This document shows positions 1 to 64,000 of a DNA stretch of 64,000 nt, in pieces (within the stretch, counting starts at the first letter, position 1; each line of letters begins with the position of its first letter). The position numbers were made by a program, and so were the translations under genes. The stretch is from a virus. The notes under the pieces are model-generated. The model saw only the letters and a program-made list of their open reading frames with translations. It was not told the origin of the DNA and searched no databases. The stretch is taken from the UHGV virus genome UHGV-1356548. One strand, written 5' to 3'.

Positions 1-51
1 CAGATGACCCTCGTATTCGGGCTGATTTAGAAGCCTCTGCCAACAAACTGG

Positions 52-82
52 AAAAAAAAAAAATGAGAGCATCCTTGCTCTC
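52..82 (-). terminator. rho-independent terminator downstream of nrdD
   Basis: Inverted repeat GAGAGCA-TCCT-TGCTCTC (65-82) followed on the minus strand by a 12-nt U tract (A run 52-63 on plus strand), immediately 3' of the nrdD stop at 94. Confidence 0.55.
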
Positions 83-93
83 CACCTCTTTCC

Positions 94-2232
94 TTATTTA
101 CTCAACGGACAACAGTCTACATTCCCAACATGTTTAACACGTTCGATAACCTCTGCTTGTTTACCTGTGTTATACGGCCTACTGTTCGGGCTGGAGAGAT
201 AGCCAGACACTCTTCGGATCACTGAGATATATTGTTCATCGTGGCATCCGCACGCAGGGCAGCAGAACCCTTTAGCTGTTGCACTGAACTCACCAGAGAA
301 ACCACACTTGAGACATTTATCCACAGGTTGGTTAATACCAAAATACATAATGTGTTTATACCCGAAGTCAACAAGAGCCTCTAAAGCATCAAGGTTGTTT
401 TTCAGGTTAGGTGTCTCTACGTATCCGATGTTGCCACCGGAGGAGATCATAGCAAAACCTTCCTCATACTCCCACTTATCAAAAGGAGAGCTATTGATCC
501 ATACTGGCTGATGGAAACTGTTGGTGAGATATTCATGCTCGTGCTTTAACACTTCTGGATATTCACGATCCAGACAGGTTGCAGCTTTATAGCATAGACT
601 CTCAGAAGGAGTGCCGTACAAGCTAAATGCTAGTCTACTTTCCTTCTTGTATCGCTCACAAGCATCTCTCATGTGCTGAAGGATTCCAAGAGCTAAAGCC
701 TTGTCACCTTCTCTGCCCAAAATCTGACAGGTTTCATACACACCAATGTACCCAATGCTGATGGAAGCGTACCCGTCATAGAAGAGTTTATCAATACTTT
801 CTTCAGGATCCAGGCGAGCAAGAGCGCCTTCACACCACATGATGGGGTTCTGCCCTGCCTTTGTTCCTTTTAGACGGTTAACCCTTACAAGGTGAGCCTC
901 GTATGCAAGATCTAAGTATTCGTCAAGAACTGCAAAGAAATCAACACCTTCCGTCTTAGCTTTTGCCGCAATCATTGGCAGGTTAAGGCTAACAACGCCT
1001 AAGTTAAATCTGCCAAGGTATTTCTCCTCGCCTGTTTCCAAGTCATTGTATTTGCTAAGAAAACTCCGGCAACCCATGCTCGTTACTTTGCCATCTGTCG
1101 AGCCTGTCACTTTTCTATTTAGTGGTACAGATACGAAGTCAGGATAGATACGTTCTGCACAGCATTCCAGAGCTAATCGTTTCAAATCATAGTTAGGATC
1201 TCTAGGGCTCATGTTGACACCCTCTTCTAGGAAGAACAGCACTTTAGGGAACACAGGTGTGATCCGTTCTTCACCAAGACCCATTTTGTGGACTTTCAAG
1301 TAATTTTTGGTAATCATTCTACCAAAGACCGAGGTATCCAGTCCTAAACTTAATGTGATGAATGGAGTTTGCCCGTTGACAGAGGTTAACGTATTGATTT
1401 GATAGAGCAAAGTCTGCATGCTGTCAAACACGTCTTTATCTGTCATTTGCATTGCAACGGTCTCAGCATCTGGCAACCAATGTTCCTGGCAAAATTTAAG
1501 GTTCTTCTCATAGGTCGCTTCAGCATACTGTGCCAGATAATGATCAATATGGCTCATAGTCTGACCACCATATTGAGCACTAGCTACCGCACTGGAGATT
1601 TGGCTAAGGATTGTTGTTGCAACCCCTATTGACTTCGGCTTACTGACATGGGCGTTACCAATGTTGAATCCGTTTTCCAGCATATCTGGATAATTTACCA
1701 AACAACAGTTTGTTAACGGACTGATCAAGTAGTCAAGATCATGCACATGGATGAAGCCTTTATTGTGCTCTTCGGAGACACGGTCTGGCAGGATCTGTGT
1801 TGATGCAAGGTGTTTGCTAAGGATGCCTGCAAGCAGGTCACGATGAGTGTGTACATGATTAGTGGGCTTATTTGCGTTTTCTTTTGTAAATTCATCACAA
1901 GTTCGATCCAAGAAGCCACTAATATCTGCAAGCAGTTTTCCACCTGCCTCTCTGTTATTATCTCTTGTCTGTCTATACTGGATGTATTCTCTGGCTGCAC
2001 ATTTTAAACCCATATCCATAAGAGCATCTTCAACAAGGATATGGATATTTTTTACAGAGATCGTGCACTGGTCGGTTGGCAGATTGTTAGCAACAACTTC
2101 ATTAACCGCACAAGCGATCCGGTAAGCTTCTTCTTCAGTATGTCCAGACTCAAGTAAGGCGGACTCTGCCGCCTTGATCACCTTAATTCCGTTATAGAAC
2201 TCTTCTCTACCGTCCCGTTTTACAACTTTCAC
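94..2232 (-). CDS. nrdD: anaerobic ribonucleoside-triphosphate reductase (class III RNR)
   Basis: 712-aa ORF; C-terminal Cys cluster (CLKCG...CPACGC) followed by glycyl-radical motif RRVSGYL; sits in an nrd gene block. Confidence 0.85.
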   Translation of the reverse strand: MKVVKRDGREEFYNGIKVIKAAESALLESGHTEEEAYRIACAVNEVVANNLPTDQCTISVKNIHILVEDALMDMGLKCAAREYIQYRQTRDNNREAGGKLLADISGFLDRTCDEFTKENANKPTNHVHTHRDLLAGILSKHLASTQILPDRVSEEHNKGFIHVHDLDYLISPLTNCCLVNYPDMLENGFNIGNAHVSKPKSIGVATTILSQISSAVASAQYGGQTMSHIDHYLAQYAEATYEKNLKFCQEHWLPDAETVAMQMTDKDVFDSMQTLLYQINTLTSVNGQTPFITLSLGLDTSVFGRMITKNYLKVHKMGLGEERITPVFPKVLFFLEEGVNMSPRDPNYDLKRLALECCAERIYPDFVSVPLNRKVTGSTDGKVTSMGCRSFLSKYNDLETGEEKYLGRFNLGVVSLNLPMIAAKAKTEGVDFFAVLDEYLDLAYEAHLVRVNRLKGTKAGQNPIMWCEGALARLDPEESIDKLFYDGYASISIGYIGVYETCQILGREGDKALALGILQHMRDACERYKKESRLAFSLYGTPSESLCYKAATCLDREYPEVLKHEHEYLTNSFHQPVWINSSPFDKWEYEEGFAMISSGGNIGYVETPNLKNNLDALEALVDFGYKHIMYFGINQPVDKCLKCGFSGEFSATAKGFCCPACGCHDEQYISVIRRVSGYLSSPNSRPYNTGKQAEVIERVKHVGNVDCCPLSK

Positions 2233-2507
2233 TTTTTCTCTCCAAAACCATTCTTAACAAAAGAGATGAAATCGTCGGCACCGCCTATATGGATACTGTC
2301 AAGATCGCTTTCTAAGAAGATCTGCGGCAACGTTCGGGGGACGATTGGACTACACTTCTCAATAAGCTCTTCTTTTGTGTAGCCCTCGCCAAGTGTCTTA
2401 TATACAAAAGGCAGACCTTTGCTGATTGCAAATTCTTTTGCTCTGACACAATGTGGGCAGTTATCCTTACCGTAAATGATGATGAAAAAAGATTTTTCGC
2501 AGCTCAT
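2229..2507 (-). CDS. glutaredoxin-like redoxin (NrdH/Grx-type)
   Basis: 92-aa ORF with N-terminal CPHC active-site motif (IYGKDNCPHCVRAKEF); 4-nt overlap with nrdD start, between nrdB and nrdD. Confidence 0.7.
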   Translation of the reverse strand: MSCEKSFFIIIYGKDNCPHCVRAKEFAISKGLPFVYKTLGEGYTKEELIEKCSPIVPRTLPQIFLESDLDSIHIGGADDFISFVKNGFGEKK

Positions 2508-2510
2508 ATA

Positions 2511-3599
2511 TTAAAACTCCCAAATTTCTTCTTCAGCGTCGTTAACAGTTGTGTTGACGCGGTAGTCAGTGTTCGACATTTCTTGGTTCGCCGTCTGTTG
2601 CAATGAAGGTTTCATCCACACCTGCATAAACGGTAGCGGGTCCTTTGTTGGCGGCACAAAGTCTTTGTCGATGTCGTAGTAATCATAAATCGGTGAGCAG
2701 TTATAGTCAACCCATTCTTTAAGCAACGGTGAGTTAAGACCTATAATCGCTCTTCCTTCGCTGAAAATATAGTCACTCCAACCGTACTCTTTGGTTCGTA
2801 CTTCATCAAGAATCTCTTTTAACTCCCCTTTTATCTCCAGGAAGCTTTTCTCCCATGCGGGATCGTTAAGCAAGATATCAATGATGGCAAAATCACCTTT
2901 CGAATGTAGCATTTCGTCAAGCATGATTTTTTGAACAAGCTGCGCCACCTGAACAAAAATACCCTGTTCAGCTACTGCGAAAGTGCATGCAAAACTTGCA
3001 ATAAACTCAATACTTTCCAGGGCTAAAAGTGCAAAAAGCGCTCTAAGAATGCATTTCCGCACAATATCTTCTTCAACACTAGAAGGATCCAGGCGGTATT
3101 TTGCACCAATAACCTCAAGCTCTTGCATGTATTTGACAATAACGCCGGATCTGCTCAGAACGTTTTGGTTTTCCTGAATCTCTTCTATAATCTCACGGGC
3201 ATTGGGGAGGCATTGTCTAACAATCTCTGAGTAAGTTAGTGCGTGAAGAACTTCAATCTCTGACTGTTTCATCAATAGAGTGAAAAGCTCACTATTAGTG
3301 ATGAATGGTGAAAAGAGGCAGATGATCGATCTTGCCGCAACGCTATCAGCCTCCCATTGCCACATCAAGGTCTGTACCATCACGTCATAAGTTGACTTTG
3401 AGCATGTTACAAAATCTGAAATAGATTGCGACAAATCCACTTCATCCTCTGCCCAATCTTGCTCTTTTTGTTTTTTGTATAGTTCAAACAGTTGTGGATA
3501 TTTTTTGTTGATAGAGTCGTACATACCCATTTGCTGTCCCAGAAACAGCGGATAGTCACCAGTTTTATGAGCGGTGTTCTCAGCATTAAATACAGCCAT
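2511..3599 (-). CDS. nrdB: ribonucleotide reductase small subunit (class Ia beta)
   Basis: Ferritin-like di-iron type sequence (ESIEFIASFA region); start trimmed to ATG at 3597-3599 (MAVFNAEN) with GAGGTAG RBS, because the longer ORF start at 3659 would overlap the nrdA 3' end and the intergenic hairpin. Confidence 0.75.
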   Translation of the reverse strand: MAVFNAENTAHKTGDYPLFLGQQMGMYDSINKKYPQLFELYKKQKEQDWAEDEVDLSQSISDFVTCSKSTYDVMVQTLMWQWEADSVAARSIICLFSPFITNSELFTLLMKQSEIEVLHALTYSEIVRQCLPNAREIIEEIQENQNVLSRSGVIVKYMQELEVIGAKYRLDPSSVEEDIVRKCILRALFALLALESIEFIASFACTFAVAEQGIFVQVAQLVQKIMLDEMLHSKGDFAIIDILLNDPAWEKSFLEIKGELKEILDEVRTKEYGWSDYIFSEGRAIIGLNSPLLKEWVDYNCSPIYDYYDIDKDFVPPTKDPLPFMQVWMKPSLQQTANQEMSNTDYRVNTTVNDAEEEIWEF

Positions 3600-3609
3600 T
3601 ATTCTACCT

Positions 3610-3630
3610 CTAAAATGGGGCCGAAGCCCC
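3610..3630 (-). terminator. intergenic stem-loop between nrdA and nrdB (attenuator or weak terminator)
   Basis: Minus-strand GGGGC-TTCG-GCCCC hairpin followed by AUUUUA, in the 38-bp gap between nrdA stop and nrdB start. Confidence 0.35.
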
Positions 3631-3637
3631 TTTAAAA

Positions 3638-5953
3638 TTATAGTGCACAGCTTTCGCAATACGGATCTTCAACTGAACTATCTGCAATCAAAGGATAGTT
3701 CTTTCTGGTTTCATCTTCAGCCTGTTTCTTGGCATGAAGTTCCTCTGCCAAGGAGTCACCAGCACCAACCCTAGAGTTTAAATAATACCATGTCTTCATC
3801 CCGAATTTAGTGGCACGGATAAGGTACCCTAACTGCTCCTTCATTGAAATTTTACCATCTTTCAACTTGGTGTAGTCTATGTATAAATCCGCGCTGATTG
3901 CCTGACCTGTGAATTTTTGAATTACAGCATACATATCGATCATGTCGTTAGTATCAACGTCCCAAGCCGAGGTGTAATACTCTTTCAACTCATCATAGTC
4001 AGGAACGATAAACAGCACCTGCCCTTGTGGCGACTTTTTAAAGATAATGTGCTCACGGACAGGATAAACCCCGTTAGTGGTGTTTGTTGCCAGCGAAGAG
4101 CTTTCATTAGGCATATATGCTTCAAGAACGCTATTACGTAGCCCACCATTTTCAATGATTTCTTTACGTAACCCTTCCCAATCCTGTTTAAGAGAAGGAT
4201 CTTTCACCACGCTATCGACCTCTTTGTTGTAGGTGTCGATTGGTAACCAACCTTCTGGATATTTTGTTTTATGCATCCACTCGCAGACACCACGCTCTTT
4301 TGCCAACCGTAAACTTGCCTTATGCAAGCTGTAGCTGTGAAGTTCTGCAAGATCGTGAACGAGCTGTTTACTTTCAGGAGATCCGTAAGTAACCTTGTGG
4401 CTGGCAATAAAATGTGCAACATTGGTAAGGCCAACCCCGATGGATCTGCGTTTTTTAACTGTGCTTTCCATATTTTCATACGGATATGTCATGATTTCCA
4501 TAACATTGTCAATCATAAGCACCGTGTAGTATGCAACATCCTCATACTCCTCTGGGGTAACCCTTCCAGCTACAAGAGATGACAGGAAGCACAATGCAAC
4601 TTCGCCATCATCAACATCGTGCTTGAAGATATTACGCATATCTGAATAGCCTTTTGTCGGGAGAGCTATTTCTGCACACAGGTTACTTGAATAGATCACA
4701 TCTTTAAAAGGTGTATGTCTATTCATCTCATCTGTCCAGTATACGTACAGTCTTCCCACCTCGGTACGCTGCGTGATCAGCTCAACAGCAAGATCTCTAG
4801 CTCGGATCCATGTTTTAGGAATACTGTCATCTTTAGCGATACGATCAACCTCTGCATCAAACTCCTCCATAGACATGGTGAAGATACCCTCATGCAGTTG
4901 AGGCGCGTGCTTATAAGAAACAAGCATCCAATCCAAATTCTTAGCCACACGGTTGATAAACGACCTATTAATACCGATGGAGTAGTCCATGGTGTTGATT
5001 CTTTTTGAAGCAACAGTCATAGGGTTTCTCAAACGGATTAGCTCATCAATCTGCGGGTCCAGTGCAAGGAATGATACTGTTGCAGAACCGCCACGTGATT
5101 GTTGTCTGTTCTCCTTAACCCCAGCATCAATACCTCGATAATATGGAATCTTACCCATATGTTTAATAGTGTTACCACGAACACCATCGCCTGCAGATCT
5201 TGATGATAAATAGTAGCCGATACCTGCTTGGTTAACCGTCATTGTGTACGCAACTTCACGTGCCACACCAATAGATTTTGCTGTATCGTCAGCTTTTATT
5301 ACACAACAAGATGCATACCCTGTCTTACCTGTGCGCAGCCCGTTTAAGTACGGTGTCGGGGCATTGATCTTTAAGTCGGACAGATAAGTGTACAATTTTA
5401 CAACATCGTTGATACGACGTTCTTTCGGCATATTCTTCATGACAGCCATTGCTATCCCCATAAACATCATCTGGGGAGATTCAAACAGGGTGTCTTTAAG
5501 AGTATCCTTGATCCCGTATTTGTCGCGAAACTGTTTAAGGACTGCATAGCCATAACCGAGATCTTTACTGTGGTCAATAACAGCGTCTAAAGTGTTTAGC
5601 TCGGTAAAGCTATAGCCCATATCCTCCCAATACCCTTTCTCAACCATGGTATTGTAAAATGATGGTAAGGAAGGGATCTTTGTAAACCCTCCAAAAGCCT
5701 CTTTATAAATCTGACCAATAAGAACACGACCAGCCATACGGGAATGTGCTTCGTCTTTACGGCTAACACAGGAGTCTATGATAGCTTGGTTAACTTCTTT
5801 GGTTGTACATCCATCATACAGTCGTTTGTATGCATCCAGTGCAATGTGTGACCAATTGCCGTTACCGTCGTCACCGAAAATAGCTGCCTTATTTAAACGT
5901 TCTGGATCGAATGCCACTTCACATCCGTTGCTTTTAATTACCTTGGTGATCAA
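3638..5953 (-). CDS. nrdA: ribonucleotide reductase large subunit (class Ia alpha)
   Basis: 771-aa ORF; N-terminal ATP-cone-like segment (VIKSNGCEVAFDPERL), C-terminal CESC redox pair; directly upstream of nrdB. Confidence 0.85.
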   Translation of the reverse strand: MITKVIKSNGCEVAFDPERLNKAAIFGDDGNGNWSHIALDAYKRLYDGCTTKEVNQAIIDSCVSRKDEAHSRMAGRVLIGQIYKEAFGGFTKIPSLPSFYNTMVEKGYWEDMGYSFTELNTLDAVIDHSKDLGYGYAVLKQFRDKYGIKDTLKDTLFESPQMMFMGIAMAVMKNMPKERRINDVVKLYTYLSDLKINAPTPYLNGLRTGKTGYASCCVIKADDTAKSIGVAREVAYTMTVNQAGIGYYLSSRSAGDGVRGNTIKHMGKIPYYRGIDAGVKENRQQSRGGSATVSFLALDPQIDELIRLRNPMTVASKRINTMDYSIGINRSFINRVAKNLDWMLVSYKHAPQLHEGIFTMSMEEFDAEVDRIAKDDSIPKTWIRARDLAVELITQRTEVGRLYVYWTDEMNRHTPFKDVIYSSNLCAEIALPTKGYSDMRNIFKHDVDDGEVALCFLSSLVAGRVTPEEYEDVAYYTVLMIDNVMEIMTYPYENMESTVKKRRSIGVGLTNVAHFIASHKVTYGSPESKQLVHDLAELHSYSLHKASLRLAKERGVCEWMHKTKYPEGWLPIDTYNKEVDSVVKDPSLKQDWEGLRKEIIENGGLRNSVLEAYMPNESSSLATNTTNGVYPVREHIIFKKSPQGQVLFIVPDYDELKEYYTSAWDVDTNDMIDMYAVIQKFTGQAISADLYIDYTKLKDGKISMKEQLGYLIRATKFGMKTWYYLNSRVGAGDSLAEELHAKKQAEDETRKNYPLIADSSVEDPYCESCAL

Positions 5954-6258
5954 TTTGCTTCCTCCACTTCACTAACGTATTTATCAAGGCAGGTATCAGT
6001 ATCTTGCTGGATAAAAGTATCCTCTTCTACAGAGATATTTATAATTTTACCTGTATACTCGTCATAATAGACATCATCATACATTTTAATATCGTTTGTC
6101 AGGCCATTGAACCAAAGCCAACCAACATACTCTGCCCGGCTTGCAAAACCAAGATCCTTCCACTTGGAGTTATGACTCATCTTCACCACCTTAGCTTTCA
6201 ATACCGAATAATTTTTCCAGGCGATGCAGATCTTCAAAATTGAAAGGTTCATCAACAA
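5950..6258 (-). CDS. hypothetical protein
   Basis: 102-aa ORF, 4-nt overlap with nrdA start; true start may be an internal Met. Confidence 0.3.
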   Translation of the reverse strand: MLMNLSILKICIAWKNYSVLKAKVVKMSHNSKWKDLGFASRAEYVGWLWFNGLTNDIKMYDDVYYDEYTGKIINISVEEDTFIQQDTDTCLDKYVSEVEEAN

Positions 6259-6691
6259 TATGAATATCTTCAGCCTTTTCAGATTGTTTTGTATACTTTC
6301 TTACATTAACACGATCCTCTACAGGGATATCATACGGAAGATCTTGAACAAGCATTGCCTCACCGGGTGCTTTATCTACATCTAAAATATCTACACCGTT
6401 ATACATTTGCGGATATCTAAAGTCTGCACGCATGACACCAGCAAATACATCTGCCTTTCGATAATGTGTTGGCTTATTTTTGCATCGAACGTTTTTTCCA
6501 CGAAGAACATCAATACTTTTTAAATCGAACCCTACGGCAAAGAGTGCAGCTCGGAGACCGTTTCGTGTGCGAACGTTAAACCCGGGAACGGTAGATAGGA
6601 AATCCAAAGTAACTGAAATAAATGTCTTTTTAGGAATCATAACATTACTCATATCTGTCTCCATTTCTGGCTCACTAACAAAGTGAGCCAT
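6191..6691 (-). CDS. hypothetical protein
   Basis: 166-aa ORF in the same operon orientation; no motif recognised. Confidence 0.35.
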   Translation of the reverse strand: MAHFVSEPEMETDMSNVMIPKKTFISVTLDFLSTVPGFNVRTRNGLRAALFAVGFDLKSIDVLRGKNVRCKNKPTHYRKADVFAGVMRADFRYPQMYNGVDILDVDKAPGEAMLVQDLPYDIPVEDRVNVRKYTKQSEKAEDIHIVDEPFNFEDLHRLEKLFGIES

Positions 6692-6750
6692 TATTATAGA
6701 TTATCTGATACTATTAGTCAACACAAAAGTTACCTATCGCTGTGATAGGA

Positions 6751-7734
6751 TTAACCTTTCACGAAGTGGTTATTAAGCAGTTGTCTGTGCTGAACCCACC
6801 CACAAAAGTTGGCAGACCAGAATTTACCATCACGGTCTTGATGGGTTACACCTTCCTGCCAAGTACTGATGTCTTGTGTGATTTCACATGAAGACAGGTA
6901 GTAGTTTAAACGTTCCATTGCGTTATCGTGATCCATAGGTGTTGCCTGGTGCTCGTAAGGGCTTGCATGAATACGATCCCCACCAATCAATTTTTTAGCC
7001 ACACTGTCTGCCTTTTCAAACGTGCTGTCAATATTTCGATAAGATACTTGTGCACAGCAACTAGCACTGATAGACAGAGCTTCTTTAGTATCGAGAATGC
7101 AGAGCTTTCCTTCTGTGTCACGCACAGCGTAGTTAAACTCTCCGTCCAAATAAACGTGCTCTACATATGGGGTGTGCCATTGACCCGGTTTAAGGATTTC
7201 AGGAGTGCTATTCCCAAGAGCCTCCCACATACAATTAGCCAACATCTGAATCGTAGGATCCGCATCGTGCCAGCAACGGAGGTGGAAAAAATTATTCCAC
7301 TCGGTGCTTGTTACAACTGTTTTCATGCGCTGAAAAGGCTCCACTAAGCGGTTACATACTTGCTTATGGTAACCAGCAAGTGCGAACTTCTCTGCATGCC
7401 AGGCTGCATTTTTGGCAGCTTCTTTCCAGAACTCTTCAGGAGAGAACTCAAGATCAGTATACTCTACACGGATCTTCTGATCGTGATCGCCACCATCCTC
7501 CATACCTCGCTGGTTTACACCAAAACGAACTGGCATTGCAGGATTTTCCACAACCTGCTGCAGCATTTTGTTAACAGGTACTGCACGAGAGGACATGGCG
7601 TTTCTGCTGAAAACTCGGTGTGTCATGAGTTCAGAGTGAATGATTCTAGGATACTCTAGCTCAAAAGTGGTTATACGCTTACCTTTCTCGGAAATGCTGT
7701 CAGCAATAATCTTTGCAGTGCACAGTTTTAGCAT
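6751..7734 (-). CDS. thyX: FAD-dependent thymidylate synthase (ThyX-like)
   Basis: 327-aa ORF with an RHR-x7-S-like segment (ELMTHRVFSRNAMSSR) typical of ThyX; nucleotide-metabolism neighbourhood. Confidence 0.5.
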   Translation of the reverse strand: MLKLCTAKIIADSISEKGKRITTFELEYPRIIHSELMTHRVFSRNAMSSRAVPVNKMLQQVVENPAMPVRFGVNQRGMEDGGDHDQKIRVEYTDLEFSPEEFWKEAAKNAAWHAEKFALAGYHKQVCNRLVEPFQRMKTVVTSTEWNNFFHLRCWHDADPTIQMLANCMWEALGNSTPEILKPGQWHTPYVEHVYLDGEFNYAVRDTEGKLCILDTKEALSISASCCAQVSYRNIDSTFEKADSVAKKLIGGDRIHASPYEHQATPMDHDNAMERLNYYLSSCEITQDISTWQEGVTHQDRDGKFWSANFCGWVQHRQLLNNHFVKG

Positions 7735-7934
7735 TATTTAGCTCTCCTTGTTTTAATTTTGGAAATTTCGTCTGGGTTTATGTTGGCCTTAAATGCAAGG
7801 TACCTGTTAAACATATCAGAGCACATATCCTGGGTGATCCTGGAAGCATACACTAGCTTTCCCTCCAGATTATATACCTCTAGCCAGTCTCCGTATCTGA
7901 CTACAGGATCGCCACCTTTAGAACATCTGCCCAT
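7734..7934 (-). CDS. hypothetical protein
   Basis: 66-aa ORF, start/stop overlap with thyX-like gene. Confidence 0.3.
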   Translation of the reverse strand: MGRCSKGGDPVVRYGDWLEVYNLEGKLVYASRITQDMCSDMFNRYLAFKANINPDEISKIKTRRAK

Positions 7935-7935
7935 T

Positions 7936-8529
7936 TCAAATACCTTCTAAAAACTTTCCTATTTTATACCAGCTATTGGCGGTATAGTCAATACTGACCT
8001 TTAACTCCTCGAATTGCTCATAAGGCGTATCTTTTAGGATTTTAATAACTTCAGGTCGTGAAGCGAATTGGTTCAGGTATTCATGCCTGTCGTCAATTAT
8101 AACATCTACAGCCACATTCCCTTTGAAATGTGTGGCGTAGAATCCGTGGCCCTGGGTGTGATCGTCCAGATCCATAAAATCACTGGTCCAACGCTTTAAG
8201 AACCTTGATTTAGATGCAAGGTGACCTTTCTTGCATACCGAGATAAACGCAAGCTTGTGACCACGAGCCACCAAATCTTTCATAACCTCAATAGCCCCCT
8301 CTTCAGGCTTAAGAAAGTCGTAAAGGAACGGGTCACTCCAGAAATCAAAAGGCCCTATGATGTTTTCTTTGGGGCGATCAGGCCAATACTTTGACAGATC
8401 GTAATACATTAACCCATTAGAAGGTTTAGCGACTGTCTTACTGGCTGGACCATACAAACGCTCCAACCACTCCCACCATGCTGTTCCTGAATCTACCAGT
8501 GTCAGATCTACATCAATTCCGATTAACAT
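7936..8529 (-). CDS. HAD-superfamily phosphatase (possible nucleotidase)
   Basis: N-terminal LIGIDVDLTLVD matches HAD motif I (DxDxT). Confidence 0.45.
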   Translation of the reverse strand: MLIGIDVDLTLVDSGTAWWEWLERLYGPASKTVAKPSNGLMYYDLSKYWPDRPKENIIGPFDFWSDPFLYDFLKPEEGAIEVMKDLVARGHKLAFISVCKKGHLASKSRFLKRWTSDFMDLDDHTQGHGFYATHFKGNVAVDVIIDDRHEYLNQFASRPEVIKILKDTPYEQFEELKVSIDYTANSWYKIGKFLEGI

Positions 8530-9140
8530 TCTTCTTGGGCCTCTTTAGCATCAATATACTTGCACACAATCTCCGATGCACACTCCCAAGGTGCACCTTC
8601 AGGGTTTACAACATCAAACTCAACCCCTTTTATTCCGTTCTTTTCCAGACTTAGGTAGGTTCTGGAATCATTTCCCCAGTCATATCCTACACGGTGAATA
8701 CGGAACAACAACAGATCTCCACCTGTACTGTATGCGTACTCACTAAGGCATGCCAGCTCCTCTTTGAATCCCCCATCGGAGTAAACAATAACCCCTTTAC
8801 CTTCAGGGAAATCTTTCTTCAAAGATGTGACTGCGGCTTTACCGAAAGCATCTTCACCAAAGATAGGTTTAATCAGATTTTCACTACAATGGATCATCCA
8901 TTCTCGCGGAGAAACATGCTTGCCGTCTATCATTAAGAAAGGGCAAGGCTCTTCTTTGTAGTGGCGGTCATAAAGGGCATTCCAGAGTTGAGGAGTTACA
9001 CCAGCTGCCTTAATTGCCACACTGAAGAGCATCTCCTTAACCTCACGGTGGTGTGAGTTAGGAATAGCTTCCAACAAGAGATCTGCAATGTGATCCTTAC
9101 CACTGCTGGGTGGGGCGTTAAGAACAATAATATCCATCAA
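8523..9140 (-). CDS. P-loop kinase-like protein (possible dNMP kinase)
   Basis: N-terminal NAPPSSGKDHIADLL resembles the GxxxxGKD P-loop of T4 gp1-type dNMP kinases. Confidence 0.4.
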   Translation of the reverse strand: MMDIIVLNAPPSSGKDHIADLLLEAIPNSHHREVKEMLFSVAIKAAGVTPQLWNALYDRHYKEEPCPFLMIDGKHVSPREWMIHCSENLIKPIFGEDAFGKAAVTSLKKDFPEGKGVIVYSDGGFKEELACLSEYAYSTGGDLLLFRIHRVGYDWGNDSRTYLSLEKNGIKGVEFDVVNPEGAPWECASEIVCKYIDAKEAQEEC

Positions 9141-9340
9141 AAACCTCCGTGGTATTCTTCAACTGCATCAATAATACTTTTACACTTATCTACCAGCTCG
9201 TTAGCCACTACAGCATCGTCTTCCCAAACAGCCTCCTCAATCTGATCAAGCAATGATCGCATCTTACTCATCATTTCTGGGATAAAGTTTTCTGAAAAGC
9301 TGTCTGGAATTGTTAACTTTAGTGTCATTGTGGTCTCCAA
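9137..9340 (-). CDS. hypothetical protein
   Basis: 67-aa acidic ORF with 4-nt overlap to upstream gene. Confidence 0.3.
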   Translation of the reverse strand: METTMTLKLTIPDSFSENFIPEMMSKMRSLLDQIEEAVWEDDAVVANELVDKCKSIIDAVEEYHGGF

Positions 9341-9355
9341 TCATATTATGCGTTA

Positions 9356-9814
9356 TTAGAAGTTTGTTTTTACACGTCCCTTTTCATCAACCTCGTTGTT
9401 AGCTAAAAGCGTTACAAAGTCTGTGAAACGGACATGAAGAACTCTTTTCTTATCAAGGTATCCTAAAGCCACCCCTGAGAAATTTAGCATCAAAGGGGCT
9501 AAAGAAGCTCTGGCACTGAAATGCTGTTGTTCTACCCTTCCAACACCCTTAGTGTAGGATGGGTTAAGATTGTAAGTTCTGAATCCCAGTTTTGTTGGAG
9601 CTTTAGAATTAAAAACAACTTTATAGCGTTTCTTACTCAACTTATGCTCCAGGATAAGCATTCCCTTATCGCCCTTGATAAGTTGAAAATCTGTAAAGTG
9701 CTCTTTTAAGACGAAAGGTAGTGCCAGTCCCATTGCCTGCCCCCTTTGTACCGCTGTCTCACCAAAAGCTTTCGCATCAGTGAGTTCTTTGGTCAAGTCT
9801 ATGCTTTTGATCAT
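9356..9814 (-). CDS. hypothetical protein
   Basis: 152-aa ORF; overlaps the 3' end of the methyltransferase ORF, so the start may be internal. Confidence 0.3.
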   Translation of the reverse strand: MIKSIDLTKELTDAKAFGETAVQRGQAMGLALPFVLKEHFTDFQLIKGDKGMLILEHKLSKKRYKVVFNSKAPTKLGFRTYNLNPSYTKGVGRVEQQHFSARASLAPLMLNFSGVALGYLDKKRVLHVRFTDFVTLLANNEVDEKGRVKTNF

Positions 9815-10625
9815 ACCTGGTCTCCAAAATGTATTGTAGTTCTTTCTTGCCTATACTCTTCATTCCGGCAGTCTTACCTGCTTCTTCTTGAAAAGAAGAA
9901 TAGCATTCAGAAAACACTCTGTCAACACCGTCAACTAAAGATTTTATGAAATATGTCGATTCTTCAGATTTTGGGTCATCATCCCCCAATACTTTTCCAG
10001 CATTATACCCAACACGTCTTACACAGAAGTCGTAGTCATCTGGAGTGCTAAAAGAAAATAACTTATTCTCTCCAATCTCTACAGGATCCCTATTACACGC
10101 CTTTTTCTCCCAAATTTGGAAAACACACGGCACGTCATAAGGTTTGCCATTAAGTAAAAACGAATTCTTAGGGCACCTTTCGCTGTAGACAAGGTGCATC
10201 GACATGTCCAATTTGTTTGCAAAAAATATTTTTTCAAATGTCCGTGGCAAGATGAAGGCTATGGCCCCTCCAAGCTCTAGCAATGATGCACAATGGTTGA
10301 AGAATTTGCAAGCTAAAGATGAATTCTTGCCAAATGGTGGGTTACCTATGAAGACATCTGCCTTGGGGTGCACCTCCAAGAAGTTTGCCTGAATGCACGG
10401 TGTTGGCCCTTCAAATTCAGGATCTGGTACTAAATCGTACGACAGTATCTCTGAAAATAGTTTTGAAAAAGAACCTCTTCCAGCAGAAGGCTCAACGTAT
10501 GCACAATTTCCATACTTATCTTTTACTTTACCAACAAGATATTCTGCATACTCAGGGTTTGTGTAATATTTGTCGTTGGACTCTTTCTTGCTCAAAGTGC
10601 CTCCAAAAGGAAAAGGGAGGCGCAA
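9777..10625 (-). CDS. DNA N6-adenine (or N4-cytosine) methyltransferase
   Basis: Motif X-like YYTNPEYAEYLV, SAM-binding EPSAGRGSF, catalytic NPPF (GNPPFG). Start uncertain because the annotated ATG lies inside a terminator hairpin; an alternative TTG start exists 9 codons downstream. Confidence 0.75.
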   Translation of the reverse strand: MRLPFPFGGTLSKKESNDKYYTNPEYAEYLVGKVKDKYGNCAYVEPSAGRGSFSKLFSEILSYDLVPDPEFEGPTPCIQANFLEVHPKADVFIGNPPFGKNSSLACKFFNHCASLLELGGAIAFILPRTFEKIFFANKLDMSMHLVYSERCPKNSFLLNGKPYDVPCVFQIWEKKACNRDPVEIGENKLFSFSTPDDYDFCVRRVGYNAGKVLGDDDPKSEESTYFIKSLVDGVDRVFSECYSSFQEEAGKTAGMKSIGKKELQYILETRYDQKHRLDQRTH

Positions 10626-10631
10626 GCCTCC
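10600..10631 (-). terminator. rho-independent terminator after exonuclease gene
   Basis: Minus-strand hairpin GGGAGGC-TTGC-GCCTCCC followed by U-rich CUUUUCCUUUU; 10 bp downstream of the stop at 10641. Confidence 0.5.
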
Positions 10632-10640
10632 CTATAATTG

Positions 10641-11624
10641 TTAGATTATCTGAATCAGGGTGTTTTTCATTTCTTCTCTGGTACGGATGTTGTTACGGTC
10701 ACGAACAACAGATCCACAACCTTCGCAGCGGTATGTTTTAAATGCACTCAGCTGAGTATATGCCAAAGCTTCTTCCTCGTGAAGGTGTTCTCCACCACAG
10801 CGTGGGCAACGAACCTTTGGCTCCTCGTCCTGGTAGTACAATGACATGTTTGGGTGCTGCTTAGCAAACGGGCGAGCCAGCAAATACAGTCCTTCCAGAG
10901 ACAGGATATCACCAACATTATACTCCCGCATCTGTTTAAATGCCTCAAGATCGCCATGGACACACTTGATCCACATTTCAAATGTGTGATCAATCAGTTT
11001 CTGTCTGGCCAGTTGGAAGTATTTGCATGCATACTCCAAAGTGTTTGCATTCAAACGGAATGCCTTCTTGATCATTTTAAGGGTGTCAACCTCTTTGTAG
11101 GGGCTTGTTGGAGGCAACCCGTGAAATGCAAATCGTTGGTTGGCCCACCCGCAGTCAAAACCTGAATTGTGGGCTACTGCGACATCGCATTTATCCAGAT
11201 AATACCACAAATCCTGAATCAATTCGAGATCATTGTGAATATCCTCATCCCACATTTTGTAATCGGGAAGAGCGCAGTCAACCACACTAGGGCTGTCTAA
11301 CCACTTACCTGCGAAAGTTAGCATATAAGGCATAACTTCAATACCACAGGTTTGAATGTTGGTCTTATAGTGCCCAAAGAACCAGCCGTTTGTTGGGGAT
11401 GTCTCTGTATCATACACCCAAACTTTAGCGCCTTTGTGCTCTTCAAGGAAGCGCTCCGTTGCTTCTCCTACAATCTCTGACATATTCTCTTGTGCACGTT
11501 TAAGCTGTAGTCGGATCCAGCTCTCACGTGACTCACGGCCTAAAAATTCACGAGCAATTTGTCTATTAGTGTATCCCTGTTGCTTTAGTGTTAAAATTTG
11601 CTCAAGAGTTAACTTTGTCATCAT
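10641..11624 (-). CDS. DEDD-type 3'-5' exonuclease with N-terminal HTH and C-terminal zinc ribbon
   Basis: Exo I-like VWVYDTETS and Exo II-like AHNSGFD motifs; N-terminal QQGYTNRQIAREF helix-turn-helix; C-terminal CPRCG...CEGCG. Confidence 0.55.
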   Translation of the reverse strand: MMTKLTLEQILTLKQQGYTNRQIAREFLGRESRESWIRLQLKRAQENMSEIVGEATERFLEEHKGAKVWVYDTETSPTNGWFFGHYKTNIQTCGIEVMPYMLTFAGKWLDSPSVVDCALPDYKMWDEDIHNDLELIQDLWYYLDKCDVAVAHNSGFDCGWANQRFAFHGLPPTSPYKEVDTLKMIKKAFRLNANTLEYACKYFQLARQKLIDHTFEMWIKCVHGDLEAFKQMREYNVGDILSLEGLYLLARPFAKQHPNMSLYYQDEEPKVRCPRCGGEHLHEEEALAYTQLSAFKTYRCEGCGSVVRDRNNIRTREEMKNTLIQII

Positions 11625-11636
11625 CGTTAAGATTCC

Positions 11637-11858
11637 TTAGTAAAACTGAAGAATGTCTTTTAAAGCGAAGTCACGATATTCGCCCTTGTCTACATCGAAG
11701 GCACGCATCAACCACTGCTCTTCTTTATGATACTCTGTAGAGCCAAACCATAAATTAGGCTCAGTAACGCAGCGATCTGCAACAACACCTTTCCAGTTAC
11801 GGTATTTCATCCTGATCAGGACTGAGTCGCAAGGATTGAATACCTTTTTCATCCCCAT
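11637..11858 (-). CDS. hypothetical protein
   Basis: 73-aa ORF. Confidence 0.3.
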   Translation of the reverse strand: MGMKKVFNPCDSVLIRMKYRNWKGVVADRCVTEPNLWFGSTEYHKEEQWLMRAFDVDKGEYRDFALKDILQFY

Positions 11859-12402
11859 AGAAATCTCTCTCCTCAGTTTTCTTTATAAACTCCTGCATGT
11901 AGAACTCAATAGCCTCATGCTTGGTGCACTCCGGATTAATGACAAGATTGAGATCTGATTCTGCTCGTGCAATGATCGTAGCTTTAGAGCATCTCCTCAA
12001 GAACTTTGTCATATCATCTCTGTAGTTTTTGTGGAGCGGGAAGTCGCTGTAGTCTTTCTCCAAATAGTCAGCCATCCGGCGCAACGCCTCTGATAAACTG
12101 CAATCTGTATACTCGTTACAGTATTTCATCCAGTATTTAAGCACATACCCCTCAAAGGTATTAGTGCATTGAGACAAAACACCCCTGCAACGACCAGTCA
12201 GATGATCATGATCTAAACAAGGCTTACGAAGTGGCTCGCACAAGATTGGATCAAGACCATCCTGCTCCTCTGACAATTCTTTTCGAAAGTTGGCTATGTC
12301 CTTAGAATCTTTTAACCACCCGTTATGAACGGGAGCTTTGACAGCTTTCTTTCTTATTTTACGCTTTGCGATAATCCCTCCAGATGCGCCCTGCCTATCC
12401 AA
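11797..12402 (-). CDS. endonuclease VII-like (T4 gp49 family) nuclease
   Basis: CLDHDHLTGRCRGVLSQCTN matches the Endo VII C-x-DHDH-x-G-x-RG-x-L-x-CN signature; start ambiguous (ORF overlaps upstream gene by 49 nt). Confidence 0.55.
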   Translation of the reverse strand: MDRQGASGGIIAKRKIRKKAVKAPVHNGWLKDSKDIANFRKELSEEQDGLDPILCEPLRKPCLDHDHLTGRCRGVLSQCTNTFEGYVLKYWMKYCNEYTDCSLSEALRRMADYLEKDYSDFPLHKNYRDDMTKFLRRCSKATIIARAESDLNLVINPECTKHEAIEFYMQEFIKKTEERDFYGDEKGIQSLRLSPDQDEIP

Positions 12403-12983
12403 TAAGCATCTGCAAGATCGGCCTTACCTTGTACCAAATTGATCCCATCTAGGAACCCAGGTTCAGATACTTCGCAGGCCTTAACCATCAACTTTTTATC
12501 CATCGTAACAGGTTTCTTCACAGTATGCTCTTTACCTGTCCTTTTGTCAAGCTTTTTCTTCTCCTCAAAAGCAAGTTCCTCAGGAAGATGACTACGAGCA
12601 AACTTTTTGGCAGTTGTTGGTGTCACTGTGTGAACCTTAAACAGGCCGTCATTTTCACAATCAGCTAAAGCATCCCAAAGCATAACTTCGAGACCGTAAA
12701 ACAACCCAGCCAGTTCACGTGTGGCATCCCCGCGTGATCCAAAGGAAAGCCCTTCCATAACCACGGTGTCAACGTGGTGCGTGTGGATATAATATCTGAC
12801 CTGTTTGCAGATCCAGTCAATACGCTCAGCAGCTGTTGCAAAAGAAACCGTCCCTGGTTTCTTCTCTTTTGCAGATGAGCTTTGAGTTCGTAACACAACC
12901 TTGTGAACAGGCTTTCCATCGTCCCATACAACGCAAGCTGTGTGTGTCAACGACTGGTCTATGGATAATAGACGCTCTCTCAT
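12354..12983 (-). CDS. RuvC-like (RNase H fold) resolvase candidate
   Basis: N-terminal LSIDQSLTHTACVVWDDG and later VVMEGLSFG resemble RuvC-family catalytic segments; weak assignment. Confidence 0.35.
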   Translation of the reverse strand: MRERLLSIDQSLTHTACVVWDDGKPVHKVVLRTQSSSAKEKKPGTVSFATAAERIDWICKQVRYYIHTHHVDTVVMEGLSFGSRGDATRELAGLFYGLEVMLWDALADCENDGLFKVHTVTPTTAKKFARSHLPEELAFEEKKKLDKRTGKEHTVKKPVTMDKKLMVKACEVSEPGFLDGINLVQGKADLADAYWIGRAHLEGLSQSVK

Positions 12984-13315
12984 GCTTCCTCATCCTCCTC
13001 TCCTTCATCAGGAGCATAAGCCTTATCTTTGAACAGGACGAGAGAGCAAAGCTTAACATCTGTTTCCACACTGGTGAACATGCATAACCGCTCGCCCTCA
13101 ATCAGCTCACAATCCTCTTTTAAAACAGCAGACCATACACGGTCATCTGCGTAATCATCCGTGTACAGGATGTATGAAATAGTGTCATCTTCATACAACC
13201 GCCACATACCTGTGGCAACAATAAATGTATTTTTTGTTTTAATGGTCCCTGTTGTATGATCATCCTCAAAAACAGCTTCCATAATTGCATTATCTACAGA
13301 ATTTTTAGTCATCAA
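12980..13315 (-). CDS. hypothetical protein
   Basis: 111-aa acidic ORF with 4-nt overlaps on both sides. Confidence 0.3.
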   Translation of the reverse strand: MMTKNSVDNAIMEAVFEDDHTTGTIKTKNTFIVATGMWRLYEDDTISYILYTDDYADDRVWSAVLKEDCELIEGERLCMFTSVETDVKLCSLVLFKDKAYAPDEGEEDEEA

Positions 13316-14451
13316 ATTGCTCCAACATTTCTAAGAACGTTAACAAGTTTTGTTTGATCATTGAATGTTCGCTTCATATACAAACAGTCAAAAATTATAC
13401 TCATCCATTGACCTACGGAAATTCTACGATCAACACCATTGAAGTCAGTATACTTAACAACACCTTTCGGGAACCACTTCTTGTACTGATCAATAATAGC
13501 CACCCACATCTCCTTTGGAGTGCTGCACTGAGACAGTAGGTAGAATGCTGAGGCATCCCCGAACTTACCCTTACCGATAAGTCCTTGATACGGCTTAATG
13601 TTGTCAGCAGAGTCACCACACAGCATTTGGTATCCGAAGAACAGCATTCCGTAACCACCAACCTCTCCATTAGGCTTCATGAAGATGTTCCCCATACCGT
13701 TATCGATCAGCATAGGGGTTTCCCTTACAAAATCCCCCTTATCGTTTCGCATGGGATCGAACACAAGCCCAGGTAGTGTTCTTTGGTCCTTATCAATAGA
13801 GATAATAAACTTGTTGAACTTACCTGTTTTTTGGTAGTGGTTCCAACCTTCAAATTGCTGAATAGCTAACCAGTCGTCAGCCTCGATACCGTTGATCACT
13901 TGAGCATTATACTGCTTTTGTAGATACTGTCTTGCATCTCCAAGCAGCAGTGGTCGAAGAGTATTGTTACGGTTGGCCTTGTATCTTTCCGGCATTGGAA
14001 GATCTAGTCTGAAGTTACCTGTGCCTCCCAACACCCCGACACATCGCTCTTCCGGAATACCTAGATAGTTAAGAACTGCATTAGCTTTACACTTAATTGT
14101 GTGTAAGCAGTTCTCTACAGGATCAGGGGTTTGGATATCCAAGACATCGAAATCTTCGCGTGTCCACGGAATAAACTCCTTTCCAGCCTTTTTACATGCG
14201 GCTTCACGGTTGGTATTCTCAGCTTTTAACCAACCACCAACGGTGTTCTTCTGCCGCCCCCAGAACTCTGTTCGTGTTTTAAACATCTTCTTGCGTCCGG
14301 AGGCTTTGTGTGTTACCTCAATTGTCCTTTTTTCACAACTTGCCGCAGCTTGATATGCAACCTGGTCGAAGTCATAATAAACTATAGCGTCAGGTTCGAG
14401 AAGATCAGCAAGACAATCTACAGATTCAATAAGTGGATATTCTCTACTCAA
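13312..14451 (-). CDS. 5'-3' exonuclease / flap endonuclease (FEN, T4 RNase H-like)
   Basis: GIEADDWLA (GxEADD) and CGDSADNIKP (GDxxDNIP) motifs characteristic of FEN/5'-exonuclease family. Confidence 0.7.
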   Translation of the reverse strand: MSREYPLIESVDCLADLLEPDAIVYYDFDQVAYQAAASCEKRTIEVTHKASGRKKMFKTRTEFWGRQKNTVGGWLKAENTNREAACKKAGKEFIPWTREDFDVLDIQTPDPVENCLHTIKCKANAVLNYLGIPEERCVGVLGGTGNFRLDLPMPERYKANRNNTLRPLLLGDARQYLQKQYNAQVINGIEADDWLAIQQFEGWNHYQKTGKFNKFIISIDKDQRTLPGLVFDPMRNDKGDFVRETPMLIDNGMGNIFMKPNGEVGGYGMLFFGYQMLCGDSADNIKPYQGLIGKGKFGDASAFYLLSQCSTPKEMWVAIIDQYKKWFPKGVVKYTDFNGVDRRISVGQWMSIIFDCLYMKRTFNDQTKLVNVLRNVGAI

Positions 14452-14752
14452 AGCCCCTCCTGTTAGTTACTCTGCAAGATGGTTGGATGCTGTAATGAAA
14501 TGCATCATCACTTTCTGCAATAAGTGACTCAACATCCCAATACTTTTCAAAAAGGAACGGATTAGACCCCCAGTGGTGGGTTATTTTCATCAAGGAGTCT
14601 GGTATCAGATAGCCACAGATCTTAATTACATCGCCAGGTTGAATTGTGTTTTCATGAAGGTTGCTTGCCTTCTTCAGAATCATACCTTTGTGATTCTCAT
14701 TTGCATACAACTGGACGATATCTTTATCTTCAACAATAAAAATTTTAAGCAT
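14444..14752 (-). CDS. hypothetical protein
   Basis: 102-aa ORF preceded by a minus-strand sigma70-like promoter. Confidence 0.3.
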   Translation of the reverse strand: MLKIFIVEDKDIVQLYANENHKGMILKKASNLHENTIQPGDVIKICGYLIPDSLMKITHHWGSNPFLFEKYWDVESLIAESDDAFHYSIQPSCRVTNRRGFE

Positions 14753-14785
14753 ACCTAGTTCTCCTAGTTAATAAATAGTTAACTG

Positions 14786-14815
14786 ATAATATCAGATCAG
14801 AGACTCATTTGTCAA
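14786..14815 (-). promoter_or_regulatory. sigma70-like promoter (minus strand)
   Basis: Minus-strand TTGACA (14815-14810), 17-18 bp spacer, TATTAT/ATATTA -10, upstream of ORF starting at 14752. Confidence 0.45.
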
Positions 14816-15105
14816 GACTTTTTAGTCTTTCTTGGAGAGCTTTTTGTTGATCTTTTTCTTTTGTGGTAAATTCCAAGTGCAGCATTTTCTTGGGCACACG
14901 TTTTAACGGTTTTTAGATCAGAGCTTTCAGCTTTAGGTAGATTAAGCTCCCACCAACCCAACCAGTAAAGCTCTGATTCCGACAACTGCTCAGATTCAGA
15001 CTTCCGATACAAGGCTTGCATACCTCTGATGATATCGTCCAGAGGTGTATCGAATACAAAAGCTGTCTTATCAAATTTCTCTTTTGCAGGTTTCTTAGCC
15101 ATCAA
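14812..15105 (-). CDS. hypothetical protein
   Basis: 97-aa Lys-rich ORF. Confidence 0.3.
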   Translation of the reverse strand: MMAKKPAKEKFDKTAFVFDTPLDDIIRGMQALYRKSESEQLSESELYWLGWWELNLPKAESSDLKTVKTCAQENAALGIYHKRKRSTKSSPRKTKKS

Positions 15106-15559
15106 GGTAACCTTCTATCCACGAAAAGTCAGTCTTCCATTCTGGAACTTTACTAAGCTCACGCCACTCTGCAAAGCAGTCTCGGTAATAGGCCTCTGCC
15201 ATACCCTTGGTGATCTTATTCACCTTAGCCAACTGATTAACTGCCTGAGCATACTTTCCACGGATATTTGCTAACCCAGGATGCACAGATGTGTGACAAT
15301 CTGGGCACAACGCTATCAGTCCGACAAGCCGGATCACTCCCTCTTCGAAAGTGTAAAGTTCATGACACTCCACTGGATGTTTGCTGCCTTTACCTCCGCA
15401 CACCTCACAAGTGTAGTTGGCTTCTCTGTAGCACTTCTTACGGATCTTATCCCACTCACTCTTCTTCACAGCGTTTCGTAGGTTATTATACCAAGCTGTT
15501 TCTGGGATCAGTTGCACAATAAGCCTGCGTTCAGACTTCATTAAACGTCCGTCTTCCAC
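15095..15559 (-). CDS. HNH-type zinc-finger endonuclease candidate
   Basis: CEVCGGKGSKHPVECHEL ... LCPDCHTSVH arrangement (CxxC...H...CxxCH) typical of HNH nucleases. Confidence 0.4.
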   Translation of the reverse strand: MEDGRLMKSERRLIVQLIPETAWYNNLRNAVKKSEWDKIRKKCYREANYTCEVCGGKGSKHPVECHELYTFEEGVIRLVGLIALCPDCHTSVHPGLANIRGKYAQAVNQLAKVNKITKGMAEAYYRDCFAEWRELSKVPEWKTDFSWIEGYLDG

Positions 15560-15568
15560 GTATTCTCC

Positions 15569-15775
15569 TCATTCAAAGAAATGGGTGCGAGGACAAGATC
15601 CAGCCTCGCCTTGTTTCACAAGCTCGTAGAGCTCACCTTGGCTTGTCTCATAAAGGCAAATACGTTTACCATTGTCCCGATATACATCGACAAGATACGC
15701 TGTTTCACCTGCAAACACGACACCACAGGCCAGACATGCTGCCATGAACAAAATTGCCAACAGAAAATCTTTCAT
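15569..15775 (-). CDS. small secreted/membrane protein (signal peptide)
   Basis: 68-aa ORF with hydrophobic N-terminus (LLAILFMAACLACGVVFA); lies downstream of the endolysin. Confidence 0.35.
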   Translation of the reverse strand: MKDFLLAILFMAACLACGVVFAGETAYLVDVYRDNGKRICLYETSQGELYELVKQGEAGSCPRTHFFE

Positions 15776-15838
15776 GGTTAAACCCTTTCGAACATTCTAT
15801 GAGGCAACAATACCACGTCCGTGTGGTTATGTCAATGA

Positions 15839-16309
15839 TCAATCAAGGACAACACCGCCTGCCTTTTTAAACACCTCGATCAACTTCTCAATCTTCTGTT
15901 CATGCTGACCATATCCAGCACCAGGTAACGAAGCCCAGCGGGAACGGCATTTATGGATAGCCTCGTGGATACGCCCTTCGTCAATGTCGGCGAGAGCCTT
16001 GCACTCACGGATCAGTTGCAACGCAATCTTGTCCTGACTGGCAGGGCCAAAATCTGGCAATCCTAACTGTTCCATGTAGTGTTTAGCAAACTTCTCCAAA
16101 ACCTGGTAACGCCCAGCAGCGGAGGAGGTAAGTTTAGCATTTAGCTTAACGTACACACCTGGATGCTTGCTGTAATCGCTAAACAGCTTGCCACCAACTA
16201 TGACATCATAGCCCCGATCCTTGGTGGGTTGTCTACCATTATCTGTGCCTTCTGAATATGCGATCATATCCAAGAAAGCTTTTCGTTGAACATTTTTATC
16301 AAGTTTCAT
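15839..16309 (-). CDS. endolysin, lambda R-like lytic transglycosylase
   Basis: Near-collinear match by eye to phage lambda R along the whole 156 aa (NVQRKAFLDMIAYSEGTDNGRQ..., GYDVIVGG, AGRYQ, WASLPGAGYGQ). Confidence 0.85.
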   Translation of the reverse strand: MKLDKNVQRKAFLDMIAYSEGTDNGRQPTKDRGYDVIVGGKLFSDYSKHPGVYVKLNAKLTSSAAGRYQVLEKFAKHYMEQLGLPDFGPASQDKIALQLIRECKALADIDEGRIHEAIHKCRSRWASLPGAGYGQHEQKIEKLIEVFKKAGGVVLD

Positions 16310-16433
16310 TTTTCATACTCTCCAGTTTACTCATAACTAACCAGATCAACAACACTACACAGTGTGGTTATGTAGGTGCCAATTGAAAAACCATCATTCG
16401 ATTGGCTACCGTTACCTACTAAACCTTCCTACA

Positions 16434-17717
16434 TCATTCCAGAACCTCCCAAGTGTCTGGGTCAACATTTCGGACGCAGATACCGACAGGGAATTGGTAG
16501 TTGTTGTCTTCTGTCCTTGATTGATATTTGAAGGTGACAAACTTGCCGATCATTTCCTGCATCCTGTCATAGCTACGCTCCTCGTGCGTGCCTTTCATCT
16601 TCATTTTAACAATAACACCTTCCTTGTCAACACAGATAAGAACACCTTCATCATTCTTATCTTTCTCAACGTCAATAACTTTCACCTCTGCGTCGTTGAA
16701 CTTTTTCCATTTCAATGCTTCAGATGTTCGCTGACCGTACTCGTATTTACCGCAGAAATTACGCATGATAGTACCTTCATATCCTTCGGACATGAATATA
16801 CCAACAGATTCTTCGCAATGATCAACTGTGTACGCAAGCTCTGCGTCAACAACCTTGATATGGTCAAGCATCAGAGTGGTAACGGTATCCTCTGCATCCA
16901 TAAGATCCTTGCAGCGTCCAGACTCTGTTTCTGGATCCCACCACACCTTGTCGCTAGGAATATCAAAAATGTGATACTCCAGATCGTAGCTACAGTACCC
17001 ACCGTAACGCAAATCATCACGAACAGGCTCAACATCGACAGGAATATCTACCTTGTTGAAGTTTTTGTATGTTGATAAACCTGCCTTAATTGCTGCATGA
17101 CGGCGTTTTTTATCTGCCTCATAGTCTTTATCGATCTCGGCCTGAATCTCTTCCTGTGTGCGCCACCGTTTAGCAAGAGACACTATTTTCTGCAAAGGAA
17201 GACCATGAATGTATAGTTCCCCATCAAGTTGTTTAATCCCAGTGGTAGAATGGAAAGAACGAAGTTGCTCTAAAAGCTTTCCTTGAATAGGGTAGGACTT
17301 ATTACCACGGGAAATAAATTTAGGCTCACCATTTTGGAAAACAACAAGCAGACGAAGGCCATCTAACTTACGCAAGATCCAGCAAGGTAATTTAAGTGCC
17401 TTGCCACGCTTCAGGTAGTCATGCACCAGCATGGGTAAAAGATCAACACCCTGCTCGCAATCTTCCATGTTTTCAACATACCCCAGACGGACTTGTTTTT
17501 CCCACTTGCTGATAGCCTCAAGCTCGGCCTGTTGCTCAGCTGTAGTCTCGTTGGCACGACCTACGTTCTTAGGTGTGCATACCGTCTCTTTGTACTGCAG
17601 TTTACCATCAAGCTTGCCAAACTCTACGATAACCTTATCACCATCCGTGAATACTTTCCACTGTTGGTAGCTGCCATCTTTATTCAGTGCGTACAGTGTT
17701 GTTTTGATCTGATGCAT
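16434..17717 (-). CDS. ATP-dependent DNA ligase (intact copy)
   Basis: Motif I KLDGLR (KxDGxR), motif III LDGELYIHG, motif IV EGTIMR, motif V LKWKK; 427 aa. Its last 47 codons lie outside the duplicated unit. Confidence 0.7.
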   Translation of the reverse strand: MHQIKTTLYALNKDGSYQQWKVFTDGDKVIVEFGKLDGKLQYKETVCTPKNVGRANETTAEQQAELEAISKWEKQVRLGYVENMEDCEQGVDLLPMLVHDYLKRGKALKLPCWILRKLDGLRLLVVFQNGEPKFISRGNKSYPIQGKLLEQLRSFHSTTGIKQLDGELYIHGLPLQKIVSLAKRWRTQEEIQAEIDKDYEADKKRRHAAIKAGLSTYKNFNKVDIPVDVEPVRDDLRYGGYCSYDLEYHIFDIPSDKVWWDPETESGRCKDLMDAEDTVTTLMLDHIKVVDAELAYTVDHCEESVGIFMSEGYEGTIMRNFCGKYEYGQRTSEALKWKKFNDAEVKVIDVEKDKNDEGVLICVDKEGVIVKMKMKGTHEERSYDRMQEMIGKFVTFKYQSRTEDNNYQFPVGICVRNVDPDTWEVLE

Positions 17718-17986
17718 TACTCGGCCTCTTCCTTAAAAATTTTAAACATCTCTTCTTTACTCATTACCAACCAGTCTCCCATAAAGTCAACTAGCCAATC
17801 TCCCTGGTACAAGACAAGGTTACCAAAAGGCTCGACAAGCTCACACATGCGACGAAGATCTCTGGTCCGAACAGGTGACGATGTAAACACACCTGTATCA
17901 ATCCACCGTTGCAGATCAGATACTGATGAAGAGCTTCCGTCAAACTGATGTGCTTCTACAGGTTTAGCAAGATTAAATAACGGCAT
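17717..17986 (-). CDS. hypothetical protein
   Basis: 89-aa ORF; stop overlaps ligase start (TAATG). Confidence 0.3.
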   Translation of the reverse strand: MPLFNLAKPVEAHQFDGSSSSVSDLQRWIDTGVFTSSPVRTRDLRRMCELVEPFGNLVLYQGDWLVDFMGDWLVMSKEEMFKIFKEEAE

Positions 17987-18281
17987 TGCAGTCCTCCTTC
18001 TGTAGTAGGTCTTTTATAGGATAAACAAGTAAGTGTGGGTCGTAATAACGTATAGTCCTATTCTGCCACACTATGAACTTTATTACAACCAAATTTACAA
18101 TATCTTTATCACCATGTAGCCCAACACACACATTTGTCCATATTTTGTGGTTGAAGACCTTGCTATCGATGTAGATTTTAGTGTCAAACTTATCTTCCAT
18201 TCTACCAATAAGTTTGATCAGCTCCTTCATCTGGTCGCCAAACACAGCATCTTTTTCAAGATCTCTGGAATGCTTGTACAT
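17973..18281 (-). CDS. hypothetical protein
   Basis: 102-aa ORF. Confidence 0.3.
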   Translation of the reverse strand: MYKHSRDLEKDAVFGDQMKELIKLIGRMEDKFDTKIYIDSKVFNHKIWTNVCVGLHGDKDIVNLVVIKFIVWQNRTIRYYDPHLLVYPIKDLLQKEDCNAVI

Positions 18282-18310
18282 AACTGACTACCTCACTGCA
18301 TACTTTCCAT

Positions 18311-18336
18311 AATAAGTAAAGCCGGGTAATCCCGGC
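18311..18336 (-). terminator. rho-independent terminator (copy 1)
   Basis: Minus-strand GCCGGG-ATTA-CCCGGC hairpin followed by UUUACUUAUU, just 3' of the MazG-like gene stop. Confidence 0.5.
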
Positions 18337-18343
18337 TATGTTG

Positions 18344-19057
18344 TTAAATATACTCTGTTACATCCTTGAAGCTCGAAGGCTTCATAATCTTACCTTTACT
18401 GTCAAGGAATATAATAACTTTATTGCCGTTGTAGAACTCCTCTTTAGCAACGAAACCTTCGTAGCGACCACCAAAACGACGCTCAAGATCTTTAATCTCC
18501 AACTCGATGAGTTGTTCAGCAGGCATATCTGCACTGGCACCGTGTGAATGCCGTAGATGGTTGATCCGTGCAAACTTACTGTCATTAGATTTTAGAACCT
18601 TCCGCATCATCCCACACACATCCCCGCTAAGCTGGAACAGCAAAGCTGTTGATAACTCCGCTAGTCGGTAAGCTGACGCTCTTTGCTTGGATGTGTTTTT
18701 CGCAGCGATCAGTGTATCATAGAACTCACCGATCTTGAACTTAAGACCTCGCGGATTATCAAACAGGTTTGACCACTTTTCGTGGTTATCATTAACAAGA
18801 TAAGCTGCATAACTTGTGACAACGTGAAGATCGCAGGCCTCTTTTAGCAGGTGATCTCCACCATCACCTTTCTCCAGCTCTTCCAAAACCTCATTGAACT
18901 CTTCCTCAATGAAGCTAAGCTGTAATTCGAATGGTGTGTATGATTTTTTCACTTTAGCTGCCACACGGTTCCAGTTTTCCACCCAGTTGGCAGACCAAAG
19001 GTAGTTTTCAGGCTGGGACAGTTTTTCCAGGTTGTCGATCAGTTTAGTATTCAGCAT
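18344..19057 (-). CDS. MazG-like nucleotide pyrophosphohydrolase domain protein
   Basis: FIEEEFNEVLEELEKGDGGDHLLKEACDLHVV fits the EExxE...E...D acidic helix pattern of MazG/NTP-PPase family; C-terminal ~100 aa unassigned. Confidence 0.4.
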   Translation of the reverse strand: MLNTKLIDNLEKLSQPENYLWSANWVENWNRVAAKVKKSYTPFELQLSFIEEEFNEVLEELEKGDGGDHLLKEACDLHVVTSYAAYLVNDNHEKWSNLFDNPRGLKFKIGEFYDTLIAAKNTSKQRASAYRLAELSTALLFQLSGDVCGMMRKVLKSNDSKFARINHLRHSHGASADMPAEQLIELEIKDLERRFGGRYEGFVAKEEFYNGNKVIIFLDSKGKIMKPSSFKDVTEYI

Positions 19058-19070
19058 TAAAGGTCTCCTT

Positions 19071-19832
19071 TTAAAGTTCCATAAAGTTTTCTACAGTTTC
19101 AATAAATGCTTTATCAGAGAAAGCGTCAACAGCACCGTTAAACCATACAGGGATCCCGCGATCCTCATATTGATAAAGGTCGCTACGTGAAATGCCACTT
19201 CCATCTGCACTCTGCGAATCATACTTGTTTACAATCAGCAGTTTTGTGCCTTTACAAGTAGCAGGAAACAATTCCCAGTTAAAATTAATAACTGTGTTAG
19301 AACAACCTACCAGGATCACCATATCATTGCTTGTGAGAGATGTCAACAGGTCATACATGTCTGTATACTTAGGAGCAACCTCACCGAAGAACACTACATT
19401 GGGCTTAACCCAGGTATACTTGCCTGTATCTACCTCCGTGTATCCGATATTTTTAATTACATCATTACCTTCAGCATCTTCGTAGGTGATTTCAGGCAAA
19501 TACCCGTGGACATGTAAAATATCTTCATGTTTTACACCAGCACGCTCCAGCAAATCATCTACATTGGTAGTAAGGTTGATCACACGACCAGACCAGCGGG
19601 AATACCACTCAGCGATCCGAAGATGTGCAAGGTTAGGATCAACACTGCCCAGAGCTACACGACGTGCATTGTAAAAGTCATGCACCTTATAGTAGTTCTT
19701 GGCAAAGGTGTGGATGTTGCACACCTCATCGATGCTGAAATTCTCCCACATTGCAGTGCTACCAGATCGGAAAGTGGGAATACCAGATTCAGCGCTCAAA
19801 CCAGCACCGGAGATAATAATCAGTCGTCGCAT
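19071..19832 (-). CDS. Sir2-family (sirtuin-like) NAD-dependent protein, Zn-module absent
   Basis: GAGLSAESGIPTFR (sirtuin GAGxSxxSGIPxFR), DPNLAHL...TTNVDDLLERAG (PNxxH...TQNxDxLhxxAG), HVHG, KPNVVFFGE (RPxVVxFGE); no CxxC...CxxC zinc tetrad. Confidence 0.8.
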   Translation of the reverse strand: MRRLIIISGAGLSAESGIPTFRSGSTAMWENFSIDEVCNIHTFAKNYYKVHDFYNARRVALGSVDPNLAHLRIAEWYSRWSGRVINLTTNVDDLLERAGVKHEDILHVHGYLPEITYEDAEGNDVIKNIGYTEVDTGKYTWVKPNVVFFGEVAPKYTDMYDLLTSLTSNDMVILVGCSNTVINFNWELFPATCKGTKLLIVNKYDSQSADGSGISRSDLYQYEDRGIPVWFNGAVDAFSDKAFIETVENFMEL

Positions 19833-19840
19833 AAGTGTCC

Positions 19841-20191
19841 TCAGTAGATGTTTTGTTTAATCTCTATTCCAAACTTCTTGAATGAGTCAGCAGCAAGCAT
19901 AAATTTACGAGCTGCCGATGGATTAGAAGTATGCACGAAAATAATCACGTTGTCAATAAGTGGTGGCTTTCCGAATACAAGTTTCTCCTCTAGCGCAGAG
20001 AAGCAGTCGTACCCTTCAAGCACTTCACCTAGATCATTGTCAAAATGCCACTCAGAAACGCGCCTGTAGAGCTTTCTATTATCGTTAATAAAATCCATGA
20101 ACTCAGAAGAGTTCTTCAGCCAAAGAGCATCTTGGATTCCGTAATTTGACGGATCTCTCAAGTCATCTAGCCACACAATCAACTTCTTCAT
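19841..20191 (-). CDS. hypothetical protein
   Basis: Start set to ATG forming an ATGA overlap with the RNA ligase stop (MKKLIVWLDD...); 116 aa. Confidence 0.4.
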   Translation of the reverse strand: MKKLIVWLDDLRDPSNYGIQDALWLKNSSEFMDFINDNRKLYRRVSEWHFDNDLGEVLEGYDCFSALEEKLVFGKPPLIDNVIIFVHTSNPSAARKFMLAADSFKKFGIEIKQNIY

Positions 20192-21123
20192 TGCATATAG
20201 TCCTCGTTGTGAAAATAGCAATCAAGTATCTCACGGCGTTCCTGCTCCAGGAGGCAGTTCCACACATCTTCTGTGTAATTGCTACGAATGAAGTTTACCA
20301 TGCCATAAAACTCTTCGTCAATACGTTTAAAGATATCATCATCCCAAATCTTCCAAGCTTTACCCCTCATTACGGCCTTCCGTGCCAAATAGTATGGAGA
20401 CTTGATCTTCAGCTGCAGGTCATAAGGGTAGTAAGGCTTACGGATCATATACCCTTCGCCCCTTGTTTCTGCAGCTAATTCTTTTGCATAGCTGAACGGG
20501 ATTTCACGCACAGTGTGAGGACGTTTTGCACCAAGGTATTTGGCAATCCCATCTAAAGCTGCTTCTGGTAGCATTATTCCAGAATCATTATATCTGCAAC
20601 CTATCAAATATGCGCCATGGTCTTCTTGAACAATATGCGGATCTGAAGGGTGACAAATTTCAAACATGAATGTCATGTTTTCATTGCCCATAACCTTCTT
20701 GATAAGATCTAAATTACCACATTGCTCTTGGATGGTTTCCTTTGCAAGGTTACAATATGGAGAATCAAGAGACCCGGTTGTTGAGAACAATAGGTCACCT
20801 TTATGAGATGATACCACACCAAGGAATCCGTTCTTTTTCTCTACCGCAGTCACAAGCTTATTGTCAGGCAGGTTGGTGGAGTTTTCTCCCAAGTTAAACA
20901 CTTTTGTGAAGGGCCATGCCACAACATTTCCTTCATTACCTACAACAATGCCTCGGCACTCCAGTAAACGAGGGGACAAATGCCATAAATTGTTGTAAAA
21001 TACTTTTCTAGCATATTTATAGATCTTTAACCCGAGATCTGGGTAATACCTACTGGTTACAAGACCTTTGTCAACTAGGTCGTCTGCATTAAAATACTTC
21101 ATCATACGTTCCTCATTTGTCAT
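20188..21123 (-). CDS. RNA ligase-like nucleotidyltransferase
   Basis: Candidate motif I VEKKNGFLG (K-x-N-G), motif IV EGYMIRKPY, motif V LKIKSPYY; 311 aa; adjacent to kinase/phosphoesterase genes. Confidence 0.55.
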   Translation of the reverse strand: MTNEERMMKYFNADDLVDKGLVTSRYYPDLGLKIYKYARKVFYNNLWHLSPRLLECRGIVVGNEGNVVAWPFTKVFNLGENSTNLPDNKLVTAVEKKNGFLGVVSSHKGDLLFSTTGSLDSPYCNLAKETIQEQCGNLDLIKKVMGNENMTFMFEICHPSDPHIVQEDHGAYLIGCRYNDSGIMLPEAALDGIAKYLGAKRPHTVREIPFSYAKELAAETRGEGYMIRKPYYPYDLQLKIKSPYYLARKAVMRGKAWKIWDDDIFKRIDEEFYGMVNFIRSNYTEDVWNCLLEQERREILDCYFHNEDYMQ

Positions 21124-21166
21124 TTTGTCAGTCTATCCTGCCACACAAATAACCTAGTGTCAACAC

Positions 21167-21195
21167 TTGAAATTAACAAAACAGTCAGGTATACT
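21167..21195 (+). promoter_or_regulatory. sigma70-like promoter, duplicated copy at the duplication junction
   Basis: TTGAAA-N17-TATACT identical to the kinase promoter at 25828-25856; here it points into the antisense of the truncated ligase copy. Confidence 0.45.
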
Positions 21196-21235
21196 ACCGT
21201 TGAAATTAAAACGGAGGGTCACTATGTCTAAAATG

Positions 21236-22378
21236 CTATATATCGTGCGTGCCTTTCATCTTCATTTTAACAATAACACCTTCCTTGTCAACACAGATAA
21301 GAACACCTTCATCATTCTTATCTTTCTCAACGTCAATAACTTTCACCTCTGCGTCGTTGAACTTTTTCCATTTCAATGCTTCAGATGTTCGCTGACCGTA
21401 CTCGTATTTACCGCAGAAATTACGCATGATAGTACCTTCATATCCTTCGGACATGAATATACCAACAGATTCTTCGCAATGATCAACTGTGTACGCAAGC
21501 TCTGCGTCAACAACCTTGATATGGTCAAGCATCAGAGTGGTAACGGTATCCTCTGCATCCATAAGATCCTTGCAGCGTCCAGACTCTGTTTCTGGATCCC
21601 ACCACACCTTGTCGCTAGGAATATCAAAAATGTGATACTCCAGATCGTAGCTACAGTACCCACCGTAACGCAAATCATCACGAACAGGCTCAACATCGAC
21701 AGGAATATCTACCTTGTTGAAGTTTTTGTATGTTGATAAACCTGCCTTAATTGCTGCATGACGGCGTTTTTTATCTGCCTCATAGTCTTTATCGATCTCG
21801 GCCTGAATCTCTTCCTGTGTGCGCCACCGTTTAGCAAGAGACACTATTTTCTGCAAAGGAAGACCATGAATGTATAGTTCCCCATCAAGTTGTTTAATCC
21901 CAGTGGTAGAATGGAAAGAACGAAGTTGCTCTAAAAGCTTTCCTTGAATAGGGTAGGACTTATTACCACGGGAAATAAATTTAGGCTCACCATTTTGGAA
22001 AACAACAAGCAGACGAAGGCCATCTAACTTACGCAAGATCCAGCAAGGTAATTTAAGTGCCTTGCCACGCTTCAGGTAGTCATGCACCAGCATGGGTAAA
22101 AGATCAACACCCTGCTCGCAATCTTCCATGTTTTCAACATACCCCAGACGGACTTGTTTTTCCCACTTGCTGATAGCCTCAAGCTCGGCCTGTTGCTCAG
22201 CTGTAGTCTCGTTGGCACGACCTACGTTCTTAGGTGTGCATACCGTCTCTTTGTACTGCAGTTTACCATCAAGCTTGCCAAACTCTACGATAACCTTATC
22301 ACCATCCGTGAATACTTTCCACTGTTGGTAGCTGCCATCTTTATTCAGTGCGTACAGTGTTGTTTTGATCTGATGCAT
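21236..22378 (-). pseudogene. 3'-truncated duplicate of ATP-dependent DNA ligase
   Basis: Identical to residues 1-377 of the 16434-17717 product, then ends ...GTHDI* at the duplication junction, losing the last 47 residues. Confidence 0.6.
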
Positions 22379-22647
22379 TACTCGGCCTCTTCCTTAAAAA
22401 TTTTAAACATCTCTTCTTTACTCATTACCAACCAGTCTCCCATAAAGTCAACTAGCCAATCTCCCTGGTACAAGACAAGGTTACCAAAAGGCTCGACAAG
22501 CTCACACATGCGACGAAGATCTCTGGTCCGAACAGGTGACGATGTAAACACACCTGTATCAATCCACCGTTGCAGATCAGATACTGATGAAGAGCTTCCG
22601 TCAAACTGATGTGCTTCTACAGGTTTAGCAAGATTAAATAACGGCAT
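22378..22647 (-). CDS. hypothetical protein (duplicate of 17717-17986)
   Basis: Identical translation to copy 1. Confidence 0.3.
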   Translation of the reverse strand: MPLFNLAKPVEAHQFDGSSSSVSDLQRWIDTGVFTSSPVRTRDLRRMCELVEPFGNLVLYQGDWLVDFMGDWLVMSKEEMFKIFKEEAE

Positions 22648-22942
22648 TGCAGTCCTCCTTCTGTAGTAGGTCTTTTATAGGATAAACAAGTAAGTGTGGG
22701 TCGTAATAACGTATAGTCCTATTCTGCCACACTATGAACTTTATTACAACCAAATTTACAATATCTTTATCACCATGTAGCCCAACACACACATTTGTCC
22801 ATATTTTGTGGTTGAAGACCTTGCTATCGATGTAGATTTTAGTGTCAAACTTATCTTCCATTCTACCAATAAGTTTGATCAGCTCCTTCATCTGGTCGCC
22901 AAACACAGCATCTTTTTCAAGATCTCTGGAATGCTTGTACAT
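22634..22942 (-). CDS. hypothetical protein (duplicate of 17973-18281)
   Basis: Identical translation to copy 1. Confidence 0.3.
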   Translation of the reverse strand: MYKHSRDLEKDAVFGDQMKELIKLIGRMEDKFDTKIYIDSKVFNHKIWTNVCVGLHGDKDIVNLVVIKFIVWQNRTIRYYDPHLLVYPIKDLLQKEDCNAVI

Positions 22943-22971
22943 AACTGACTACCTCACTGCATACTTTCCAT

Positions 22972-22997
22972 AATAAGTAAAGCCGGGTAATCCCGGC
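22972..22997 (-). terminator. rho-independent terminator (copy 2)
   Basis: Duplicate of the 18311-18336 hairpin. Confidence 0.5.
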
Positions 22998-23004
22998 TAT
23001 GTTG

Positions 23005-23718
23005 TTAAATATACTCTGTTACATCCTTGAAGCTCGAAGGCTTCATAATCTTACCTTTACTGTCAAGGAATATAATAACTTTATTGCCGTTGTAGAACTC
23101 CTCTTTAGCAACGAAACCTTCGTAGCGACCACCAAAACGACGCTCAAGATCTTTAATCTCCAACTCGATGAGTTGTTCAGCAGGCATATCTGCACTGGCA
23201 CCGTGTGAATGCCGTAGATGGTTGATCCGTGCAAACTTACTGTCATTAGATTTTAGAACCTTCCGCATCATCCCACACACATCCCCGCTAAGCTGGAACA
23301 GCAAAGCTGTTGATAACTCCGCTAGTCGGTAAGCTGACGCTCTTTGCTTGGATGTGTTTTTCGCAGCGATCAGTGTATCATAGAACTCACCGATCTTGAA
23401 CTTAAGACCTCGCGGATTATCAAACAGGTTTGACCACTTTTCGTGGTTATCATTAACAAGATAAGCTGCATAACTTGTGACAACGTGAAGATCGCAGGCC
23501 TCTTTTAGCAGGTGATCTCCACCATCACCTTTCTCCAGCTCTTCCAAAACCTCATTGAACTCTTCCTCAATGAAGCTAAGCTGTAATTCGAATGGTGTGT
23601 ATGATTTTTTCACTTTAGCTGCCACACGGTTCCAGTTTTCCACCCAGTTGGCAGACCAAAGGTAGTTTTCAGGCTGGGACAGTTTTTCCAGGTTGTCGAT
23701 CAGTTTAGTATTCAGCAT
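23005..23718 (-). CDS. MazG-like domain protein (duplicate)
   Basis: Identical translation to 18344-19057. Confidence 0.4.
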   Translation of the reverse strand: MLNTKLIDNLEKLSQPENYLWSANWVENWNRVAAKVKKSYTPFELQLSFIEEEFNEVLEELEKGDGGDHLLKEACDLHVVTSYAAYLVNDNHEKWSNLFDNPRGLKFKIGEFYDTLIAAKNTSKQRASAYRLAELSTALLFQLSGDVCGMMRKVLKSNDSKFARINHLRHSHGASADMPAEQLIELEIKDLERRFGGRYEGFVAKEEFYNGNKVIIFLDSKGKIMKPSSFKDVTEYI

Positions 23719-23731
23719 TAAAGGTCTCCTT

Positions 23732-24493
23732 TTAAAGTTCCATAAAGTTTTCTACAGTTTCAATAAATGCTTTATCAGAGAAAGCGTCAACAGCACCGTT
23801 AAACCATACAGGGATCCCGCGATCCTCATATTGATAAAGGTCGCTACGTGAAATGCCACTTCCATCTGCACTCTGCGAATCATACTTGTTTACAATCAGC
23901 AGTTTTGTGCCTTTACAAGTAGCAGGAAACAATTCCCAGTTAAAATTAATAACTGTGTTAGAACAACCTACCAGGATCACCATATCATTGCTTGTGAGAG
24001 ATGTCAACAGGTCATACATGTCTGTATACTTAGGAGCAACCTCACCGAAGAACACTACATTGGGCTTAACCCAGGTATACTTGCCTGTATCTACCTCCGT
24101 GTATCCGATATTTTTAATTACATCATTACCTTCAGCATCTTCGTAGGTGATTTCAGGCAAATACCCGTGGACATGTAAAATATCTTCATGTTTTACACCA
24201 GCACGCTCCAGCAAATCATCTACATTGGTAGTAAGGTTGATCACACGACCAGACCAGCGGGAATACCACTCAGCGATCCGAAGATGTGCAAGGTTAGGAT
24301 CAACACTGCCCAGAGCTACACGACGTGCATTGTAAAAGTCATGCACCTTATAGTAGTTCTTGGCAAAGGTGTGGATGTTGCACACCTCATCGATGCTGAA
24401 ATTCTCCCACATTGCAGTGCTACCAGATCGGAAAGTGGGAATACCAGATTCAGCGCTCAAACCAGCACCGGAGATAATAATCAGTCGTCGCAT
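23732..24493 (-). CDS. Sir2-family protein (duplicate)
   Basis: Identical translation to 19071-19832. Confidence 0.8.
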   Translation of the reverse strand: MRRLIIISGAGLSAESGIPTFRSGSTAMWENFSIDEVCNIHTFAKNYYKVHDFYNARRVALGSVDPNLAHLRIAEWYSRWSGRVINLTTNVDDLLERAGVKHEDILHVHGYLPEITYEDAEGNDVIKNIGYTEVDTGKYTWVKPNVVFFGEVAPKYTDMYDLLTSLTSNDMVILVGCSNTVINFNWELFPATCKGTKLLIVNKYDSQSADGSGISRSDLYQYEDRGIPVWFNGAVDAFSDKAFIETVENFMEL

Positions 24494-24501
24494 AAGTGTC
24501 C

Positions 24502-24852
24502 TCAGTAGATGTTTTGTTTAATCTCTATTCCAAACTTCTTGAATGAGTCAGCAGCAAGCATAAATTTACGAGCTGCCGATGGATTAGAAGTATGCACGAA
24601 AATAATCACGTTGTCAATAAGTGGTGGCTTTCCGAATACAAGTTTCTCCTCTAGCGCAGAGAAGCAGTCGTACCCTTCAAGCACTTCACCTAGATCATTG
24701 TCAAAATGCCACTCAGAAACGCGCCTGTAGAGCTTTCTATTATCGTTAATAAAATCCATGAACTCAGAAGAGTTCTTCAGCCAAAGAGCATCTTGGATTC
24801 CGTAATTTGACGGATCTCTCAAGTCATCTAGCCACACAATCAACTTCTTCAT
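24502..24852 (-). CDS. hypothetical protein (duplicate of 19841-20191)
   Basis: Identical translation to copy 1. Confidence 0.4.
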   Translation of the reverse strand: MKKLIVWLDDLRDPSNYGIQDALWLKNSSEFMDFINDNRKLYRRVSEWHFDNDLGEVLEGYDCFSALEEKLVFGKPPLIDNVIIFVHTSNPSAARKFMLAADSFKKFGIEIKQNIY

Positions 24853-25784
24853 TGCATATAGTCCTCGTTGTGAAAATAGCAATCAAGTATCTCACGGCGT
24901 TCCTGCTCCAGGAGGCAGTTCCACACATCTTCTGTGTAATTGCTACGAATGAAGTTTACCATGCCATAAAACTCTTCGTCAATACGTTTAAAGATATCAT
25001 CATCCCAAATCTTCCAAGCTTTACCCCTCATTACGGCCTTCCGTGCCAAATAGTATGGAGACTTGATCTTCAGCTGCAGGTCATAAGGGTAGTAAGGCTT
25101 ACGGATCATATACCCTTCGCCCCTTGTTTCTGCAGCTAATTCTTTTGCATAGCTGAACGGGATTTCACGCACAGTGTGAGGACGTTTTGCACCAAGGTAT
25201 TTGGCAATCCCATCTAAAGCTGCTTCTGGTAGCATTATTCCAGAATCATTATATCTGCAACCTATCAAATATGCGCCATGGTCTTCTTGAACAATATGCG
25301 GATCTGAAGGGTGACAAATTTCAAACATGAATGTCATGTTTTCATTGCCCATAACCTTCTTGATAAGATCTAAATTACCACATTGCTCTTGGATGGTTTC
25401 CTTTGCAAGGTTACAATATGGAGAATCAAGAGACCCGGTTGTTGAGAACAATAGGTCACCTTTATGAGATGATACCACACCAAGGAATCCGTTCTTTTTC
25501 TCTACCGCAGTCACAAGCTTATTGTCAGGCAGGTTGGTGGAGTTTTCTCCCAAGTTAAACACTTTTGTGAAGGGCCATGCCACAACATTTCCTTCATTAC
25601 CTACAACAATGCCTCGGCACTCCAGTAAACGAGGGGACAAATGCCATAAATTGTTGTAAAATACTTTTCTAGCATATTTATAGATCTTTAACCCGAGATC
25701 TGGGTAATACCTACTGGTTACAAGACCTTTGTCAACTAGGTCGTCTGCATTAAAATACTTCATCATACGTTCCTCATTTGTCAT
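24849..25784 (-). CDS. RNA ligase-like nucleotidyltransferase (duplicate)
   Basis: Identical translation to 20188-21123. Confidence 0.55.
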   Translation of the reverse strand: MTNEERMMKYFNADDLVDKGLVTSRYYPDLGLKIYKYARKVFYNNLWHLSPRLLECRGIVVGNEGNVVAWPFTKVFNLGENSTNLPDNKLVTAVEKKNGFLGVVSSHKGDLLFSTTGSLDSPYCNLAKETIQEQCGNLDLIKKVMGNENMTFMFEICHPSDPHIVQEDHGAYLIGCRYNDSGIMLPEAALDGIAKYLGAKRPHTVREIPFSYAKELAAETRGEGYMIRKPYYPYDLQLKIKSPYYLARKAVMRGKAWKIWDDDIFKRIDEEFYGMVNFIRSNYTEDVWNCLLEQERREILDCYFHNEDYMQ

Positions 25785-25827
25785 TTTGTCAGTCTATCCT
25801 GCCACACAAATAACCTAGTGTCAACAC

Positions 25828-25856
25828 TTGAAATTAACAAAACAGTCAGGTATACT
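25828..25856 (+). promoter_or_regulatory. sigma70-like promoter of kinase/phosphoesterase operon
   Basis: TTGAAA (25828-25833), 17-bp spacer, TATACT (25851-25856); GGAGGG RBS precedes ATG 25885; direct repeat TTGAAATTAA occurs twice in this region. Confidence 0.5.
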
Positions 25857-25884
25857 ACCGTTGAAATTAAAACGGAGGGTCACT

Positions 25885-26295
25885 ATGTCTAAAATGCTAT
25901 ATATCGTGCGTGGTCTACCAGGGTCTGGCAAATCAACACTGGCAAATGCGCTATCTTTAGAGGGTCTGTATCCACATTTTGAGAACGACATGTTCTGGTA
26001 TGACGATGACGGCAATTACAACTGGGATGCAAGTAAAGTAACACTCGCAGCAAAATGGTGCAAAGATAACGTAGAAGATATGATGCGTATGGGATACGAC
26101 CGTATCGTGGTAAGTAATACGTTTACAAAAGAAAAACATGTGCAGGAATATGTTGACATGGCAATCAGTCATGGGTATAGTTATACCGTGATCGTGGTTG
26201 AAAACCGCCACGGTAATAAAAGCATTCATGATGTTCCAGACAAGGTTGTGGATCGTATGGAACGCCAGCTTAAAAACTGCATTAAACTTAAATGA
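25885..26295 (+). CDS. P-loop polynucleotide 5'-kinase-like protein
   Basis: Walker A RGLPGSGKST at residues 9-18 and overall resemblance to the kinase domain of T4 Pnk; start moved to ATG 25885 (the ORF-track TTG start at 25828 lies in the promoter). Confidence 0.55.
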   Translation: MSKMLYIVRGLPGSGKSTLANALSLEGLYPHFENDMFWYDDDGNYNWDASKVTLAAKWCKDNVEDMMRMGYDRIVVSNTFTKEKHVQEYVDMAISHGYSYTVIVVENRHGNKSIHDVPDKVVDRMERQLKNCIKLK

Positions 26296-26302
26296 GGAAT
26301 GT

Positions 26303-26857
26303 ATGAAATACTTTGTAACAAGCGACACACACTTTCTCCACCAGCGGGTCATGGAGTTTGATTCATGTCAAAAACACAGATCTCAGTATGATCACAATCT
26401 TGACAGTATGAATGCGGGAATCATCGCCAAGTGGAACTCTGTTGTGTCACCTGCAGACACTGTGTTCCACTTGGGAGATATTGCGTGCACTAATGATAAG
26501 AATATCAACAACTTACTTCCAGATATTCTAAATATGTTGAACGGACATATTATTCTTGTTCGTGGCAACCATGACACAAGGACGACTGTCAGAATTATGA
26601 AAGAGTTCGGTCATGAGGTTGTAGATTATTACGAGCTTCGCCACAACAAGAATTTGATCTGTATGAGCCATTACCAGTTTGCAAAGTGGAACAGAAAGCC
26701 TCACGGATCAGTCCAACTGTTCGGTCATGCTCACGGAACCACACAACAGTTGTTTGGCAGGCAGCTTGATGTCGGTTGGGATGTGTGGGGGAGACTCTTA
26801 CCATTAGAAGAGGCATACCGTATTGCAATGAGTTTTGATATTGACAGCAGGGAGTAA
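26303..26857 (+). CDS. calcineurin-like metallophosphoesterase
   Basis: Motifs VTSDTHF (DxH), GDIA (GD), GNHD, GHAH in canonical order; start at ATG 26303 (MKYFVTSDTHF). Confidence 0.7.
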   Translation: MKYFVTSDTHFLHQRVMEFDSCQKHRSQYDHNLDSMNAGIIAKWNSVVSPADTVFHLGDIACTNDKNINNLLPDILNMLNGHIILVRGNHDTRTTVRIMKEFGHEVVDYYELRHNKNLICMSHYQFAKWNRKPHGSVQLFGHAHGTTQQLFGRQLDVGWDVWGRLLPLEEAYRIAMSFDIDSRE

Positions 26858-26870
26858 TCCCTGCTATTTT
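26846..26870 (+). terminator. rho-independent terminator
   Basis: AGCAGGGA-GTAA-TCCCTGCT hairpin (stop codon in loop) followed by ATTTT. Confidence 0.5.
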
Positions 26871-26904
26871 AAAGAAAATTGCCACACAAGGAGAATCAGG
26901 AGAT

Positions 26905-27255
26905 ATGAAAGATGGGGATAAGCTGCTATATCTTAAAGTCCCCCTTGAAATACTATCTATGTCAAAAGTTTTGAATGACACAACTGGGGAGGTTGTTGTT
27001 CTTGACTTGTATGACAAGATCGTATACTGCTACCTGCACAACTGGTATAAGCTTGGAGGAAATTCACGCTTCACACCAAGCACAAGGAAAATTGCAGCAG
27101 ATGTTGGGATAAAGAAAACAAAAGCAGCAGCGTGCGTTAAAACTTTAGAATGTGCAGGAGTGGTTGAAACATCCACACAAGGGAGAGGTAAAAGATGCAC
27201 ATTTTCCAAAGTTTTGCCACCAGAAGAAGTTATTCGGATGTCAACAACTGGTTAG
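26905..27255 (+). CDS. small putative DNA-binding protein (possible winged-helix)
   Basis: 116-aa ORF with AGGAGA RBS; segment PSTRKIAADVGIKKTKAAACVKTLECAGVVE resembles an HTH/winged-helix recognition region; sits directly upstream of the iteron array. Confidence 0.3.
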   Translation: MKDGDKLLYLKVPLEILSMSKVLNDTTGEVVVLDLYDKIVYCYLHNWYKLGGNSRFTPSTRKIAADVGIKKTKAAACVKTLECAGVVETSTQGRGKRCTFSKVLPPEEVIRMSTTG

Positions 27256-27329
27256 ACCAGTAAAAACTTAAATATCTGTACTATAAGGATTCGTATGTTT
27301 TATGTTCGCCATGGAACGGATACTATTAA

Positions 27330-27412
27330 CTGTCCGTGATACGGACACTACTGTCCGTCACGCGGACACATCTGCCCGTAATACGGACACTAGCTGTCCG
27401 TGATACGGACAC
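27330..27412. repeat. iteron array: four 19-bp dyad-symmetric repeats
   Basis: CTGTCCGTGATACGGACAC (27330), CTGTCCGTCACGCGGACAC (27351), CTGCCCGTAATACGGACAC (27372), CTGTCCGTGATACGGACAC (27394); spacing 21/21/22 bp; each has inverted half-sites GTCCG...CGGAC; a degenerate half-site ACGGATAC sits at about 27316. Confidence 0.85.
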
Positions 27413-27916
27413 ATAAAGAATATAACTAAAATAACTAAATAATAAAAAAATAAAAGATCTAGTACTTATGGTACTAAGTACATATACTTAACTTATGTAG
27501 AATATACTAGATCCTAAGTACCATGTTTTAAATTTATTACTTACTATGGGCAGTGTCGGCCCTTCATTGGCACTCGCCTACGAGGGGCGAGATGCCGGGC
27601 CTCTTTGGTGCACACAATAACAGAAGTTCATACATACAGGTCTGTTAACATGTGTGGGAGCGAAGCGATAGCGCAGGCCAAAGGCCGAGCACTGATGTGG
27701 ACCACCGACGAAAGCTTGCCAGCGCCGTAAGGAGTCGGTTGAGAGTCTCCCGCGCGAGCTTGGATGAAGTTTATGTGTGGAAACTGACAAGAAGGCCCCT
27801 AAATCGCTCCACAGCTATATAAACTATACCAGGTAATGCAATCGCACCAGTTTGATAGAAAAGCTCGTTACAAAGCGATACAGTTAGTTTTTCTATAACT
27901 TGAAGAGGAGGCAGCT

Positions 27917-28495
27917 ATGGGTTCACGCAAAGATGACCGTGAAAAGATTGCAAAACGTTATCAGAATGAAGAACAGATGGAGAAAACTTTCAAGTGGAAG
28001 CCCGGTTTCCAGCGTAATCATTCTAACGCTCGTGATCGTAAGCATCCGGATAAGTGGCTAACACCGCCAAATGATGGCATGCAGGTTGGGGATGAGAAGG
28101 AGATGTCGCCTGGAAAAGATGGCAACTACATTCGCACTAAGGACGCTGGTCCAAAGGATGACAGCTATCTTGTAGATAAGGTTCTTGATGGTATCAATGT
28201 AGATGTTGACACTGCACGAAACCTTTTTCTTGGGTGGTATCGCACAGGTTTTTTCGACATCAAGGCTATTCGTCGTGTTTGTGATATTAAAAAGTCTGCA
28301 TATGATGACGACTCGTTACATCGCACCCTGAGACAATATTCAGAAAGATATGGTCATCCGGTTATCACTCTTGACGATGTTAACGAAGTGATGTATCATG
28401 CAGAGGTTGTTGCAGGAAGATTTGGTGATGCATATCTTGATATCCTTTCTGCAAAGGATGAGGTAATGTTAAATAAGATTTACTATGAACGCTGA
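27917..28495 (+). CDS. hypothetical protein
   Basis: 192-aa ORF with GAGGAGG RBS. Confidence 0.4.
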   Translation: MGSRKDDREKIAKRYQNEEQMEKTFKWKPGFQRNHSNARDRKHPDKWLTPPNDGMQVGDEKEMSPGKDGNYIRTKDAGPKDDSYLVDKVLDGINVDVDTARNLFLGWYRTGFFDIKAIRRVCDIKKSAYDDDSLHRTLRQYSERYGHPVITLDDVNEVMYHAEVVAGRFGDAYLDILSAKDEVMLNKIYYER

Positions 28496-28505
28496 GGAGC
28501 GCTTA

Positions 28506-28694
28506 ATGAACAACCCGGTAGCAAAGAACTGTAATAAGTTCAACAAGTCTGCAATTCACACTGACAGGAAAAAGAGCTGGTCTCCTGACATTGACGAGGA
28601 GCTTGAGAGTTACTTTGAAGACCTGGTCACTAATGCAGATGAGGTTGCGATTAAAGAATACGCAGACAGGAAGGATAAGGCCGGAATCTGTTGA
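28506..28694 (+). CDS. hypothetical protein
   Basis: Start trimmed to ATG 28506 (RBS GAGGAG) to avoid overlap with the upstream stop; acidic small protein. Confidence 0.3.
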   Translation: MNNPVAKNCNKFNKSAIHTDRKKSWSPDIDEELESYFEDLVTNADEVAIKEYADRKDKAGIC

Positions 28695-28719
28695 CAAAAA
28701 TAGTGTTACCTGATAAGAT
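28691..28719 (+). promoter_or_regulatory. sigma70-like promoter with extended -10
   Basis: TTGACA, 17-bp spacer ending TGA, TAAGAT; upstream of ORF 28771. Confidence 0.5.
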
Positions 28720-28770
28720 CTGCAATATGATGTGATGCAATTTTAACTTACGAGGTCTACAGGTAATGCT

Positions 28771-29013
28771 ATGTTTAAGGTTAAGCTCGTTTTTCGTTCC
28801 ATGAATGAGGATTATTTAGAAGATGAAGGTGAATTTCGTGCACTGGATGATGCAATAGATTTTGCCAACGACTTAGCTTGTATGAATACGGGTTATGGGC
28901 TATGCTGTTGGGATGGTGGTGTTCAGATCGGTGATAGCAAGATCTTCTACTTCTACCCTGAGCCTGATAACAAACAAATTAAGTATGTTTTATTTATTTG
29001 TGCTTTACAATGA
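28771..29013 (+). CDS. hypothetical protein
   Basis: 80-aa ORF downstream of promoter. Confidence 0.35.
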   Translation: MFKVKLVFRSMNEDYLEDEGEFRALDDAIDFANDLACMNTGYGLCCWDGGVQIGDSKIFYFYPEPDNKQIKYVLFICALQ

Positions 29014-29300
29014 GGTTGTTTTCGTGTATCATGATGAATATCCAATTTAAAGATGAATTTGATGGCTTTATCTCCGGATGCTTTGAAACAGGGTTCGGAG
29101 AAGGCTGAGTTCCCCTTAGAGGGCTTGATAGTGCACCACACTTAAAATGGTAGGGGCAGCCAGCACATGACGATGTGACCCCAGCCAACCTGTAATAAGG
29201 TCGAGCCAAAGTGCGGTAATGGGCTCTGGTAACCCACTTGTTGGGTCTTTCTGGTCCAGGACGCTGGACAAGTCGCAGGGAATACCACCCTGCGGCGAAC

Positions 29301-29329
29301 TTGACAATCAGTATTTGCTATGATAAAAT
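29301..29329 (+). promoter_or_regulatory. sigma70-like promoter with extended -10
   Basis: TTGACA (29301-29306), 17-bp spacer ending TGA, TAAAAT (29324-29329); followed by GGAGGA RBS and ATG 29358. Confidence 0.55.
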
Positions 29330-29357
29330 CCACCTATCACGTGATAATGGAGGAAAC

Positions 29358-29696
29358 ATGGCGGATACAACTAAAAAGCGTCGCCGTAGAGGCAGACCTC
29401 TGAAAGAGGAGTCCAACGCCATTCAGCTAGAGAAGAACATCCTTGATATGAAGGAATCTTTTATAGCGATGGTTCCAGAAGCTCACAAAGTTTTAAGAGA
29501 GCTGATGTTGGACCCGAAAACCAAACAAAATATTCGTCAAAGCATTGCAGAGTATGTTCTTGATAAGGCAGACCGAATGCAGGAAGAATATGATGAGATG
29601 TTTGGTGAAGAGGAAGAGGTGGTAGTAGAAGAGGCTGAAAAACCAGCACCTTTTATGCCATTTACCACAGAAATACAACCTGTTAGCAATAGCTAA
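29358..29696 (+). CDS. small basic/acidic protein with AT-hook-like motif
   Basis: Start at ATG 29358 (MADTTKKRRRRGRPLK...); RGRP AT-hook-like N-terminus and acidic C-terminal tail; the longer ORF-track start at 29238 lies upstream of the promoter. Confidence 0.4.
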   Translation: MADTTKKRRRRGRPLKEESNAIQLEKNILDMKESFIAMVPEAHKVLRELMLDPKTKQNIRQSIAEYVLDKADRMQEEYDEMFGEEEEVVVEEAEKPAPFMPFTTEIQPVSNS

Positions 29697-29705
29697 AATA
29701 TTTTC

Positions 29706-29734
29706 TTGACAAACTTTGCTTAACAGTGTAATAT
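29706..29734 (+). promoter_or_regulatory. sigma70-like promoter of tRNA cluster
   Basis: TTGACA (29706-29711), 17-bp spacer, TAATAT (29729-29734), about 60 bp upstream of the first tRNA. Confidence 0.5.
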
Positions 29735-29792
29735 TGTAAACATGGTCTCCCACCTTTTCTGGCGGCTAAGGTGTAAAAGAAAGCCACCCAGT

Positions 29793-29867
29793 GCCCTGTT
29801 AGCTTAGTGGATAAAGCAGCGGCCTTCTAAGCCGTTGACACTGGTTCGAGTCCAGTACGGGGTGCCA
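29793..29867 (+). tRNA. tRNA-Arg (anticodon UCU)
   Basis: Cloverleaf by hand: acceptor GCCCTGT/ACGGGGT, D-arm GCTT...AAGC, anticodon loop CTTCTAA, T-loop TTCGAGT, encoded CCA. Confidence 0.75.
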
Positions 29868-29871
29868 AATT

Positions 29872-29958
29872 GGGGAGTTATCCCGTAGGGGTAGCGGTGT
29901 AGACTGTAAATCTATTGTCATTGCGACTCGGGTGGTTCGACTCCACCACTCCCCACCA
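29872..29958 (+). tRNA. tRNA-Tyr (anticodon GUA), class II
   Basis: Acceptor GGGGAGT/ACTCCCC, anticodon loop CTGTAAA, long variable arm resembling E. coli tRNA-Tyr, T-loop TTCGACT, encoded CCA. Confidence 0.8.
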
Positions 29959-30072
29959 AATTTATAGTTTTAAATGCATAAATCATACAGATAATGGCAT
30001 TGATATTTATCGTCGTTTATACTAGTCACTAACTGCTCGAAAATCAGTGTCATTATCAGTATTGTTTATAAA

Positions 30073-30163
30073 TGAGGGTAGGGAGCAATGGTGCTCAAGC
30101 GGTCTTGAAAACCGTCCCGTTGAGGATGACTTGATGATGGTTCGATTCCATTACCCTCAGCCA
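30073..30163 (+). tRNA. tRNA-Ser (anticodon UGA), class II
   Basis: Acceptor TGAGGGT/ACCCTCA, anticodon arm GCGGT-CTTGAAA-ACCGT, long variable arm, T-loop TTCGATT, encoded CCA; 5' boundary +/-1 nt. Confidence 0.7.
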
Positions 30164-30260
30164 TATTGTTGACCTTGTAATTAAGCGAAAGCCGGAAGCA
30201 GAACCGGATTATCAAATGTTACAGTCGTCATCGCCGACTAGCAACATGGTCAACATACTG

Positions 30261-30359
30261 AGCTAGGTAAGCCCTTTGGCAAGGGCGAGGATTTTTAATC
30301 CTGAAAATAGACGAGGTAGTCGTTGAATACATAGGTGGTTCGATTCCATCACCTAGCAC
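30261..30359 (+). tRNA. atypical tRNA-like gene, Lys-type anticodon loop (UUU), oversized variable region
   Basis: Perfect 7-bp acceptor GCTAGGT/ACCTAGC, D-arm GCCC-TTTGGCAA-GGGC, anticodon arm AGGA-TTTTTAA-TCCT, T-arm GGTGG-TTCGATT-CCATC, but 32 nt (with its own GACGA-GGTAG-TCGTT hairpin) between anticodon and T arms; 3' end is CCT not CCA. Confidence 0.4.
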
Positions 30360-30364
30360 CTTTT

Positions 30365-30440
30365 TGCTGATGTAGCACAATTGGTAGTGCAATTGATTTG
30401 TAATCAATAGGTTGCAGGTTCAAGTCCTGCCATCAGCACC
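30365..30440 (+). tRNA. tRNA-Thr (anticodon UGU)
   Basis: Acceptor GCTGATG/CATCAGC, anticodon arm ATTGA-TTTGTAA-TCAAT, T-loop TTCAAGT, encoded CCA. Confidence 0.85.
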
Positions 30441-30441
30441 A

Positions 30442-30516
30442 TGGCCCTGTAGCTGGAAGGTTCAAGCAAGCGACTCATAATCGCCAGACGGTGGTTCAAT
30501 TCCACCCAGGGCCACC
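30442..30516 (+). tRNA. tRNA-Met (anticodon CAU; elongator or Ile-lysidine type)
   Basis: Acceptor GGCCCTG/CAGGGCC with G1-C72 pair, anticodon arm GCGA-CTCATAA-TCGC, T-loop TTCAATT, encoded CCA. Confidence 0.8.
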
Positions 30517-30527
30517 AAATAATAAAT

Positions 30528-30604
30528 ACTCCGCGTAGCTCAGCTTGGTAGAGCGCCTGATTTGGGATCAGGAGGTCGAGTGTTCGAATCACTCCGTGGA
30601 GACC
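30528..30604 (+). tRNA. tRNA-Pro (anticodon UGG)
   Basis: Acceptor CTCCGCG/CGTGGAG with the C1-G72 pair typical of bacterial tRNA-Pro, D-arm GCTC...GAGC, anticodon arm CCTGA-TTTGGGA-TCAGG, T-loop TTCGAAT, encoded CCA. Confidence 0.85.
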
Positions 30605-30650
30605 ACTTTCAGTTATACTTTAAACATATACAAACAAAAGGAACCTTTAA

Positions 30651-30921
30651 AATGTATACACTTAAAATTGTAGAGCGTGTAAATCCAACCCATACCGTAG
30701 ATTTTCGTGACGATTTCAATCCTCTGGCTGTAAATCTTCGAGAGTCATATCATGAACTCAGCTGCGATGCAGTGGTGGTCTTTTTTGAAGACAACTCTGA
30801 AGGGGCGGTAGCTTGTGTTGTTGATAGTGAGCAGAAGTTTTATATTTACAGAGATGTAGATGCATACTTGATGAATGAAAATGCAGTTACTGTTAGAATC
30901 ATCCACCGAGTGCCTCGATAA
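30651..30921 (+). CDS. hypothetical protein
   Basis: Start trimmed to ATG 30651 (MYTLKIVERV) because the longer ORF overlaps tRNA-Pro. Confidence 0.4.
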
Positions 30922-30972
30922 GTATTAGTCTCCTTTTAGTTAGTTTCGATCTATTTAGGTTACTCAATTTTA

Positions 30973-31010
30973 ACCCGCCCCGTTAGCTGTATAGCTGCGG
31001 GGTTTTTTCG
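30973..31010 (+). terminator. rho-independent terminator
   Basis: CCCCG...AGCTGTATAGCT...CGGGG hairpin followed by TTTTTT. Confidence 0.55.
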
Positions 31011-31026
31011 TTTCTGGAGCCTTAAA

Positions 31027-31425
31027 ATGATTTCAGTTTTAACATGGCTGAGCAGGTATAGAGGGATCATAAAAGGTTTAGTTTTTGCAGCTGCGATAGG
31101 TACAGCTTATCTTGGGGCCGTGTATTGGTTTAACTCTAAGCTTAATGATGCCTACCAAGAAGGTGTGTCAGCAACAGAGTTAAAGTGGGAACGGATCCTT
31201 GATCAGCAACAAAAGCAGGCCGACAAAATTAAAATGGGCCACGCAGAGGAGGTTAAAAACCTTGAAAAATCCCTTTCTGATCTACAGGATAAATTAAATA
31301 TGGCTGAGAAGGCAGGTAAAGAAAAGCAGATTATTTACCTCCAGTCACCTGAGGGTAAGAAGTCAACACTCCCTGATCAGCTTATAGATATTTATAATGA
31401 GAGTATTAATCAGGAGGGTAGATGA
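31027..31425 (+). CDS. i-spanin (Rz-like)
   Basis: N-terminal transmembrane helix (GIIKGLVFAAAIGTAYLGAVYWF) then charged coiled-coil-like periplasmic domain; ATGA overlap with the downstream lipoprotein gene. Confidence 0.6.
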   Translation: MISVLTWLSRYRGIIKGLVFAAAIGTAYLGAVYWFNSKLNDAYQEGVSATELKWERILDQQQKQADKIKMGHAEEVKNLEKSLSDLQDKLNMAEKAGKEKQIIYLQSPEGKKSTLPDQLIDIYNESINQEGR

Positions 31426-31709
31426 GAGTTGCTACACTGTTTATTGTGTGCTTGTTATTATGTGGGTGTGCAACCAGCGTTGAGAGAGAATACAAGATTG
31501 ACCCTCCGGATGTAGGAAGGTTGATTGTTAAACCCCCGGAAGGTGCCATGAAACCACCTGCTAAAGCTATGCCTTTGAAGAAAGGTGCGCCAGATGCAGT
31601 GAATTCTGGCATTATGAGGGATAATAATCTGTCTTGTAGCAATGATAGAGCTAAATTGATCATTTTGCAAGACTATATTAGAACACTGTTTCCAAAGGAG
31701 AGAGGTTAA
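31422..31709 (+). CDS. o-spanin (Rz1-like outer-membrane lipoprotein)
   Basis: Signal peptide with lipobox-like LLLCGCA, proline-rich mature region (PPDVG...KPPEGAMKPPAKAMP). Confidence 0.6.
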   Translation: MRVATLFIVCLLLCGCATSVEREYKIDPPDVGRLIVKPPEGAMKPPAKAMPLKKGAPDAVNSGIMRDNNLSCSNDRAKLIILQDYIRTLFPKERG

Positions 31710-33256
31710 TGTCTAAGATTTACGGACCGTGTTCTGAAAAGCAGAAGATGATCCTAGAAAACGATGCAGATATTTTGGTAATCGGCGGTGCCGCAGGGTC
31801 TGGCAAGTCGTTCCTCTTGCAGTTGATGCCACTTAAAATTATTGATGACCCCCACAGCTCTGTGGTTATGTTCCGAAGAACAACCCCACAGTTGGAAGGT
31901 GAGGGTGGACTATGGCCTAAAGCAGTAGCTATTTACAGTGATCTGCCTGAAAACATTAAGCCAAAGTTCAGAGAGAAGGATCATAAGTTCATTTTTCCAC
32001 GGTTTGATCCGAACACTGGTAAGTGGGATAGAAGCAAAAAGGGAGCTGTTGTAAAATACTGCCATATGGAGTATGTACAAGATAAGCTTAACCATCAGGG
32101 GCTTGAGTACACCATGGTTTGCTTCGATGAGGGCACGCAGTTCGAATGGGAGCAGATAGACTATCTGATGTCTCGTCTGCGATCTCAGTCAAAGTATCCA
32201 TCAAGAATGGTTATCAGCTGTAACCCCGATTCAGAACACATGCTTGCCAAACTGGTTAGATGGTGGTTGGACGATGAAGGGTATCCAGATCCGGAGAAAT
32301 GCGGTAAGAAAAGATATTTTATCCGACGCGACGGTGAATTTATCTGGGGAGACTCTAAAGAAGAGTTGATAGAGAAATACACCACGGTTAACGGACTTGG
32401 CGTAGAGATCAAGCCAAGACCGTTGTCATTCTCGTTCATAGGCGCAACAATATTCGATAATCCTGTCTGTTTGAGAGACAACCCAGAATACCTTGCTTTC
32501 CTCGAAGGTCTACCAGAGCTGGAAAAAGCTCAGCTTCTCCATGGTAACTGGTTTGCAAAGCCTGAGGGTGCAAACTATTTTCAAAGATCTTTCCTTCGTG
32601 ATGCCGATAGAGTACCTCTTGGGTCAGTATCTTGCAGGGCATGGGATAAGGCAGGAACCGAGAGAACTTCCGGTAATAAATTTCCTGACTTTACTGCCAG
32701 TATTAAGGTAAGTAAAGATAGCGACGGCTTTTATTACCTGTCCGGTGATTATTGTCCTGAGAACGTGGATGACGGGAGGTATTCCACAGGTCTGGAAGGC
32801 AAGTTCTGTAAAAAGGCTGGTGAACGAGATGTGATCATCAGGAAACAGGCGCAGTTCGATGGTGATGATTGCATAATCGTCTTCTCTGTGGACCCAGGGC
32901 AGGCAGGTAAGAGTGAGTTCTTAACCTCCTCCAGATCCTTGCTTGCCGAAGGGTTCAGGGTTGAAGAAGACCCAATGCCTTCCAACAAGTCTAAACTGAC
33001 AAGGTTCTCACCTTTTGCCAATCTTGCCCAACAAGGAATGGTGAGGATTGTAAAATCCAGTTTCCATCCTGATACTCTGGAAGCATTTCTGACTGAACTT
33101 GAAAAATTCAACGGGGAAAGATCAACATTTAACAGAAAAGACGACTGGGCCGACTGTGTAGCTTCTGCGATTAATTTCCTAGAGAAAGAGGAGGTAGCAC
33201 TTCCTTGTGTGATTCCATCAATCTCATCACCTTCTATGTTCAAGCGTTTTATCTAA
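31709..33256 (+). CDS. terminase large subunit
   Basis: 515 aa; Walker A ADILVIGGAAGSGKSFLL near N-terminus; acidic nuclease-type C-terminal half; precedes portal-sized ORF. Confidence 0.8.
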   Translation: MSKIYGPCSEKQKMILENDADILVIGGAAGSGKSFLLQLMPLKIIDDPHSSVVMFRRTTPQLEGEGGLWPKAVAIYSDLPENIKPKFREKDHKFIFPRFDPNTGKWDRSKKGAVVKYCHMEYVQDKLNHQGLEYTMVCFDEGTQFEWEQIDYLMSRLRSQSKYPSRMVISCNPDSEHMLAKLVRWWLDDEGYPDPEKCGKKRYFIRRDGEFIWGDSKEELIEKYTTVNGLGVEIKPRPLSFSFIGATIFDNPVCLRDNPEYLAFLEGLPELEKAQLLHGNWFAKPEGANYFQRSFLRDADRVPLGSVSCRAWDKAGTERTSGNKFPDFTASIKVSKDSDGFYYLSGDYCPENVDDGRYSTGLEGKFCKKAGERDVIIRKQAQFDGDDCIIVFSVDPGQAGKSEFLTSSRSLLAEGFRVEEDPMPSNKSKLTRFSPFANLAQQGMVRIVKSSFHPDTLEAFLTELEKFNGERSTFNRKDDWADCVASAINFLEKEEVALPCVIPSISSPSMFKRFI

Positions 33257-33259
33257 GTG

Positions 33260-33288
33260 TTGCCAATCTTAATTAGATGTGGTACAAT
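33260..33288 (+). promoter_or_regulatory. sigma70-like promoter with extended -10
   Basis: TTGCCA, 17-bp spacer ending TGG, TACAAT; followed by a hairpin (33307-33324) in the 5' leader of the portal gene. Confidence 0.4.
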
Positions 33289-33356
33289 AAAGTAATTGGA
33301 GATACTAGCCCTCTGACGAGGGCTATTTTGTTATACTGTTTTGAGGGGTAAAGCTT

Positions 33357-34913
33357 GTGTCCAAAAAGAACCGCAGGAAACACAACGCCACAGCCAAAAC
33401 TGTGAATAAATCTGGGAACGCAGGCGCACCAACTCATAATGTTCGTATGAGTGAGATCGGTTCTGGCGCACTTTCCCAAATTATGGCAGAATCGCAATCT
33501 ATGATGGTTGAGGAATTGCGTTGGCCTCAGCTGATTGCCACAGTGGAGACTATGAAATGTGATTCCACAGTTGCTACTGCCTTAGATACAAAATATGTTT
33601 TCATCACGAAAGCATTCAATGATTTTAAGATCCTTTATAATGTTAAAAGTGAAGACTCTAAGAAAGCTGCCGAGCTTATAGAGTATTCTTTGCGTAATTT
33701 GGCAAACCAACAAACTCTTCGAGATATTGCAAGAAGCGCAGCTACCTTTAACGAGTATGGTTTTTCACTGTTTGAGAAAGTATACCGCAGAGAGAAAGAA
33801 GGTAAATATGCCGGGATGCTTCTTATCGATAAAATTGCATTCCGGCCTCAGGCCAGCCTGTCCAGATCAGAGCCGTTTGTTTTTGATAAGAATAGCAGAA
33901 CACTGACAGGTATTTATCAGTCACCTAATGCATTTCTAAACACTCAGAATGCACGCTGGGCTGGACCTCTTGCTGCAATGCCTTCAAAAGGCTTTAATGA
34001 GCCTGAAATTTTCATCCCTGCTAAAAAGCTTATGCTCATGACCCTGTCAGGAACAGAATCTAACCCTGCAGGTGTGTCACCTATGATAGGTTGCTACAGA
34101 TCTTTCCGTGAGAAAGTTCTGATTGAAAACCTTGAGGTTGTTGGCTGTTCCAAAGACCTTGGTGGTGTGCTTGAGCTGAAAATTCCTTCCAATATTTTGA
34201 ACAAGGCCAGCATTGACCCGAATTCAATGGAAGGGAGAATGGTTGCAGACCTTATGCTTGACGCAGCAAACGCCCATAGTGGTGAGCAAAGTTTCTTTAT
34301 ACTTCCGTCTGATAGAGATAAGTCTGGTAAAGAGCTTTACTCCATGACCCTGAAGGGGGTTGACGGTATGGGTAAGCAGTATTCCACTAAAGATTTGATT
34401 GATGCCCGTAAGAAGGCGATTCTTGACCGTTTCGGTGCTGGCTTTATTAACCTCGGTAACGATAACGTTGGATCCTTCTCTCTGTCTGAGTCAAAACAGT
34501 CTATCCATGGTCATTTTGTTCAGCGTGATATAGATATTATCACTGAAGCCTTCAATAAGGATCTTATTCCACAGCTTCTGGCATTGAATGGTATCATCCT
34601 TGAAGATGATGATATGCCTAAACTGAAACCTGGTCTGATTGAAGAAGTGGATATGGAGAGCTTCTCCAAGTTTGTCCAGAGGATCGGTGCTGTAGGTTAC
34701 TTGCCAAAAACTCCTGCAGTAATTAATAAGATTCTTGAAGTAGGCGGGTTTGATGAAAGATTTGACGAGGACATGGATCAGGAAGAGCTGATGAAGCTCT
34801 TGGGCCAGGACATCAGTAGAGCTGGTGATGGAATGGCTGCAGGATCCACTGGCAACGGCACTTCTAAGATATCATCAACCAGAGATAATTCCATATCCAA
34901 CATGGAAAATTAA
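33357..34913 (+). CDS. portal protein (candidate)
   Basis: 518-aa ORF immediately after terminase, GTG start; assignment by position and size only. Confidence 0.5.
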   Translation: MSKKNRRKHNATAKTVNKSGNAGAPTHNVRMSEIGSGALSQIMAESQSMMVEELRWPQLIATVETMKCDSTVATALDTKYVFITKAFNDFKILYNVKSEDSKKAAELIEYSLRNLANQQTLRDIARSAATFNEYGFSLFEKVYRREKEGKYAGMLLIDKIAFRPQASLSRSEPFVFDKNSRTLTGIYQSPNAFLNTQNARWAGPLAAMPSKGFNEPEIFIPAKKLMLMTLSGTESNPAGVSPMIGCYRSFREKVLIENLEVVGCSKDLGGVLELKIPSNILNKASIDPNSMEGRMVADLMLDAANAHSGEQSFFILPSDRDKSGKELYSMTLKGVDGMGKQYSTKDLIDARKKAILDRFGAGFINLGNDNVGSFSLSESKQSIHGHFVQRDIDIITEAFNKDLIPQLLALNGIILEDDDMPKLKPGLIEEVDMESFSKFVQRIGAVGYLPKTPAVINKILEVGGFDERFDEDMDQEELMKLLGQDISRAGDGMAAGSTGNGTSKISSTRDNSISNMEN

Positions 34914-34980
34914 AAATTATCAACACAGGGGGTTGCAAAACCTCCTTTGGCGTGATAAAATAATCCACATGGGGAATAAG

Positions 34981-35400
34981 ATGCCACAGGAAGAAATGAT
35001 TTCCTACGAAATCATCTACGAGCCTGACACTAAAGATGCTCACGGTGAGTGGATGAGTAAAGACACCATCAAAAAGGCTAAAGATAACTGGGACGCAGCA
35101 TACGCTGCAGGCCTAGTTTCTGAAAACCTTTTCCACTTGACCTCTACAGATGCTTTCACTATTGAAAAGACGTGGATTCAAGAAGAGTTTGATGTTGTAG
35201 TAATTGGCACTGAGCAGGTCATCAAGGCTGGCTCTTGGGTTGCTAAAGTTAAATACAATAATCCTGAACTATGGGAAGCTAAGAAGGCTGGCATTGTCGG
35301 TGGCCTAAGCATTCAGGCAACAGGTAATGTTGATGAAGAAACTGGTGAAATTACCAACGTAAACTTCGGGATCAGTGTTGTAGAAGAGGGCAATGAATAA
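34981..35400 (+). CDS. hypothetical head-morphogenesis protein
   Basis: Start at ATG 34981 with GGGGA RBS; between portal and scaffold. Confidence 0.3.
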   Translation: MPQEEMISYEIIYEPDTKDAHGEWMSKDTIKKAKDNWDAAYAAGLVSENLFHLTSTDAFTIEKTWIQEEFDVVVIGTEQVIKAGSWVAKVKYNNPELWEAKKAGIVGGLSIQATGNVDEETGEITNVNFGISVVEEGNE

Positions 35401-36377
35401 TGTCTGAAAAAACGATTACTATTAAAGAGAAGGGGATCGCCCTGTGCCATAAGGCGCAAGGCTATAGCGCTAACAACAGACCTGTATCTCTTTTGATGAA
35501 GAGTGATCTTAAGCCGGAGCAGTTAACAGACGATATTGTTAAGGCACTTCGCCAAGTTACTGTGGAGCTTAGTTTTGAAGAATACCTGCGTCGTTTCTTC
35601 GATATGTGGTATGATGATGCTAAAGCACTTGCACACATGCTTGGTTTTGAGATTGAAGAAGAGGCTTGGGCTAAAGAGCACCCCGATTGGGAATGGGCGC
35701 AAGCTGACGCAGAGTCTTGTATTGCATGGCTGGAAGAGCGTTGTGATAACGTGACCATTCATAAAGCTGCAAAAGAAGGCAAGCAGCTTAGTGTGGTAGA
35801 TCAGTACAGTCTGTTAAAAACACAACAGATTTTTGAACAAGTAACCGCTGATCTCTTCGATAAAGAAGGGAACCTGATCAAGGCGGTACAGGAACCTGCT
35901 GAGGTGGATAAAACTACCGAGGTGGATGATGTTGCAAAATCCGCAAATACCGAGGAGAATCCGGTGGACGTAACCAAAACTAAAGAGTATCTGGATCTGC
36001 TGAAGCAAGTAGAAGAGCTGAAAGCAACCCAGAGTAAAGCTGAAGAAATTATCAAGGCCCAGGTTGAAGTTGAAAAAGCTAAAATGCTGACTAAGGCTCA
36101 AGCTTTAAGCTTTGTTGGTGAAGAAGATCACGCAACCCTGGTTGACTTCATGCTGGAAAAAGCTAACGAACCTATCGTAGCTATGCTGGAGAAAGCTCAA
36201 GCAAAAATTGAAGAGCTGGAAGCAGAGGTTCATAAAACCAAAGAAGAGTTTGCCACCACTGAACATGGTAATGATGGCGAACCTGTTGTGGATGATATTG
36301 CAAAATCCGCAGAAGAAATTCTTGCTGAAAACGTTGCAAAAGCACTTGCTCGTGCACGTGCAGAATCTAACAAATAA
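35400..36377 (+). CDS. scaffolding protein (candidate)
   Basis: 325-aa highly acidic, helix-rich sequence with repeated DD(V/I)AKSA segments; immediately upstream of capsid genes. Confidence 0.5.
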   Translation: MSEKTITIKEKGIALCHKAQGYSANNRPVSLLMKSDLKPEQLTDDIVKALRQVTVELSFEEYLRRFFDMWYDDAKALAHMLGFEIEEEAWAKEHPDWEWAQADAESCIAWLEERCDNVTIHKAAKEGKQLSVVDQYSLLKTQQIFEQVTADLFDKEGNLIKAVQEPAEVDKTTEVDDVAKSANTEENPVDVTKTKEYLDLLKQVEELKATQSKAEEIIKAQVEVEKAKMLTKAQALSFVGEEDHATLVDFMLEKANEPIVAMLEKAQAKIEELEAEVHKTKEEFATTEHGNDGEPVVDDIAKSAEEILAENVAKALARARAESNK

Positions 36378-36397
36378 GACATTAACGGGGGAAATAA

Positions 36398-36787
36398 ATG
36401 ATTACCGCTCAATATTCTGATATCGTGCTCGGCAAAGTTGATTCTAGCGATGCTGGCTACAATTTTAAAGAGATGGAAATTACACTGACAGAGCACCATC
36501 ATGCTGGCACGGTTGTGACCAAAGATGGCAGCATTGCTAATCAGGACGGTTCAGACGCCTACGGCGTTCTGGTGGATCGTGCTTTAATTCCAGACTCTGC
36601 TGGTAAAGTACATATCGCTGAACCTCTTGGCACAAAGAAATATAAACTGGTTGTTGCTGTGCGTGGTGTTACTTTTGCCAAGGATAAATTGCTGGCAACT
36701 GGTGGCGCTAAAGCAGAACAGGCTGTGTTAGACAAGCTTGAGGCTCTGGGCAACAAGGTTCAGGTCCAGACTCTTGGTGAAGAGTAA
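36398..36787 (+). CDS. hypothetical head protein (possible decoration protein)
   Basis: 129-aa ORF between scaffold and major capsid genes. Confidence 0.3.
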   Translation: MITAQYSDIVLGKVDSSDAGYNFKEMEITLTEHHHAGTVVTKDGSIANQDGSDAYGVLVDRALIPDSAGKVHIAEPLGTKKYKLVVAVRGVTFAKDKLLATGGAKAEQAVLDKLEALGNKVQVQTLGEE

Positions 36788-36835
36788 GCCCTAAATTGTT
36801 CGGGAAAATATTTAAGTTTTATTTTGGAGAAATAA

Positions 36836-37846
36836 ATGATTACTCGTAAAGATGAATTTGGCATTGTTGATTTAGGTGCTACTCTGGACCTTGTTCCGCG
36901 TCAATTCCGCCTGATTACTGGTATGGATCTGTTCGAAACTCGTCTCGGCACCTCAACAATTGCTCAGATCGAACGTGTTGATGAAGTTGTAACCGACATT
37001 CCGGCACGCCGTCGTGGTGGTGAGCGTAACTACGTTGGTAGTGAACGTGCTCAGGTTAAAAACCTGAACATCCCGTTCTTCCCTCTGGACAAAGGCATCA
37101 CTGCCGCAGATGTTCAGAACTTCCGTCGTTACTTCACTCCTGATGCTCCGAAAACTGTTCAGGACGTAGTAACCCGCGTTGTTCGCCGTATCCGTGTTTC
37201 TCATGAAGCACTGCGTGAGAAAGCGCTGTTCCAGGCTATTCTGGGTAAATCCTATGCACCTGGTGACACCACCTGTCAGTATGATTACTACACTCTGTGG
37301 GGTGTGTCTCAGAAATCTGTTGAAATTGACCCTGCAAAAGCAGATCAGGATCCTATGGAGGTTCTGGAAGAAGCTCGTCTGCACATCGCACTGCAAGCTG
37401 GTGATAATGCAGCTGGCTATCGTATTGTAGCCCTGTGCTCACCAGAGTTCTTCAGTGCTATTACCCATCACCCGCTGGTAGAACTGGCATACACCTATTA
37501 CGGCTCTGCTCAGGAACCTCTGCGTCGCCGTCTGGGTGCTGGCGGTCAAGACAGCGTATACCGTGTGTTTGAGCATAAAGGTATCACCTTTATCGAAGAT
37601 ATCTCTGGCAATATTCCTAAGAAAGAAGCTCGCATTCTGCCGATGGGTATTGATCAGATGTTCCAGCTGCACTTTGCTCCGGCAGACGATGTTAACGAAG
37701 CAAATACCCCAGCACAGGAACTGTATATGTGGTATAAACACTCTGCATACCTGCGTGAAGAGAAGATTGAATCTGAAACTTCTATGCTGGCAGTTAACAC
37801 CCGCCCAGAGCTGGTTGTTAAAGTAACTCTGAAAAACGGTGGCTAA
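36836..37846 (+). CDS. major capsid protein (candidate)
   Basis: 336-aa ORF with strongly biased high-expression codon usage (CTG, CGT, GGT), followed by a strong terminator; position after scaffold. Confidence 0.6.
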   Translation: MITRKDEFGIVDLGATLDLVPRQFRLITGMDLFETRLGTSTIAQIERVDEVVTDIPARRRGGERNYVGSERAQVKNLNIPFFPLDKGITAADVQNFRRYFTPDAPKTVQDVVTRVVRRIRVSHEALREKALFQAILGKSYAPGDTTCQYDYYTLWGVSQKSVEIDPAKADQDPMEVLEEARLHIALQAGDNAAGYRIVALCSPEFFSAITHHPLVELAYTYYGSAQEPLRRRLGAGGQDSVYRVFEHKGITFIEDISGNIPKKEARILPMGIDQMFQLHFAPADDVNEANTPAQELYMWYKHSAYLREEKIESETSMLAVNTRPELVVKVTLKNGG

Positions 37847-37870
37847 TCACTAAGGTGATTCATCCCATAT

Positions 37871-37900
37871 GGGGAGGGGGTTCTCCCCTCCCCTTTTTAT
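37871..37900 (+). terminator. rho-independent terminator
   Basis: GGGGAGGGGG-TTCT-CCCCTCCCC hairpin followed by TTTTTATTTATT. Confidence 0.7.
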
Positions 37901-37926
37901 TTATTAGGGTTTAACAGGAGTGTCCC

Positions 37927-38772
37927 GTGAAGAGAGCTGTATATCCAGTTGAGTATGATCCTCTATTAAGAGTTTTCAACAATCAATTAAGTTTTTATCA
38001 ATTTTTAGCACAATACAATCAAGAAATCAATGTTGGTTTATCAGCTCTGCTGCCACCAACAGAATTCGTTATTGGCAGTGTTCACTATCCATGTAGAACG
38101 ATTGTAGACTTCTTCGAGAAGATTGCAAAACATACAGGCCTGCCAATTGATACTGGTATTTCAACTATCCGTATGGGTGTTATTCTTCTGTTCTTCACAG
38201 AGAACCTTGATGAAAGCACTTTAACACTGCAAAGCGGGGATGTCAATATCACCCTCACCCCGTCAGTGTTTAAAGAGGTAGATGCTGCTTTCCAAGTTTC
38301 CGTGGCAGAGGGCCATCTATGGGACCCTGTAGGGATGCCTAAAAAAGTGACCATAAACGATGAGCAATGCAACATTGTTTATGAAGAAGATACCCAAACT
38401 TTCACCATTGAGTGGCCTAAGAAACGTTCTCAGGTTGTAAATCTTGGACTGGTTTCTACGATAGCTCCACCGCCTGAACCAGAACCGGAGCTGCCTGTAG
38501 GTCCTACTGAACCTGGTGGTGACGGTGAAGAATCCCCAGATCCGGCTGCACCGGGAGGTACTGAGCAGGATCCTGAACAGGCACAAGAATCAAGATCTTC
38601 TCGCAGTGATATTGATGCCATACTGCAGCAGGCCGCAGCTCTTAACAACGAAGATGACAAAAGTGGTTCAAAAGATGCACTCCAAACCTTCGCCAAAGAG
38701 CACGGTGTTACCTTAAGTAAGGCAAAAACTTTCCAAAATATGATGAAAGATTTTGAGGCTGCACTGGCATAA
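37927..38772 (+). CDS. hypothetical structural protein
   Basis: 281-aa ORF (GTG start) with Pro/Glu-rich linker PPPEPEPELPVGPTEPGG. Confidence 0.35.
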   Translation: MKRAVYPVEYDPLLRVFNNQLSFYQFLAQYNQEINVGLSALLPPTEFVIGSVHYPCRTIVDFFEKIAKHTGLPIDTGISTIRMGVILLFFTENLDESTLTLQSGDVNITLTPSVFKEVDAAFQVSVAEGHLWDPVGMPKKVTINDEQCNIVYEEDTQTFTIEWPKKRSQVVNLGLVSTIAPPPEPEPELPVGPTEPGGDGEESPDPAAPGGTEQDPEQAQESRSSRSDIDAILQQAAALNNEDDKSGSKDALQTFAKEHGVTLSKAKTFQNMMKDFEAALA

Positions 38773-38782
38773 TTTTGTTAAG

Positions 38783-38816
38783 GCCCCTTCCAAATCAGGA
38801 ATGGGGCTTTATTTTT
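38783..38816 (+). terminator. rho-independent terminator (imperfect stem)
   Basis: GCCCCTTCC...GGAATGGGGC hairpin followed by TTTATTTTT. Confidence 0.45.
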
Positions 38817-38831
38817 ACGAGGTATTTTCAA

Positions 38832-39452
38832 ATGGCATGGTATGAAGATGAAGAGATTATCCCGTCCCCGCCTAACCATGATGGTGTAGTCGATACCCCA
38901 GAAGAACCACCAAAAGAAGATCCTGTACCTCCGGAACCTGATCCAGACCAACCTCTTATTAATATTATGAGGTTGTTGCTTGGCAATGTTGATGAGGAAA
39001 CCCTCCCTGATGAGGTAATTAAAACATTCCTTGACATGGAGAAGTTGAAACTAAATTATCCGGCAGATCCTGATAAGCTGCCCCTGCTTAAGTACAATGT
39101 GCTTGTGCAGCTTGTGCGGTGGCTGATGATGCAGGAAGTGTCCAGCGGTAATGCAAGTATAACTTCCCGTCTGGAAAAAATAGGTGATGAGACCATAGAG
39201 ATTCGTGGTGGATCTTCCTACGCCCAATGGAAAGATTTCCTTGATTGGCTGCTGGCACACCCAGACTATGTAGATTCTGAGCTAGATGCTTACAGCAGAA
39301 TGATTATCATTGGTGGTGTTCGTGTAGATGAAGGAATTCGGGTTAAATTTAATGAAAACAGCAACGGGCCGTTCGATGTCCAGGGTATTACACCTATCAG
39401 TGGTCTAAATAACCAACCTCCCCGCCACCCAAGACGCAAACGCAGTTTTTAA
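38832..39452 (+). CDS. hypothetical structural protein
   Basis: Start at ATG 38832 (MAWYEDEE); acidic, Pro-rich N-terminus. Confidence 0.35.
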   Translation: MAWYEDEEIIPSPPNHDGVVDTPEEPPKEDPVPPEPDPDQPLINIMRLLLGNVDEETLPDEVIKTFLDMEKLKLNYPADPDKLPLLKYNVLVQLVRWLMMQEVSSGNASITSRLEKIGDETIEIRGGSSYAQWKDFLDWLLAHPDYVDSELDAYSRMIIIGGVRVDEGIRVKFNENSNGPFDVQGITPISGLNNQPPRHPRRKRSF

Positions 39453-39458
39453 AAATTG

Positions 39459-39487
39459 TTGCTTTTGATGTATCTTTGTGGTAAAAT
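39459..39487 (+). promoter_or_regulatory. sigma70-like promoter with extended -10 (TGgTAAAAT)
   Basis: TTGCTT, 17-bp spacer ending TGG, TAAAAT; the TGGTAAAATA motif recurs at 43001, 57143 and 62414. Confidence 0.5.
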
Positions 39488-39505
39488 ACATTAGTGAGGG
39501 ATATA

Positions 39506-39964
39506 ATGCTAAAGGTTAAATGTCAAACAAGGTTCAACCTAAAGCGTTTAGATAGCTTCTACAAAGAACTTGTGAGACTTGAAAGTAAAACAATAACCTA
39601 CGGCTTTTATGATGAACCTCACCCGTCAGGCTTAAATATGGCAACATTGGCAGCCATTCACAACTTCGGTTGGAACGGGCTGCCTGTTCGCAATTTCATG
39701 GAGACAGCCTTTGCATTTCACAGCACTCAACTACAGACCTTGACAGAAAAATTGTTGAGAGCTATGGCTAGAGGATCAAGTGCAGAGGCTATTCTTAAGC
39801 AGATGGGGGACACAGGGGCCAAAGCTATCCAGTTTGTTATTGAGGCTGGGCAGTTTAGTAATCCTACTGTTAGCGAGCAGTGGGCACAAGAGAAAGGCTT
39901 CAACGAGGCTATGCGGCATTACGATGTGCTGCTTGAATCTGCAACCTTTAAAATCGGACAGTAA
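39506..39964 (+). CDS. hypothetical protein (head-tail region)
   Basis: Start at ATG 39506 with GAGGG RBS. Confidence 0.35.
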   Translation: MLKVKCQTRFNLKRLDSFYKELVRLESKTITYGFYDEPHPSGLNMATLAAIHNFGWNGLPVRNFMETAFAFHSTQLQTLTEKLLRAMARGSSAEAILKQMGDTGAKAIQFVIEAGQFSNPTVSEQWAQEKGFNEAMRHYDVLLESATFKIGQ

Positions 39965-39980
39965 AAAATAAGGGGGTTGA

Positions 39981-40406
39981 GTGGCAGCAGGTTATAAGCT
40001 GATAGGAAAGAACAGACTAATACCTCGTAAAACATTCAAAGGTCGCCACAGAGTGTATAACAAAACAGTTGGTGGCCCTTTTGCCAACGAGGGGTTAGAA
40101 CTTGAGTATGAAGAGTTTGATGTCTTAGAGTGTGTTGTGCAGCCGTTGACAGGAAGGGCAGCTAAAGATTACTCCTCTCAAATAAACCCTGAAGGTGACA
40201 GACAGTACGAGGCTTTTACAGTTTACTCCTCAACCAAGTTGTATAGTCCGGACGAAGGAACATATGCAATGGCTGACCAAATTCAGCTGCCTGACATCCG
40301 TGGTGACTTGAAATGGTTTACTGTTTTAAAATGCGATGCATATGTTACCTCTGGTGGTGGGAGATATAGATTTTTTGTGGTAGAAGAGCCTGAAGGAGAA
40401 AACTGA
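39981..40406 (+). CDS. hypothetical protein (head-tail region)
   Basis: GTG start after AGGGGG RBS; 141 aa. Confidence 0.35.
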   Translation: MAAGYKLIGKNRLIPRKTFKGRHRVYNKTVGGPFANEGLELEYEEFDVLECVVQPLTGRAAKDYSSQINPEGDRQYEAFTVYSSTKLYSPDEGTYAMADQIQLPDIRGDLKWFTVLKCDAYVTSGGGRYRFFVVEEPEGEN

Positions 40407-40957
40407 TGGAAGCTTTCGAAAAAGTTTTTTCTGATCTTGAAACAACCATTGCTAAGCTTGTCAAGGTTGCCACAGGAAGAACTGTAGTTCTGGCAGAAAG
40501 CTCTACCATACCGAAGCCGGAAGGTGAGTTTGTACTCTTACAAACCTTGGCGATCAATCCCACCACTTGGGAAGATAATGAGTTTCAAGATGCGGAGGGT
40601 AATGCTTACGTCACCCACAGCTACACTGTTACTTATCTGTTAACAGCTTATCGTGGCAGGGCATATGCTGCACTTAGCAGAGTATTGCAAGCAATAAACC
40701 TTCCAATGTTTTATGACAAGTATTTCCCTCTGGGATCGTGCTTTGCCTACTCTAACAATTCAACAATCTCACCTCAAAGAGTGCCGTTGAATAAGCAGAC
40801 GTATGAAAATAGAGCCACTGTGATGCTGACATTTAACGTAAGGTTTGTTGAAACAGACATTGGGGCTTTTGAGGATCTTCAGGGAATTAAGGCTGAAATA
40901 ACCACACACTTCCCTTCACCCAATTCTGGTAAAGCGGTTACAGACAGTGGTCAGTAA
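40406..40957 (+). CDS. hypothetical protein (head-tail region)
   Basis: 183-aa ORF, ATGA overlap with upstream gene. Confidence 0.35.
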   Translation: MEAFEKVFSDLETTIAKLVKVATGRTVVLAESSTIPKPEGEFVLLQTLAINPTTWEDNEFQDAEGNAYVTHSYTVTYLLTAYRGRAYAALSRVLQAINLPMFYDKYFPLGSCFAYSNNSTISPQRVPLNKQTYENRATVMLTFNVRFVETDIGAFEDLQGIKAEITTHFPSPNSGKAVTDSGQ

Positions 40958-41029
40958 TCGTTATAATTGTGTAGTGTAATGATTACACTGCGTGTTTGAT
41001 ATCCGTGCACAGATATTAAGAGGAAACAA

Positions 41030-42406
41030 ATGCCATATTTAGATAAAGTGGTAGATGTTACAGTTAACCTCGGAACCCAGCCTATTGACACTGTAGGTTT
41101 CGAAACTCCCCTGTTCATCGCTATCCACAACAACTTTACTGAGCGAGCTCGCGTATATGCAGAGCTGGATCAGATGGTGGAAGATGGTTTCGCACAAGGC
41201 TCTGCAGCGTATGAGTTTGCAGCAAAAGCTTTTGGTGGTGTATTCCCTCCACAATACGTTATGATCGGCAGACAGGCCAAAGAAAAGACCACTGTAGATT
41301 TTAAAGGTATTGCTGCCGCAGCTGATACCGATGTCGTAATGACTATTGCAAAAGGTAGCTACAATACCTCTTTGATAGTCCCTATCTCTGGTGGAACAGC
41401 TGCAACTCAGATTGCAGAGTCAATGAAGACTAAAATCGAAGCAGATGATAACTTGGACGATATCACTGTAGAGGCTGCTGATGGTGTTATCACCATCACT
41501 GGTGACTGTACTGTTGGTTACCATACTGGTAACTATACAATCAAAAATATCGCCAATGCTGAAAAACCTTCTACAGTAGTTGATAAGATCAATGCTGAGC
41601 GTGACAATTGGTACTTCCTGTGCCATGAAGACCACACCGACATTGAAGCATGTGCTAAGTGGGCTCAGGCTAACTACAAGCTGCATGTCTACTCTACTGC
41701 AGAAGATGTGACTGGTAAAGATAATAACATCGCCACCAAACTGAAATCTGCACAATATGACAGTGTCGGCATGTACGATCCTCGTGCAGATAAGGACTTC
41801 CCGGAGGGTGGTATCATAGGTGCTATGGCATCCAACGATCCGTCTTACGGCGACAGCTTGCACTTAAAACAGATGCCAGGTGTGATTGCACCGTCTCTGA
41901 CTTTAACTCAGCGTATGGCTATTTGGGAAAACCACGTTAACTTCTACAGAATGATTAACGGTGTTGGCGCTTTCTGGGAAGGTAAGTGTGCTTCAGGTCA
42001 GTATGCAGACGCTATTCGTTTTGCACACTGGATCAAGTTCAGATCTGAAGAATCTATGTTTGGGTACATGCATCGTCGCTCCAACATGGGTTTAAGCATG
42101 AAGATGTCTGATGATGATCTTCCGGTTATCAAGTCTGTTCTGATGAACAACCCGATCAATACTGGCATTAAGAATGGCGCGATCCTGACAGGTTTTGACG
42201 AAGACAACAATGTGTTCTACGACCCGATCATCACAGTTCCTAAACGTGCAGAAATCCCAACCAATCAGTTGGCTGCTCGTGTTCTGGAAGGTGTGAAAGT
42301 AGAACTGGTGTATAACAACGCCCTGCACTTCGTTCGTATCCGGATCAACGTCCTTCTGGACAAAGTTGGTTCTAAATCCACCAATGCTGTTGCAATGACT
42401 GAATAA
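41030..42406 (+). CDS. major tail structural protein (sheath-like or large tube-class, undetermined)
   Basis: 458-aa ORF with high-expression codon usage, two genes upstream of the chaperone pair and tape measure; family cannot be decided by eye. Confidence 0.45.
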   Translation: MPYLDKVVDVTVNLGTQPIDTVGFETPLFIAIHNNFTERARVYAELDQMVEDGFAQGSAAYEFAAKAFGGVFPPQYVMIGRQAKEKTTVDFKGIAAAADTDVVMTIAKGSYNTSLIVPISGGTAATQIAESMKTKIEADDNLDDITVEAADGVITITGDCTVGYHTGNYTIKNIANAEKPSTVVDKINAERDNWYFLCHEDHTDIEACAKWAQANYKLHVYSTAEDVTGKDNNIATKLKSAQYDSVGMYDPRADKDFPEGGIIGAMASNDPSYGDSLHLKQMPGVIAPSLTLTQRMAIWENHVNFYRMINGVGAFWEGKCASGQYADAIRFAHWIKFRSEESMFGYMHRRSNMGLSMKMSDDDLPVIKSVLMNNPINTGIKNGAILTGFDEDNNVFYDPIITVPKRAEIPTNQLAARVLEGVKVELVYNNALHFVRIRINVLLDKVGSKSTNAVAMTE

Positions 42407-42416
42407 GGAAGCCTAG

Positions 42417-42890
42417 ATGGAAACTCAAATTTTAACTCCTTATGCGTATGACCCTAAAAAGGTCAAACTGTATCTGATGCAGCAGCGTGTCACTGGCTTC
42501 GCTGCTGACACCAAGATTGTTGTTTCAAGAAACGAAGACAACATTTATCCTCACGTTGGTGTGGATGGTGAAATGTCTGCAGCTCTGTCCCGTAACCAAT
42601 CTGGTGTTATGACTGTGTCTTTGCAGAACACTTCTGTATGGAACGCTTACCTTTCTGACTGGCAGAAACAGGCATCTATTACTGGCCTGGTATTCTTCCC
42701 GGTTCTGCTGGAAGGTAGCCAGGGCCCTGGTATTTCCACAATCGGTTGGATCCAGAAACAGCCTGACCTGACTTACGGAACCGAAGTAGGTCAACTGGAC
42801 TGGGATATCGGTATTCTGGATGCATGGCTCAACCGTGATAACATTACTGGTGCTCTCACTGGCCTCGCAGGTCTTGCAGGTATTATCTAA
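42417..42890 (+). CDS. tail tube-like protein (candidate)
   Basis: 157-aa ORF with high-expression codon usage, followed by a terminator and then the chaperone/tape-measure genes. Confidence 0.4.
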   Translation: METQILTPYAYDPKKVKLYLMQQRVTGFAADTKIVVSRNEDNIYPHVGVDGEMSAALSRNQSGVMTVSLQNTSVWNAYLSDWQKQASITGLVFFPVLLEGSQGPGISTIGWIQKQPDLTYGTEVGQLDWDIGILDAWLNRDNITGALTGLAGLAGII

Positions 42891-42918
42891 GGGCACATTT
42901 TAGCATAAGCCTCACCTT

Positions 42919-42945
42919 AGGGTGGGGCTTTTTGCTTTTATGGTT
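42919..42945 (+). terminator. rho-independent terminator
   Basis: GCCTCACC-TTAG-GGTGGGGC hairpin (one G-U pair) followed by TTTTT. Confidence 0.6.
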
Positions 42946-42980
42946 TTGACACACGTTCTTGAATTGCTTGAAAGGTTAAA

Positions 42981-43009
42981 TTGACAATGCACCATAATCA
43001 TGGTAAAAT
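42981..43009 (+). promoter_or_regulatory. sigma70-like promoter with extended -10
   Basis: TTGACA, 17-bp spacer ending TGG, TAAAAT; upstream of the tail assembly chaperone gene. Confidence 0.55.
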
Positions 43010-43052
43010 ACACAAATATGGTGCACAACATGACTAATAAGGATGCTATAAA

Positions 43053-43526
43053 ATGGCTATAAACTTTAGACCTACAACAGAGATTGATTTAGCAGGGCAC
43101 AACTTTGTGATCACCCACTGGGGACCGATGAAAGCAATGAAAAACATGCCTAAAATCGGTAAGATTGTGGCTGTCCCGCTAGGTGCTATCGGTGGATCTA
43201 TTATCTCTGGTGGTCAGAATATGGCAGAGGTCCTTCCTACTGCTCTGGCTTACCTGTTCCAAGAACTTGATGATAATTCTATTGAAGAGTTATTTAAAAT
43301 CTTGTTCGAAGATATTACCGTAGATGGTGTGGATAAGCTTAACCCGGATGTTGTGTTTGCAGGGCATCTGCTGGAGATGATTAAGCTGGCAGGTAAGGTT
43401 CTGGAGGTTAACTACGGCTGTTTTTTCACACAAGACGGTTTAGGAAGCCTTCTGGAGATGTTACAGCAGATGGGTATGATTCAGCAGGTGAACAACCTGG
43501 ATCAGACTCCGGAAGAGCAGGAATAA
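43053..43526 (+). CDS. tail assembly chaperone (G-like)
   Basis: 157-aa acidic ORF immediately upstream of the tape measure gene; contains an internal slippery heptamer. Confidence 0.55.
   Translation: MAINFRPTTEIDLAGHNFVITHWGPMKAMKNMPKIGKIVAVPLGAIGGSIISGGQNMAEVLPTALAYLFQELDDNSIEELFKILFEDITVDGVDKLNPDVVFAGHLLEMIKLAGKVLEVNYGCFFTQDGLGSLLEMLQQMGMIQQVNNLDQTPEEQE
43421..43427 (+). promoter_or_regulatory. programmed -1 ribosomal frameshift slippery site
   Basis: U UUU UUC heptamer in the zero frame (codons TTT 43422-43424, TTC 43425-43427); the -1 frame is open from here to 43786. Confidence 0.5.
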
Positions 43527-43786
43527 GTAAGGTTGTTGTGAGGGCCAGTGAGTGGGCAGCCAAGAACAGTTCACTCAACTGGTTCGACTTTCTTTGGTGC
43601 AGGGTGCTCAAGAATTTCAAAGGGGAAAATTTTGAATCGCTAAATCTTGCAGATATGGCGTATTTCCTGAAGCTCTGTGAGTATCTTGATATCGAAGAAT
43701 TCCTAGATACCGTCCAAAACAGGGAAATGGAGCGGGAGCAGAAGGCTGCCGCAGCTGCTGCGAAAGCTAAGCGCAGGAGAGGATAA
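43427..43786 (+). CDS. tail assembly chaperone frameshift extension (GT-like)
   Basis: -1 frame open with no stop from 43427 to 43786; would yield a fusion of about 244 aa (43053-43426 plus 43427-43786), as in lambda G/GT. Confidence 0.45.
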   Translation, partial: HTRRFRKPSGDVTADGYDSAGEQPGSDSGRAGISKVVVRASEWAAKNSSLNWFDFLWCRVLKNFKGENFESLNLADMAYFLKLCEYLDIEEFLDTVQNREMEREQKAAAAAAKAKRRRG

Positions 43787-43840
43787 TCTAAGGGCCGGAT
43801 TCCTTTTCTGGGATCTGGCCCTTTTTATTATGAGGAAACC

Positions 43841-46177
43841 ATGGCTACAAACAAAATAGTTGCCACAACAGTCAACAAGATTGGCTTTGAGATAGAGAAC
43901 TCCTCCTACAAAAAAGCTGTAGAGAAAATTCGCAGTATTGGGAGGGAGTTCAGGAAACTGGGCGAAGATTTTAACTCAGCCAACCCCATGAGCAGATGGC
44001 AGGCGGTAGCTGTTAAAACCCAGCAGACAATGCAGCGGGTTGCCAGACAGCAATCTCAGGCAAATGCTAAACTGCACAGAGAGAGCGTAGCACAGGCCAA
44101 GAAAGAGGCTGCAGTAAGGGCTGCAATAGAACGTAGGGAGAATGCGAGACGTAAACAAGCTGTAGGTAATCTTACCGCTAAAAATCCAGAAATGGCTAGG
44201 ATGCGTAAGTTCTACCAGCAGCAAGCTAAAGAGGCCAAAAAGGCTGCCAAATCTGCACCAGTGTCTTACGGTGGTTATAAGGCACCTAAGGCAAGAGTTT
44301 TGGCTAATGCCAAATCTTTCAAATATATCCCCGGTAACCCTAATATGGGTGGTGTGGCTTCCGACCCTAACCTTGTGAAAGCTCAGACAGCCGCTATGAA
44401 TCGTTATCATAGACAGCTAAGAAGAGACAGTAAAGCTGGTATGGATAATAAGCTTATGTCGGATCGTGAGGCAAGGAGAACCCACCTCTACAACTCCGCG
44501 ATAAGACTTTCTGCCAAGTATGGGGCCGGATTCCGTGGAAGCTTACCAGGATACTCAGAGTTAGAGTCCAGGTTTGCTCGCGGGGAGATGAAGAAGTCAA
44601 CCTTTAACGCCCACCTGTCAGCGCTGCAGTCTGGGTTTAAAAGCGCCACCAGCCAAACGCTTACACTAGGCGATGCCATGAGAGACTTACGTAGATCTGT
44701 TATTAATGCAACAGCTGCGTATACGGCTTTTTCTGGATTTGCTGCGGTTAACAGATCCGGTCACATGATGGAGGGGGCAAGTGCTGCTCTTACTGCTGTT
44801 ACTGGAGATCCAAACAAAGCCAACAGTGAGGTTGCGTTTGTCCAGCAAGAGGCTATGCGTCTTGGTTTTGATCTCAAATCTGGTCTTCAAGGTTACGCCC
44901 AGATGTCGGTAAACGCCAAAAACCAGATGACAAATCAGGAAGTGCATGAGCTGTTTTCTGCATACTCACAGTATGCTGCTGCTTATGGTGCCGATGAGGT
45001 AAAATACCAGCGCGGTATTATGGCTATCCAACAGATGCTTGGCAAGGGACAAGTAATGTCCGAAGAACTGAAGCAACAACTTGCTGAAGCATTGCCCGGT
45101 GCATACGAACCTTTTATCAAGGCCACCAAAGAGGCTTTTGGTCTTTCTGAACTCTCCATGGATCAGTTCATGGACATGATGAAGAAAGGTGAGGTTAAAA
45201 CAGCCAAGATCATGAAGTATGTGGCTAAGTACATGAACGAGGCATCTGCAGCTGGTTATGAAAGAATGCAGAAGTCTAACGTGCTGGCAGAAAACAGACT
45301 GAAAACCTTCATCGAACTGACTCGTCAGAAACTGTTCACCCGTTGGTCCGACGAACTAACAGAGTTCTATTATACACTAATCCGCACTGGTGAGACTCTG
45401 CAATTTGTGTGGGATGCCTCTGGTGATTTTGTTAGCGGGTTTGTGAGAGGCCTTAACTGGGTAGTTGGTGAACTAAACAACACCATAGTCAAGATCCGCA
45501 TGTTTTTCCTTGAATGGGGGATTAAATGGGGATTCATAACAGCTAAGACGAAGGAATATTCTGAAGAGCTTCATGACACCTTTAGCTATGCTAAATGGGC
45601 AGGGTTTGCTGCTGCCATCATGCTGGTAGTCAATGCCCTAACAAAAGGTTTTGTCATGGCATCCATGCTTGTAAAAACCTTTAAATTCCTTAACTCTCTA
45701 AGGGGTGCAGCCGGAGCAGCGGGTGCCGCTACTACAGAAGGATCTGGTGGTGGAGCTCCGGCAGGAAAAGGTGGGGGTGGCCTCAAGACACCTGGTGGCA
45801 AAGTTGGTCTGCTCGGTAAGCTGGGCATTATCGGTACAATACTAAGCGCCGGGGAATTATTTAATGACCGTTACAACCCACTAAGTGAAAGAAATCAGCA
45901 GCTGGACACTATCAGCGATATGATTCGCAAAGATATCATATCGGGAGGTAACGGGTTTGTTAATCCTTTGGACACCTTACCGGGCGGGACTCTTCCGTTG
46001 CCGGGTGGCCCTGGTTTTGCTTCTCAATTAAGAACTATGGAAATGCTACCTTTAGAGATCAGTGATGGGAAAATCACGATTTCAATAGATGAGGGTGAGT
46101 TTAACAAAATATTTGATGCAAAACTTGAGTGGGAGAACAATAAAGATATCAACTTCATGTCTACCGACCTTTGGTAA
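43841..46177 (+). CDS. tail tape measure protein
   Basis: 778-aa ORF, extended helical/Ala-Lys-rich N-terminal half, Gly-rich hydrophobic segment (GGGAPAGKGGGGLKTPGGKVGLLGKLGIIGTILSAG); directly follows the chaperone pair. Confidence 0.75.
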   Translation: MATNKIVATTVNKIGFEIENSSYKKAVEKIRSIGREFRKLGEDFNSANPMSRWQAVAVKTQQTMQRVARQQSQANAKLHRESVAQAKKEAAVRAAIERRENARRKQAVGNLTAKNPEMARMRKFYQQQAKEAKKAAKSAPVSYGGYKAPKARVLANAKSFKYIPGNPNMGGVASDPNLVKAQTAAMNRYHRQLRRDSKAGMDNKLMSDREARRTHLYNSAIRLSAKYGAGFRGSLPGYSELESRFARGEMKKSTFNAHLSALQSGFKSATSQTLTLGDAMRDLRRSVINATAAYTAFSGFAAVNRSGHMMEGASAALTAVTGDPNKANSEVAFVQQEAMRLGFDLKSGLQGYAQMSVNAKNQMTNQEVHELFSAYSQYAAAYGADEVKYQRGIMAIQQMLGKGQVMSEELKQQLAEALPGAYEPFIKATKEAFGLSELSMDQFMDMMKKGEVKTAKIMKYVAKYMNEASAAGYERMQKSNVLAENRLKTFIELTRQKLFTRWSDELTEFYYTLIRTGETLQFVWDASGDFVSGFVRGLNWVVGELNNTIVKIRMFFLEWGIKWGFITAKTKEYSEELHDTFSYAKWAGFAAAIMLVVNALTKGFVMASMLVKTFKFLNSLRGAAGAAGAATTEGSGGGAPAGKGGGGLKTPGGKVGLLGKLGIIGTILSAGELFNDRYNPLSERNQQLDTISDMIRKDIISGGNGFVNPLDTLPGGTLPLPGGPGFASQLRTMEMLPLEISDGKITISIDEGEFNKIFDAKLEWENNKDINFMSTDLW

Positions 46178-46188
46178 TAAACTGTGCA

Positions 46189-46213
46189 GGGGGCTCCGGC
46201 CCCCTTTATTTTA
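46189..46213 (+). terminator. rho-independent terminator
   Basis: GGGGGC-TCCG-GCCCCC hairpin followed by TTTATTTTA. Confidence 0.65.
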
Positions 46214-46219
46214 TCGGTG

Positions 46220-46248
46220 TTGTAAAAACGGCTATTTTATGATACAAT
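46220..46248 (+). promoter_or_regulatory. sigma70-like promoter with extended -10
   Basis: TTGTAA, 17-bp spacer ending TGA, TACAAT. Confidence 0.45.
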
Positions 46249-46281
46249 ATCTAGATGGTATAGGAGTGTCCTGGAGAGGTT

Positions 46282-47166
46282 ATGCCAAGCAATATAGTTG
46301 ATGAAAAAGACCTGTACAAGCCTCAAGAGGTTAAATCTCCAAAGGCTGAAAAGGCAGAGCAGCAAACTGAAAGCGATGTAAAGTATACTATGTTTGTCAG
46401 CGGTCTTAACTATGGTGGTCGCAATACGGAGATGAAGGGTAAAAACTTTACTAACGATCTTGCCATTATCTTCGATCAGGTTGAGAATTACTCTTTCAAA
46501 CATTCTGTTGATAAGACTGGGTTTGCGGTGGAAGATAAATCTACCCTGTCAGACCACGCTGTAATTAAAGATGGTGTATTTTCTTTTACTGGCAGGGTAA
46601 ATACATCTCCACATATAATCTATGAGCAAAACTACATTGACAGGAATACTGACTCTAAAAACCCTGCAGCATCTATGCGACCGGGCGCTGCACTGGAGGC
46701 TTTGACTGAGATCATTAATAAGCGCCAGTTGGTTTCTTTGGTTACCGAGGAGAGACTTCTTGAGAACTACATCATAACCAGTCTTTCTGCCAACAAGTCT
46801 GTTGGTGAAGGCGCTGCAATGGTGTTTGATGTAGAACTTACAGAGTTCCGCACATTCTACTTGAATAAGGTTGTTAATGCAACTGTATACAGCAATCCTA
46901 AGAAAGTAGGCAAGACCCAACAAAAAGGCGCTGTCAACGACTGTAAGAATGGTAGTAACGTAGGTAACAAGAGGGACACAGGAGCATTCGCAGACACTGC
47001 ATCCACAAACGCTGCAGAGGAGTGGCAGCCATACAAATCTATGATGTGGACAGATGAAAACGGTGTTACCCAATCGGCTGCGGATTGGTATTATCAGGAA
47101 TATGGAAGACCTTCTACCATAGTCCCATCTGAGCAGGGAAACTACAACAAAGTTAACGGGAAATAA
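46282..47166 (+). CDS. hypothetical tail protein
   Basis: 294-aa ORF first after the tape measure. Confidence 0.35.
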   Translation: MPSNIVDEKDLYKPQEVKSPKAEKAEQQTESDVKYTMFVSGLNYGGRNTEMKGKNFTNDLAIIFDQVENYSFKHSVDKTGFAVEDKSTLSDHAVIKDGVFSFTGRVNTSPHIIYEQNYIDRNTDSKNPAASMRPGAALEALTEIINKRQLVSLVTEERLLENYIITSLSANKSVGEGAAMVFDVELTEFRTFYLNKVVNATVYSNPKKVGKTQQKGAVNDCKNGSNVGNKRDTGAFADTASTNAAEEWQPYKSMMWTDENGVTQSAADWYYQEYGRPSTIVPSEQGNYNKVNGK

Positions 47167-47178
47167 GGGGAGCGTATA

Positions 47179-47559
47179 ATGGAGCTTAAAGATTGGTGCA
47201 TAATCACCTTTGTGTGGGACATTGACGGCTTTCCTGATCAAACCATGCGTGTTGTTTTAGACAATGAAACGTATGAAATGCGTATGCAATGGAATGAGAG
47301 GGATGAGTCCTGGTGGTTATCTCTTGGTCCAGTAGGTGACAGTCCTTTAGTAACCAGAAAAGTAACAGCTTGTCAAGATATTTTAGACGGACTGCATTAC
47401 AGAGATGATTTACCGAAAGGTAGACTGATGGCGCTGTCGTTTAAAGACGATCAATATTGGGGCAGGGTTGGAAGATATAACCTTGGGGCGAGATCTGAGC
47501 TACAACTTGTATACGGCACCCCGGTTGATCTTTACAAGGAACAGCAAGGGTTAGAATAA
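47179..47559 (+). CDS. hypothetical tail protein
   Basis: 126-aa ORF. Confidence 0.3.
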   Translation: MELKDWCIITFVWDIDGFPDQTMRVVLDNETYEMRMQWNERDESWWLSLGPVGDSPLVTRKVTACQDILDGLHYRDDLPKGRLMALSFKDDQYWGRVGRYNLGARSELQLVYGTPVDLYKEQQGLE

Positions 47560-48563
47560 TGGCAGAGTACAGACGTAGAACATGGCGATTATTGTTTGGT
47601 CGTCCTGTAGAACATGGCGGCAAATCAAAAACCAATATCCCAAAATCTGTTGAAAAGAAAGGGGAGAGTGATTCCGGAGTTTATGAAGTTAGCTCGGACA
47701 CTGGTGCTGCCAATATAGAGTTTGACATACAAAAGGACAATACCAAAGAGCCAAACAAAGGTTATGTGACAGTTTACAACCTGTCTGACGATACAGTTAA
47801 CTACTTGGATATGCATCAGGCTGATGCCCTTGCAGTTATGTTTGAAGCTGGCTATGATAATGAGAACCAGTTGATATTCTCCGGAACTGTGGAGTTTGTT
47901 GAAGACAGATGGGAAGGCCCTACCAGAAAAACTAAGTTCATCTTTGGGGATGGCACTGAGAACATCATTAAGTGCCAAAGCACAAGATCTTATCAGAAAG
48001 GCACGCCTCTGAACTCTGTGCTTAATGACCTACTGAAGGATATGAACTTGCCAAAAGGTAGGGTTGTTGGTTTTGGAAACCAGACTTTACAATACTCTAT
48101 GGCTTTCTCTGGAAACACTGCAGAGAACCTCCGCAGGTTTGCAAGGCTGACCAACTCCACATTTAGCGTTCAGGATGGGGCTTTGTATTGGACCAAGGTT
48201 GGAAAAAGGTTCAAAGACTCTGTGTTTGAAATAAGTGCAGAGTCTGGGATGCACGGATCTCCTACCCCTAAAAATCCAGAACCTGCTAAAAAACGAAAAG
48301 CTAAAGCTGCTGCCAAAGGTGGTTCGACATCTAAAAAGAAAAAGAAAAACCCGAGAGAGGATGTTGGCCTTACTGTAACCACATGCCTTAACGGAGCTAT
48401 CCTCCCAGAGTCCACTATTTATCTTAAAAGCAAGCAATATACAGGCTTCTATAAGGTGATCACGGTGCATCATAAAGGAACCATAGAAGGAGGTGATTAC
48501 ATCACAGAGCTTGGCCTTGGGGAAACAGTCGGTGGGGTTGTTGACAAAACTGAGGAGGTATAA
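47559..48563 (+). CDS. hypothetical tail/baseplate protein
   Basis: 334-aa ORF with Lys-rich segment KKRKAKAAAKGGSTSKKKKKNP; function guessed from position only. Confidence 0.3.
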   Translation: MAEYRRRTWRLLFGRPVEHGGKSKTNIPKSVEKKGESDSGVYEVSSDTGAANIEFDIQKDNTKEPNKGYVTVYNLSDDTVNYLDMHQADALAVMFEAGYDNENQLIFSGTVEFVEDRWEGPTRKTKFIFGDGTENIIKCQSTRSYQKGTPLNSVLNDLLKDMNLPKGRVVGFGNQTLQYSMAFSGNTAENLRRFARLTNSTFSVQDGALYWTKVGKRFKDSVFEISAESGMHGSPTPKNPEPAKKRKAKAAAKGGSTSKKKKKNPREDVGLTVTTCLNGAILPESTIYLKSKQYTGFYKVITVHHKGTIEGGDYITELGLGETVGGVVDKTEEV

Positions 48564-49240
48564 TGGCAATAAATAGGAAAGATGCTGCTGTAAGATCCTT
48601 TATAGAAAAAATAATGAGGGACTACCACACCAGTATCAGGGCCAGAGTTGTCAGTGTAGACTACAGTATCCCTTCTGCAGCCGTGCAGCCAATAGCTGAA
48701 ACCACGTTTGATGATGGAGATGTGGAGAGATACCCTCTTATCTATGACGTTCCAATTCAAGTGATGTCTGCAAACAGTGGAAAGGCAAGGTTAACACTTC
48801 CTATTAAAGCTGGTGATGTTGTAGGATTGCAGTTTTCAGAGAGAAATGAAAACAATAACGACGATCAACAAACTCACGGCCTGTTTCCTGGGTGGGCAAT
48901 AACCTCTGTTCATTCAGACTCAAACGCTTTACAGATCGATCCTGATAACGTAGAGTTATGGAATGATAAGGTCTATTTTAAACTGACACCTTCTGGAGAT
49001 TTTGAGCTTCAAACACCGGGTGGGACATTACGGTGCGACAGCAGCGGGGAGTTTTCTTTCACTAACGGTGCTGCCAATTTGCGAGCTGCTGTGGATGGAA
49101 ATATCAGAATGAATGGTGCCACAATAGACCCATCTGGTAGAATTATAACTGCTGCTGGTGTGGATTTGGATTCATTCTATGCAGAATATAAAGGTCATAC
49201 CCACTCTTGCCCTGATGGCGAGACAAGTGGACCGCACTAA
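48563..49240 (+). CDS. hypothetical tail/baseplate protein (possible spike)
   Basis: 225-aa ORF, start overlaps previous stop. Confidence 0.3.
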   Translation: MAINRKDAAVRSFIEKIMRDYHTSIRARVVSVDYSIPSAAVQPIAETTFDDGDVERYPLIYDVPIQVMSANSGKARLTLPIKAGDVVGLQFSERNENNNDDQQTHGLFPGWAITSVHSDSNALQIDPDNVELWNDKVYFKLTPSGDFELQTPGGTLRCDSSGEFSFTNGAANLRAAVDGNIRMNGATIDPSGRIITAAGVDLDSFYAEYKGHTHSCPDGETSGPH

Positions 49241-49252
49241 TAGAGGGCTTTC

Positions 49253-49969
49253 ATGGCTACGCTTTATAGTGATATATTGATGGACCCACAGACAGGCGAT
49301 TTGGCGATAGACAAAGGTCTTGAGTTGATAGATTCAAACCAGGTAAGTCTGCGCCAGCGCTTGTGGATGAGGTTTAATACGTGGAAGGGGAGCTGGTACT
49401 TTGACGAGTTGTTTGGCTTCCCTTATATGGACTTTCTCAGTAAGAAGGTCATGAAGACTGTTCTTGATAACAAGATTATGGAAGTGGCAAGACAAGAGCC
49501 GGATGTGCTAAACATCGTAAACTTCCAGTCTACCATGGATCGAAGATCGAGAACATACCAAGCGTTCTTTGAGGTTGTTACCAAAGAGAACGAGATTGTA
49601 AGGCTGGCTTTCGTAGGTCTTGATCAGTTTACCTACCCACAGCCTGATTCTGGGACAACCTCTCTCTGTGATGATGAAGGTTGGATTAAGTGGGCCAATA
49701 AACTGTACTACCTGATCAACTTCAGATTGCCTAGAACCGGAGATGCCACATGGTGGAACCAGTATGCTGGTCCTGAGATGGAAAACCCTATCCCTGTAGG
49801 CTCTCTGTTGACTCAGGATAAAGATCTGCTGATGACCGAGGCAGAACAAACCATTAACCGCAATACCTGGACTCTTGCTCCAGATGAGCGCGAATACTCT
49901 GGTGTTATTGCTACCTCCAATGATGAGGCTATTGCCAACCAGTCTGGTCGTGCTATTGATGTTAACTAA
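49253..49969 (+). CDS. hypothetical tail/baseplate protein
   Basis: 238-aa ORF. Confidence 0.3.
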   Translation: MATLYSDILMDPQTGDLAIDKGLELIDSNQVSLRQRLWMRFNTWKGSWYFDELFGFPYMDFLSKKVMKTVLDNKIMEVARQEPDVLNIVNFQSTMDRRSRTYQAFFEVVTKENEIVRLAFVGLDQFTYPQPDSGTTSLCDDEGWIKWANKLYYLINFRLPRTGDATWWNQYAGPEMENPIPVGSLLTQDKDLLMTEAEQTINRNTWTLAPDEREYSGVIATSNDEAIANQSGRAIDVN

Positions 49970-49978
49970 GGAGAAATC

Positions 49979-50647
49979 ATGGCTGTAGCTTATCCTACAA
50001 TACCAATTCCAGATCTTGAAGATGCAGAAACAGTCCTGAGTGATGACTTCTTGGTTGTCAACCAGACTGATGGGACAAGAAAGGCTAAGATTGACGATGT
50101 TGTCAACGATCTTAGCATTACTAAGATAGTCTATTTCACAGAGGGTGGTTATCTTAAGAGCAAGAAGGACTTTGCTTATGATCCAGAAACTAAGCGCTAC
50201 TACACGTGGAACGGGGATTATCCTAAAATAATCCTCCCAGACTCCACTGTAGAGGGTGCTGGGGGTGTGTCTGCAAACGCCTGGTCTGTTTTTGGTGAGC
50301 TTGCTGCAACTTCTTCTGGCAGAATAGTTGATTACGGATCTATCGGTGGTCAGCTTGATATGGATCTTGAAGTTGCGGATACCTTTAAGGTTCGACTAAC
50401 TTCAAATACCACAATCTCTTTTGAAAATCAAACAGAAGGTCTTGAAGGGGTGGCGAGAACTATAACCGTATGCATTACTCAGACCTCTGGCGGCAACAAA
50501 GTCTATTGGCCTGGTAATGTTAAATGGTCCTACGGAAGAGATCCTATCCTAACATTTACAGCTGGTGCAACAGACATTTTCAAGTTGGAAACCTACGACA
50601 ACGGGTTAACTTGGTACGGGGCATTGATTATCGCAGGAGCTATCTAA
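49979..50647 (+). CDS. tail fiber-related protein sharing N-terminal anchor motif with the long tail fiber
   Basis: N-terminus (DDFLVVNQTDGTRKAKIDDVVNDL) parallels the N-terminus of the 53283 product (DDYLVVQQPDLTRRVKIGDVVHV). Confidence 0.4.
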   Translation: MAVAYPTIPIPDLEDAETVLSDDFLVVNQTDGTRKAKIDDVVNDLSITKIVYFTEGGYLKSKKDFAYDPETKRYYTWNGDYPKIILPDSTVEGAGGVSANAWSVFGELAATSSGRIVDYGSIGGQLDMDLEVADTFKVRLTSNTTISFENQTEGLEGVARTITVCITQTSGGNKVYWPGNVKWSYGRDPILTFTAGATDIFKLETYDNGLTWYGALIIAGAI

Positions 50648-50648
50648 G

Positions 50649-53246
50649 ATGCGTATTCAACACAACATTGATAACGTATTTCAGATGATTGAGGGGCACA
50701 GGAAGTGCCTCGATAACAACACAGGTATTACCAACACACCTACACAAAATAAGCTAGTAAACCCTGATGGTCTTATAGCTGCAGGGTGGGCAGGTAATAA
50801 GATAAATAACGATTGGGCAATGCATGAGTCCCAAGCTGTGTTGATTCTGGGATACATTGAAGCATACAGGGCATCGAAAAGCGATTTCTATCTGGATAGG
50901 GCAAAAGATGCTTGGGAAGCTTACAATAGTCATCTTCTGGGTGCATATGCCGTAGAAAGTAAAATGCAAAGATTGTCCCACTACCCTCTATCCACAGATG
51001 GGGTTCCATCACACGGTGGGTTTAAAGATGTGGTAGTGTCTTTTACCAACGGTAGAGGAAAAATCCCAGCTGGATCTCCGACATGGGGGGAATACCTGGA
51101 CAAGGCATTCCAAGCGTATAACGGTGTGTTAGGAAGAAACACTGTAGACTCTGATGTTTACGGTGGCACAGATGCTAACCCAGATTGGACAACATCAGGA
51201 TTAAGTTGGTGGGTTGAGTGGTACATAGCATGGGATGGTAACCGCTATTGGGCTAACGGGAGCATAGCCGACAGTGGGCATACGTCTATAGAGTTCGGCA
51301 CAATCCAATTACAAGATAAGGGTGTTACAGGAAGCCACAAGGTGACCTATTGTGTAAGATTACCTCAAGAGCAGGGTGGATCGGTGATACCTGCTGGATC
51401 CCCTGTAATTGTAAATCCTATAAACGTGGTTGCAGATAATCAGGCCCCAGAGTTGGACGGGGAAGAAATGTGGTGTGACGCTTGTTATCAACTCTACACC
51501 TTGACAGGTGAGGAAAAGTATTACACCGCGTTTAAACAGTCTTACAACAAGTTGCTTAATTTCAGTGATATAAACGCCTACGACAAGTTGTTTAGAAAGA
51601 CCACGTTGATTAAGGCACCGTTTACAGACGGTACTTGTCTTGTTGCAGGAACAGTTCCTGTCATGAGCAGAGACAGTGACGGGTATATCAATTTTAGAAT
51701 GAACGCACGCCAGCCTTGCGAAATAATTCAAAAAGGGACTACATACAAAATAGGCAGAGATGCTGAAATTGTTATGAATTTCGGAGGAGAAGGGGTTCTG
51801 TTCCAGCCACATTTCATCCTTAATGATGGCAACAATAACAAAAAACAGTACAGGATAGGGGTTCCTTTTGGAGGGGCAGAGGTAACAGAAATAGTTGCCA
51901 AGGTTACTGATTTCGTAGAGGTAGTTGGTAAAGACGGTAATCCGTACCTCTTACCTAAAGAGGAAAACATTGCCGTGAGCGGTGGTGCCAGTGTTAGTAT
52001 GCAGTACGATACTGACATTTACAACCACTCTGACAACTTCACCCGTTGTAATATAGCAAGAGGCAAAGTAACTTTCAACTTTGGAAGAGAGATTTCTTTA
52101 AACTCAGTAACTTATCGATCAGATGATGAGATGGTAAGGGTCAAATTTCTTGACAAAGACAGGTGGTTATGGTATGCTGATCTATATGCCACTAATGGAC
52201 AATGGATAACAGAAACTCTTACTCTAGGAGATTTCAAACTAGATCCGACACAACCTCATCACACTGAAGAAGAGATTAAACCTTTCTTTGCTAATCCTAA
52301 GGGACTCACCTCTGTAGATTTCAGCCTAAGCGACAGGCAGATAGGTAATGGCTTGTTTGATCTATATTGCGTCAACACACTGCCGCAATTCTATATTGCA
52401 GATAGGGATGCTTATCTAATCTGGTTTAGCGTATGGATGGCAAGCAAGACAGAATCAACCGCCAAGGTTGGTGATTGCTATGTCAGAAACTACAAGCAAG
52501 GTGCATACAGGCACACACCAGGTGTGTTCCCTGCCGGAAAGGTGATAGATAAGGAAAACTATCTCTTAGAGGAAAGGCCAAATTGGCCCTACCCTGGCAT
52601 GCAATACCCAGCAGTCTACTGCATGGGTGCAGAAAACATAGATCGCCATAGATTGTCAAATACAATAGGCTTTCTGTATGACGCTCAAGTCTGGTATAAT
52701 AATACATTTAAGACAGAGGGTCCAGTTGCCTCACGTTATGTATGGCAAAGAGGTAATGAAGGGTTGACTGGTTGGTGGGAGATGGTAGATAACTCTAAGC
52801 TCCAGTCAAGATCTTTTGTTGCTGCGTGCCGCACAATATATGAGCTCAAGAAACATAAAGAACCTGTTGATGAAAGACTATTCCTGTTCTGCCAGAAATG
52901 GGCATGGTTCCTCAACAGATTCCAGTCATCTCATTCAGGAAATCTGCCTACAGACTTTAACACCTCTGGGGGATATTCTTATCAGGACAGAGGAGACAGG
53001 ATGTGGGTGGTAGGTGAATGGCTTGCAGGTTGCTGCTGGCTAGGTCTGTGCGGGTATTCAGAGACAATACCTCAAATAGATATTGTTGTGGAAGCCTGTG
53101 TGAAGCTACTGCAAAAGCACCACTTCATTAATGGGGATAATATTTTAAACGGCTGCTGGGCAGTTTCTGATCCGGTTGGCTATCACTCTGGCGAAATCCT
53201 TCGCGGTCTGGGCCTTTATGCTCAATACCGTGGATTGTACCTTTAA
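50649..53246 (+). CDS. large tail-associated protein (possible tailspike/enzymatic fiber)
   Basis: 865-aa Trp/Tyr/Gly-rich ORF between the two anchor-motif proteins; no motif recognised by eye. Confidence 0.3.
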   Translation: MRIQHNIDNVFQMIEGHRKCLDNNTGITNTPTQNKLVNPDGLIAAGWAGNKINNDWAMHESQAVLILGYIEAYRASKSDFYLDRAKDAWEAYNSHLLGAYAVESKMQRLSHYPLSTDGVPSHGGFKDVVVSFTNGRGKIPAGSPTWGEYLDKAFQAYNGVLGRNTVDSDVYGGTDANPDWTTSGLSWWVEWYIAWDGNRYWANGSIADSGHTSIEFGTIQLQDKGVTGSHKVTYCVRLPQEQGGSVIPAGSPVIVNPINVVADNQAPELDGEEMWCDACYQLYTLTGEEKYYTAFKQSYNKLLNFSDINAYDKLFRKTTLIKAPFTDGTCLVAGTVPVMSRDSDGYINFRMNARQPCEIIQKGTTYKIGRDAEIVMNFGGEGVLFQPHFILNDGNNNKKQYRIGVPFGGAEVTEIVAKVTDFVEVVGKDGNPYLLPKEENIAVSGGASVSMQYDTDIYNHSDNFTRCNIARGKVTFNFGREISLNSVTYRSDDEMVRVKFLDKDRWLWYADLYATNGQWITETLTLGDFKLDPTQPHHTEEEIKPFFANPKGLTSVDFSLSDRQIGNGLFDLYCVNTLPQFYIADRDAYLIWFSVWMASKTESTAKVGDCYVRNYKQGAYRHTPGVFPAGKVIDKENYLLEERPNWPYPGMQYPAVYCMGAENIDRHRLSNTIGFLYDAQVWYNNTFKTEGPVASRYVWQRGNEGLTGWWEMVDNSKLQSRSFVAACRTIYELKKHKEPVDERLFLFCQKWAWFLNRFQSSHSGNLPTDFNTSGGYSYQDRGDRMWVVGEWLAGCCWLGLCGYSETIPQIDIVVEACVKLLQKHHFINGDNILNGCWAVSDPVGYHSGEILRGLGLYAQYRGLYL

Positions 53247-53250
53247 CATA

Positions 53251-53272
53251 GGGGGGCTGTTTGCCCCCTTTC
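53251..53272 (+). terminator. stem-loop / weak terminator
   Basis: GGGGGC-TGTT-TGCCCCC hairpin followed by TTTC, then RBS AGGAGA for the fiber gene. Confidence 0.4.
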
Positions 53273-53282
53273 AGGAGAAAGA

Positions 53283-56200
53283 ATGGCTGATATTAAAGTT
53301 GTCAGAATTGAATCTCTTCCTGCCACTACCGCAGTGACAGAGGATGATTACCTGGTTGTTCAACAACCAGACCTGACCCGTCGTGTAAAAATTGGCGATG
53401 TTGTCCATGTTGATGGGACTGTTTCTCATGTAATCTCCTTTAAGGAAGGTGGTAAGTTAAACGGCCCAATGGATTTTGCCTACTTCGAAGAGGAAGACCT
53501 CTACCTACGTTGGAAAGGCGAATTTCCGCACACTGTTCCTGCACTGTCTTCACCGTACTCCGATGGTGGGATCACTGATGCTGCATGGATGGTATATACT
53601 GACCCGTCCTTAAGGGAGGAGCTGGAATCTACCATTGGCGCATCTATGATCATGACAGCCGAAGGGCAGTCTGTCCAGGATGTAATGGATGTTACTGTTC
53701 AGACAGCTAACGATGCCAAAGCACTTGCACAGCGTGTAGATTTTGGTACAGTGCACACTGTAGGCGATGTTATTCACCTTGATAACTTTGTTGGCCCTGC
53801 AGTTATTGAAGAGGGAAGAACTACCAACTACCCTTCTGTAGCAGCTGGTGAAAAATTTCTGAACGGTGTGGTATCTCGTCGTGATACTACAACTGTTGAT
53901 GGTATTTTCCGTGGCGCTACCACCGGAGCCATGTACACCATTGCAGTAACCAACGGTGTAGCAACAACGAAAAGAATAGCACTTCGTGATGAATTTAAAC
54001 GCCTAGAGGCAAACAACCCAACAAGAACAGTTATCCGTGCTGGAGATGATTTAAATACGGCAGGGTACTTGCAGCTTGATGCAACAGGCCGTTGGGGTAT
54101 GTGGAACCAACAAACAGCTTCGTGGCAACCTCTTGCTATAGAGCAAGGCGGCACAGGGGCTAGAGATGCCGCTGGAGTCCGTATCAATATCGGTGCTTTC
54201 TATAAGCAACGTGCAGCCCTTGAGCCAAATTTCAATATCAATAACTTGACTGGTAATCAGGATGGTGTATACTACCAGCCGATGACTGCTTATGCAACTG
54301 AGGCAAATGGTTACCCTGCAGGTTCTGGTGCTGGTCACTTGATTGTCTGGCAGAACAATGCTAACGGCGGTACAGGTTGTCGTCAGGAATACTATCCATT
54401 CTCTAACGTAGATGTTTGGTATTTGAGAACCTATCAGGCCAACACAAATCAGTGGACTGCATGGCAGCCGATGGTCAGACCTCGTAACGATGATACCTTT
54501 AGATCGCACATCGGTCTCGGGTCTAGAAATACCCCTACCTTCGGGCACCTTTACCTATCTCAAAGCACTTCTGAGGTTAAGTCTCCATCAGGTATTCTCC
54601 ATGGGGATAAATACGGCGCTGACGGTGTCCTTGAGCATGGGTATAGGATCTACTCTGAGGTAAGAAACGACAATAAGGCTTGGTTGACAATCCACCTGCA
54701 CAAAGGCGCAAAAGGATCTGAAACTCATAGCTATTTAGGCTTCCGTGAGGATGGGGTCTTAGATTGTCCTAAATATATGCAGGTTGGTGATCTGAACGGT
54801 CAGCTGGCAAACTGGGGACTTGGAGAGTGGATCCGTAGTTCAGGGGCAGAAAGAGGCTTCTGGGGGTCCAAGAAAGCCGCCAAGATGGTTGTCTGGGATG
54901 GCGGTATGGACGAGCAAGGTGAAGGAACGCTTGAATGGGGTGTTTATAACAACCGGAAGGCCAAGTGGGAACCTCTACCTCAAGCCGCAGGTGGCACTGG
55001 GGCTACAACTTTAGCAGATGCTCAGAATCTGTTCAAAGTTCCTATAGCAGCAGGTGTAAAAGACTTCTTAACACTGCCAAGAACCGCAGGGATGGAAGAT
55101 GGGAAATACTACCCAATCATCGTTAGAACAGATCCGTATTACGCCCCTTCGACAGGTACAGATATTACTATAGTCACCAGGTCTTCATCTGGAAATGACC
55201 CTATGAACTGTGCGACCTTACAGTGTCACTATAGAACTGGTGGTTGGACAGACAGAGGAGACTCTTTCTACGGGGTAGTAAATTTCTACCAGAATGAAAA
55301 AGCACTTCTTGGGATGGTTGCTCCAACAAGGGGTAAACAAGAATATGTTGCTTTCTATGCAGAGGCGCGTGCTTTCCCTGTCAGCATATACGCAAGTAGA
55401 AATGTTGTCGAGGTGTTTACCAGGGAGCAAGATTACCAGGTTGGCTCTGTAACAGACAATCAGGACGGTGTTAAGTTCGTTGCACCTCTCCAGTCAGCAG
55501 ATTTGAATCTTGCTGTTCTTGGAGATAATAATACCAACACCAGACCTATTGTTGACTTCAAAGGGACTTCAGGGTTCTACACTGGTGGCGGCACACAGTG
55601 GCACTATATAGGCACTGCTGAACGCTATGCTGTGATGAGCAAAATGAATATGCCAAAAGTCGAGCTATGGGCAGACGGTCTTAACTATTTGTGCTACGGC
55701 AGTCCTAGAAAGGCGTTATTCTCTAATGCAGGCTTCCAGTGTGCATCAGATGGGACAGAGGATCTGACTAACGGTACGTTTACCTCTAAATGCGGTAATG
55801 GTGCTGGTCTCAAAGGACAGGCAGAGTTCAGATCTACTCCAGAGGCTGGTCAAGTTATTGTTCGTGATGTTGTAGGTTCTGCTCACAAATTCTACAACTT
55901 CAACAAAGATGGCACTTTCTCAGCTCCTGGTGGTTTTGTATGCCACACAGGTGCAGACTGGAACAACCAGTTCGGAAATAACAACCCTTCTAAAATAATG
56001 GCTGGTAACGTCAACGGACCTGAAGGTTCCATGGTTGTAGCAGGGTTGTCGGTTGGTTTTTCTGGAAACTACGCTTTCCAGATGGCAGGTCGTTTAGACC
56101 AGCTGTACACTCGTTCCATAGAGCAGGGAAACCACAGAGCGTGGAACAAAGTTATTCAGCACCGTGGTCAAGGGTTGGGAACTAATGACCTTAACGACTA

Positions 56201-57083
56201 CAAAGGGGATAGAGAGGGTTTTTATCACCAAGAGGCCAATGCTCAGGCCACTCCGGAGAGAAACTACCCTTGTGCTCAGGCAGGTACACTTATTGTGTAC
56301 AGGAATTACGCCAACGTGCCTGAGAGCTGTGTGCAGGAATATGTATCATATCTTGGGGAAAAATTCCTGCGTTATGGAACAACAATAGGTAGTGTTTTCA
56401 CATGGGGACCTTGGCAGCAGCTTGGTGGCAAAGGGATCACTTTGAAAACTCAAGGTTCGAATCTTGACCCAGAGTTTATAATCCACACTGGCGGCGGAGC
56501 TACTGTTGGCAACAGTTCCAACATACCTGCTAATACAGGTAGGTTATATTATTGGGGCAATGGTGCAGACCGGAAGAATGTGCTTGAGTTCCAGATAAGT
56601 GATAACTCAACACTCTCCAACTGGGTATTCCATTGCGGGGCCAAGACAGATGAGGCCAAATCAAGATATTTTGCTGTCAATGGTGCAGTAGAATGCACCA
56701 CTGTTAGTCAAAGTTCTGACCGTGACCTGAAGGATAATATCGAGGTCATACCTAACGCTGTAGAAGCTATCCGGAAGATGAAAGGCTATACCTATACTTT
56801 AAAAGAGAATGGTATGCCTTACGCAGGGGTAATTGCTCAAGAAGTTATGGAAGCATTACCAGAAGCGGTTGGGTCTTTCGTGCAAAGGAAAGAGGTTCCA
56901 GGGCCTACTCAAGACGGCACCCCTCTGATGACTGAGGAAAGATTCTATAACGTTGACTATGCAGCTGTAACAGGCTTGCTTGTCCAGGTTTGCAGGGAAC
57001 AGGACGATAAAATAACCGCCCTTGAGGAGCAGGTTAAAAAATTGACAGAGGTTGTTACTGGGTTGCAAGAGAAACTGAAGTAA
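53283..57083 (+). CDS. long tail fiber with C-terminal S74-type intramolecular chaperone (autoproteolytic) domain
   Basis: 1266 aa; C-terminal SDRDLKDNIEV...GVIAQEV...coiled-coil signature of endosialidase/L-shaped-fiber chaperone domains; internal duplicated module (GHLIVWQNNANGGTGCRQEYYPF / GTLIVYRNYANVPESCVQEYVSY). Confidence 0.75.
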   Translation: MADIKVVRIESLPATTAVTEDDYLVVQQPDLTRRVKIGDVVHVDGTVSHVISFKEGGKLNGPMDFAYFEEEDLYLRWKGEFPHTVPALSSPYSDGGITDAAWMVYTDPSLREELESTIGASMIMTAEGQSVQDVMDVTVQTANDAKALAQRVDFGTVHTVGDVIHLDNFVGPAVIEEGRTTNYPSVAAGEKFLNGVVSRRDTTTVDGIFRGATTGAMYTIAVTNGVATTKRIALRDEFKRLEANNPTRTVIRAGDDLNTAGYLQLDATGRWGMWNQQTASWQPLAIEQGGTGARDAAGVRINIGAFYKQRAALEPNFNINNLTGNQDGVYYQPMTAYATEANGYPAGSGAGHLIVWQNNANGGTGCRQEYYPFSNVDVWYLRTYQANTNQWTAWQPMVRPRNDDTFRSHIGLGSRNTPTFGHLYLSQSTSEVKSPSGILHGDKYGADGVLEHGYRIYSEVRNDNKAWLTIHLHKGAKGSETHSYLGFREDGVLDCPKYMQVGDLNGQLANWGLGEWIRSSGAERGFWGSKKAAKMVVWDGGMDEQGEGTLEWGVYNNRKAKWEPLPQAAGGTGATTLADAQNLFKVPIAAGVKDFLTLPRTAGMEDGKYYPIIVRTDPYYAPSTGTDITIVTRSSSGNDPMNCATLQCHYRTGGWTDRGDSFYGVVNFYQNEKALLGMVAPTRGKQEYVAFYAEARAFPVSIYASRNVVEVFTREQDYQVGSVTDNQDGVKFVAPLQSADLNLAVLGDNNTNTRPIVDFKGTSGFYTGGGTQWHYIGTAERYAVMSKMNMPKVELWADGLNYLCYGSPRKALFSNAGFQCASDGTEDLTNGTFTSKCGNGAGLKGQAEFRSTPEAGQVIVRDVVGSAHKFYNFNKDGTFSAPGGFVCHTGADWNNQFGNNNPSKIMAGNVNGPEGSMVVAGLSVGFSGNYAFQMAGRLDQLYTRSIEQGNHRAWNKVIQHRGQGLGTNDLNDYKGDREGFYHQEANAQATPERNYPCAQAGTLIVYRNYANVPESCVQEYVSYLGEKFLRYGTTIGSVFTWGPWQQLGGKGITLKTQGSNLDPEFIIHTGGGATVGNSSNIPANTGRLYYWGNGADRKNVLEFQISDNSTLSNWVFHCGAKTDEAKSRYFAVNGAVECTTVSQSSDRDLKDNIEVIPNAVEAIRKMKGYTYTLKENGMPYAGVIAQEVMEALPEAVGSFVQRKEVPGPTQDGTPLMTEERFYNVDYAAVTGLLVQVCREQDDKITALEEQVKKLTEVVTGLQEKLK

Positions 57084-57090
57084 CTGTTTT

Positions 57091-57118
57091 GCCCTCGCTT
57101 CGGCGGGGGCTTTTTGTT
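57091..57118 (+). terminator. rho-independent terminator
   Basis: GCCCTCGC-TTCG-GCGGGGGC hairpin followed by TTTTT. Confidence 0.65.
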
Positions 57119-57122
57119 TGTA

Positions 57123-57151
57123 TTGCGTATTAACTCAAAATCTGGTAAAAT
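57123..57151 (+). promoter_or_regulatory. sigma70-like promoter with extended -10 (TGgTAAAAT)
   Basis: TTGCGT, 17-bp spacer ending TGG, TAAAAT. Confidence 0.5.
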
Positions 57152-57182
57152 AACTATCATGATTGTTTAACCTGGAGGCACA

Positions 57183-57773
57183 ATGTTTTTATGGGAAAGG
57201 CCTAGATACCTTCCAGATATTAGATTGGAGCTGCTGGCAGATATTGTTACGTTTAAAAGTCCGTTTACAGGTAAAACGCAAAAAGTAACCTATGCCACAC
57301 CTAACTGGAAAGGCACTTTGACGGTCTCCAATATCAGCGAGTCACAGTTGCTAGAGCTTAAGAGCTTTGTTGATCAGGTGTATAAAGATGGGAACATCTT
57401 TCTTATTAAAACTTACGGTCACTCTGTAACAGCTAACGAGCCAATCGCCCTTGGGCCTACTGGTAACGACGATTTTTTGAAGACGGTCGGGTGGGAGCCA
57501 AACAGAGACATAGCCAGAGCTGGTGATAAAATATCTGTGAACGATGAGTTGAAAGTGGTAACAGCTCCAGTGCGTAGTGATGGTGTTGGGTCTGCTGTTA
57601 TAGGCATATCTCCAAGACTTAGAAAACCTATTGCCGCAGGGGACACCATGAAGATAATAACTCAATCTCCGAAGGGTAGGTTTCATATCAGAGATATTTA
57701 TAAAATTAAGCAAAAAGTCGATGCTATGCAAAAAGGTGATAATATAGTTATCAACTTCTTTGAGGATTTTTAA
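57183..57773 (+). CDS. minor tail protein (candidate)
   Basis: 196-aa ORF opening the operon that ends with the J-like gene. Confidence 0.35.
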   Translation: MFLWERPRYLPDIRLELLADIVTFKSPFTGKTQKVTYATPNWKGTLTVSNISESQLLELKSFVDQVYKDGNIFLIKTYGHSVTANEPIALGPTGNDDFLKTVGWEPNRDIARAGDKISVNDELKVVTAPVRSDGVGSAVIGISPRLRKPIAAGDTMKIITQSPKGRFHIRDIYKIKQKVDAMQKGDNIVINFFEDF

Positions 57774-57774
57774 G

Positions 57775-58326
57775 ATGATCAGAGCGCCATTAGATAATTT
57801 ATTTCTTGAAAAGCTGGAGCTTGATGGTGTTGAGATCTTAATTGCTGCAAAGCTGGAGCTACCGACAGGAACTGTCAGAGTGTGCTCAGGCACTGGTGTT
57901 GTAGTAATTGAGGGGCAACATTTTATAGGGATAGGTGGATCAGCAACATTAACTGCTGTGTCTGAGAAAGATGCCACCAACTTCGGATCTGTGGTAGCAA
58001 CATTAAACGGGTTTGATCCCAAGTATGTGGGTGATCTGCTGAAGACGGAGTATTCTGGTTGTCGTGCCACGTTGTACATTACCGCTATGGAGAATGGTCT
58101 ACCTGTTACAACTAATGGCTTGTTTGACGGACTTATAACAGATATGGCTATTCAGACAGGTGAGAATAGTGCTTTGTCCATATCCATCTCTTCCATCTTC
58201 AACAGCTGGTTAAGAGGTTTTCCTTATCGGTACACGGAGGAAAGCCACAGCTCAAGAAACGATAATGACAGATTTTTTAAATATGTGGATCAGGTGGCGA
58301 GCCGCCCGATCATTTGGGAGGTTTAA
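57775..58326 (+). CDS. minor tail protein (candidate)
   Basis: Start at ATG 57775 right after the previous stop; 183 aa. Confidence 0.35.
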   Translation: MIRAPLDNLFLEKLELDGVEILIAAKLELPTGTVRVCSGTGVVVIEGQHFIGIGGSATLTAVSEKDATNFGSVVATLNGFDPKYVGDLLKTEYSGCRATLYITAMENGLPVTTNGLFDGLITDMAIQTGENSALSISISSIFNSWLRGFPYRYTEESHSSRNDNDRFFKYVDQVASRPIIWEV

Positions 58327-58751
58327 TGAGCACACACCCTCGTTTAGTGGATTGGCAAGAAAGATTGTGGAGAGTGTTTGACGAAGAGGCCACCATACCT
58401 TTTGAATGGGGATTCCACGATTGCTGCACCTTTGCAGCTAAGTGTGTTGATGCCCAATACGGAACAGATTTTCTTTCTAACTTCGAAGGAACGTATAAAA
58501 CAGAGTTGGAAAGCAAAAGATGGTGCATGCTCCGTTTCAAAACCACACACCTGCCTACTATTTTTGATCTCTTTATGACTCGACTAGATACTCCTAAACA
58601 GGTTCAGCGTGGCGATATTGTTATCTTCGAAGGTCTGAACGGGCTCACCGCTGGTGTGTTCTGGAACAACCAGATTTGGGCGAAAGGTGATAAAGGGGTC
58701 TTTATGTTCGACATGAAAGATTCTATCGTTGTTGATGTCTGGAGGTATTAA
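58326..58751 (+). CDS. minor tail protein (candidate, Cys/His-containing)
   Basis: Start ATG overlapping previous stop (TAATG); WGFHDCCTF segment; 141 aa. Confidence 0.35.
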   Translation: MSTHPRLVDWQERLWRVFDEEATIPFEWGFHDCCTFAAKCVDAQYGTDFLSNFEGTYKTELESKRWCMLRFKTTHLPTIFDLFMTRLDTPKQVQRGDIVIFEGLNGLTAGVFWNNQIWAKGDKGVFMFDMKDSIVVDVWRY

Positions 58752-61700
58752 TGCCAATTGCAATGATTGATAACATCGTTGCTTCTGCAAGATCTTCAAG
58801 TTATGACTGGAACGCATCCAAGGCAGCTCTGGCTGACAGCCTGAACACTGTTACCACCAGAACTCTGGATAAGATTTTTGAGGGCAACAAATCTTACAGA
58901 AGTCAGCAAGATAGACAAAAGCTTCTCAGATCTTCTGCTGCACCCTGCTCTGTAGTGTATGGGAAGACACGCACGTCTGGACTGCTTGCGTTTTTGGAGC
59001 AGGACAGAGACAGAACCCTCCATTGTGCCATTGTTCTTGCTAATCATCCTCTGGAAGGTATAGAGGACATACTCATCGACGGTAATCCTATTTCCTCGTA
59101 TGGAGATCTGGTATCGTGGGAGCTACATAACGACAGAAAAACATCTGATCCTTTCATGGGTACACACTGCCCATCATGGTCACCTGACATGATAGGTAGA
59201 GGGATCAGTTGGCTACGTGCCAGCTTCAGGTTTGACCCTAACAAGTTTCCTTTTGGGTTGCCAAACGTTACACTCGTTAAGGTTGGTAAAAAATGCTATG
59301 ATCCTCGCATCAGTAAAGAGGTGTATACCAATAACGCGGCCTTGGTGATTCTAGACTATTTAAGAACGTACCTTAAATGTCCTGACGAAACCATCAACTG
59401 GGAGTCCTTCAAGGAGGCTGCTAACATATGCGACGAGGCGGTAAAAAACGCAGACGGAACCAGTGAGCGCCGATACACCATTAATGGCGAGTTTGACATG
59501 GACGAGGCTCCGGCAAGCATTATGGCAGAGATGCTGAAAGCTTGTGGCGCAGATCTCAGCTATGTAGCTGGTAAGTATGGTTTGCTGGTTGGTGCATACT
59601 ATGGCCCGGCAACAATGACGCTGAGTGAGGATTGTGTCTGTGGTGAGGTCAAGATCTATCCGGAAGCCTCATTTGACAAAAGATCCAACACAATAACTGG
59701 CAGATTCACTAGTCCGACCAAAGGGTATTCTGAAACAGATTTTCCATCAGTGTTTGTCCCAGAGTGGATAGGGAAGGATGGAGAAAGAAAGATAATCGAT
59801 ATAGACTATCGCTTTGTTACCAGTCCTTATCAAGCTCAACGTGTTTCTGCAATCTTCCTAAGACGTGCCAGAGCTGGCAGGATTATTGAAGTCACCTGCA
59901 ATATGCGAGGTTTCAAATTTAAACCTGGTCGTTACGTTACAATGGACCTCCCAAGTATTGGTATAGTAGGCCAAGAAATGAGAGTTCTTGAATGGGAGTT
60001 TACCAAAAAGGGTGGTGTCAAGGTAAAACTTCGTCAAGATGCTAAAGAGTGGAATGATGCCACAGGGCAACTTCCGGATTCTGGCGATGTAGATATTCCG
60101 ATATCTCCATCTGGTGTAGCTCAACCGCAAAACTTCAGATATTCCGTTCTCCAAGCTGGAGAAGTAACTCACGGTGTTTTGGCTTGGGACAACGTTGGGA
60201 CTTATGCTCAAAACATTGTGCAGGTCAGGAAAAACGGAGAGATTGTCTGGACAGCGCAGACAGTTGAGCAGTTTGTCCGTGTTGAAGGTCTGACTAAAGG
60301 TTCCTACACAGCCACTGTTGTTGCAACATCTTATAAAGGTGGTGTATCTCCAGAAGCATACTGTGAGTTTAACATTCAGGCACCTGAGGCTCCGGTTTCT
60401 GTAGAAGTTAAACAGGGATACTTTGCTATTACCCTGATCCCGCATAGCAGAGCCTTGGCCAGTGTAAGCACCCAATATGACTTTTGGACATCTGGGATGA
60501 CAAGATTGCCAGATACCAGTGATGCAACCGTTACTTCAAAAGCCACTCGTATGGGTGTTGGTTCAACTTGGACATCTGAAGGTCTGCAGAACGATAAGAT
60601 TTATTATTGGTATATCAGGACAACAAATGCTTTTGGTTCATCTGCTTTTGTGGAGTGTGCAGCCCACTGTTACACATCCATAGAAGATCTTATGCCGCAG
60701 ATTGATGCTGAGTTCAAAAAGACAGAGACTTATAAAGAGCTTACCGCCAATCTCGATAATGCAGTCAAGGAAATGGATAAAAATGTTGGTGCAGTCAATG
60801 ACCGTGTTACTAGCATTTTTGAAGAGCTTGGAGATACAATAGAGGGTGTTGTCAGAGAGACGACAGAAAAATTTACAGGGGTTAATGGAGAAATTTCTGC
60901 CCTTAACAGTAAGCTGGTAGCAGCTCAGCAATCCTTTGACGATAAACTTGCAGCAGAGTCTGGTAGGCTTGGGTCACTAATCGAGACAACAAATAGATCA
61001 ACCGTTGATCTTGTTAATCGTAAAACTCAAGCATTGAGTGAGCAAATAACTGCAACTCAAGGTACTCTGCGGGAAGAGTTGAAGAACACTGAGAGCAAAC
61101 TTAACTCCTCTATTCAAGAAACCAACAAGGCAACAACCGACCTGCTAAATAAGACAACGGAAGCTATTAAGCAGGATCTGGTGGCAGCTACAGGGAAGAT
61201 CACCAAGCTGGAAGATGATGTGCAGAAAGAGGTTGCCAATCTGCAAGCATCTATTCAAGAAACTAATAGTACAACAGTTGATCTTGTTAATAATACAGCC
61301 ACAGCGATCCGTCAAGAACTTACCTCTGCAAAACAAGAAATTGTTGACGAAATGGGTAATATTGATGAGCTTAGGGCTACAGTATCTAATACCTCTAAAG
61401 CTGTAACAACACTTGAGGGTAAAATAGATGCTCAGTGGGGGGCTAAGATTCAGGTTGACAGCCATGGTAATAAATATGTGGCAGGTATCCAGCTGGGCAT
61501 GGAGGGGTCTGGAGGACAAGTTCAATCATACTTTATGGTTAGTGCAAACAACTTTGCGGTGTACAACCCTGGTAACGGCACAGCAACCCTTGCTTTCGCA
61601 ATCAAGAATAACCAAGCGTTCTTGAAAGACGCTTTTATAGAGAATGGCACGATCTCCTCTGCCAAGATCGCACAAGAAATTTCGTCAAACAACTACGATA

Positions 61701-62350
61701 GCAACGGGTACCATAACTACGGTTGGTATATTAACAAGAACGGGCACGCCCAATTTATGGATGTGTGGGTGAAAGGTAACATCAACGCCAGTTCTGGTAA
61801 CTTCACAGGGGCAGTTAACGCCACCAGTGGTACCTTCCGTGGTGATGTTTATGCCAATAATGGTAGCTTTAGAGGCACCATAGATGCAACCGGAGGTACC
61901 TTCCGTGGTCGTGTAGAAGCTTCTGTTATCCGTGCTAACCAGTTCGAAGGTGCGATTGTTGCACACAGGACTTACGGAGATTGTGCTCCAGTATATAACT
62001 CCCGGCAAAGGGTTTGCCGTTGGAGGTGGAGATACGTAGATAACGTTTCAGGTCAGGGTAAGAACGTAACATTCTTCTTTAAACTGAACGGTACTCTTGC
62101 CAGCTCCCAACTGAATGCATGGATAGCTGGTCATCAGATCCTTGCTGGCAAGAAGTATTTTAACGACAACAACGGCATGTGTGCGGTAGGGATAACAGGT
62201 CTGGGTGAACAAACTATAGACATTGTTATCGAGATTTACACACCGTGGTCAACGTCGAGCGTGACAGGTGTCACAATCTCCTGTCCCACTGTGATCGTTA
62301 GTCGTTCTAACTCAAGCTTCCAGGGACCTTGGAACGAGTCTCACGACTAA
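58751..62350 (+). CDS. host-specificity / central tail fiber protein, lambda J-like
   Basis: 1199 aa; several blocks align by eye to lambda gpJ (GYFAITLIPH vs GYFQITATPH; IRTTNAFGSSAFVE vs IRSVNTVGKSAFVE; KYVAGIQLGMEG vs HYVAGIGLSMED; YFMVSANNFAVYNPGNG vs QFLVAANRIAFIDPANG); C-terminal about 150 aa diverge. Confidence 0.7.
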   Translation: MPIAMIDNIVASARSSSYDWNASKAALADSLNTVTTRTLDKIFEGNKSYRSQQDRQKLLRSSAAPCSVVYGKTRTSGLLAFLEQDRDRTLHCAIVLANHPLEGIEDILIDGNPISSYGDLVSWELHNDRKTSDPFMGTHCPSWSPDMIGRGISWLRASFRFDPNKFPFGLPNVTLVKVGKKCYDPRISKEVYTNNAALVILDYLRTYLKCPDETINWESFKEAANICDEAVKNADGTSERRYTINGEFDMDEAPASIMAEMLKACGADLSYVAGKYGLLVGAYYGPATMTLSEDCVCGEVKIYPEASFDKRSNTITGRFTSPTKGYSETDFPSVFVPEWIGKDGERKIIDIDYRFVTSPYQAQRVSAIFLRRARAGRIIEVTCNMRGFKFKPGRYVTMDLPSIGIVGQEMRVLEWEFTKKGGVKVKLRQDAKEWNDATGQLPDSGDVDIPISPSGVAQPQNFRYSVLQAGEVTHGVLAWDNVGTYAQNIVQVRKNGEIVWTAQTVEQFVRVEGLTKGSYTATVVATSYKGGVSPEAYCEFNIQAPEAPVSVEVKQGYFAITLIPHSRALASVSTQYDFWTSGMTRLPDTSDATVTSKATRMGVGSTWTSEGLQNDKIYYWYIRTTNAFGSSAFVECAAHCYTSIEDLMPQIDAEFKKTETYKELTANLDNAVKEMDKNVGAVNDRVTSIFEELGDTIEGVVRETTEKFTGVNGEISALNSKLVAAQQSFDDKLAAESGRLGSLIETTNRSTVDLVNRKTQALSEQITATQGTLREELKNTESKLNSSIQETNKATTDLLNKTTEAIKQDLVAATGKITKLEDDVQKEVANLQASIQETNSTTVDLVNNTATAIRQELTSAKQEIVDEMGNIDELRATVSNTSKAVTTLEGKIDAQWGAKIQVDSHGNKYVAGIQLGMEGSGGQVQSYFMVSANNFAVYNPGNGTATLAFAIKNNQAFLKDAFIENGTISSAKIAQEISSNNYDSNGYHNYGWYINKNGHAQFMDVWVKGNINASSGNFTGAVNATSGTFRGDVYANNGSFRGTIDATGGTFRGRVEASVIRANQFEGAIVAHRTYGDCAPVYNSRQRVCRWRWRYVDNVSGQGKNVTFFFKLNGTLASSQLNAWIAGHQILAGKKYFNDNNGMCAVGITGLGEQTIDIVIEIYTPWSTSSVTGVTISCPTVIVSRSNSSFQGPWNESHD

Positions 62351-62359
62351 CCTTTAAAG

Positions 62360-62386
62360 CCCCGCTTCGGCGGGGTTTATTTTTAT
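62360..62386 (+). terminator. rho-independent terminator
   Basis: CCCCGC-TTCG-GCGGGG hairpin followed by TTTATTTTTAT. Confidence 0.7.
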
Positions 62387-62393
62387 GCTCAGA

Positions 62394-62422
62394 TTGACTA
62401 TTGTTACAAAATTTGGTAAAAT
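62394..62422 (+). promoter_or_regulatory. sigma70-like promoter with extended -10 (TGgTAAAAT)
   Basis: TTGACT, 17-bp spacer ending TGG, TAAAAT; followed by GGAGGA RBS and a GTG start at 62456. Confidence 0.5.
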
Positions 62423-62455
62423 ACCTTGTAGAGATTTTCATACCGGAGGAGTGAC

Positions 62456-63946
62456 GTGGCTAAGTATGGATTGACAGAGGCTGGTTTCGTTATACCAACC
62501 CTAAATGACCTAATCGTTGAAACTAAGCAAAGCCTGATCCGTGCTTTTGGCGAAAACTTCAACGTACAGAGTAACTCCGTTGCAGATAAGCTGACCACTA
62601 TCTTCAACGAGCGAGAGTATCAACTTATTCTTATGGCAGCATCTGTATACGCATCACAGACGCTGTATGGGGCAGAAGGTATTTACCTAGATGAGCTTCT
62701 TGGAAGACAGGGTATTTACCGAAGAGGCCGTTCTAAATCATCAGGTACCTGCCAGTTGACAATCAACACAACTGTGCCGTACAATATGATTTATGATTCC
62801 AAAACTTATACGCTGGACAGTGGCAACTTTGTTCTTAGCAACGATGTGCAAGTAGCAGGGAATCTTATTGCTCACAGAATAAATGCTCCAGACCTAAGGA
62901 TTGGGAAATACAACTTCCAAATTACCAACCAGACAGATGGAAGTATCAAAACAAAAAGCCTGGTTTTAACAGATAAGTCTCTGGACTCTTCTGATTTGCC
63001 AAGCTTTTACGGAGAGATTAAGCAATTCATTGTCGATAATACAACCCTGTTGAACGACGATTTGATTCAGATCGATATGTTGACAGGAACGTTGTGGATA
63101 GGGTACAATTCGAATCTTGATCAAGTTGGGCTTAACAGCAGGGTAGATTTCAGAGTATCCCCGATTGTAGGGGAAAGAACTATCACACTGGATGTTATCG
63201 CTAACGAGGCTGGTGAGCTGTCAAGAGAAGCAGAAACCGTGACAACAATGTCACCTACTCCTAGTGGATTTATCAAGCTTACCAACCGAGAAAGATTCAA
63301 TGAGGGCAGGGATGTTGAGAAAGACTCAGAGTATCGCTTAAGAGCTTCCAGCACAAAACAGTTAACATCTAAGGCTACCCGTCCTGCAATCCTTAGCGCT
63401 GTAAGCGAGGTGAAAGGTGTTGAGAAAGTGAGAGTGTTCTCCAACAACACCGATAAAACTGATGCTAAAGGTATACCTCCTTACAAGTTCCAAGTGGTTG
63501 TGTTTGGTGGTGCAACGGAAGACATTTGCCAAGCACTTTACCAAACTATAGCCTGTACGAACAGGACTTATGGTAATATTTTCTACGATGTCACTACATC
63601 TGACGGTCAAACTGAAAGAATTTATTACTCCAAGGCAAACACCTACCGCCTGGATATGAGAATTACCTACTCCGGTGCTGCGCTTTCTACAACCGAAAAA
63701 GATGCCATTATAGAGGCTCTTTTGCAGGTTGTTAACGGACTGGATGTTGCAGATACGTTGTATAATATCCAATTGGTAGGTGCTGCATCTGCTGCTGTGT
63801 CAATAGGCAGATTTAATAGACTGGTAATTCAAGTTAAATCCGTAGGAGCTTCTGATGAAGCTTACACTACAAACGATATTGTTGCGAACATGACCGAGGT
63901 GTTTGACCTCGACGAAAGTAATATAACTTTCCAACAAACTATTTAA
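62456..63946 (+). CDS. hypothetical tail protein
   Basis: 496-aa ORF after the J-like gene. Confidence 0.35.
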   Translation: MAKYGLTEAGFVIPTLNDLIVETKQSLIRAFGENFNVQSNSVADKLTTIFNEREYQLILMAASVYASQTLYGAEGIYLDELLGRQGIYRRGRSKSSGTCQLTINTTVPYNMIYDSKTYTLDSGNFVLSNDVQVAGNLIAHRINAPDLRIGKYNFQITNQTDGSIKTKSLVLTDKSLDSSDLPSFYGEIKQFIVDNTTLLNDDLIQIDMLTGTLWIGYNSNLDQVGLNSRVDFRVSPIVGERTITLDVIANEAGELSREAETVTTMSPTPSGFIKLTNRERFNEGRDVEKDSEYRLRASSTKQLTSKATRPAILSAVSEVKGVEKVRVFSNNTDKTDAKGIPPYKFQVVVFGGATEDICQALYQTIACTNRTYGNIFYDVTTSDGQTERIYYSKANTYRLDMRITYSGAALSTTEKDAIIEALLQVVNGLDVADTLYNIQLVGAASAAVSIGRFNRLVIQVKSVGASDEAYTTNDIVANMTEVFDLDESNITFQQTI

Positions 63947-63957
63947 GGCGGCGAGAT

Positions 63958-64000
63958 ATGGCAGAGATTAAGTCGGATGTTAACCACATCCACGCTCTGC
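63958..64000 (+). CDS. hypothetical protein (5' fragment, runs off window)
   Basis: ATG at 63958 (MAEIKSDVNHIHAL...) open to the window end. Confidence 0.25.
   Translation, partial: MAEIKSDVNHIHAL

Follow-up and report, generated by a model that had tools for sequence, protein, structure and literature searches.

The tRNA region of bacteriophage T4 encodes eight tRNAs together with the stable RNAs species 1 and 2 (rnaC and rnaD). The T4 cluster is compact and polycistronic and is processed by host RNase P, as would be the case for the cluster described here, and the isoacceptors that occur in both clusters are Arg-UCU, Ile-CAU, Thr-UGU, Ser-UGA and Pro-UGG. Extra small stable RNAs are co-transcribed with tRNAs in T4, which would be a parallel to the extra RNAs of the present cluster. 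Transcribed spacers of E. coli tRNA operons can also serve as sponges of small RNAs, and the 3'ETS of leuZ is such a spacer.

Six tRNAs of coliphage rV5, namely Arg, Tyr, Thr, 'Met', Pro and Ser, were published in 2013 (Kropinski et al., PMC3606486). With respect to the function of phage tRNAs, it has been proposed as a general hypothesis that they act against tRNA-targeting immunity (PMC10264068). Phages can overcome retron-Eco7 with the help of the tRNA-Tyr of phage T5, and PrrC170 with the help of tRNA-Lys (PMC11555353). The nuclease AriB of PARIS cuts the tRNAs Lys(UUU), Thr(UGU) and Asn(GUU); T5 encodes variants of these three tRNAs that neutralise it (PMC12409363; PMC11464382).

We analyzed a stretch of viral DNA of 64,000 nucleotides (UHGV-1356548; hereafter the window), which contains a cluster of seven tRNA-type genes. 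In the comparison with GenBank phages, Escherichia phages I29 and A51.2 carried the region of the cluster with 100% identity, and 114 phage records matched it over 80% or more of its length. By its sequence, the host genome of the cluster is an rV5-type coliphage of the genus Vequintavirus. All seven tRNA-type genes are annotated in GenBank records. The tRNA cluster itself is thus already known, both from these identical GenBank sequences and from the publication of six of its tRNAs in 2013. The seventh gene, which lies at 30262..30360, is absent from the tRNA list of the rV5 authors (PMC3606486); across the records, it is unannotated or labelled as 'OTHER', 'Pseudo' ('tRNA-Pseudo') or 'Lys'. 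The spacer RNAs carry no annotation in any record. We think, with a probability of about 0.75, that the whole is best explained as an rV5-type cluster that serves mostly codon supply and additionally encodes a tRNA mimic and a structured spacer RNA.

In the whole of the 64-kb window, ARAGORN called seven tRNA-type genes and no more, all of which are on the plus strand at 29793-30605. Seven calls inside 813 bp and zero elsewhere in 64 kb are far beyond chance. The same seven genes had been proposed in a sequence-only reading of this DNA, and all of them were accepted by the finder here; homologues of the seventh gene in other genera were rejected by tRNA finders. It had also been stated that six of the genes encode CCA, and reading of the sequence confirmed this; the seventh gene ends with A-CC-U.

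The six genes with CCA, all on the plus strand, are tRNA-Arg(UCU) (29793..29867; 67.8 bits against the Rfam tRNA model), which is assigned to AGA and, by wobble, AGG; tRNA-Tyr(GUA) (29872..29958), a class II tRNA of phage/plasmid-type sequence; tRNA-Ser(UGA) (30073..30163), a class II tRNA with U1-A72 and G73; tRNA-Thr(UGU) (30366..30441; 79.5 bits); the gene with the anticodon CAU (30443..30517); and tRNA-Pro(UGG) (30529..30605; 66.4 bits). The Thr, Arg, Pro and CAU genes scored 60-80 bits with the Rfam tRNA model (RF00005). Tyr and Ser matched only the long-arm tRNA-Sec model, below its threshold, and such a match is frequently seen with class II tRNAs. According to ARAGORN, Rfam and the GenBank annotation, the six genes have the features of canonical bacterial tRNAs, that is, a 7-bp acceptor stem, a D arm, an anticodon arm of 5 bp and 7 nt, U33, and a T loop of the form TTCRANY.

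A sigma-70-type promoter sequence, TTGACA-N17-TAATAT, had been reported upstream of the cluster. The consensus scan agreed with this, in that a match with 10 of 12 consensus positions was located at 29706..29734 on the plus strand, 58 nt before the first tRNA. This putative promoter is invariant among four diverged relatives, namely the window and three further loci, but its surroundings are equally invariant there. A stronger match upstream (29301-29329) could also read through into the cluster. The predicted 5' leader of the precursor (29735..29792, plus strand) appears unstructured (fold z-score, +0.7) and is 97-100% conserved among Vequintavirus relatives. The flanking ORFs are all on the plus strand, and no terminator-like site was seen inside or after the cluster beyond chance-level matches in tRNA stems. 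Because of this orientation and because no terminator-like site follows tRNA-Pro, the cluster is regarded as one rightward unit. Host RNA polymerase would transcribe it from 29706-29734, possibly also by read-through from 29301-29329, into a single precursor that continues into the downstream spanin and terminase genes. Maturation of the tRNAs would fall to RNase P and 3' exonucleases of the host, with RNase III or RNase E probably cutting in the two long spacers. The six products would then be ordinary decoders, namely Arg(UCU), Tyr(GUA), Ser(UGA), Thr(UGU), Ile2(CAU) and Pro(UGG). Our literature search yielded neither tRNA-seq nor Northern data for Vequintavirus.

The gene with the anticodon CAU had been read as tRNA-Met, and this part of the sequence-only reading was not borne out. 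The sampled best matches in E. coli (5345 of 5426 genomes; E<=1e-3) were all annotated as tRNA-Ile, and none as tRNA-Met. The gene shares acceptor and anticodon sequences with K-12 tRNA-Ile(CAU). The acceptor sequence GGCCC...GGGCC occurs alike in the genes of the window, K-12 and P1-like phage-plasmids, and the window and K-12 have the same 15-nt anticodon stem-loop, GCGACUCAUAAUCGC (15-nt stretch GCGACTCATAATCGC). TilS distinguishes Ile2 from Met by the acceptor pairs C4:G69 and C5:G68, and the CAU gene has both pairs. Records based on tRNAscan-SE, including the BASEL record, also annotate the gene as Ile/ATA. An initiator tRNA-fMet, whose hallmarks are a mismatch at 1:72 and an anticodon stem with three G-C pairs at its lower end, was rejected, as G1 and C72 are paired here and the anticodon stem is AGCGA/UCGCC. 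From these sequence comparisons, we conclude that the CAU gene is tRNA-Ile2 and not tRNA-Met. Host TilS would form lysidine on its product, which would then read AUA. A long-standing mis-annotation can thereby be corrected, in that the 'unwarranted' tRNA-Met of these phages would be a reader of AUA.

Codon usage was compared between 66 ORF calls of the window and 45 K-12 genes from a 50-kb sample, so that the figures hold for these two samples rather than for complete genomes or for genes of high expression. Relative to the K-12 genes, AGA, AGG, ATA, ACA, TCT and CCT were the six codons with the highest enrichment, and each of them is read by some tRNA of the cluster. It had been claimed that the set covers AGA as a codon rare in the host; this codon was indeed 17 times more common in the window ORFs than in the K-12 sample, and AGG was enriched 12-fold. 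The enrichment in the phage ORFs was 5-fold for AUA (0.9-fold for AUG), 5-fold for ACA, 3.1-fold for UCU, 1.9-fold for UCA, 3-fold for CCU and 1.3-fold for CCA, and the values of TAC/TAT (1.3- to 1.5-fold) and AAA (1.3-fold) were counted as not enriched. Thus, with the CAU gene read as Ile2, the cluster matches the codons that the phage most over-uses relative to E. coli. This match supports codon supplementation. To judge from its composition, the main job of the cluster would be to top up the host tRNA pool for AGA/AGG, AUA, ACA, UCU/UCA and CCU/CCA. As a tRNA cluster, the locus adds little to what is known, and it fits the classic picture of codon supplementation very well once the CAU gene is taken as Ile2. 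The Tyr and 'Lys-like' genes are not explained by codon demand.

In another explanation, the cluster mainly defeats tRNA-targeting immunity by re-supplying the tRNAs that have been destroyed, either in large amounts or as forms that resist cleavage, and the match with codon usage is secondary. Tyr would then be directed against PtuAB of retron-Eco7, and Lys and Thr(UGU) against AriB of PARIS or against PrrC. The published rescue by T5 from retron-Eco7, PrrC170 and PARIS is in line with this explanation, and so is the finding that Tyr codons and AAA are not over-used by the phage. The tRNA-Tyr gene of the window is also unlike the host gene: it is 94% identical to tRNA-Tyr of P1-like phage-plasmids and only 62-69% identical to that of Seunavirus, and it matched 273 plasmid copies and zero chromosomal tRNA-Tyr genes of E. 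coli. Further, the seventh gene has C41, which is the site of the A41C resistance change of T5 tRNA-Lys, and the clusters of P1-like plasmids carry Asn, Thr, Tyr and Ser. However, tRNA-Thr of the window has the sequence U36-A-A-U-C-A41, exactly as in the site of the host tRNA on which AriB of PARIS acts (site: PMC12409363). Because this tRNA retains the full UAAUCA, it is not an escape variant for PARIS. Moreover, codon demand accounts very well for Arg(UCU), Ile2, Pro and Ser, and none of these four is among the main targets published for such nucleases. No data on the sensitivity of Vequintavirus to PARIS, retrons or PrrC were found in the literature search. We regard defence as an unlikely main function of the cluster, although a role with respect to anticodon nucleases, which had been brought up for Lys and Tyr in the sequence-only reading, is plausible for the Tyr, Thr and 'Lys-like' genes. 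Codon supplementation and defence evasion are compatible with each other, and composition alone cannot separate the two.

With codon supply taken as the main function, the most likely role of Tyr would be an insurance against host systems that deplete tRNA-Tyr. This gene is part of a stretch that runs from Tyr through Ser to the structured element behind Ser, of which tRNA-Tyr, tRNA-Ser and the element are common to P1-like phage-plasmids. The tRNA-Ser(UGA) of the window is 86-87% identical to that of P1-like phage-plasmids.

The seventh gene (30262..30360, plus strand) is predicted to encode a tRNA-shaped RNA. ARAGORN marked it as '???' and assigned no isotype. The Rfam tRNA model scored it at 35.5 bits (gathering score, 29), and this alignment required the deletion of one position of the stem and contained a marked G-G mismatch. 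It has A73, encodes CC but no A, and carries A8/U14 instead of U8/A14. The anticodon arm is 15 nt long, whereas the standard arm (5 bp and 7 nt) has 17 nt. The variable region contains an insertion of 31 nt, in which 7 and 9 unpaired bases flank a hairpin, unlike the arms of class II tRNAs.

The family of this RNA was present in every Vequintavirinae genus sampled, with a variable-region insertion of 31-40 nt. In the cloverleaf, 99.4% of 313 cells were paired, and 9 of the 21 pairs were changed on both sides; slid controls gave at most 45% paired cells. The elbow pair 19:56 was kept without exception in the 23 unique sequences (G19-C56 in 15, U19-A56 in 8). That is, compensatory changes keep the four stems, the variable hairpin and the 19:56 pair across five genera. 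With four covarying stems and a pair between the D loop and the T loop, the gene shows the features of the L-shaped tRNA fold. The anticodon arm has 15-16 nt, not 17, in all 23 unique members, among which 11 different arms occur, and three members that are otherwise identical differ solely at two loop bases. The loop is invariant in five rV5-type variants and changes between genera: UUU is found only in the rV5 types, Avunavirus has UAU, Henunavirus and metagenomic lineages have UCA with A33, and Seunavirus and Mydovirus have loops of 6/8 nt.

The designation 'Lys-like', which this gene had received in the sequence-only reading, depends on a loop UUUUUAA (U33, A37) that occurs together with A73 but requires a 4-bp stem, and the relatives in other genera keep the scaffold without UUU. 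When the covarying U-A pair is closed, the loop becomes UUUUA. The fifth pair of the anticodon stem is C-G in 10 sequences and U-A in 3, and this covariation speaks for a stem of 5 bp, which leaves a loop of 5 nt in the window gene. It could nevertheless be supposed that in the rV5 types the gene is a working tRNA-Lys(UUU) with a 4-bp stem, a giant variable arm and perhaps a nuclease-proof shape. The discriminator and the loop switch jointly, with A73 and UUU here and U73 and NCC in Seunavirus and Mydovirus, and these combinations follow the identity rules of Lys and Gly. A Lys decoder would also agree with the 7-nt loop having U33, UUU and A37 (with the U-A pair open) and A73, the Rfam score above the gathering score, the annotation as tRNA-Lys/AAA in tRNAscan-SE-based records, the invariant loop in the five rV5-type variants, and the C at position 41 as in the PARIS-resistant tRNA-Lys of T5 (PMC12409363). 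Against it stand the covarying fifth pair, the 15-nt arm, A8/U14, and a variable region that does not resemble a class II arm. The gene also lacks an encoded CCA, the phage does not over-use AAA, the anticodon is not conserved among the homologues (UAU, UCA with A33, or 6/8-nt loops), ARAGORN gives no isotype, and the gene was not listed by the rV5 authors (PMC3606486). Taken together, we consider a working tRNA-Lys doubtful.

The best reading would be that this RNA belongs to a subfamily-wide family of tRNA mimics, of which the loop is free to change, and is not a standard decoder of Lys. The gene would yield an L-shaped tRNA-like RNA that is processed like tRNA. As an alternative, the RNA may be a scaffold of which the amino-acid identity switches between lineages. 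A tRNA-Sec was rejected from the 7/5 stems, the 4-bp D stem, A73/U73 and the unmatched Rfam Sec model, and a class II tRNA was rejected as its defining features are absent. Neither the Sec model nor the YrlA model of Rfam matched the gene, and no description of this tRNA-like RNA was found in the literature search.

The 98-nt spacer between tRNA-Ser and the seventh gene contains a conserved structured RNA at 30167..30255 on the plus strand, which was recognized from covariation and from conservation across phages and which we call the Ser-trailer element. It consists of a closing stem, P1 (30167-30178 with 30244-30255), and two hairpins, P2 (30192-30195 with 30204-30207) and P3 (30223-30227 with 30235-30239). 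The element matches lambda at 44866-44952 with 83% identity, and searches recovered it from at least 120 IMG/VR contigs as well as from 426 of 5426 E. coli genomes. Its core of about 68 nt is about 90% identical among lambda, P1-like phage-plasmids and rV5-type phages. The closing stem was kept in 41 of 42 flank variants, rebuilt from at least six unrelated sequences, and was broken in one lambdoid recombinant. In a covariance-model alignment, which is fitted to the model, 89% of the cells were paired, with at most 45% in slid controls, and 8 of 9 P1 pairs and 2 of 5 P3 pairs were changed on both sides. With covarying pairs and no conserved ORF, the element has the character of a structured non-coding RNA. 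In lambda, it lies in the late leader between tR' and gene S, without tRNAs.

With Rfam 15, the copies of the element in the window, lambda, D6 and ST1UNAM had no match at E<=1, and no match reached a gathering score in 13 loci. A permissive Rfam search found no ribozyme, riboswitch, C4, AgvB/AsxR or STnc100 that overlaps the element or the hairpin between Tyr and Ser. In D6, an STnc100-like match lies downstream of the element, below threshold. Among the loci examined with its covariance model (R1), the element was not found in other Vequintavirinae genera. Twenty-two matches in one-genome-per-species contigs apparently represent contamination with lambda control DNA. A decayed tRNA was rejected, as ARAGORN and the tRNA model find nothing at this place. 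A small ORF was also rejected, because a 1-nt indel between lambda and the window shifts the sole ATG-led frame. The lambda copy contains GGAUCACC, which we take to resemble the 3' end of 16S rRNA. Since this sequence is not conserved in the rV5 and ST1UNAM copies, we treat the likeness as chance. No description of the lambda RNA between tR' and S was found in the literature search. The spacer between Ser and the seventh gene is regarded as a structured, conserved RNA in its own right, which processing of the precursor probably sets free as a stable RNA of about 90 nt.

The spacer between tRNA-Tyr and tRNA-Ser is predicted to form a long imperfect hairpin (29978..30069, plus strand; fold z-score, -4.2). 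Its lower stem has about 25 bp, and the arms of a 15-bp core are at 29990-30004 and 30044-30058. In 8 variants, none of 33 pairs was broken, and one pair was changed in a compensatory manner from C-G to U-A. The hairpin is confined to Vequintavirus, and it was absent from the P1-like clusters in which we sought it.

In relatives of the JES2013 type, a stretch has been lost that comprises the 3' part of Tyr, all of Ser and the element, and the 5' part of the seventh gene. Because these phages are viable without this stretch, the deleted parts are accessory. It could then be argued that only evolutionary debris is seen in the seventh gene and in both long spacers, that is, a decayed tRNA with an insertion and leftover processing spacer. 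The label 'tRNA-Pseudo' given by some annotators and the broken closing stem of the lambdoid recombinant point in the same direction as the deletion. However, compensatory changes maintain the stems, the variable hairpin and the 19:56 pair of the tRNA-shaped RNA in five genera, unrelated phages share the core of the element with about 90% identity and have closing stems rebuilt from different sequences, and the Tyr-Ser hairpin has no broken pair in the 8 variants. From the compensatory changes, the conserved core, the rebuilt stem and the unbroken hairpin, we therefore think that debris is very improbable.

In a broader view, two undescribed classes of functional RNA may be encoded here, namely L-shaped, CCA-ending tRNA mimics throughout Vequintavirinae and a Ser-trailer element that acts in trans or in cis. 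We put this forward tentatively, and would give it somewhat less than an even chance. The tRNA mimic may be a decoy, an inhibitor or a substrate for a host tRNA-binding factor, for example a tRNA-targeting defence nuclease. If the broader view is true, even phage lambda has an uncharacterised conserved RNA between tR' and gene S. The two conserved structured RNAs are named in no database, one of them is also present in lambda, and the loop of the tRNA-shaped RNA evolves faster than the rest of the molecule. Either RNA could prove to be a means by which the phage acts on the tRNA biology of its host. The locus is also a natural test case for codon supply versus defence evasion, since Tyr, Thr(UGU) and the UUU-loop RNA stand beside codon-matched tRNAs, and natural deletion variants of the cluster exist.

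Among the described systems, coliphage rV5 and its relatives (MN850576, 'ime'; MZ501094, 'MaxTheCat') have the same DNA with 98-100% identity, the same gene order, and the same placement of the cluster upstream of the spanin and terminase genes. There is no difference in sequence from the rV5 records; only the interpretation differs, in that the rV5 paper reads the CAU gene as Met and our analysis reads it as tRNA-Ile2.

The P1-like phage-plasmids (e.g. phage D6, MF356679) have tRNA-Tyr, tRNA-Ser(UGA) and the structured element directly after tRNA-Ser in common with the window, and their clusters also carry Arg-UCU, Thr-UGU and a CAU gene. Their gene order is different, with Thr between Tyr and Ser. 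The P1-like clusters possess neither the tRNA-like gene nor the Tyr-Ser hairpin, and the closing stem of their element has another sequence and is longer than that of the window.

As in the tRNA-rich region of T5 (PMC11555353, PMC11464382, PMC12409363), the window encodes Tyr, Thr(UGU) and a UUU-loop RNA, that is, isoacceptors that are depleted by those systems, and the tRNA-shaped RNA has C41 as the resistant tRNA-Lys of T5 does. In contrast to T5, the tRNA-Thr of the window keeps the AriB site and the UUU-loop RNA is not a canonical tRNA.

Class II tRNAs, tRNA-Sec and the tRNA-like module of YrlA share with the tRNA-shaped RNA the L-shape, the elbow between the D loop and the T loop, and an extra arm in the variable region. 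They differ from it in that its variable hairpin is flanked by 7-9 unpaired conserved bases and its anticodon arm is too short. The UCA loop of tRNA-Sec is shared in some genera only, and tRNA-Sec has 8/5 acceptor/T stems, a 6-bp D stem and G73, whereas the tRNA-shaped RNA has 7/5 stems, a 4-bp D stem and U73/A73.

The 3'ETS of leuZ is a conserved RNA that is released from a tRNA precursor and lies between or after tRNAs, as we propose for the Ser-trailer element. The element differs from it by existing also in the late leader of lambda without tRNAs, and a sponge role of the element is a conjecture. Compared with T4, finally, the extra RNAs of the present cluster are a tRNA-shaped RNA and an element that is common to temperate phages.

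ARAGORN was applied to the whole 64-kb window and returned seven tRNA-type genes, all on the plus strand and all inside the interval for which the sequence-only reading had claimed a compact seven-gene cluster; none of them was rejected. These are tRNA-Arg(tct) at 29793-29867, tRNA-Tyr(gta) at 29872-29958, tRNA-Ser(tga) at 30073-30163, an unclassified gene ('???') at 30262-30360, which we call the odd gene, tRNA-Thr(tgt) at 30366-30441, a CAU gene labelled 'Met'(cat) at 30443-30517, and tRNA-Pro(tgg) at 30529-30605. With the Rfam tRNA model, the Thr, Arg, Pro and CAU genes scored 60-80 bits and the odd gene 35.5 bits, above the gathering score of 29. The Tyr and Ser genes, which have long variable arms, matched the tRNA-Sec model only below threshold. 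Direct reading of the sequence also bore out the encoded CCA in six of the seven genes, and the odd gene ends in ...ACCUAGC-A-CC-U.

The proposed promoter TTGACA-N17-TAATAT was found by consensus scan at 29706-29734 (plus strand). The cluster would be transcribed from this match and then processed by host enzymes. The best promoter-like match of the area, TTGACA-17-TAAAAT preceded by a TG (11/12 matches), lies at 29301-29329, preceding a small ORF (29358-29696) that is itself 5' of the cluster, and read-through from this site could likewise supply the tRNAs. Since a sequence scan found no terminator-like site 3' of tRNA-Pro, and since the stronger promoter match is upstream, read-through seems likely in both directions of the tRNA unit.

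Over the cluster region, Escherichia phages I29 and A51.2 are 100% identical to the window, and more than 100 rV5-type phages (Vequintavirus) match it at 98-100%. Downstream are a hypothetical gene, an i-spanin gene and the large terminase gene, all rightward. The cluster as first described is already known, because the same seven genes are annotated in GenBank records and the rV5 genome paper lists six tRNAs (Arg-AGA, Tyr-TAC, Thr-ACA, Met-ATG, Pro-CCA and Ser), the odd gene being absent from that list (PMC3606486). In databases the odd gene is labelled 'tRNA-OTHER', 'tRNA-Pseudo', 'tRNA-???(atcc)', 'tRNA-Lys', or not at all. MG065635, MG065653 and about 17 other 'Campylobacter phage' records are 99-100% identical here to E. 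coli rV5-type phages; their Campylobacter jejuni labels are probably mislabelled hosts or contamination.

One gene of the cluster has been mis-named in the literature. The CAU gene, taken as Met by the sequence-only reading, matches 5,345 of 5,426 complete E. coli genomes (median two loci per genome), and every sampled match is annotated as tRNA-Ile. Its 15-nt anticodon stem-loop GCGACTCATAATCGC is identical to that of the K-12 tRNA-Ile gene, and alignment showed that the two genes have in common the acceptor stem GGCCC/GGGCC and discriminator A. Its C4:G69 and C5:G68 pairs are those that separate Ile2 from Met in the TilS literature. Initiator features are absent from the gene, and records based on tRNAscan-SE already give it as Ile/ATA. 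These features identify the CAU gene as tRNA-Ile2 and not as tRNA-Met. With this identity, the tRNA-Met that the rV5 paper called 'seemingly unwarranted' is no longer a puzzle (PMC3606486).

Codon usage was compared between 18,218 codons from 66 non-overlapping window ORFs and 14,630 codons from 45 annotated K-12 genes. The most enriched codons in the phage were AGA (17x), AGG (12x), ATA (5x), ACA (5x), TCT (3x) and CCT (3x), so the coverage of host-rare AGA claimed earlier agrees with the comparison. All six can be read by Arg-UCU, Ile2, Thr-UGU, Ser-UGA and Pro-UGG; Thr, Ser and Pro do so through the normal wobble of modified U34. ATG was not enriched (0.9x), again as expected for Ile2 and not for Met; neither TAC/TAT (1.3-1.5x) nor AAA (1.3x) was notably enriched. 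That is, codon supplementation explains five of the seven genes well, because the top-enriched codons are each read by a cluster tRNA. The result agrees with the figures of the rV5 paper, which argued for codon supplementation (PMC3606486). We therefore regard the region as a known phage tRNA cluster that, judging from its sequence, would work mainly by codon supplementation.

Another explanation is that the cluster tRNAs counter host defences that target tRNAs. Phage tRNAs may generally be under selection for nuclease resistance (PMC10264068), and retron-Eco7 PtuAB depletes tRNA-Tyr, infection being rescued by the tRNA-Tyr of T5 (PMC11555353). For Tyr this explanation is reasonable: the tRNA-Tyr of the window differs from the host gene, having no E. 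coli chromosomal match at E<=1e-3, and its matches are 273 copies on P1-like plasmids of ~90-115 kb only (90-94% identity). For Thr it is not supported, because tRNA-Thr(UGU) keeps UAAUCA, an intact cleavage site of the PARIS nuclease AriB, and would thus not be an escape variant. The odd gene has UAAUCC, that is, C41, matching one of two resistance changes of T5. No test of these defence systems with a Vequintavirus was found in the literature searched.

A search with the Seunavirus copy found the odd gene in 189 phage records, all Vequintavirinae where classified, with hosts in Escherichia, Klebsiella, Salmonella, Cronobacter, Erwinia, Proteus, Raoultella and Enterobacter. A metagenome scan added 18 loci, and phage records and metagenome loci together gave 23 unique sequences. 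When 15 sequences were aligned, 99.4% of cells in the four cloverleaf stems were paired (slid controls, at most 45%), and 9 of 21 stem pairs had changes on both sides. The D-loop UUUGGCAA occurs together with the T-loop UUCGAUU in 15 sequences and UUUGUCAA together with UUAGAUU in 8; that is, G19:C56 changes to U19:A56 without exception. These covarying stems and the tertiary elbow pair indicate that the odd RNA adopts an L-shaped, tRNA-like fold. The 3' end is U73-CCA in 16 of the 23.

The anticodon arm is 15 nt in the rV5, Avunavirus and Henunavirus types and 16 nt in the Seunavirus and Mydovirus types; the canonical length of 17 nt does not occur. Covariation of the fifth stem pair, C-G in 10 sequences and U-A in 3, favours a stem of 5 bp, which in the window leaves a 5-nt loop, UUUUA. 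If the stem is instead taken as 4 bp, the loop is UUUUUAA in rV5 types, UUUAUAA in Av-05, [C/U]AUCAAA (A33 then UCA) in Henunavirus and two metagenomic lineages, and the 8-nt CC-NN-C[C/A]AG in Seunavirus and Mydovirus. One record labels an A33-UCA copy a suppressor. There are 11 distinct anticodon arms in the 23 sequences, and three Mydovirus-type copies differ only at two adjacent loop bases across 109 nt. All members have A at position 8 and U at position 14, the reverse of the U8/A14 that is near-universal in tRNAs. The variable region of 31-40 nt contains a hairpin, enclosed by the invariant single-stranded flanks GAAAAUA and GAAUACAUA, whose sequence and length vary while its pairs covary. 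In loci L136-L143 (Seunavirus, Mydovirus, Henunavirus; ~416-600) a gap of ~185 nt, in which genes are neither annotated nor called, separates the odd gene from tRNA-Leu(UAA), and some records place small hypothetical ORFs across the odd gene.

The name 'Lys-like' is doubtful in the sense of a tRNA-Lys, since the UUU loop is not conserved among relatives and the arm never reaches 17 nt; the gene belongs to a family of tRNA-shaped RNAs and is not a conserved tRNA-Lys. We give a probability of about one half to the reading that it is a non-decoding tRNA mimic. A working but aberrant tRNA-Lys in the rV5 lineage is a weaker candidate: the copy there has U33, UUU, A37 and a discriminator turned A73, all features of Lys identity, and tRNAscan-SE accepts it as Lys. 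However, the short arm, unconserved loop, A8/U14 and large variable region are atypical of a decoder, and ARAGORN made no call at all on the Avunavirus and Seunavirus copies. Seunavirus and Mydovirus genes combine U73, G1:C72, C2:G71 and NCC, a set reminiscent of Gly identity. Other options or decay take the rest. For the mimic, the most attractive guess at a partner is a tRNA-binding defence enzyme, a conjecture prompted by the fast-changing loop.

The Tyr-to-Ser spacer (29978-30069) is predicted to form a long imperfect hairpin of ~25 bp (z = -4.2) with a 15-bp core (29990-30004 with 30044-30058). None of its 33 predicted pairs is broken in eight Vequintavirus variants, which include one C-G to U-A double change. 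It is Vequintavirus-specific and is absent from P1-like clusters. RNase III cuts duplexes of this kind and length, and the hairpin could be such a site; it could also be an operator around the weak promoter-like match ATGGCA-18-TATACT at its apex.

The 98-nt spacer between Ser and the odd gene holds an element (30167-30255) that matches lambda J02459 44866-44952 (83% identity; L003:601-687), an unannotated stretch between tR'/orf-64 and gene S. It also matches P1-like phage D6 (L004:~995-1078) and Salmonella siphophage ST1UNAM (L005:~995-1080). A pattern scan derived from the core found it in at least 120 IMG/VR contigs, and BLAST found it, never annotated, in 426 of 5,426 E. coli genomes (332 chromosomal and 121 plasmid places). 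The core of ~68 nt hardly varies (AAUUAAGCGA...CCGGAAGCAGAACCGGAU...CAAAUG.GUAC.G.CGUCAUCGCCG..YAGC) and contains two hairpins. The sequences that form the closing stem are unrelated between lineages: the window has GUUGACC/GGUCAAC, a second Vequintavirus lineage AGGAUCA/UGAUCCU, lambda GUUGUGCUG/CAGCACAAC, further variants GUGGUG/CACCAC, P1-like copies the 14-bp AAGAGUAUUUGGCU/AGCCAAGUGCUCUU, and ST1UNAM a stem of ~23 bp. Of 42 flank combinations, 41 keep this stem; the remaining one is an evident recombinant. A covariance model on this structure realigned 21 copies; 89% of cells were paired (slid controls, at most 45%), with changes on both sides in 8 of 9 closing-stem and 2 of 5 hairpin-3 pairs, counts that lean towards the structure as the alignment is model-fitted. 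Copies with tRNAs close by always share the strand of those tRNAs, and in P1-like clusters and the window the element begins 4-24 nt from the CCA of tRNA-Ser(UGA). It has no Rfam family and no conserved ORF, and our literature search found no paper describing it. These comparisons indicate a conserved structured RNA common to the window and lambda; our best guess is a stable RNA freed from its precursor and acting via invariant loops.

Several observations concern its surroundings. In lambdoid and P1-like copies (for example L003:578-596, L004:1066-1080) the flank has UGCUCUUU / GUGCUCUUA, a motif similar to boxA, the antitermination signal found in rrn operons and in the nut sites of lambda. 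In the lambda copy this motif overlaps an alternative hairpin upstream (CACAACAGGUAAGAGCAUU...AGUGCUCUUUCCGUUGUG); the window copy lacks the motif. In ST1UNAM the element lies in an 800-bp non-coding gap among tail genes, antisense to them (L005:519-1336), together with a decayed tRNA at ~1155-1215 that has D and T arms without an anticodon arm. In a lambdoid prophage contig, a complete SIB RNA, a type I antitoxin, lies ~225 nt upstream of the element (111 bits; L113:10464-10612). Lambda-type copies in Pseudomonas, Shewanella, Bradyrhizobium, Oceanobacillus and other assemblies (L163-L184) are on contigs of ~48.4-48.5 kb or tiny ones, at very low coverage, and look like contamination by lambda control DNA.

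The tRNA-Tyr and tRNA-Ser of the window are 94% and 86-87% identical to P1-like phage-plasmid copies, tRNA-Tyr being only 62-69% identical to that of related Seunaviruses, and the element was absent from other Vequintavirinae genera among the loci examined. Thus Tyr, Ser and the element seem to form a cassette that was imported and inserted between Arg and the ancestral part of the cluster that starts with the odd gene and Thr. JES2013-type phages lack the 3' part of Tyr, Ser, the element and the 5' part of the odd gene, a loss through recombination between similar T arms that left a chimeric gene; phages of this type can therefore do without the lost parts in at least some hosts. E. coli O157 typing phage 4 (JES2013 species; L129:1420-1532) is such a natural deletion variant, in which a tRNA-Tyr(GUA) body is joined to the 3' acceptor strand of the odd gene. 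ARAGORN made no call on this chimera, and ~130 nt are inserted after tRNA-Arg.

Three embedded RNAs, namely the putative tRNA mimic, the element shared with lambda and the long hairpin, are structurally conserved. They modestly raise the interest of the cluster, being concrete, conserved and easy to test. As for known systems, the element lies in the same general 'moron' region as the anti-sRNAs of lambdoid prophages, but those are RNAs of 51-60 nt that bear a terminator.

What the first reader, a model, noticed from the sequence alone, without database searches (positions are those of the whole stretch)
30261..30359. Atypical tRNA-Lys-like gene with a 32-nt insertion between anticodon and T arms
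Acceptor, D and T arms are canonical and the anticodon loop UUUUUAA gives a UUU (Lys) anticodon. The region between the anticodon stem and T stem is 32 nt, far longer than any normal variable arm, contains its own 5-bp hairpin, and the 3' end is CCT rather than the CCA encoded by the neighbouring tRNAs. Host anticodon nucleases such as PrrC and PARIS target tRNA-Lys, and phage tRNA variants can escape them, so this may be a nuclease-resistant variant. It could equally be a decaying pseudo-tRNA.
Basis: partly seen in the sequence, partly recalled or inferred. Interest (0 to 1): 0.7.

Follow-up and report, generated by a model that had tools for sequence, protein, structure and literature searches.

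The report
Conserved non-canonical phage tRNA-like RNA
This is a real, evolutionarily maintained tRNA-shaped RNA gene of rV5-like coliphages, one member of an apparently undescribed phage family with a shortened anticodon arm and a 31-40-nt extra domain, so it is neither an ordinary lysine tRNA nor a dead pseudogene.

Summary
A tRNA-like gene lies at 30262-30358 (+), followed by CCT, in the tRNA cluster of a Vequintavirus (rV5/FV3-like) genome. It has 31 nt, including a 5-bp hairpin, between the anticodon-like arm and the T arm.

It is not a decaying pseudogene. Homologues occur once per genome across Vequintavirinae (about 190 phage records) and in one unrelated N4-like podovirus. None was found in bacterial genomes. 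Across 25 distinct variants, 99.3% of predicted pairs hold and 13 of 22 pairs show compensatory changes. One of these is the tertiary G19:C56 to U19:A56 elbow pair.

It is not a standard tRNA-Lys either. The anticodon-like arm is only 15-16 nt in every member, and its loop differs by lineage:
- CAUCCA in most
- YAUCAAA in Erwinia phages
- UUUUA in rV5

Two single-stranded motifs around the extra hairpin, GAAAA and AAUACAUA, are invariant in Vequintavirinae (GUAAAA in the podovirus copy). Phages with the common type also carry canonical tRNA-Gly and tRNA-Lys.

The UUU triplet and the A73 discriminator are rV5-lineage innovations. They make the arm nearly identical to host tRNA-Lys.

My best reading is a tRNA mimic on an old scaffold, remodelled towards tRNA-Lys. 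Its function is untested. Nuclease escape remains possible but unproven.

The parts
30262..30268 (+). Acceptor stem, 5' strand (GCUAGGU)
   Evidence: Pairs with 30351-30357. Pairs 1, 3, 4, 5 and 6 show double (compensatory) changes across 25 variants, and 100% of cells are paired. Sequence verified.
30269..30270 (+). Linker A8 A9. A8 is invariant where canonical tRNAs have U8.
   Evidence: Alignments. Position 9 varies A/G.
30271..30286 (+). D arm: GCCC-UUUGGCAA-GGGC (4 bp + 8-nt loop), or 6 bp + 4-nt loop UGGC
   Evidence: Three of four stem pairs covary. The second loop G covaries with the T-loop C (G19:C56 in 17 variants, U19:A56 in 8). RNAfold and RNAalifold extend the stem by the invariant U14-A21 and U15-A20.
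30288..30302 (+). Anticodon-like arm AGGAU-UUUUA-AUCCU, 15 nt. Read as 5 bp + 5-nt loop, or as 4 bp + 7-nt loop UUUUUAA with a UUU triplet.
   Evidence: Stem pairs 27:42, 30:39 and 31:38 (alignment columns) covary. The loop differs by lineage. Positions 30-40 match E. coli tRNA-Lys at 10 of 11 bases.
30303..30309 (+). Conserved single-stranded 5' flank GAAAAUA. GAAAA is invariant in all Vequintavirinae variants; the podovirus UTK0002 copy reads GUAAAAC.
   Evidence: Alignments. Unpaired in all MFE folds.
30310..30324 (+). Extra hairpin GACGA-GGUAG-UCGUU
   Evidence: A-U changes to G-C in Av-05. Other genera have a different, longer hairpin (3-9 bp) at the same position.
30325..30333 (+). Conserved single-stranded 3' flank GAAUACAUA (AAUACAUA invariant in all variants)
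   Evidence: Invariant columns. Predicted unpaired in nearly all folds (exceptions in the isolated-segment folds).
30334..30350 (+). T arm GGUGG-UUCGAUU-CCAUC
   Evidence: U-A changes to C-G at 51:63, and G.U to G-C at 50:64. 100% of cells are paired. The T-loop C56 covaries with the D loop.
30351..30357 (+). Acceptor stem, 3' strand (ACCUAGC)
   Evidence: See the acceptor 5' strand entry.
30358..30361 (+). Discriminator A73 followed by CCU instead of CCA, then UUUU and tRNA-Thr at 30366
   Evidence: Other genera have U73 + CCA. Vequintavirus variants have ACCU or ACAU; the Av-05 lineage has UACA or CACA.
29706..29734 (+). Candidate sigma-70-type promoter (TTGACA-17-TAATAT) upstream of the tRNA cluster 29793-30605
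   Evidence: Consensus scan only, 10 of 12 matches. Weak evidence for co-transcription on the + strand.

Best explanation
**Shown (about 0.9 confidence).** The locus encodes a selectively maintained, L-shaped tRNA-like RNA. It belongs to a phage-specific family with one copy per genome, found in Vequintavirinae and in one N4-like podovirus. The family is defined by:
- a 7-bp acceptor stem;
- a D arm and T arm with a covarying 19:56 elbow pair;
- a shortened 15-16-nt anticodon-like arm;
- an inserted domain made of a variable hairpin between two conserved single-stranded motifs, GAAAA (GUAAAA in the podovirus copy) and AAUACAUA.

**Inferred.**
- It is transcribed with the tRNA cluster and released by RNase P and 3' trimming. 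In rV5 it would be completed by the host CCA-adding enzyme.
- It acts as a tRNA mimic rather than a routine decoder. The family keeps acceptor, elbow and extra-domain features strictly, but lets anticodon-loop size (5-8 nt) and position 33 vary. Phages with the common type also carry canonical tRNA-Gly and tRNA-Lys.
- In the Vequintavirus lineage the arm was remodelled (UUU, A37A38, U39C40, plus A73) to imitate host tRNA-Lys. The copy in this window therefore most likely works as a tRNA-Lys look-alike in the conflict over tRNA-targeting defences. It could be a competitor or decoy for anticodon nucleases or LysRS-dependent steps, or at best a poor back-up acceptor.

The role of the conserved extra domain is unknown. 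A binding site for a protein or another RNA is my guess.
For: **Family and distribution**
- About 189-190 phage records match; 129 carry the rV5 type.
- No match in 185,579 bacterial species genomes for the signature motif, and none in 5,426 E. coli genomes.
- Model R1 separates members (89-123 bits) from ordinary tRNAs (28 bits or less).
- A member sits in the Schitoviridae phage UTK0002 at 99.8 bits.

**Structure**
- 99.3% of cells are paired and 13 of 22 pairs have double changes. Slid-partner controls give 31-45% paired.
- The 19:56 pair covaries (GC in 17 variants, UA in 8).
- Every variant tested whole (window plus six homologues) folds by MFE to the same five arms; the extra hairpin was checked in isolation for all 25 variants.

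**Selection within the rV5/Av-05 lineage**
- All changes at paired sites preserve pairing.

**Not a routine decoder**
- Arm lengths and loops CAUCCA, CAGCCA, CCUCCA, CUUCCA, YAUCAAA, UUUUA and UUAUA.
- ARAGORN does not call the type A copies, and those phages carry canonical tRNA-Gly(UCC); the Mydovirus loci also carry canonical tRNA-Lys(UUU).

**Lys mimicry**
- Comparison with host tRNA-Lys.
- AriB site data from PMC12409363.
- The element sits 4 nt upstream of tRNA-Thr(UGU), the other prime AriB target.
- An Rnl1-like RNA ligase and phosphoesterases are encoded nearby.
Against: - No expression, processing, aminoacylation or cleavage data exist for any member.
- The triplets in the loop (UCC/GCC, UCA, UUU, UAU) mostly have U at position 34, as real phage tRNAs do.
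- In type A the invariant loop bases are C35, C36 and A37 with U73, G1:C72 and C2:G71. This resembles the GlyRS identity set and could mean genuine charging or decoding.
- tRNAscan-SE users annotate the rV5 copy as tRNA-Lys and the Erwinia phage copies as tRNA-sup(tca).
- In rV5 the weak U31-A39 pair could open to give a normal 7-nt loop with U33.
- The loss of encoded CCA, the shortened hairpin, and natural deletions in V18 and O157 typing phage 4 are compatible with relaxed selection in this lineage.
Confidence: 0.45

Rival explanations
1. It is a working, nuclease-resistant tRNA-Lys. The U31-A39 pair opens and the 7-nt loop UUUUUAA presents UUU. LysRS charges it through U34-U36 and A73. The unusual body and C41 make it a poor substrate for PrrC- or AriB-type nucleases, so it sustains AAA decoding when host tRNA-Lys is cut.
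For: - UUU and A73 co-occur only in Vequintavirus. This genus carries 6-7 tRNAs, and no canonical tRNA-Lys is found in the 64-kb window.
- The arm matches host tRNA-Lys at 10 of 11 positions between 30 and 40.
- C41 corresponds to the AriB-inhibiting 'Mut2' change (PMC12409363).
- T5 tRNA-Lys is a precedent (PMC11464382).
- It lies next to tRNA-Thr(UGU).
- It scores above the Rfam tRNA threshold.
Against: - The stem plus loop is one layer shorter than canonical (15 vs 17 nt), and the fifth pair is supported by covariation.
- There is a 31-nt insertion with conserved single strands of unknown fit on the ribosome.
- A8 replaces U8.
- CCA is not encoded.
- The scaffold's relatives have A33 or 6-nt loops and coexist with canonical tRNAs.
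- U39, whose change fully blocks AriB, is retained.
Confidence: 0.25
2. It is an aminoacylated carrier for a non-ribosomal reaction. The family would be charged (Gly in the common type, Lys in rV5) but kept off the ribosome by its odd anticodon arm and extra domain. It would donate the amino acid to a phage or host transferase, as the non-proteinogenic tRNA-Gly of staphylococci does.
For: - CCA is encoded and U73, G1:C72 and C2:G71 are kept in four genera.
- In type A loops only positions 33 and 34 vary, while C32, C35, C36 and A37 are invariant. This fits synthetase recognition without decoding constraints.
- These phages also carry a canonical tRNA-Gly.
Against: - No candidate aminoacyl-tRNA transferase was identified, and I did not search the genome for one.
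- Position 3:70 is not G:C.
- The loop pattern rests on only three substitutions.
- rV5 lacks CCA.
- The Erwinia phage type (UCA) fits no obvious identity set.
Confidence: 0.12
3. It is a structural punctuation or processing element. A tRNA-shaped module would be kept only so that RNase P and 3' exonucleases can cut the polycistronic tRNA precursor. In rV5, its acceptor/T helix plus the U run would also act as a weak terminator.
For: - It is packed 2-6 nt from neighbouring tRNAs in all genera.
- A terminator-like pattern lies at 30332-30365.
- T4 shows that tRNA-like RNAs sit in such clusters (rnaC, rnaD).
Against: - This does not explain the (near-)invariant GAAAA and AAUACAUA single strands, the conserved anticodon-like arm sequence within types, the encoded CCA, or transfer to an unrelated podovirus.
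- Ordinary tRNAs already provide processing sites.
Confidence: 0.1
4. It is a decaying pseudo-tRNA with no function.
For: - No encoded CCA, a non-canonical arm, and inconsistent database annotation (tRNA-OTHER, tRNA-Pseudo, or none).
- It is deleted in V18 and in O157 typing phage 4.
Against: - Conserved across five genera and one other phage family, with 13 covarying pairs including a tertiary pair.
- Structure-preserving substitutions within the rV5 lineage.
- MFE z-scores of -2.8 to -5.0 in all lineages tested.
Confidence: 0.04

Closest known systems
Phage T5 tRNA-Lys(UUU), which neutralises the PARIS (AriA/AriB) defence
   Same: Both are phage-encoded, carry a UUU triplet, and differ from host tRNA-Lys in the 3' strand of the anticodon stem. 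Position 41 is C in both (PMC12409363). Both lie in a tRNA cluster that also encodes tRNA-Thr(UGU).
   Different: T5 tRNA-Lys is, as far as I know, an ordinary-sized tRNA that is shown to function. The rV5 element has a 15-nt arm, a 31-nt extra domain, A8 and no encoded CCA, and it keeps U39. Its relatives are not Lys-type at all. No functional data exist for it.
Class II tRNAs, tRNA-Sec and allo-tRNAs (long variable arm; PMC7609411)
   Same: All have a long extra arm between the anticodon and T arms. A 6-bp D stem with a 4-nt loop is possible, as in tRNA-Sec. The Erwinia phage members carry the loop CAUCAAA, close to E. coli tRNA-Sec CUUCAAA (from memory). Anticodon identity varies on one scaffold, as in allo-tRNAs.
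   Different: - The acceptor/T helices are 7/5, not 8/5, 8/4 or 9/3.
- The discriminator is U or A, not G.
- The extra hairpin is flanked by 7 and 9 conserved unpaired nucleotides instead of 0-2.
- The anticodon arm is shortened.
- Rfam tRNA-Sec scores are 23-38 bits, below the gathering score of 47.
Phage T4 stable RNAs species 1 and 2 (rnaC, rnaD)
   Same: These are unexplained small RNAs encoded inside a phage tRNA cluster. rnaC ends in a tRNA-like T arm (CCGGGUUCGAAUCCCGG). They are dispensable in the laboratory (from memory).
   Different: There is no sequence similarity: model R1 finds nothing at rnaC or rnaD (L028). They are 119 and 139 nt and lack a full cloverleaf.
Non-proteinogenic tRNA-Gly of Staphylococcus and other tRNA mimics (tmRNA tRNA-like domain, YrlA Y-RNA-like)
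   Same: The concept is the same: a tRNA-shaped RNA keeps the acceptor and elbow for recognition by tRNA enzymes while being diverted from normal decoding.
   Different: No homology. The YrlA and tmRNA models do not match. The staphylococcal tRNAs keep a canonical anticodon arm.

Membership tests
Canonical elongator tRNA (Rfam RF00005) | Scores at or above the curated gathering threshold of the tRNA covariance model | tested here: met
   35.5 bits against 29, with the 26 inserted nucleotides treated as an insertion. Homologues in other genera fall below the thresholds.
Canonical elongator tRNA (Rfam RF00005) | 7-bp acceptor stem, D and T arms, and the G19:C56 elbow pair | tested here: met
   All helices are 100% paired across 25 variants. 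The 19:56 pair covaries GC/UA.
Canonical elongator tRNA (Rfam RF00005) | 5-bp anticodon stem closing a 7-nt loop with U33 and a purine at 37 (17-nt arm) | tested here: not met
   The arm is 15 nt (5 bp + 5 nt, or 4 bp + 7 nt) in the window and 15-16 nt in all relatives. Position 33 is A, C or U in relatives.
Canonical elongator tRNA (Rfam RF00005) | 3'-terminal CCA, which is gene-encoded in enterobacterial and neighbouring phage tRNAs | tested here: not met
   CCT at 30359-61, while all six neighbours encode CCA. Post-transcriptional addition cannot be tested here.
tRNA-Lys(UUU) | LysRS identity nucleotides U34, U35, U36 and A73 (textbook E. coli identity set) | tested here: inconclusive
   The nucleotides are present if the 7-nt loop reading is used. 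Charging itself cannot be tested.
tRNA-Lys(UUU) | Class I body with a 4-5-nt variable loop, and homology to other tRNA-Lys genes | tested here: not met
   The inter-arm region is 31 nt. There is no blastn match to any E. coli sequence. The nearest relatives carry UAU, UCC, GCC or UCA.
Class II tRNA (Leu/Ser/Tyr) | Long variable arm with at most a few unpaired flanking nucleotides, and a Leu, Ser or Tyr anticodon | tested here: not met
   The flanks are 7 and 9 nt and are conserved. No member has a Leu, Ser or Tyr anticodon.
tRNA-Sec (Rfam RF01852) | 13-bp acceptor/T helix (8/5), UCA anticodon, G73, and a score at or above 47 bits | tested here: not met
   The helices are 7/5 and the discriminator is A73 or U73. 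UCA occurs only in type B relatives. The best score is 37.6 bits. A 6-bp D stem with a 4-nt loop is possible but rests on invariant pairs.
tRNA pseudogene | Helix-disrupting substitutions and no evidence of structural constraint | tested here: not met
   99.3% of cells are paired and 13 pairs covary. Seven of seven changes at paired sites within the rV5/Av-05 lineage preserve pairing.
Phage nuclease-escape tRNAs (T5 tRNA-Lys type) | Resists cleavage by the defence nuclease and rescues phage growth | not testable with these tools
   Only sequence is available: U36AAUCC41 compared with host U36AAUCA41 and T5 U36AAACC41 (PMC12409363).

The most novel reading that the evidence does not exclude
Vequintavirinae, and by horizontal transfer at least one N4-like phage, carry a dedicated tRNA-mimic scaffold. 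Its anticodon-like arm is re-tuned in each lineage to imitate a different host tRNA (Gly-like, Sec/opal-like, Lys-like, Ile-like). Its conserved extra domain recruits a partner. Together they would form a programmable RNA decoy or surrogate against tRNA-targeting immune nucleases, or alternatively a non-ribosomal aminoacyl carrier. This would be a new class of phage counter-defence RNA.
Probability: 0.2. Interest if true: 0.85.

Novelty: new variant of a known kind. Interest (0 to 1): 0.6.

Why it matters
Phage tRNAs have recently been recognised as weapons against tRNA-cleaving immunity such as PARIS, PrrC, retron-associated PtuAB and Schlafens.

This element adds several things:
- It shows that a widely used group of therapeutic and typing coliphages (rV5, FV3 and the BASEL Vequintavirus isolates), together with relatives on Salmonella, Klebsiella, Cronobacter, Proteus and Erwinia, maintain an extra tRNA-shaped RNA. 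It breaks several tRNA rules and is currently mis-annotated in contradictory ways, or not annotated at all.
- It offers a compact natural example of a five-arm tRNA fold with a conserved inserted domain.
- It is a test case for how far anticodon-arm geometry can deviate.
- It is a concrete candidate for deletion and complementation tests on defence-carrying hosts.

At minimum, annotation pipelines should stop calling it tRNA-Lys, tRNA-sup or pseudo without comment.

Tried and rejected
- **Known RNA family.** Rfam at permissive thresholds, on the window and on five homologous loci, gave only tRNA-clan hits. The YrlA, tmRNA and other hits were noise.
- **Host origin.** No blastn match in 5,426 E. 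coli genomes at E up to 10. No exact hit to the 20-base signature in 185,579 bacterial species genomes.
- **Literature.** The rV5 genome paper lists six tRNAs and does not mention this gene (PMC3606486). BASEL only ran tRNAscan-SE. Searches on Vequintavirinae with tRNA-like, PVP-SE1 and Hena1 found nothing on it. The PARIS papers do not test Vequintavirinae.
- **ARAGORN's fold** (anticodon 'atcc', stem AUUUU/AAAAU). It exists only in the rV5 sequence and is not conserved, so I rejected it.
- **Pseudoknot between the U-rich loop and GAAAA.** This is impossible with a 5-nt loop, and most homologues lack the complementarity.
- **K-turn or loop-E reading of the two flanks.** By eye, the GA dinucleotides are not opposed. 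No support.
- **Intron.** Bacterial tRNA introns are group I and lie in the anticodon loop. There is no bulge-helix-bulge motif and no known enzyme, so I rejected this.
- **The extra hairpin as the true anticodon arm.** Opened to 7 nt, the loops would read GUA in rV5 and CUA in Av-05, but position 33 would be G and other genera have unrelated loops. Rejected.
- **tRNA-Sec.** It fails on the 8/5 helix, on G73 and on score.
- **Small ORF.** The Mydo and KE22 records annotate CDSs over the element. G.U pairs and covariation point to RNA on the + strand, so I did not pursue this.

Full report
**Context**

The window is a Vequintavirus genome. The 1-kb stretch 29700-30700 is 100% identical to Escherichia phages ime and I29 and 99% or more identical to FV3, with the rV5-derived ev isolates at 99.3-99.9%. 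A tRNA cluster lies on the + strand at 29793-30605. In order it holds Arg-UCU, Tyr-GUA, Ser-UGA, the odd gene, Thr-UGU, a CAU tRNA and Pro-UGG. A sigma-70-like promoter pattern lies just upstream at 29706-29734.

**Observation**

- ARAGORN reports 'tRNA-???' at 30262-30360.
- Rfam's tRNA model scores 35.5 bits against a gathering score of 29, and treats 26 nt as an insertion.
- The MFE fold has five arms, at -34.2 kcal/mol and z = -4.5.
- I verified every segment by coordinate. In order: acceptor 7 bp; A8 A9; D arm GCCC-UUUGGCAA-GGGC; G; AGGAU-UUUUA-AUCCU; GAAAAUA; GACGA-GGUAG-UCGUU; GAAUACAUA; GGUGG-UUCGAUU-CCAUC; acceptor 3' strand; A73; CCU.
- All six neighbouring tRNAs encode CCA.

The description is therefore correct apart from small details. 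The start is 30262, and the inter-arm region is 31 nt.

**It is a family, not an accident**

GenBank records annotate this gene as tRNA-OTHER, tRNA-???(atcc), tRNA-Lys, tRNA-Pseudo or tRNA-TERM, or leave it unannotated.

Distant blastn searches found it in 129 records of the rV5 type. Walking out from a Salmonella phage copy raised this to about 190 records covering Vequintavirus, Avunavirus, Seunavirus, Mydovirus and Henunavirus. Metagenome and IMG/VR scans with the signature AATACATAGGNGGTTNGATTCC added further variants on contigs that, where complete, are 120-150 kb.

The same signature is absent from 185,579 bacterial species genomes. The element has no blastn match in 5,426 E. coli genomes.

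A covariance model built from 15 variants scores members at 89-123 bits and ordinary tRNAs at 28 bits or less. It finds exactly one copy per genome. One member, at 99.8 bits, sits in the tRNA cluster of Salmonella phage UTK0002, an N4-like podovirus of the Schitoviridae. This indicates horizontal transfer between unrelated phage families.

**Structure is under selection**

On a MAFFT alignment of 15 variants, 96.4% of cells pair and 12 pairs have double changes. On 25 distinct variants aligned to the model:
- 99.3% of cells pair;
- 13 of 22 pairs have compensatory changes;
- the covariation score is 0.51, against 0.19 for shuffles (0 of 500 reach it);
- sliding the partner by 1-3 columns drops pairing to 31-45%.

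The single tertiary pair I tested covaries perfectly. The D-loop G and T-loop C (G19:C56) occur in 17 variants, and U:A in 8. The RNA therefore forms a tRNA elbow.

The window copy and six homologues from other genera, folded whole, independently give the same five-arm MFE shape; one search folded only the inserted segment, for all 25 variants.

Within the rV5/Av-05 lineage, the seven substitutions at paired positions all preserve pairing:
- A4-U69 to G-C (two substitutions);
- the hairpin A-U to G-C (two substitutions);
- U7-A66 to U.G;
- G50.U64 to G-C;
- G1-C72 to G.U.

This excludes a freely decaying pseudogene.

**What is unusual**

1. **The anticodon-like arm is 15-16 nt in every member, not 17.**
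   - Type A is AGGUC-CAUCCA-GACCU, with loop variants CAGCCA, CCUCCA and CUUCCA. It occurs in Salmonella, Klebsiella, Cronobacter and Proteus phages and in some E. coli phages.
   - Type B is GGGC-[C/U]AUCAAA-GCCC. It occurs in Erwinia phages, in some metagenome contigs and in the podovirus.
   - Type C is AGGAU-UUUUA-AUCCU in rV5 and -UUAUA- in Av-05.
   - The pair that closes the loop covaries (C-G or U-A).
   - Position 33 is A, C or U. Real decoders keep U33.
2. **The insertion is a variable hairpin between conserved single strands.** The hairpin is 3-9 bp, its sequence is unrelated between groups, and it covaries within groups. The flanking strands are GAAAA(N2-4) (GUAAAAC in the podovirus UTK0002) and AAUACAUA, which are among the most conserved parts of the molecule.
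3. **A8 is invariant.** U14-A21 and U15-A20 could extend the D stem to 6 bp with a 4-nt loop. These pairs never vary, so this remains unproven.
4. **Most members have discriminator U73 and an encoded CCA.** Only type C lacks CCA, and only Vequintavirus has A73.

**Decoder or mimic?**

Type A phages carry 23-24 tRNAs, including a canonical tRNA-Gly(UCC); the two Mydovirus loci also hold Lys(UUU) and Lys(CUU). ARAGORN does not call their copy of this element at all. The family member is therefore not needed for ordinary decoding in those phages.

In type A loops only positions 33 and 34 vary. C32, C35, C36 and A37 are fixed. Together with U73, G1:C72 and C2:G71 this resembles the GlyRS identity set (textbook knowledge). 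It hints at selection for recognition rather than for the U-turn needed in decoding. This rests on three substitutions only.

I therefore favour a tRNA mimic, meaning a charged or uncharged RNA that is not a routine elongator. The evidence does not exclude specialised decoding.

**The copy in this window**

Relative to its outgroups, the Vequintavirus lineage acquired a U-only loop and A73. UUU plus A73 is the E. coli LysRS identity set (textbook knowledge).

Read with a 4-bp stem, positions 30-40 are GAUUUUUAAUC. Host tRNA-Lys has GACUUUUAAUC. I verified the host sequence, which is 100% identical in all 5,426 E. coli genomes.

The AriB nuclease of PARIS cuts host tRNA-Lys and tRNA-Thr(UGU) at U36AAUC|A41. 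The A41C change strongly inhibits cleavage and U39A abolishes it (PMC12409363). The element reads U36AAUCC41.

It lies 4 nt upstream of the phage tRNA-Thr(UGU). An Rnl1-like RNA ligase and two phosphoesterases are encoded a few kb upstream in the identical phage ime.

However:
- the arm is still one layer short;
- CCA must be added after transcription;
- the extra hairpin is the shortest in the family;
- V18 and O157 typing phage 4 have lost the gene through deletions.

I rate a Lys look-alike acting as mimic or decoy at about 0.45, a true resistant Lys decoder at about 0.25, a non-ribosomal aminoacyl carrier at about 0.12, pure processing punctuation at about 0.1, and a pseudogene at about 0.04.

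**Comparison with known systems**

It works most like the T5 tRNA-Lys counter-defence or like tRNA mimics. It fails the membership tests for canonical tRNA-Lys (arm geometry, class I body, homology), for class II tRNAs, and for tRNA-Sec (7/5 helices, discriminator, score below threshold).

T4 species 1 and 2 RNAs are conceptual neighbours, being unexplained RNAs in a phage tRNA cluster, but they are not homologous.

No Rfam family and no paper I could find describes it. I classify it as a new variant of a known kind: non-canonical tRNA or tRNA-like RNA.

**Limits**

All functional statements are inference from sequence. I did not scan public collections with the covariance model. Covariation in the extra arm was judged per subgroup by eye and by per-sequence folding, not by a formal test.

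Noticed in passing
window 29959-30072: The spacer between tRNA-Tyr and tRNA-Ser folds into a long imperfect hairpin with about 15 consecutive pairs (MFE -26.4 kcal/mol, z = -4.2, 0 of 200 shuffles as stable). It is unannotated in related records.
   Followed up: partly
window 30164-30261: The 98-nt spacer between tRNA-Ser and the odd gene is closed by the stem UGUUGACC/GGUCAACA. It contains two internal hairpins, including AGUCG-UCAUCGC-CGACU (MFE -25.8 kcal/mol, z = -2.6). It could be another small structured RNA. It has no Rfam match.
   Followed up: partly
L003 about 1105-1290 (Av-05) and L002 about 1612-1790 (Salmonella phage KE22): The spacer after the odd gene looks like a second non-canonical tRNA-like gene. 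It has acceptor AGUGUAU/AUACACU and D-stem halves split by about 110 nt. It also has an anticodon-like arm (CCAAC-UGUGGAA-GUUGG) and a mini T arm, GGUU-GAGU-AACC in Av-05 and GGUG-GAGU-CACC in KE22. The U-A to G-C difference in the mini T arm is compensatory. This was seen by eye only.
   Followed up: no
L004 (phage V18) 977-1043; L005 (O157 typing phage 4) 1001-1032: Natural deletions. In V18 the 5' half of tRNA-Tyr is fused inside the extra hairpin to the 3' half of the odd gene, which removes Tyr, Ser and the odd gene. Typing phage 4 keeps only the last 32 nt. The gene is therefore dispensable for growth on laboratory hosts.
   Followed up: partly
L048 1397-1482 (Salmonella phage UTK0002): Five nt upstream of the podovirus copy lies an unannotated 86-nt tRNA that ARAGORN calls Ser(UGA). 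Its ends (GGAAGAUU...AAUCUUCC-G-CCA) and T arm resemble E. coli selC as I remember it. That would give an 8-bp acceptor on a Ser-anticodon tRNA.
   Followed up: no
L027 5383-5457 and L041 3313-3387 (Mydovirus contigs); L036 7862-7934: In Mydovirus, the tRNA between Thr and the odd gene has a 6-nt anticodon loop (ARAGORN 'tRNA-??? (ga)'). GenBank labels it Ser, Ile or Arg in different phages. A 151-kb metagenome phage that carries a type B element also has a CUA (amber-suppressor-like) tRNA at the contig end.
   Followed up: no
L029 1147-3155 (phage ime, equivalent to a few kb upstream of the window's tRNA cluster): An Rnl1-like 'RNA ligase 1 and tail attachment protein', two phosphoesterases and two Sir2-like proteins lie next to the tRNA cluster. 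This could be a tRNA-repair and NAD-related counter-defence neighbourhood.
   Followed up: no
GenBank MG0656xx records: Eighteen records named 'Campylobacter phage' (about 135-143 kb) are 99-100% identical to rV5-like coliphages over this region. They are probably coliphage genomes carrying a wrong host label.
   Followed up: no
window 29793-30605 compared with T4 (L028): Several hundred T4-like (Tequatrovirus) records match parts of this cluster at 80-90% identity. Some rV5 tRNA genes are therefore shared with, or exchanged between, T-even phages.
   Followed up: no

What the first reader, a model, noticed from the sequence alone, without database searches (positions are those of the whole stretch)
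43421..43786. Programmed -1 frameshift in the tail assembly chaperone gene
A canonical slippery heptamer U UUU UUC lies in the zero frame 100 nt before the stop of the chaperone ORF, and the -1 frame is open from there for 120 codons up to just before the tape measure gene. This is the conserved G/GT arrangement of tailed phages.
Basis: partly seen in the sequence, partly recalled or inferred. Interest (0 to 1): 0.45.

Follow-up and report, generated by a model that had tools for sequence, protein, structure and literature searches.

The report
Tail chaperone G/GT frameshift, rV5-like phage
The window comes from an rV5-like E. coli phage whose tail assembly chaperone gene carries a strongly conserved but unannotated -1 ribosomal frameshift site; this is the ordinary G/GT arrangement of tailed phages, so it corrects an annotation rather than revealing new biology.

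Summary
T_TTT_TTC lies at 43421-43427 in the zero frame (Cys-Phe-Phe) of a 157-aa ORF (43053-43526). That ORF belongs to Pfam Phage_TAC_15 and sits between the tail tube and tape measure genes. The -1 frame is open from 43412 to the stop at 43784-43786, which predicts a 244-aa (27 kDa) fusion.

In-frame heptamers are common in the window (57), so the heptamer alone proves little. The comparative evidence is what decides it:
- All 70 related loci examined carry an in-frame heptamer at the same place. These fall into 17 lineages at 70% identity, and some relatives are only about 27% identical to the window protein.
- The codon before Phe-Phe encodes Cys, Ser or Pro but always ends in T.
- The -1 frame has 0 stops in 498 overlap codons, against 199 in 2213 codons upstream.
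- No start codon for the downstream ORF is conserved.
- Two lineages use G_GGA_AAG or C_CCT_TTT instead, which points to ribosomal slippage.

I found no conserved downstream structure. A conserved SD-like GGAGG/GAGG lies about 13 nt upstream.

The homologous site is already annotated as a frameshift in the Felix O1-like phage Moogle, and a 2025 paper describes it for sister families. No Vequintavirus record examined annotates it.

Verdict: real, a new member of a known kind, low interest.

The parts
41030..42406 (+). Tail sheath gene (context)
   Evidence: 458-aa ORF; phrog_205 tail sheath E 1e-117, Pfam DUF3383; annotated as tail sheath in rV5.
42417..42890 (+). Tail tube gene (context)
   Evidence: 157-aa ORF; Pfam PF11681 KPP10_Orf10, phrog_280; detected by MS as the rV5 tail tube gp52.
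42981..43009 (+). Near-consensus sigma-70 promoter in front of the chaperone gene
   Evidence: TTGACA-17-TAAAAT with an extended TG, 11 of 12 matches; annotated as promoter P51 in rV5. Consensus match only; function not shown.
43053..43526 (+). G: zero-frame tail assembly chaperone ORF, 157 aa, 17.3 kDa
43403..43407 (+). SD-like GGAGG, candidate upstream frameshift stimulator (13 nt before the heptamer)
   Evidence: Strongest anti-SD pairing anywhere in the G gene: -10 kcal/mol, matched by no background window. The Glu codon here is GAG in 14 of 15 lineages, against GAA 98: GAG 53 elsewhere in these genes. [quoted passage not shown] Function is inferred.
43421..43427 (+). Slippery heptamer T_TTT_TTC (U_UUU_UUC), in phase with the zero frame
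   Evidence: Present in all 70 related loci examined: U6C in 67, U7 in 1, C_CCT_TTT in 1, G_GGA_AAG in 1. U_UU.U_UU.C falls in the class of efficient -1 motifs in E. coli (H_HH.U_UU.Y) and is used by IS elements (PMC4066793).
43427..43786 (+). T: the -1 frame extension, 119 codons plus TAA. It comprises an RFRKPSG motif, a Gly/Ser/Asp-rich linker, a conserved C-terminal domain and a basic tail
   Evidence: The C-terminal 82 aa match phrog_10409 (E 9e-51). There are no -1 frame stops in the overlap in any of 18 lineage representatives. No start codon is conserved.
43790..43823 (+). Terminator-like hairpin with a T tract, between the T stop and the tape measure start
   Evidence: 14-bp stem, 8 GC pairs; annotated as a rho-independent terminator in rV5. 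Its role relative to tape measure expression was not examined.
43841..46177 (+). Tape measure protein gene (context)
   Evidence: 778-aa ORF; Pfam TMP_3, phrog_5255.

Best explanation
The window is part of an rV5-like Vequintavirus genome. Gene 43053-43526 encodes the tail assembly chaperone G (157 aa). Most ribosomes terminate at TAA 43524-43526.

A minority behave differently when the Phe-Phe codons UUU UUC are in the P and A sites. They slip back one base on U_UUU_UUC (43421-43427) and continue in the -1 frame to TAA 43784-43786. This yields a 244-aa GT protein with the folded G domain (residues 1-125), a flexible linker and a conserved T domain.

The slip is probably helped by pairing of the 16S rRNA 3' end with GGAGG 13 nt upstream, and no downstream RNA structure appears to be involved.

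By analogy with lambda gpG/gpGT, G and the G part of GT coat the tape measure protein, the T part recruits the tail tube protein, and neither ends up in the virion.

Shown here: the sequence anatomy, family membership, and nucleotide-level conservation of the site and of the open -1 frame. Inferred: that the shift occurs, its efficiency, the SD contribution, and the roles of G and T.
For: Anatomy:
- The heptamer is in phase, and 119 open -1 codons follow it and end 54 nt before the tape measure gene.
- It is the only one of 57 in-frame heptamers in the window followed by a long -1 ORF.

Identity:
- PF21822 Phage_TAC_15 and phrog_3840; the gene lies between tube and tape measure genes.

Conservation:
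- 15 GenBank relatives (28-55% identity) and 55 IMG/VR loci all carry an in-frame heptamer 61-136 nt before the G stop, with the -1 frame open to just before the tape measure gene. In Barbavirus an inserted opposite-strand gene separates the two.
- Predicted fusion lengths cluster at 231-252 aa in the 15 GenBank relatives for which I built the fusion.
- The codon before Phe-Phe is TGT, TCT, CCT or AGT, so the amino acid varies while the third base T is fixed. The first Phe codon is always TTT, although TTT:TTC is 305:332 elsewhere in these genes.
- The -1 frame has 199 stops in 2213 codons upstream of the heptamer and 0 in 498 overlap codons. The +1 frame has stops in the overlap in 17 of 18 lineages.
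- The -1 motif RFR(K/R)PSG directly after the site is conserved, even in Barba16S, which uses G_GGA_AAG.
- No start codon or SD is conserved for the T ORF. In Klebsiella phage K54_rec2 the first start is codon 84 of 126, inside the conserved domain.

Mechanism:
- Heteropolymeric heptamers in two lineages fit tandem tRNA slippage.
- U_UU.U_UU.C falls in the efficient E. coli motif class.
- The upstream GAGG is conserved at a synonymous site.

Precedent:
- Moogle's joined 'tape measure chaperone' uses the same heptamer in the aligned motif ANFGSFF. It has the same Pfam family, and hhalign gives 96% probability.
- rV5 genes 50 and 51 carry no MS evidence as virion proteins, while neighbours 52 and 53 do.
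Against: - I found no experimental detection of a GT product for any member of this Pfam family.
- No significant or conserved downstream stimulatory structure was found (z = -1.2 and -0.9). Lambda G/GT, as I recall, needs none.
- In the window itself a GTG at 43538 is preceded by AAGG, with a weak SD score of -4.2 against about -6 for neighbouring genes. Some independent initiation therefore cannot be excluded.
- The SD-like element overlaps the conserved residues Leu-Glu-Val, so part of its conservation is due to protein coding.
- The IMG/VR loci were retrieved with a peptide pattern that covers the site. This biases the amino acids at the site, though not the codon choices.
- The lineages are phylogenetically related, so the P values overstate independence.
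Confidence: 0.88

Rival explanations
1. The downstream ORF is an independent small gene: 82 aa starting at GTG 43538, as most GenBank records annotate it. On this reading the heptamer is irrelevant.
For: AAGG lies 6 nt before GTG 43538. Many records annotate a separate 'hypothetical protein' here. phrog_10409 is an 82-aa family.
Against: - The start is not conserved. Annotated starts differ between relatives, and in K54_rec2, PBES02 and F5M2A the first possible start falls well inside the conserved domain.
- The SD is weaker than those of neighbouring genes.
- The -1 frame stays open for 19-44 codons upstream of the G stop, back to the heptamer, in all 18 lineages. The frame is full of stops before the heptamer.
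- Conserved -1 residues (RFRKPSG, ISKVV) lie upstream of the GTG.
Confidence: 0.04
2. The same G-T fusion is produced by transcriptional slippage. RNA polymerase would add one extra U in the T6 run, rather than the ribosome slipping.
For: The site is a homopolymeric T6 run (T7 in L064) in 68 of the 70 loci. Insertion of one U would give the same reading frame change.
Against: - Six residues is, as I recall, shorter than the runs that give efficient slippage by E. coli RNA polymerase (about 9 A or T).
- Conservation concerns the phased heptamer. The run is always positioned as N NT TTT TTC relative to the zero frame.
- Two lineages replace it with G_GGA_AAG or C_CCT_TTT, which are ribosomal slip sites and not long homopolymer runs.
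- A conserved SD-like element at stimulatory distance makes sense only for a ribosomal event.
Confidence: 0.05
3. The arrangement is an artefact or chance. Either a homopolymer sequencing error split one real G-T ORF in two, or the open -1 frame is accidental.
For: Homopolymer runs are error-prone in some sequencing chemistries, and in-frame heptamers are common (57 in the window).
Against: - The same T6 and frame structure occur in 122 independently sequenced Vequintavirus records. At least 104 of them are 99% or more identical over this stretch. The same holds in distant relatives.
- The zero-frame C-terminal tail and its stop are themselves conserved (QVNxLDQ).
- The probability of no -1 stops in the overlaps is about 1e-20 under independence.
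Confidence: 0.01

Closest known systems
Phage lambda gpG/gpGT and the conserved tail-chaperone frameshift of dsDNA tailed phages (Levin 1993; Xu, Hendrix and Duda 2004, 2013, 2014, as summarised in PMC5009743)
   Same: - Two overlapping ORFs lie between the major tail/tube gene and the tape measure gene.
[quoted passage not shown]
- No obvious downstream structure is present.
   Different: - The heptamer differs: U_UUU_UUC here, and G_GGA_AAG in lambda as I recall.
- There is no detectable sequence similarity to lambda G. The window protein belongs to Pfam Phage_TAC_15.
- This is a contractile-tail phage.
- A conserved upstream SD-like element is present here.
- Nothing has been tested experimentally here.
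[quoted passage not shown]
   Same: - Same Pfam family: PF21822, E 5e-19.
- hhalign probability 96% to the window family.
- The same T_TTT_TTC heptamer sits in the aligned motif ANFGSFF versus VNYGCFF, and the -1 ORF ends at the tape measure gene.
   Different: - Shorter proteins: G 133 aa and GT 212 aa. The heptamer is 49 nt from the stop.
- Similarity of the T domain to the window family is weak: hhalign E 7e-4 with 26% probability, and BLASTP finds nothing.
- Moogle's frameshift is annotated. The Vequintavirus one is not.
The TAC-N/TAC-NC -1 frameshift with an invariant GTTTTT motif, proposed for Vandenendeviridae (Pakpunavirus Adele) and Andersonviridae (PMC12846349, 2025)
   Same: - The same kind of comparative argument was made: the -1 frame is open in all alleles and a poly-T motif is conserved near the 3' end of TAC-N.
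- The window has cTGTTTTTTc, which contains GTTTTT.
- That paper places those families as relatives of Vequintavirinae.
   Different: - That paper did not analyse the Vequintavirinae or Stephanstirmvirinae chaperone locus.
- The phased heptamer, the varying preceding codon and the upstream GAGG are, as far as I can see, not described there.
- I did not compare the Adele sequence directly.
E. coli dnaX and IS911/IS3-type -1 frameshift signals with an upstream SD-like stimulator (Larsen 1994; Prere 2011; criteria in PMC4066793)
   Same: An SD-like GGAGG/GAGG lies within the 6-17 nt stimulatory window before the slippery heptamer.
   Different: dnaX and the IS signals also use a downstream hairpin or pseudoknot. 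None is detectable here. The SD effect has not been tested here.

Membership tests
G/GT-type tail assembly chaperone pair with programmed frameshift (Xu et al. 2004) | The gene pair is located between the major tail/tube gene and the tape measure gene | tested here: met
   The order is sheath 41030-42406, tube 42417-42890, G 43053-43526, T to 43786, tape measure 43841-46177. The same order holds in the relatives.
G/GT-type tail assembly chaperone pair with programmed frameshift (Xu et al. 2004) | The second ORF overlaps the 3' end of the first in another frame and has no translation start of its own | tested here: met
   There is a 115-nt overlap in the -1 frame. No start or SD is conserved across 15 relatives. 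The window has only a weak GTG/AAGG.
G/GT-type tail assembly chaperone pair with programmed frameshift (Xu et al. 2004) | A slippery sequence lies in the overlap, in the correct phase | tested here: met
   T_TTT_TTC at 43421-43427, phased tgT TTT TTC. It is the only heptamer in the overlap.
G/GT-type tail assembly chaperone pair with programmed frameshift (Xu et al. 2004) | The arrangement is conserved in diverged relatives despite sequence divergence | tested here: met
   70 of 70 loci in 17 lineages at 70% identity. Third-base T and TTT are fixed. There are 0 stops in 498 overlap codons against 199 in 2213 upstream.
G/GT-type tail assembly chaperone pair with programmed frameshift (Xu et al. 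2004) | Both the short and the fused product are made, at a fixed ratio, and both are needed for tail assembly | not testable with these tools
   This needs MS or western blot and genetics. I found no report for this family in the literature searches.
G/GT-type tail assembly chaperone pair with programmed frameshift (Xu et al. 2004) | The products are absent from mature virions | tested here: inconclusive
   In rV5 Table S3, genes 50 and 51 carry no 'MS evidence' label, while 52 and 53 do. This is absence of evidence only. I searched the raw MS table (S5) by gene and accession names only, without a hit.
Pfam PF21822 Phage_TAC_15 | The score against the family HMM exceeds the gathering threshold | tested here: met
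   83.6 bits against a cutoff of 22, E 2.3e-23, covering profile positions 2-125 of 127. The precomputed PF21822 domain is present on all 73 homologues.
Tail assembly chaperone fold (HK97 2ob9 / YqbN 3klu type) | The predicted structure resembles solved TAC structures | tested here: inconclusive
   [not shown]
SD-stimulated -1 frameshift signals (dnaX / IS911 type) | [quoted passage not shown] | tested here: met
   GGAGG at 43403-43407 is 14 nt before base 43422. It is conserved in 14 of 18 lineages, with the Glu codon fixed as GAG. The criterion comes from PMC4066793. The stimulatory function itself cannot be tested here.
SD-stimulated -1 frameshift signals (dnaX / IS911 type) | A downstream hairpin or pseudoknot 5-9 nt after the heptamer | tested here: not met
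   Folding energies are not different from shuffles (z -1.2 and -0.9). Predicted hairpins differ in position and shape among 10 relatives.

The most novel reading that the evidence does not exclude
The frameshift signal may be a compact cassette that needs no RNA structure: GAGG, then 12-13 nt, then U_UUU_UUC. It would be embedded in the conserved peptide L-E-V-N-Y-G-x-F-F and inherited across a very large group of virulent myophages (Vequintavirinae, Stephanstirmvirinae, Plateaulakevirus, Felix O1-like phages and many uncultivated relatives). The upstream rRNA-mRNA pairing would set the G:GT ratio. That would make this one of the most widely conserved SD-stimulated frameshift signals outside dnaX and IS elements.
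Probability: 0.45. Interest if true: 0.3.

Novelty: new member of a known kind. Interest (0 to 1): 0.2.

Why it matters
- **Annotation.** None of the Vequintavirus or related records I opened, and none of the 60 of 122 records sampled by feature name, annotates the fused product. Some omit the downstream ORF altogether. RefSeq rV5 lists it as a separate 'hypothetical protein' that starts at a CTG on the heptamer. rV5-like phages are widely used in phage-therapy and biocontrol cocktails, so a correct structural-gene annotation is useful.
- **Biology.** The result extends a known recoding site from Felix O1-like and Pakpunavirus-like phages to their Vequintavirinae and Stephanstirmvirinae relatives. 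It also points to a testable upstream SD-like stimulator. It does not change what is understood about tail assembly.

Tried and rejected
- **Downstream stimulatory structure.** I folded 43428-43530 and 43395-43480. The z-scores were -1.2 and -0.9, and the hairpin begins about 20 nt after the heptamer. Folds of 10 relatives were not consistent with each other. Rejected.
- **Annotated or natural in-frame G-T fusions.** A search of the 5.8-billion-protein collection with the 244-aa fusion returned 73 hits. All were 149-159 aa and G-only.
- **PDB sequence search with the G profile.** Nothing below E 0.1.
- **T-domain homology to Moogle.** BLASTP was negative, and the profile comparison was weak (E 7e-4, 26% probability). 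Left as inconclusive.
- **Literature.** I searched for rV5, Vequintavirus or Vequintavirinae together with frameshift. There is no report for this subfamily, and the rV5 genome paper mentions neither frameshift nor chaperone.
- **Other shift sites in the overlap.** Only the weak tetramers U_UUA (43439) and G_GGU (43472) are present.
- **+1 frame.** It is closed, with 12 open codons in the window.
- **Not run.** I did not predict a structure for the T domain or search for its homologues, because the verdict would not change.

Full report
**What the window is.** The 2-kb stretch around the finding is 100% identical to Escherichia phage I29 and 99% identical to phage rV5 (Vequintavirus, Vequintavirinae). 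128 phage records match it. The gene order is:
- tail sheath, 41030-42406;
- tail tube, 42417-42890;
- a 157-aa ORF, 43053-43526;
- a small downstream ORF ending at 43786;
- the 778-aa tape measure gene, starting at 43841.

**Check of the observation.** The sequence reads cggctgTTTTTTCacacaag, with TTTTTTC at 43421-43427. In the frame of the 157-aa ORF the codons are TGT TTT TTC (Cys-Phe-Phe), so the heptamer is phased as T_TTT_TTC. The -1 frame has a stop at 43409-43411 and is then open from 43412 to the TAA at 43784-43786. A slip on the heptamer gives 125 + 119 = 244 aa (27.1 kDa), against 157 aa (17.3 kDa) for normal termination. The heptamer starts 103 nt before the zero-frame stop codon. 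The -1 ORF ends 54 nt before the tape measure ATG.

**Is it more than chance?** A heptamer by itself means little. Among 68 putative genes of the window there are 57 in-frame X_XXY_YYZ heptamers. This one is followed by 119 open -1 codons, and the next best has 43.

The comparative evidence is decisive. I examined 15 GenBank relatives whose chaperone is 28-55% identical to the window's. They cover Seunavirus, Avunavirus, Certrevirus, Stephanstirmvirinae, Plateaulakevirus, Barbavirus and phage KLEP7. I also examined 55 IMG/VR loci. The 70 loci fall into 17 clusters at 70% protein identity.
- Every locus has an in-frame heptamer 61-136 nt before the G stop. It is U6C in 67 loci, U7 in one, C_CCT_TTT in KLEP7 and G_GGA_AAG in Rheinheimera phage Barba16S.
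- The codon before Phe-Phe is TGT, TCT, CCT or AGT. The amino acid varies (Cys, Ser, Pro), but the third base is always T.
- The first Phe codon is always TTT, although TTT:TTC is 305:332 elsewhere in these genes.
- In 18 lineage representatives the -1 frame has 199 stops in 2213 codons upstream of the heptamer and none in the 498 codons between the heptamer and the G stop. The +1 frame has stops there in 17 of the 18. The nominal probability is about 1e-20, which is overstated because the lineages are related.
- One caveat applies. The IMG/VR loci were retrieved with a peptide pattern that spans the site. This biases the amino acids but not the codon choices.

**What the parts are.**
- *The G ORF.* The 157-aa protein matches Pfam PF21822 (Phage_TAC_15; 83.6 bits, cutoff 22) and phrog_3840, 'tail assembly chaperone'.
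- *Predicted structure of G.* An AlphaFold2 model built from 24 homologues is moderately confident (mean pLDDT 67). Residues 1-125 are folded. The zero-frame tail, residues 125-157, scores below 50, so the fold ends at the shift site.
- *The -1 extension.* It begins with a conserved RFR(K/R)PSG motif, which is also present after the different heptamer of Barba16S. A variable Gly/Ser/Asp/Pro-rich linker follows. Next comes a conserved domain (...KNSSLxWFDYLWCR...L(E/N)xxDMxYLLKLNEYLDI...) that corresponds to phrog_10409. A basic C-terminus ends the protein.
- *Fusion length.* Predicted fusions cluster at 231-252 aa in the 15 GenBank relatives for which I built the fusion.

**Rival: an independent downstream gene.** Most records annotate the downstream ORF as a separate hypothetical protein. 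In the window a GTG at 43538 follows AAGG. That SD is weaker than those of neighbouring genes (-4.2 against about -6 kcal/mol). No start is conserved across relatives. In Klebsiella phage K54_rec2 the first possible start is codon 84 of 126, inside the conserved domain. Conserved -1 residues lie upstream of the GTG. I rate this rival at about 4%.

**Rival: transcriptional slippage on T6.** This would give the same product. However, the conservation concerns a phased heptamer, two lineages use heteropolymeric heptamers, and a conserved SD-like element at stimulatory distance fits a ribosomal event. I rate it at about 5%. It could contribute alongside ribosomal slippage.

**Rival: sequencing error or chance.** The same structure occurs in 122 independently sequenced Vequintavirus genomes and in distant relatives. 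The zero-frame tail (QVNxLDQ) and its stop are also conserved. This rival is excluded.

**Stimulatory elements.** I found none. Folding energies of 43428-43530 and 43395-43480 do not differ from shuffles (z -1.2 and -0.9). Predicted hairpins in 10 relatives agree neither in position nor in shape.

Upstream, GGAGG at 43403-43407 lies 13 nt before the heptamer. It is the strongest anti-SD complement in the whole G gene. GGAGG or GAGG at the same distance is present in 14 of 18 lineages. The Glu codon that supplies it is GAG in 14 of 15 lineages, although GAA outnumbers GAG 98:53 elsewhere in these genes (binomial P about 4e-6). Neighbouring synonymous sites vary freely.

[quoted passage not shown] The same paper places U_UU.U_UU.C in the efficient E. 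coli class of heptamers (H_HH.U_UU.Y) and among those used by IS elements. The SD effect here is an inference.

**Comparison with what is known.** The arrangement is the G/GT frameshift of tailed phages. In lambda the G:GT ratio is about 30:1, the G part binds the tape measure, the T domain recruits the major tail protein, and both are absent from virions (PMC5009743).

[quoted passage not shown] It is annotated as a joined CDS at 48626..49263. I verified three points:
- it uses T_TTT_TTC in the motif ANFGSFF, which aligns with the window's VNYGCFF;
- its -1 ORF ends exactly at the annotated coordinate;
- it matches PF21822 (E 5e-19) and the window family (hhalign probability 96%).

A 2025 paper proposes the same frameshift, with an invariant GTTTTT motif, for Vandenendeviridae and Andersonviridae. 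It notes that these families are related to Vequintavirinae but does not analyse the Vequintavirinae locus (PMC12846349).

None of the Vequintavirus and related records I opened carries a joined CDS. Among 60 of 122 records sampled, none has a feature name suggesting one, and two records omit the downstream ORF. RefSeq rV5 annotates ORF 50 as starting at the CTG that overlaps the heptamer (LFFHTRR...). This suggests the annotators saw the open frame but did not join it. The rV5 paper mentions neither frameshift nor chaperone. Its gene table gives genes 50 and 51 no function and no MS evidence, unlike the virion proteins 52 and 53.

**Verdict.** Both the observation and the interpretation are correct. 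What remains unproven is experimental: that the 244-aa protein is made, at what ratio, and whether the upstream SD matters. This is a new, unannotated member of a well-known kind, homologous to a site already annotated in Felix O1-like phages. Interest is low (0.2). The modestly new elements are the breadth of conservation across Vequintavirinae, Stephanstirmvirinae and uncultivated relatives, and the conserved upstream SD-like element in place of a downstream structure.

Noticed in passing
window 42907-42930, 42981-43009 and 43790-43823: The G/T gene pair is bracketed by regulatory-looking sites. Upstream lie a terminator-like hairpin after the tube gene and a near-consensus sigma-70 promoter (TTGACA-17-TAAAAT with TG). 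Downstream, a strong terminator-like hairpin sits only 17 nt before the tape measure ATG. How the tape measure gene is transcribed past that hairpin is unclear.
   Followed up: partly
GenBank MG0656xx records (e.g. MG065661, MG065646), matching window 42400-44400: About 18 records named 'Campylobacter phage' with host Campylobacter jejuni are 99-100% identical to this E. coli rV5-like phage over the region. Their host labels look doubtful.
   Followed up: no
L001 2519-2887 (rV5 NC_011041, ORF 50) = window 43418-43786: RefSeq rV5 annotates the -1 ORF as a separate 123-codon (stop included) CDS that starts at a CTG overlapping the slippery heptamer. This is an unusual start choice. It looks like an unjoined frameshift annotation.
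   Followed up: yes
window 43428-43523 (G residues 126-157): The zero-frame tail after the shift site is predicted to be disordered (pLDDT <50). It nevertheless keeps a conserved QVNxLDQ motif and an acidic end across Vequintavirinae, which suggests the G-specific tail has a function of its own.
   Followed up: partly
L012 2120-2758 (Rheinheimera phage Barba16S): In Barbavirus an opposite-strand gene ('putative DNA binding protein') is inserted between the end of the T ORF and the tape measure gene. This breaks the otherwise tight G-T-TMP linkage. This lineage also uses G_GGA_AAG instead of U6C.
   Followed up: no
L009 1333-1953 (Pseudaeromonas phage KLEP7): The chaperone is annotated with an N-terminal extension of about 50 aa (206 aa) that no relative has. 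The start is probably mis-called. The downstream -1 ORF is not annotated at all.
   Followed up: no
window 56798 (+), inside ORF 53283-57083: This is the second-longest -1 ORF behind an in-frame heptamer in the window: T_TTA_AAA followed by 43 open codons, inside a 1266-aa ORF. It is probably chance, and I did not examine it.
   Followed up: no
[not shown]
   Followed up: no
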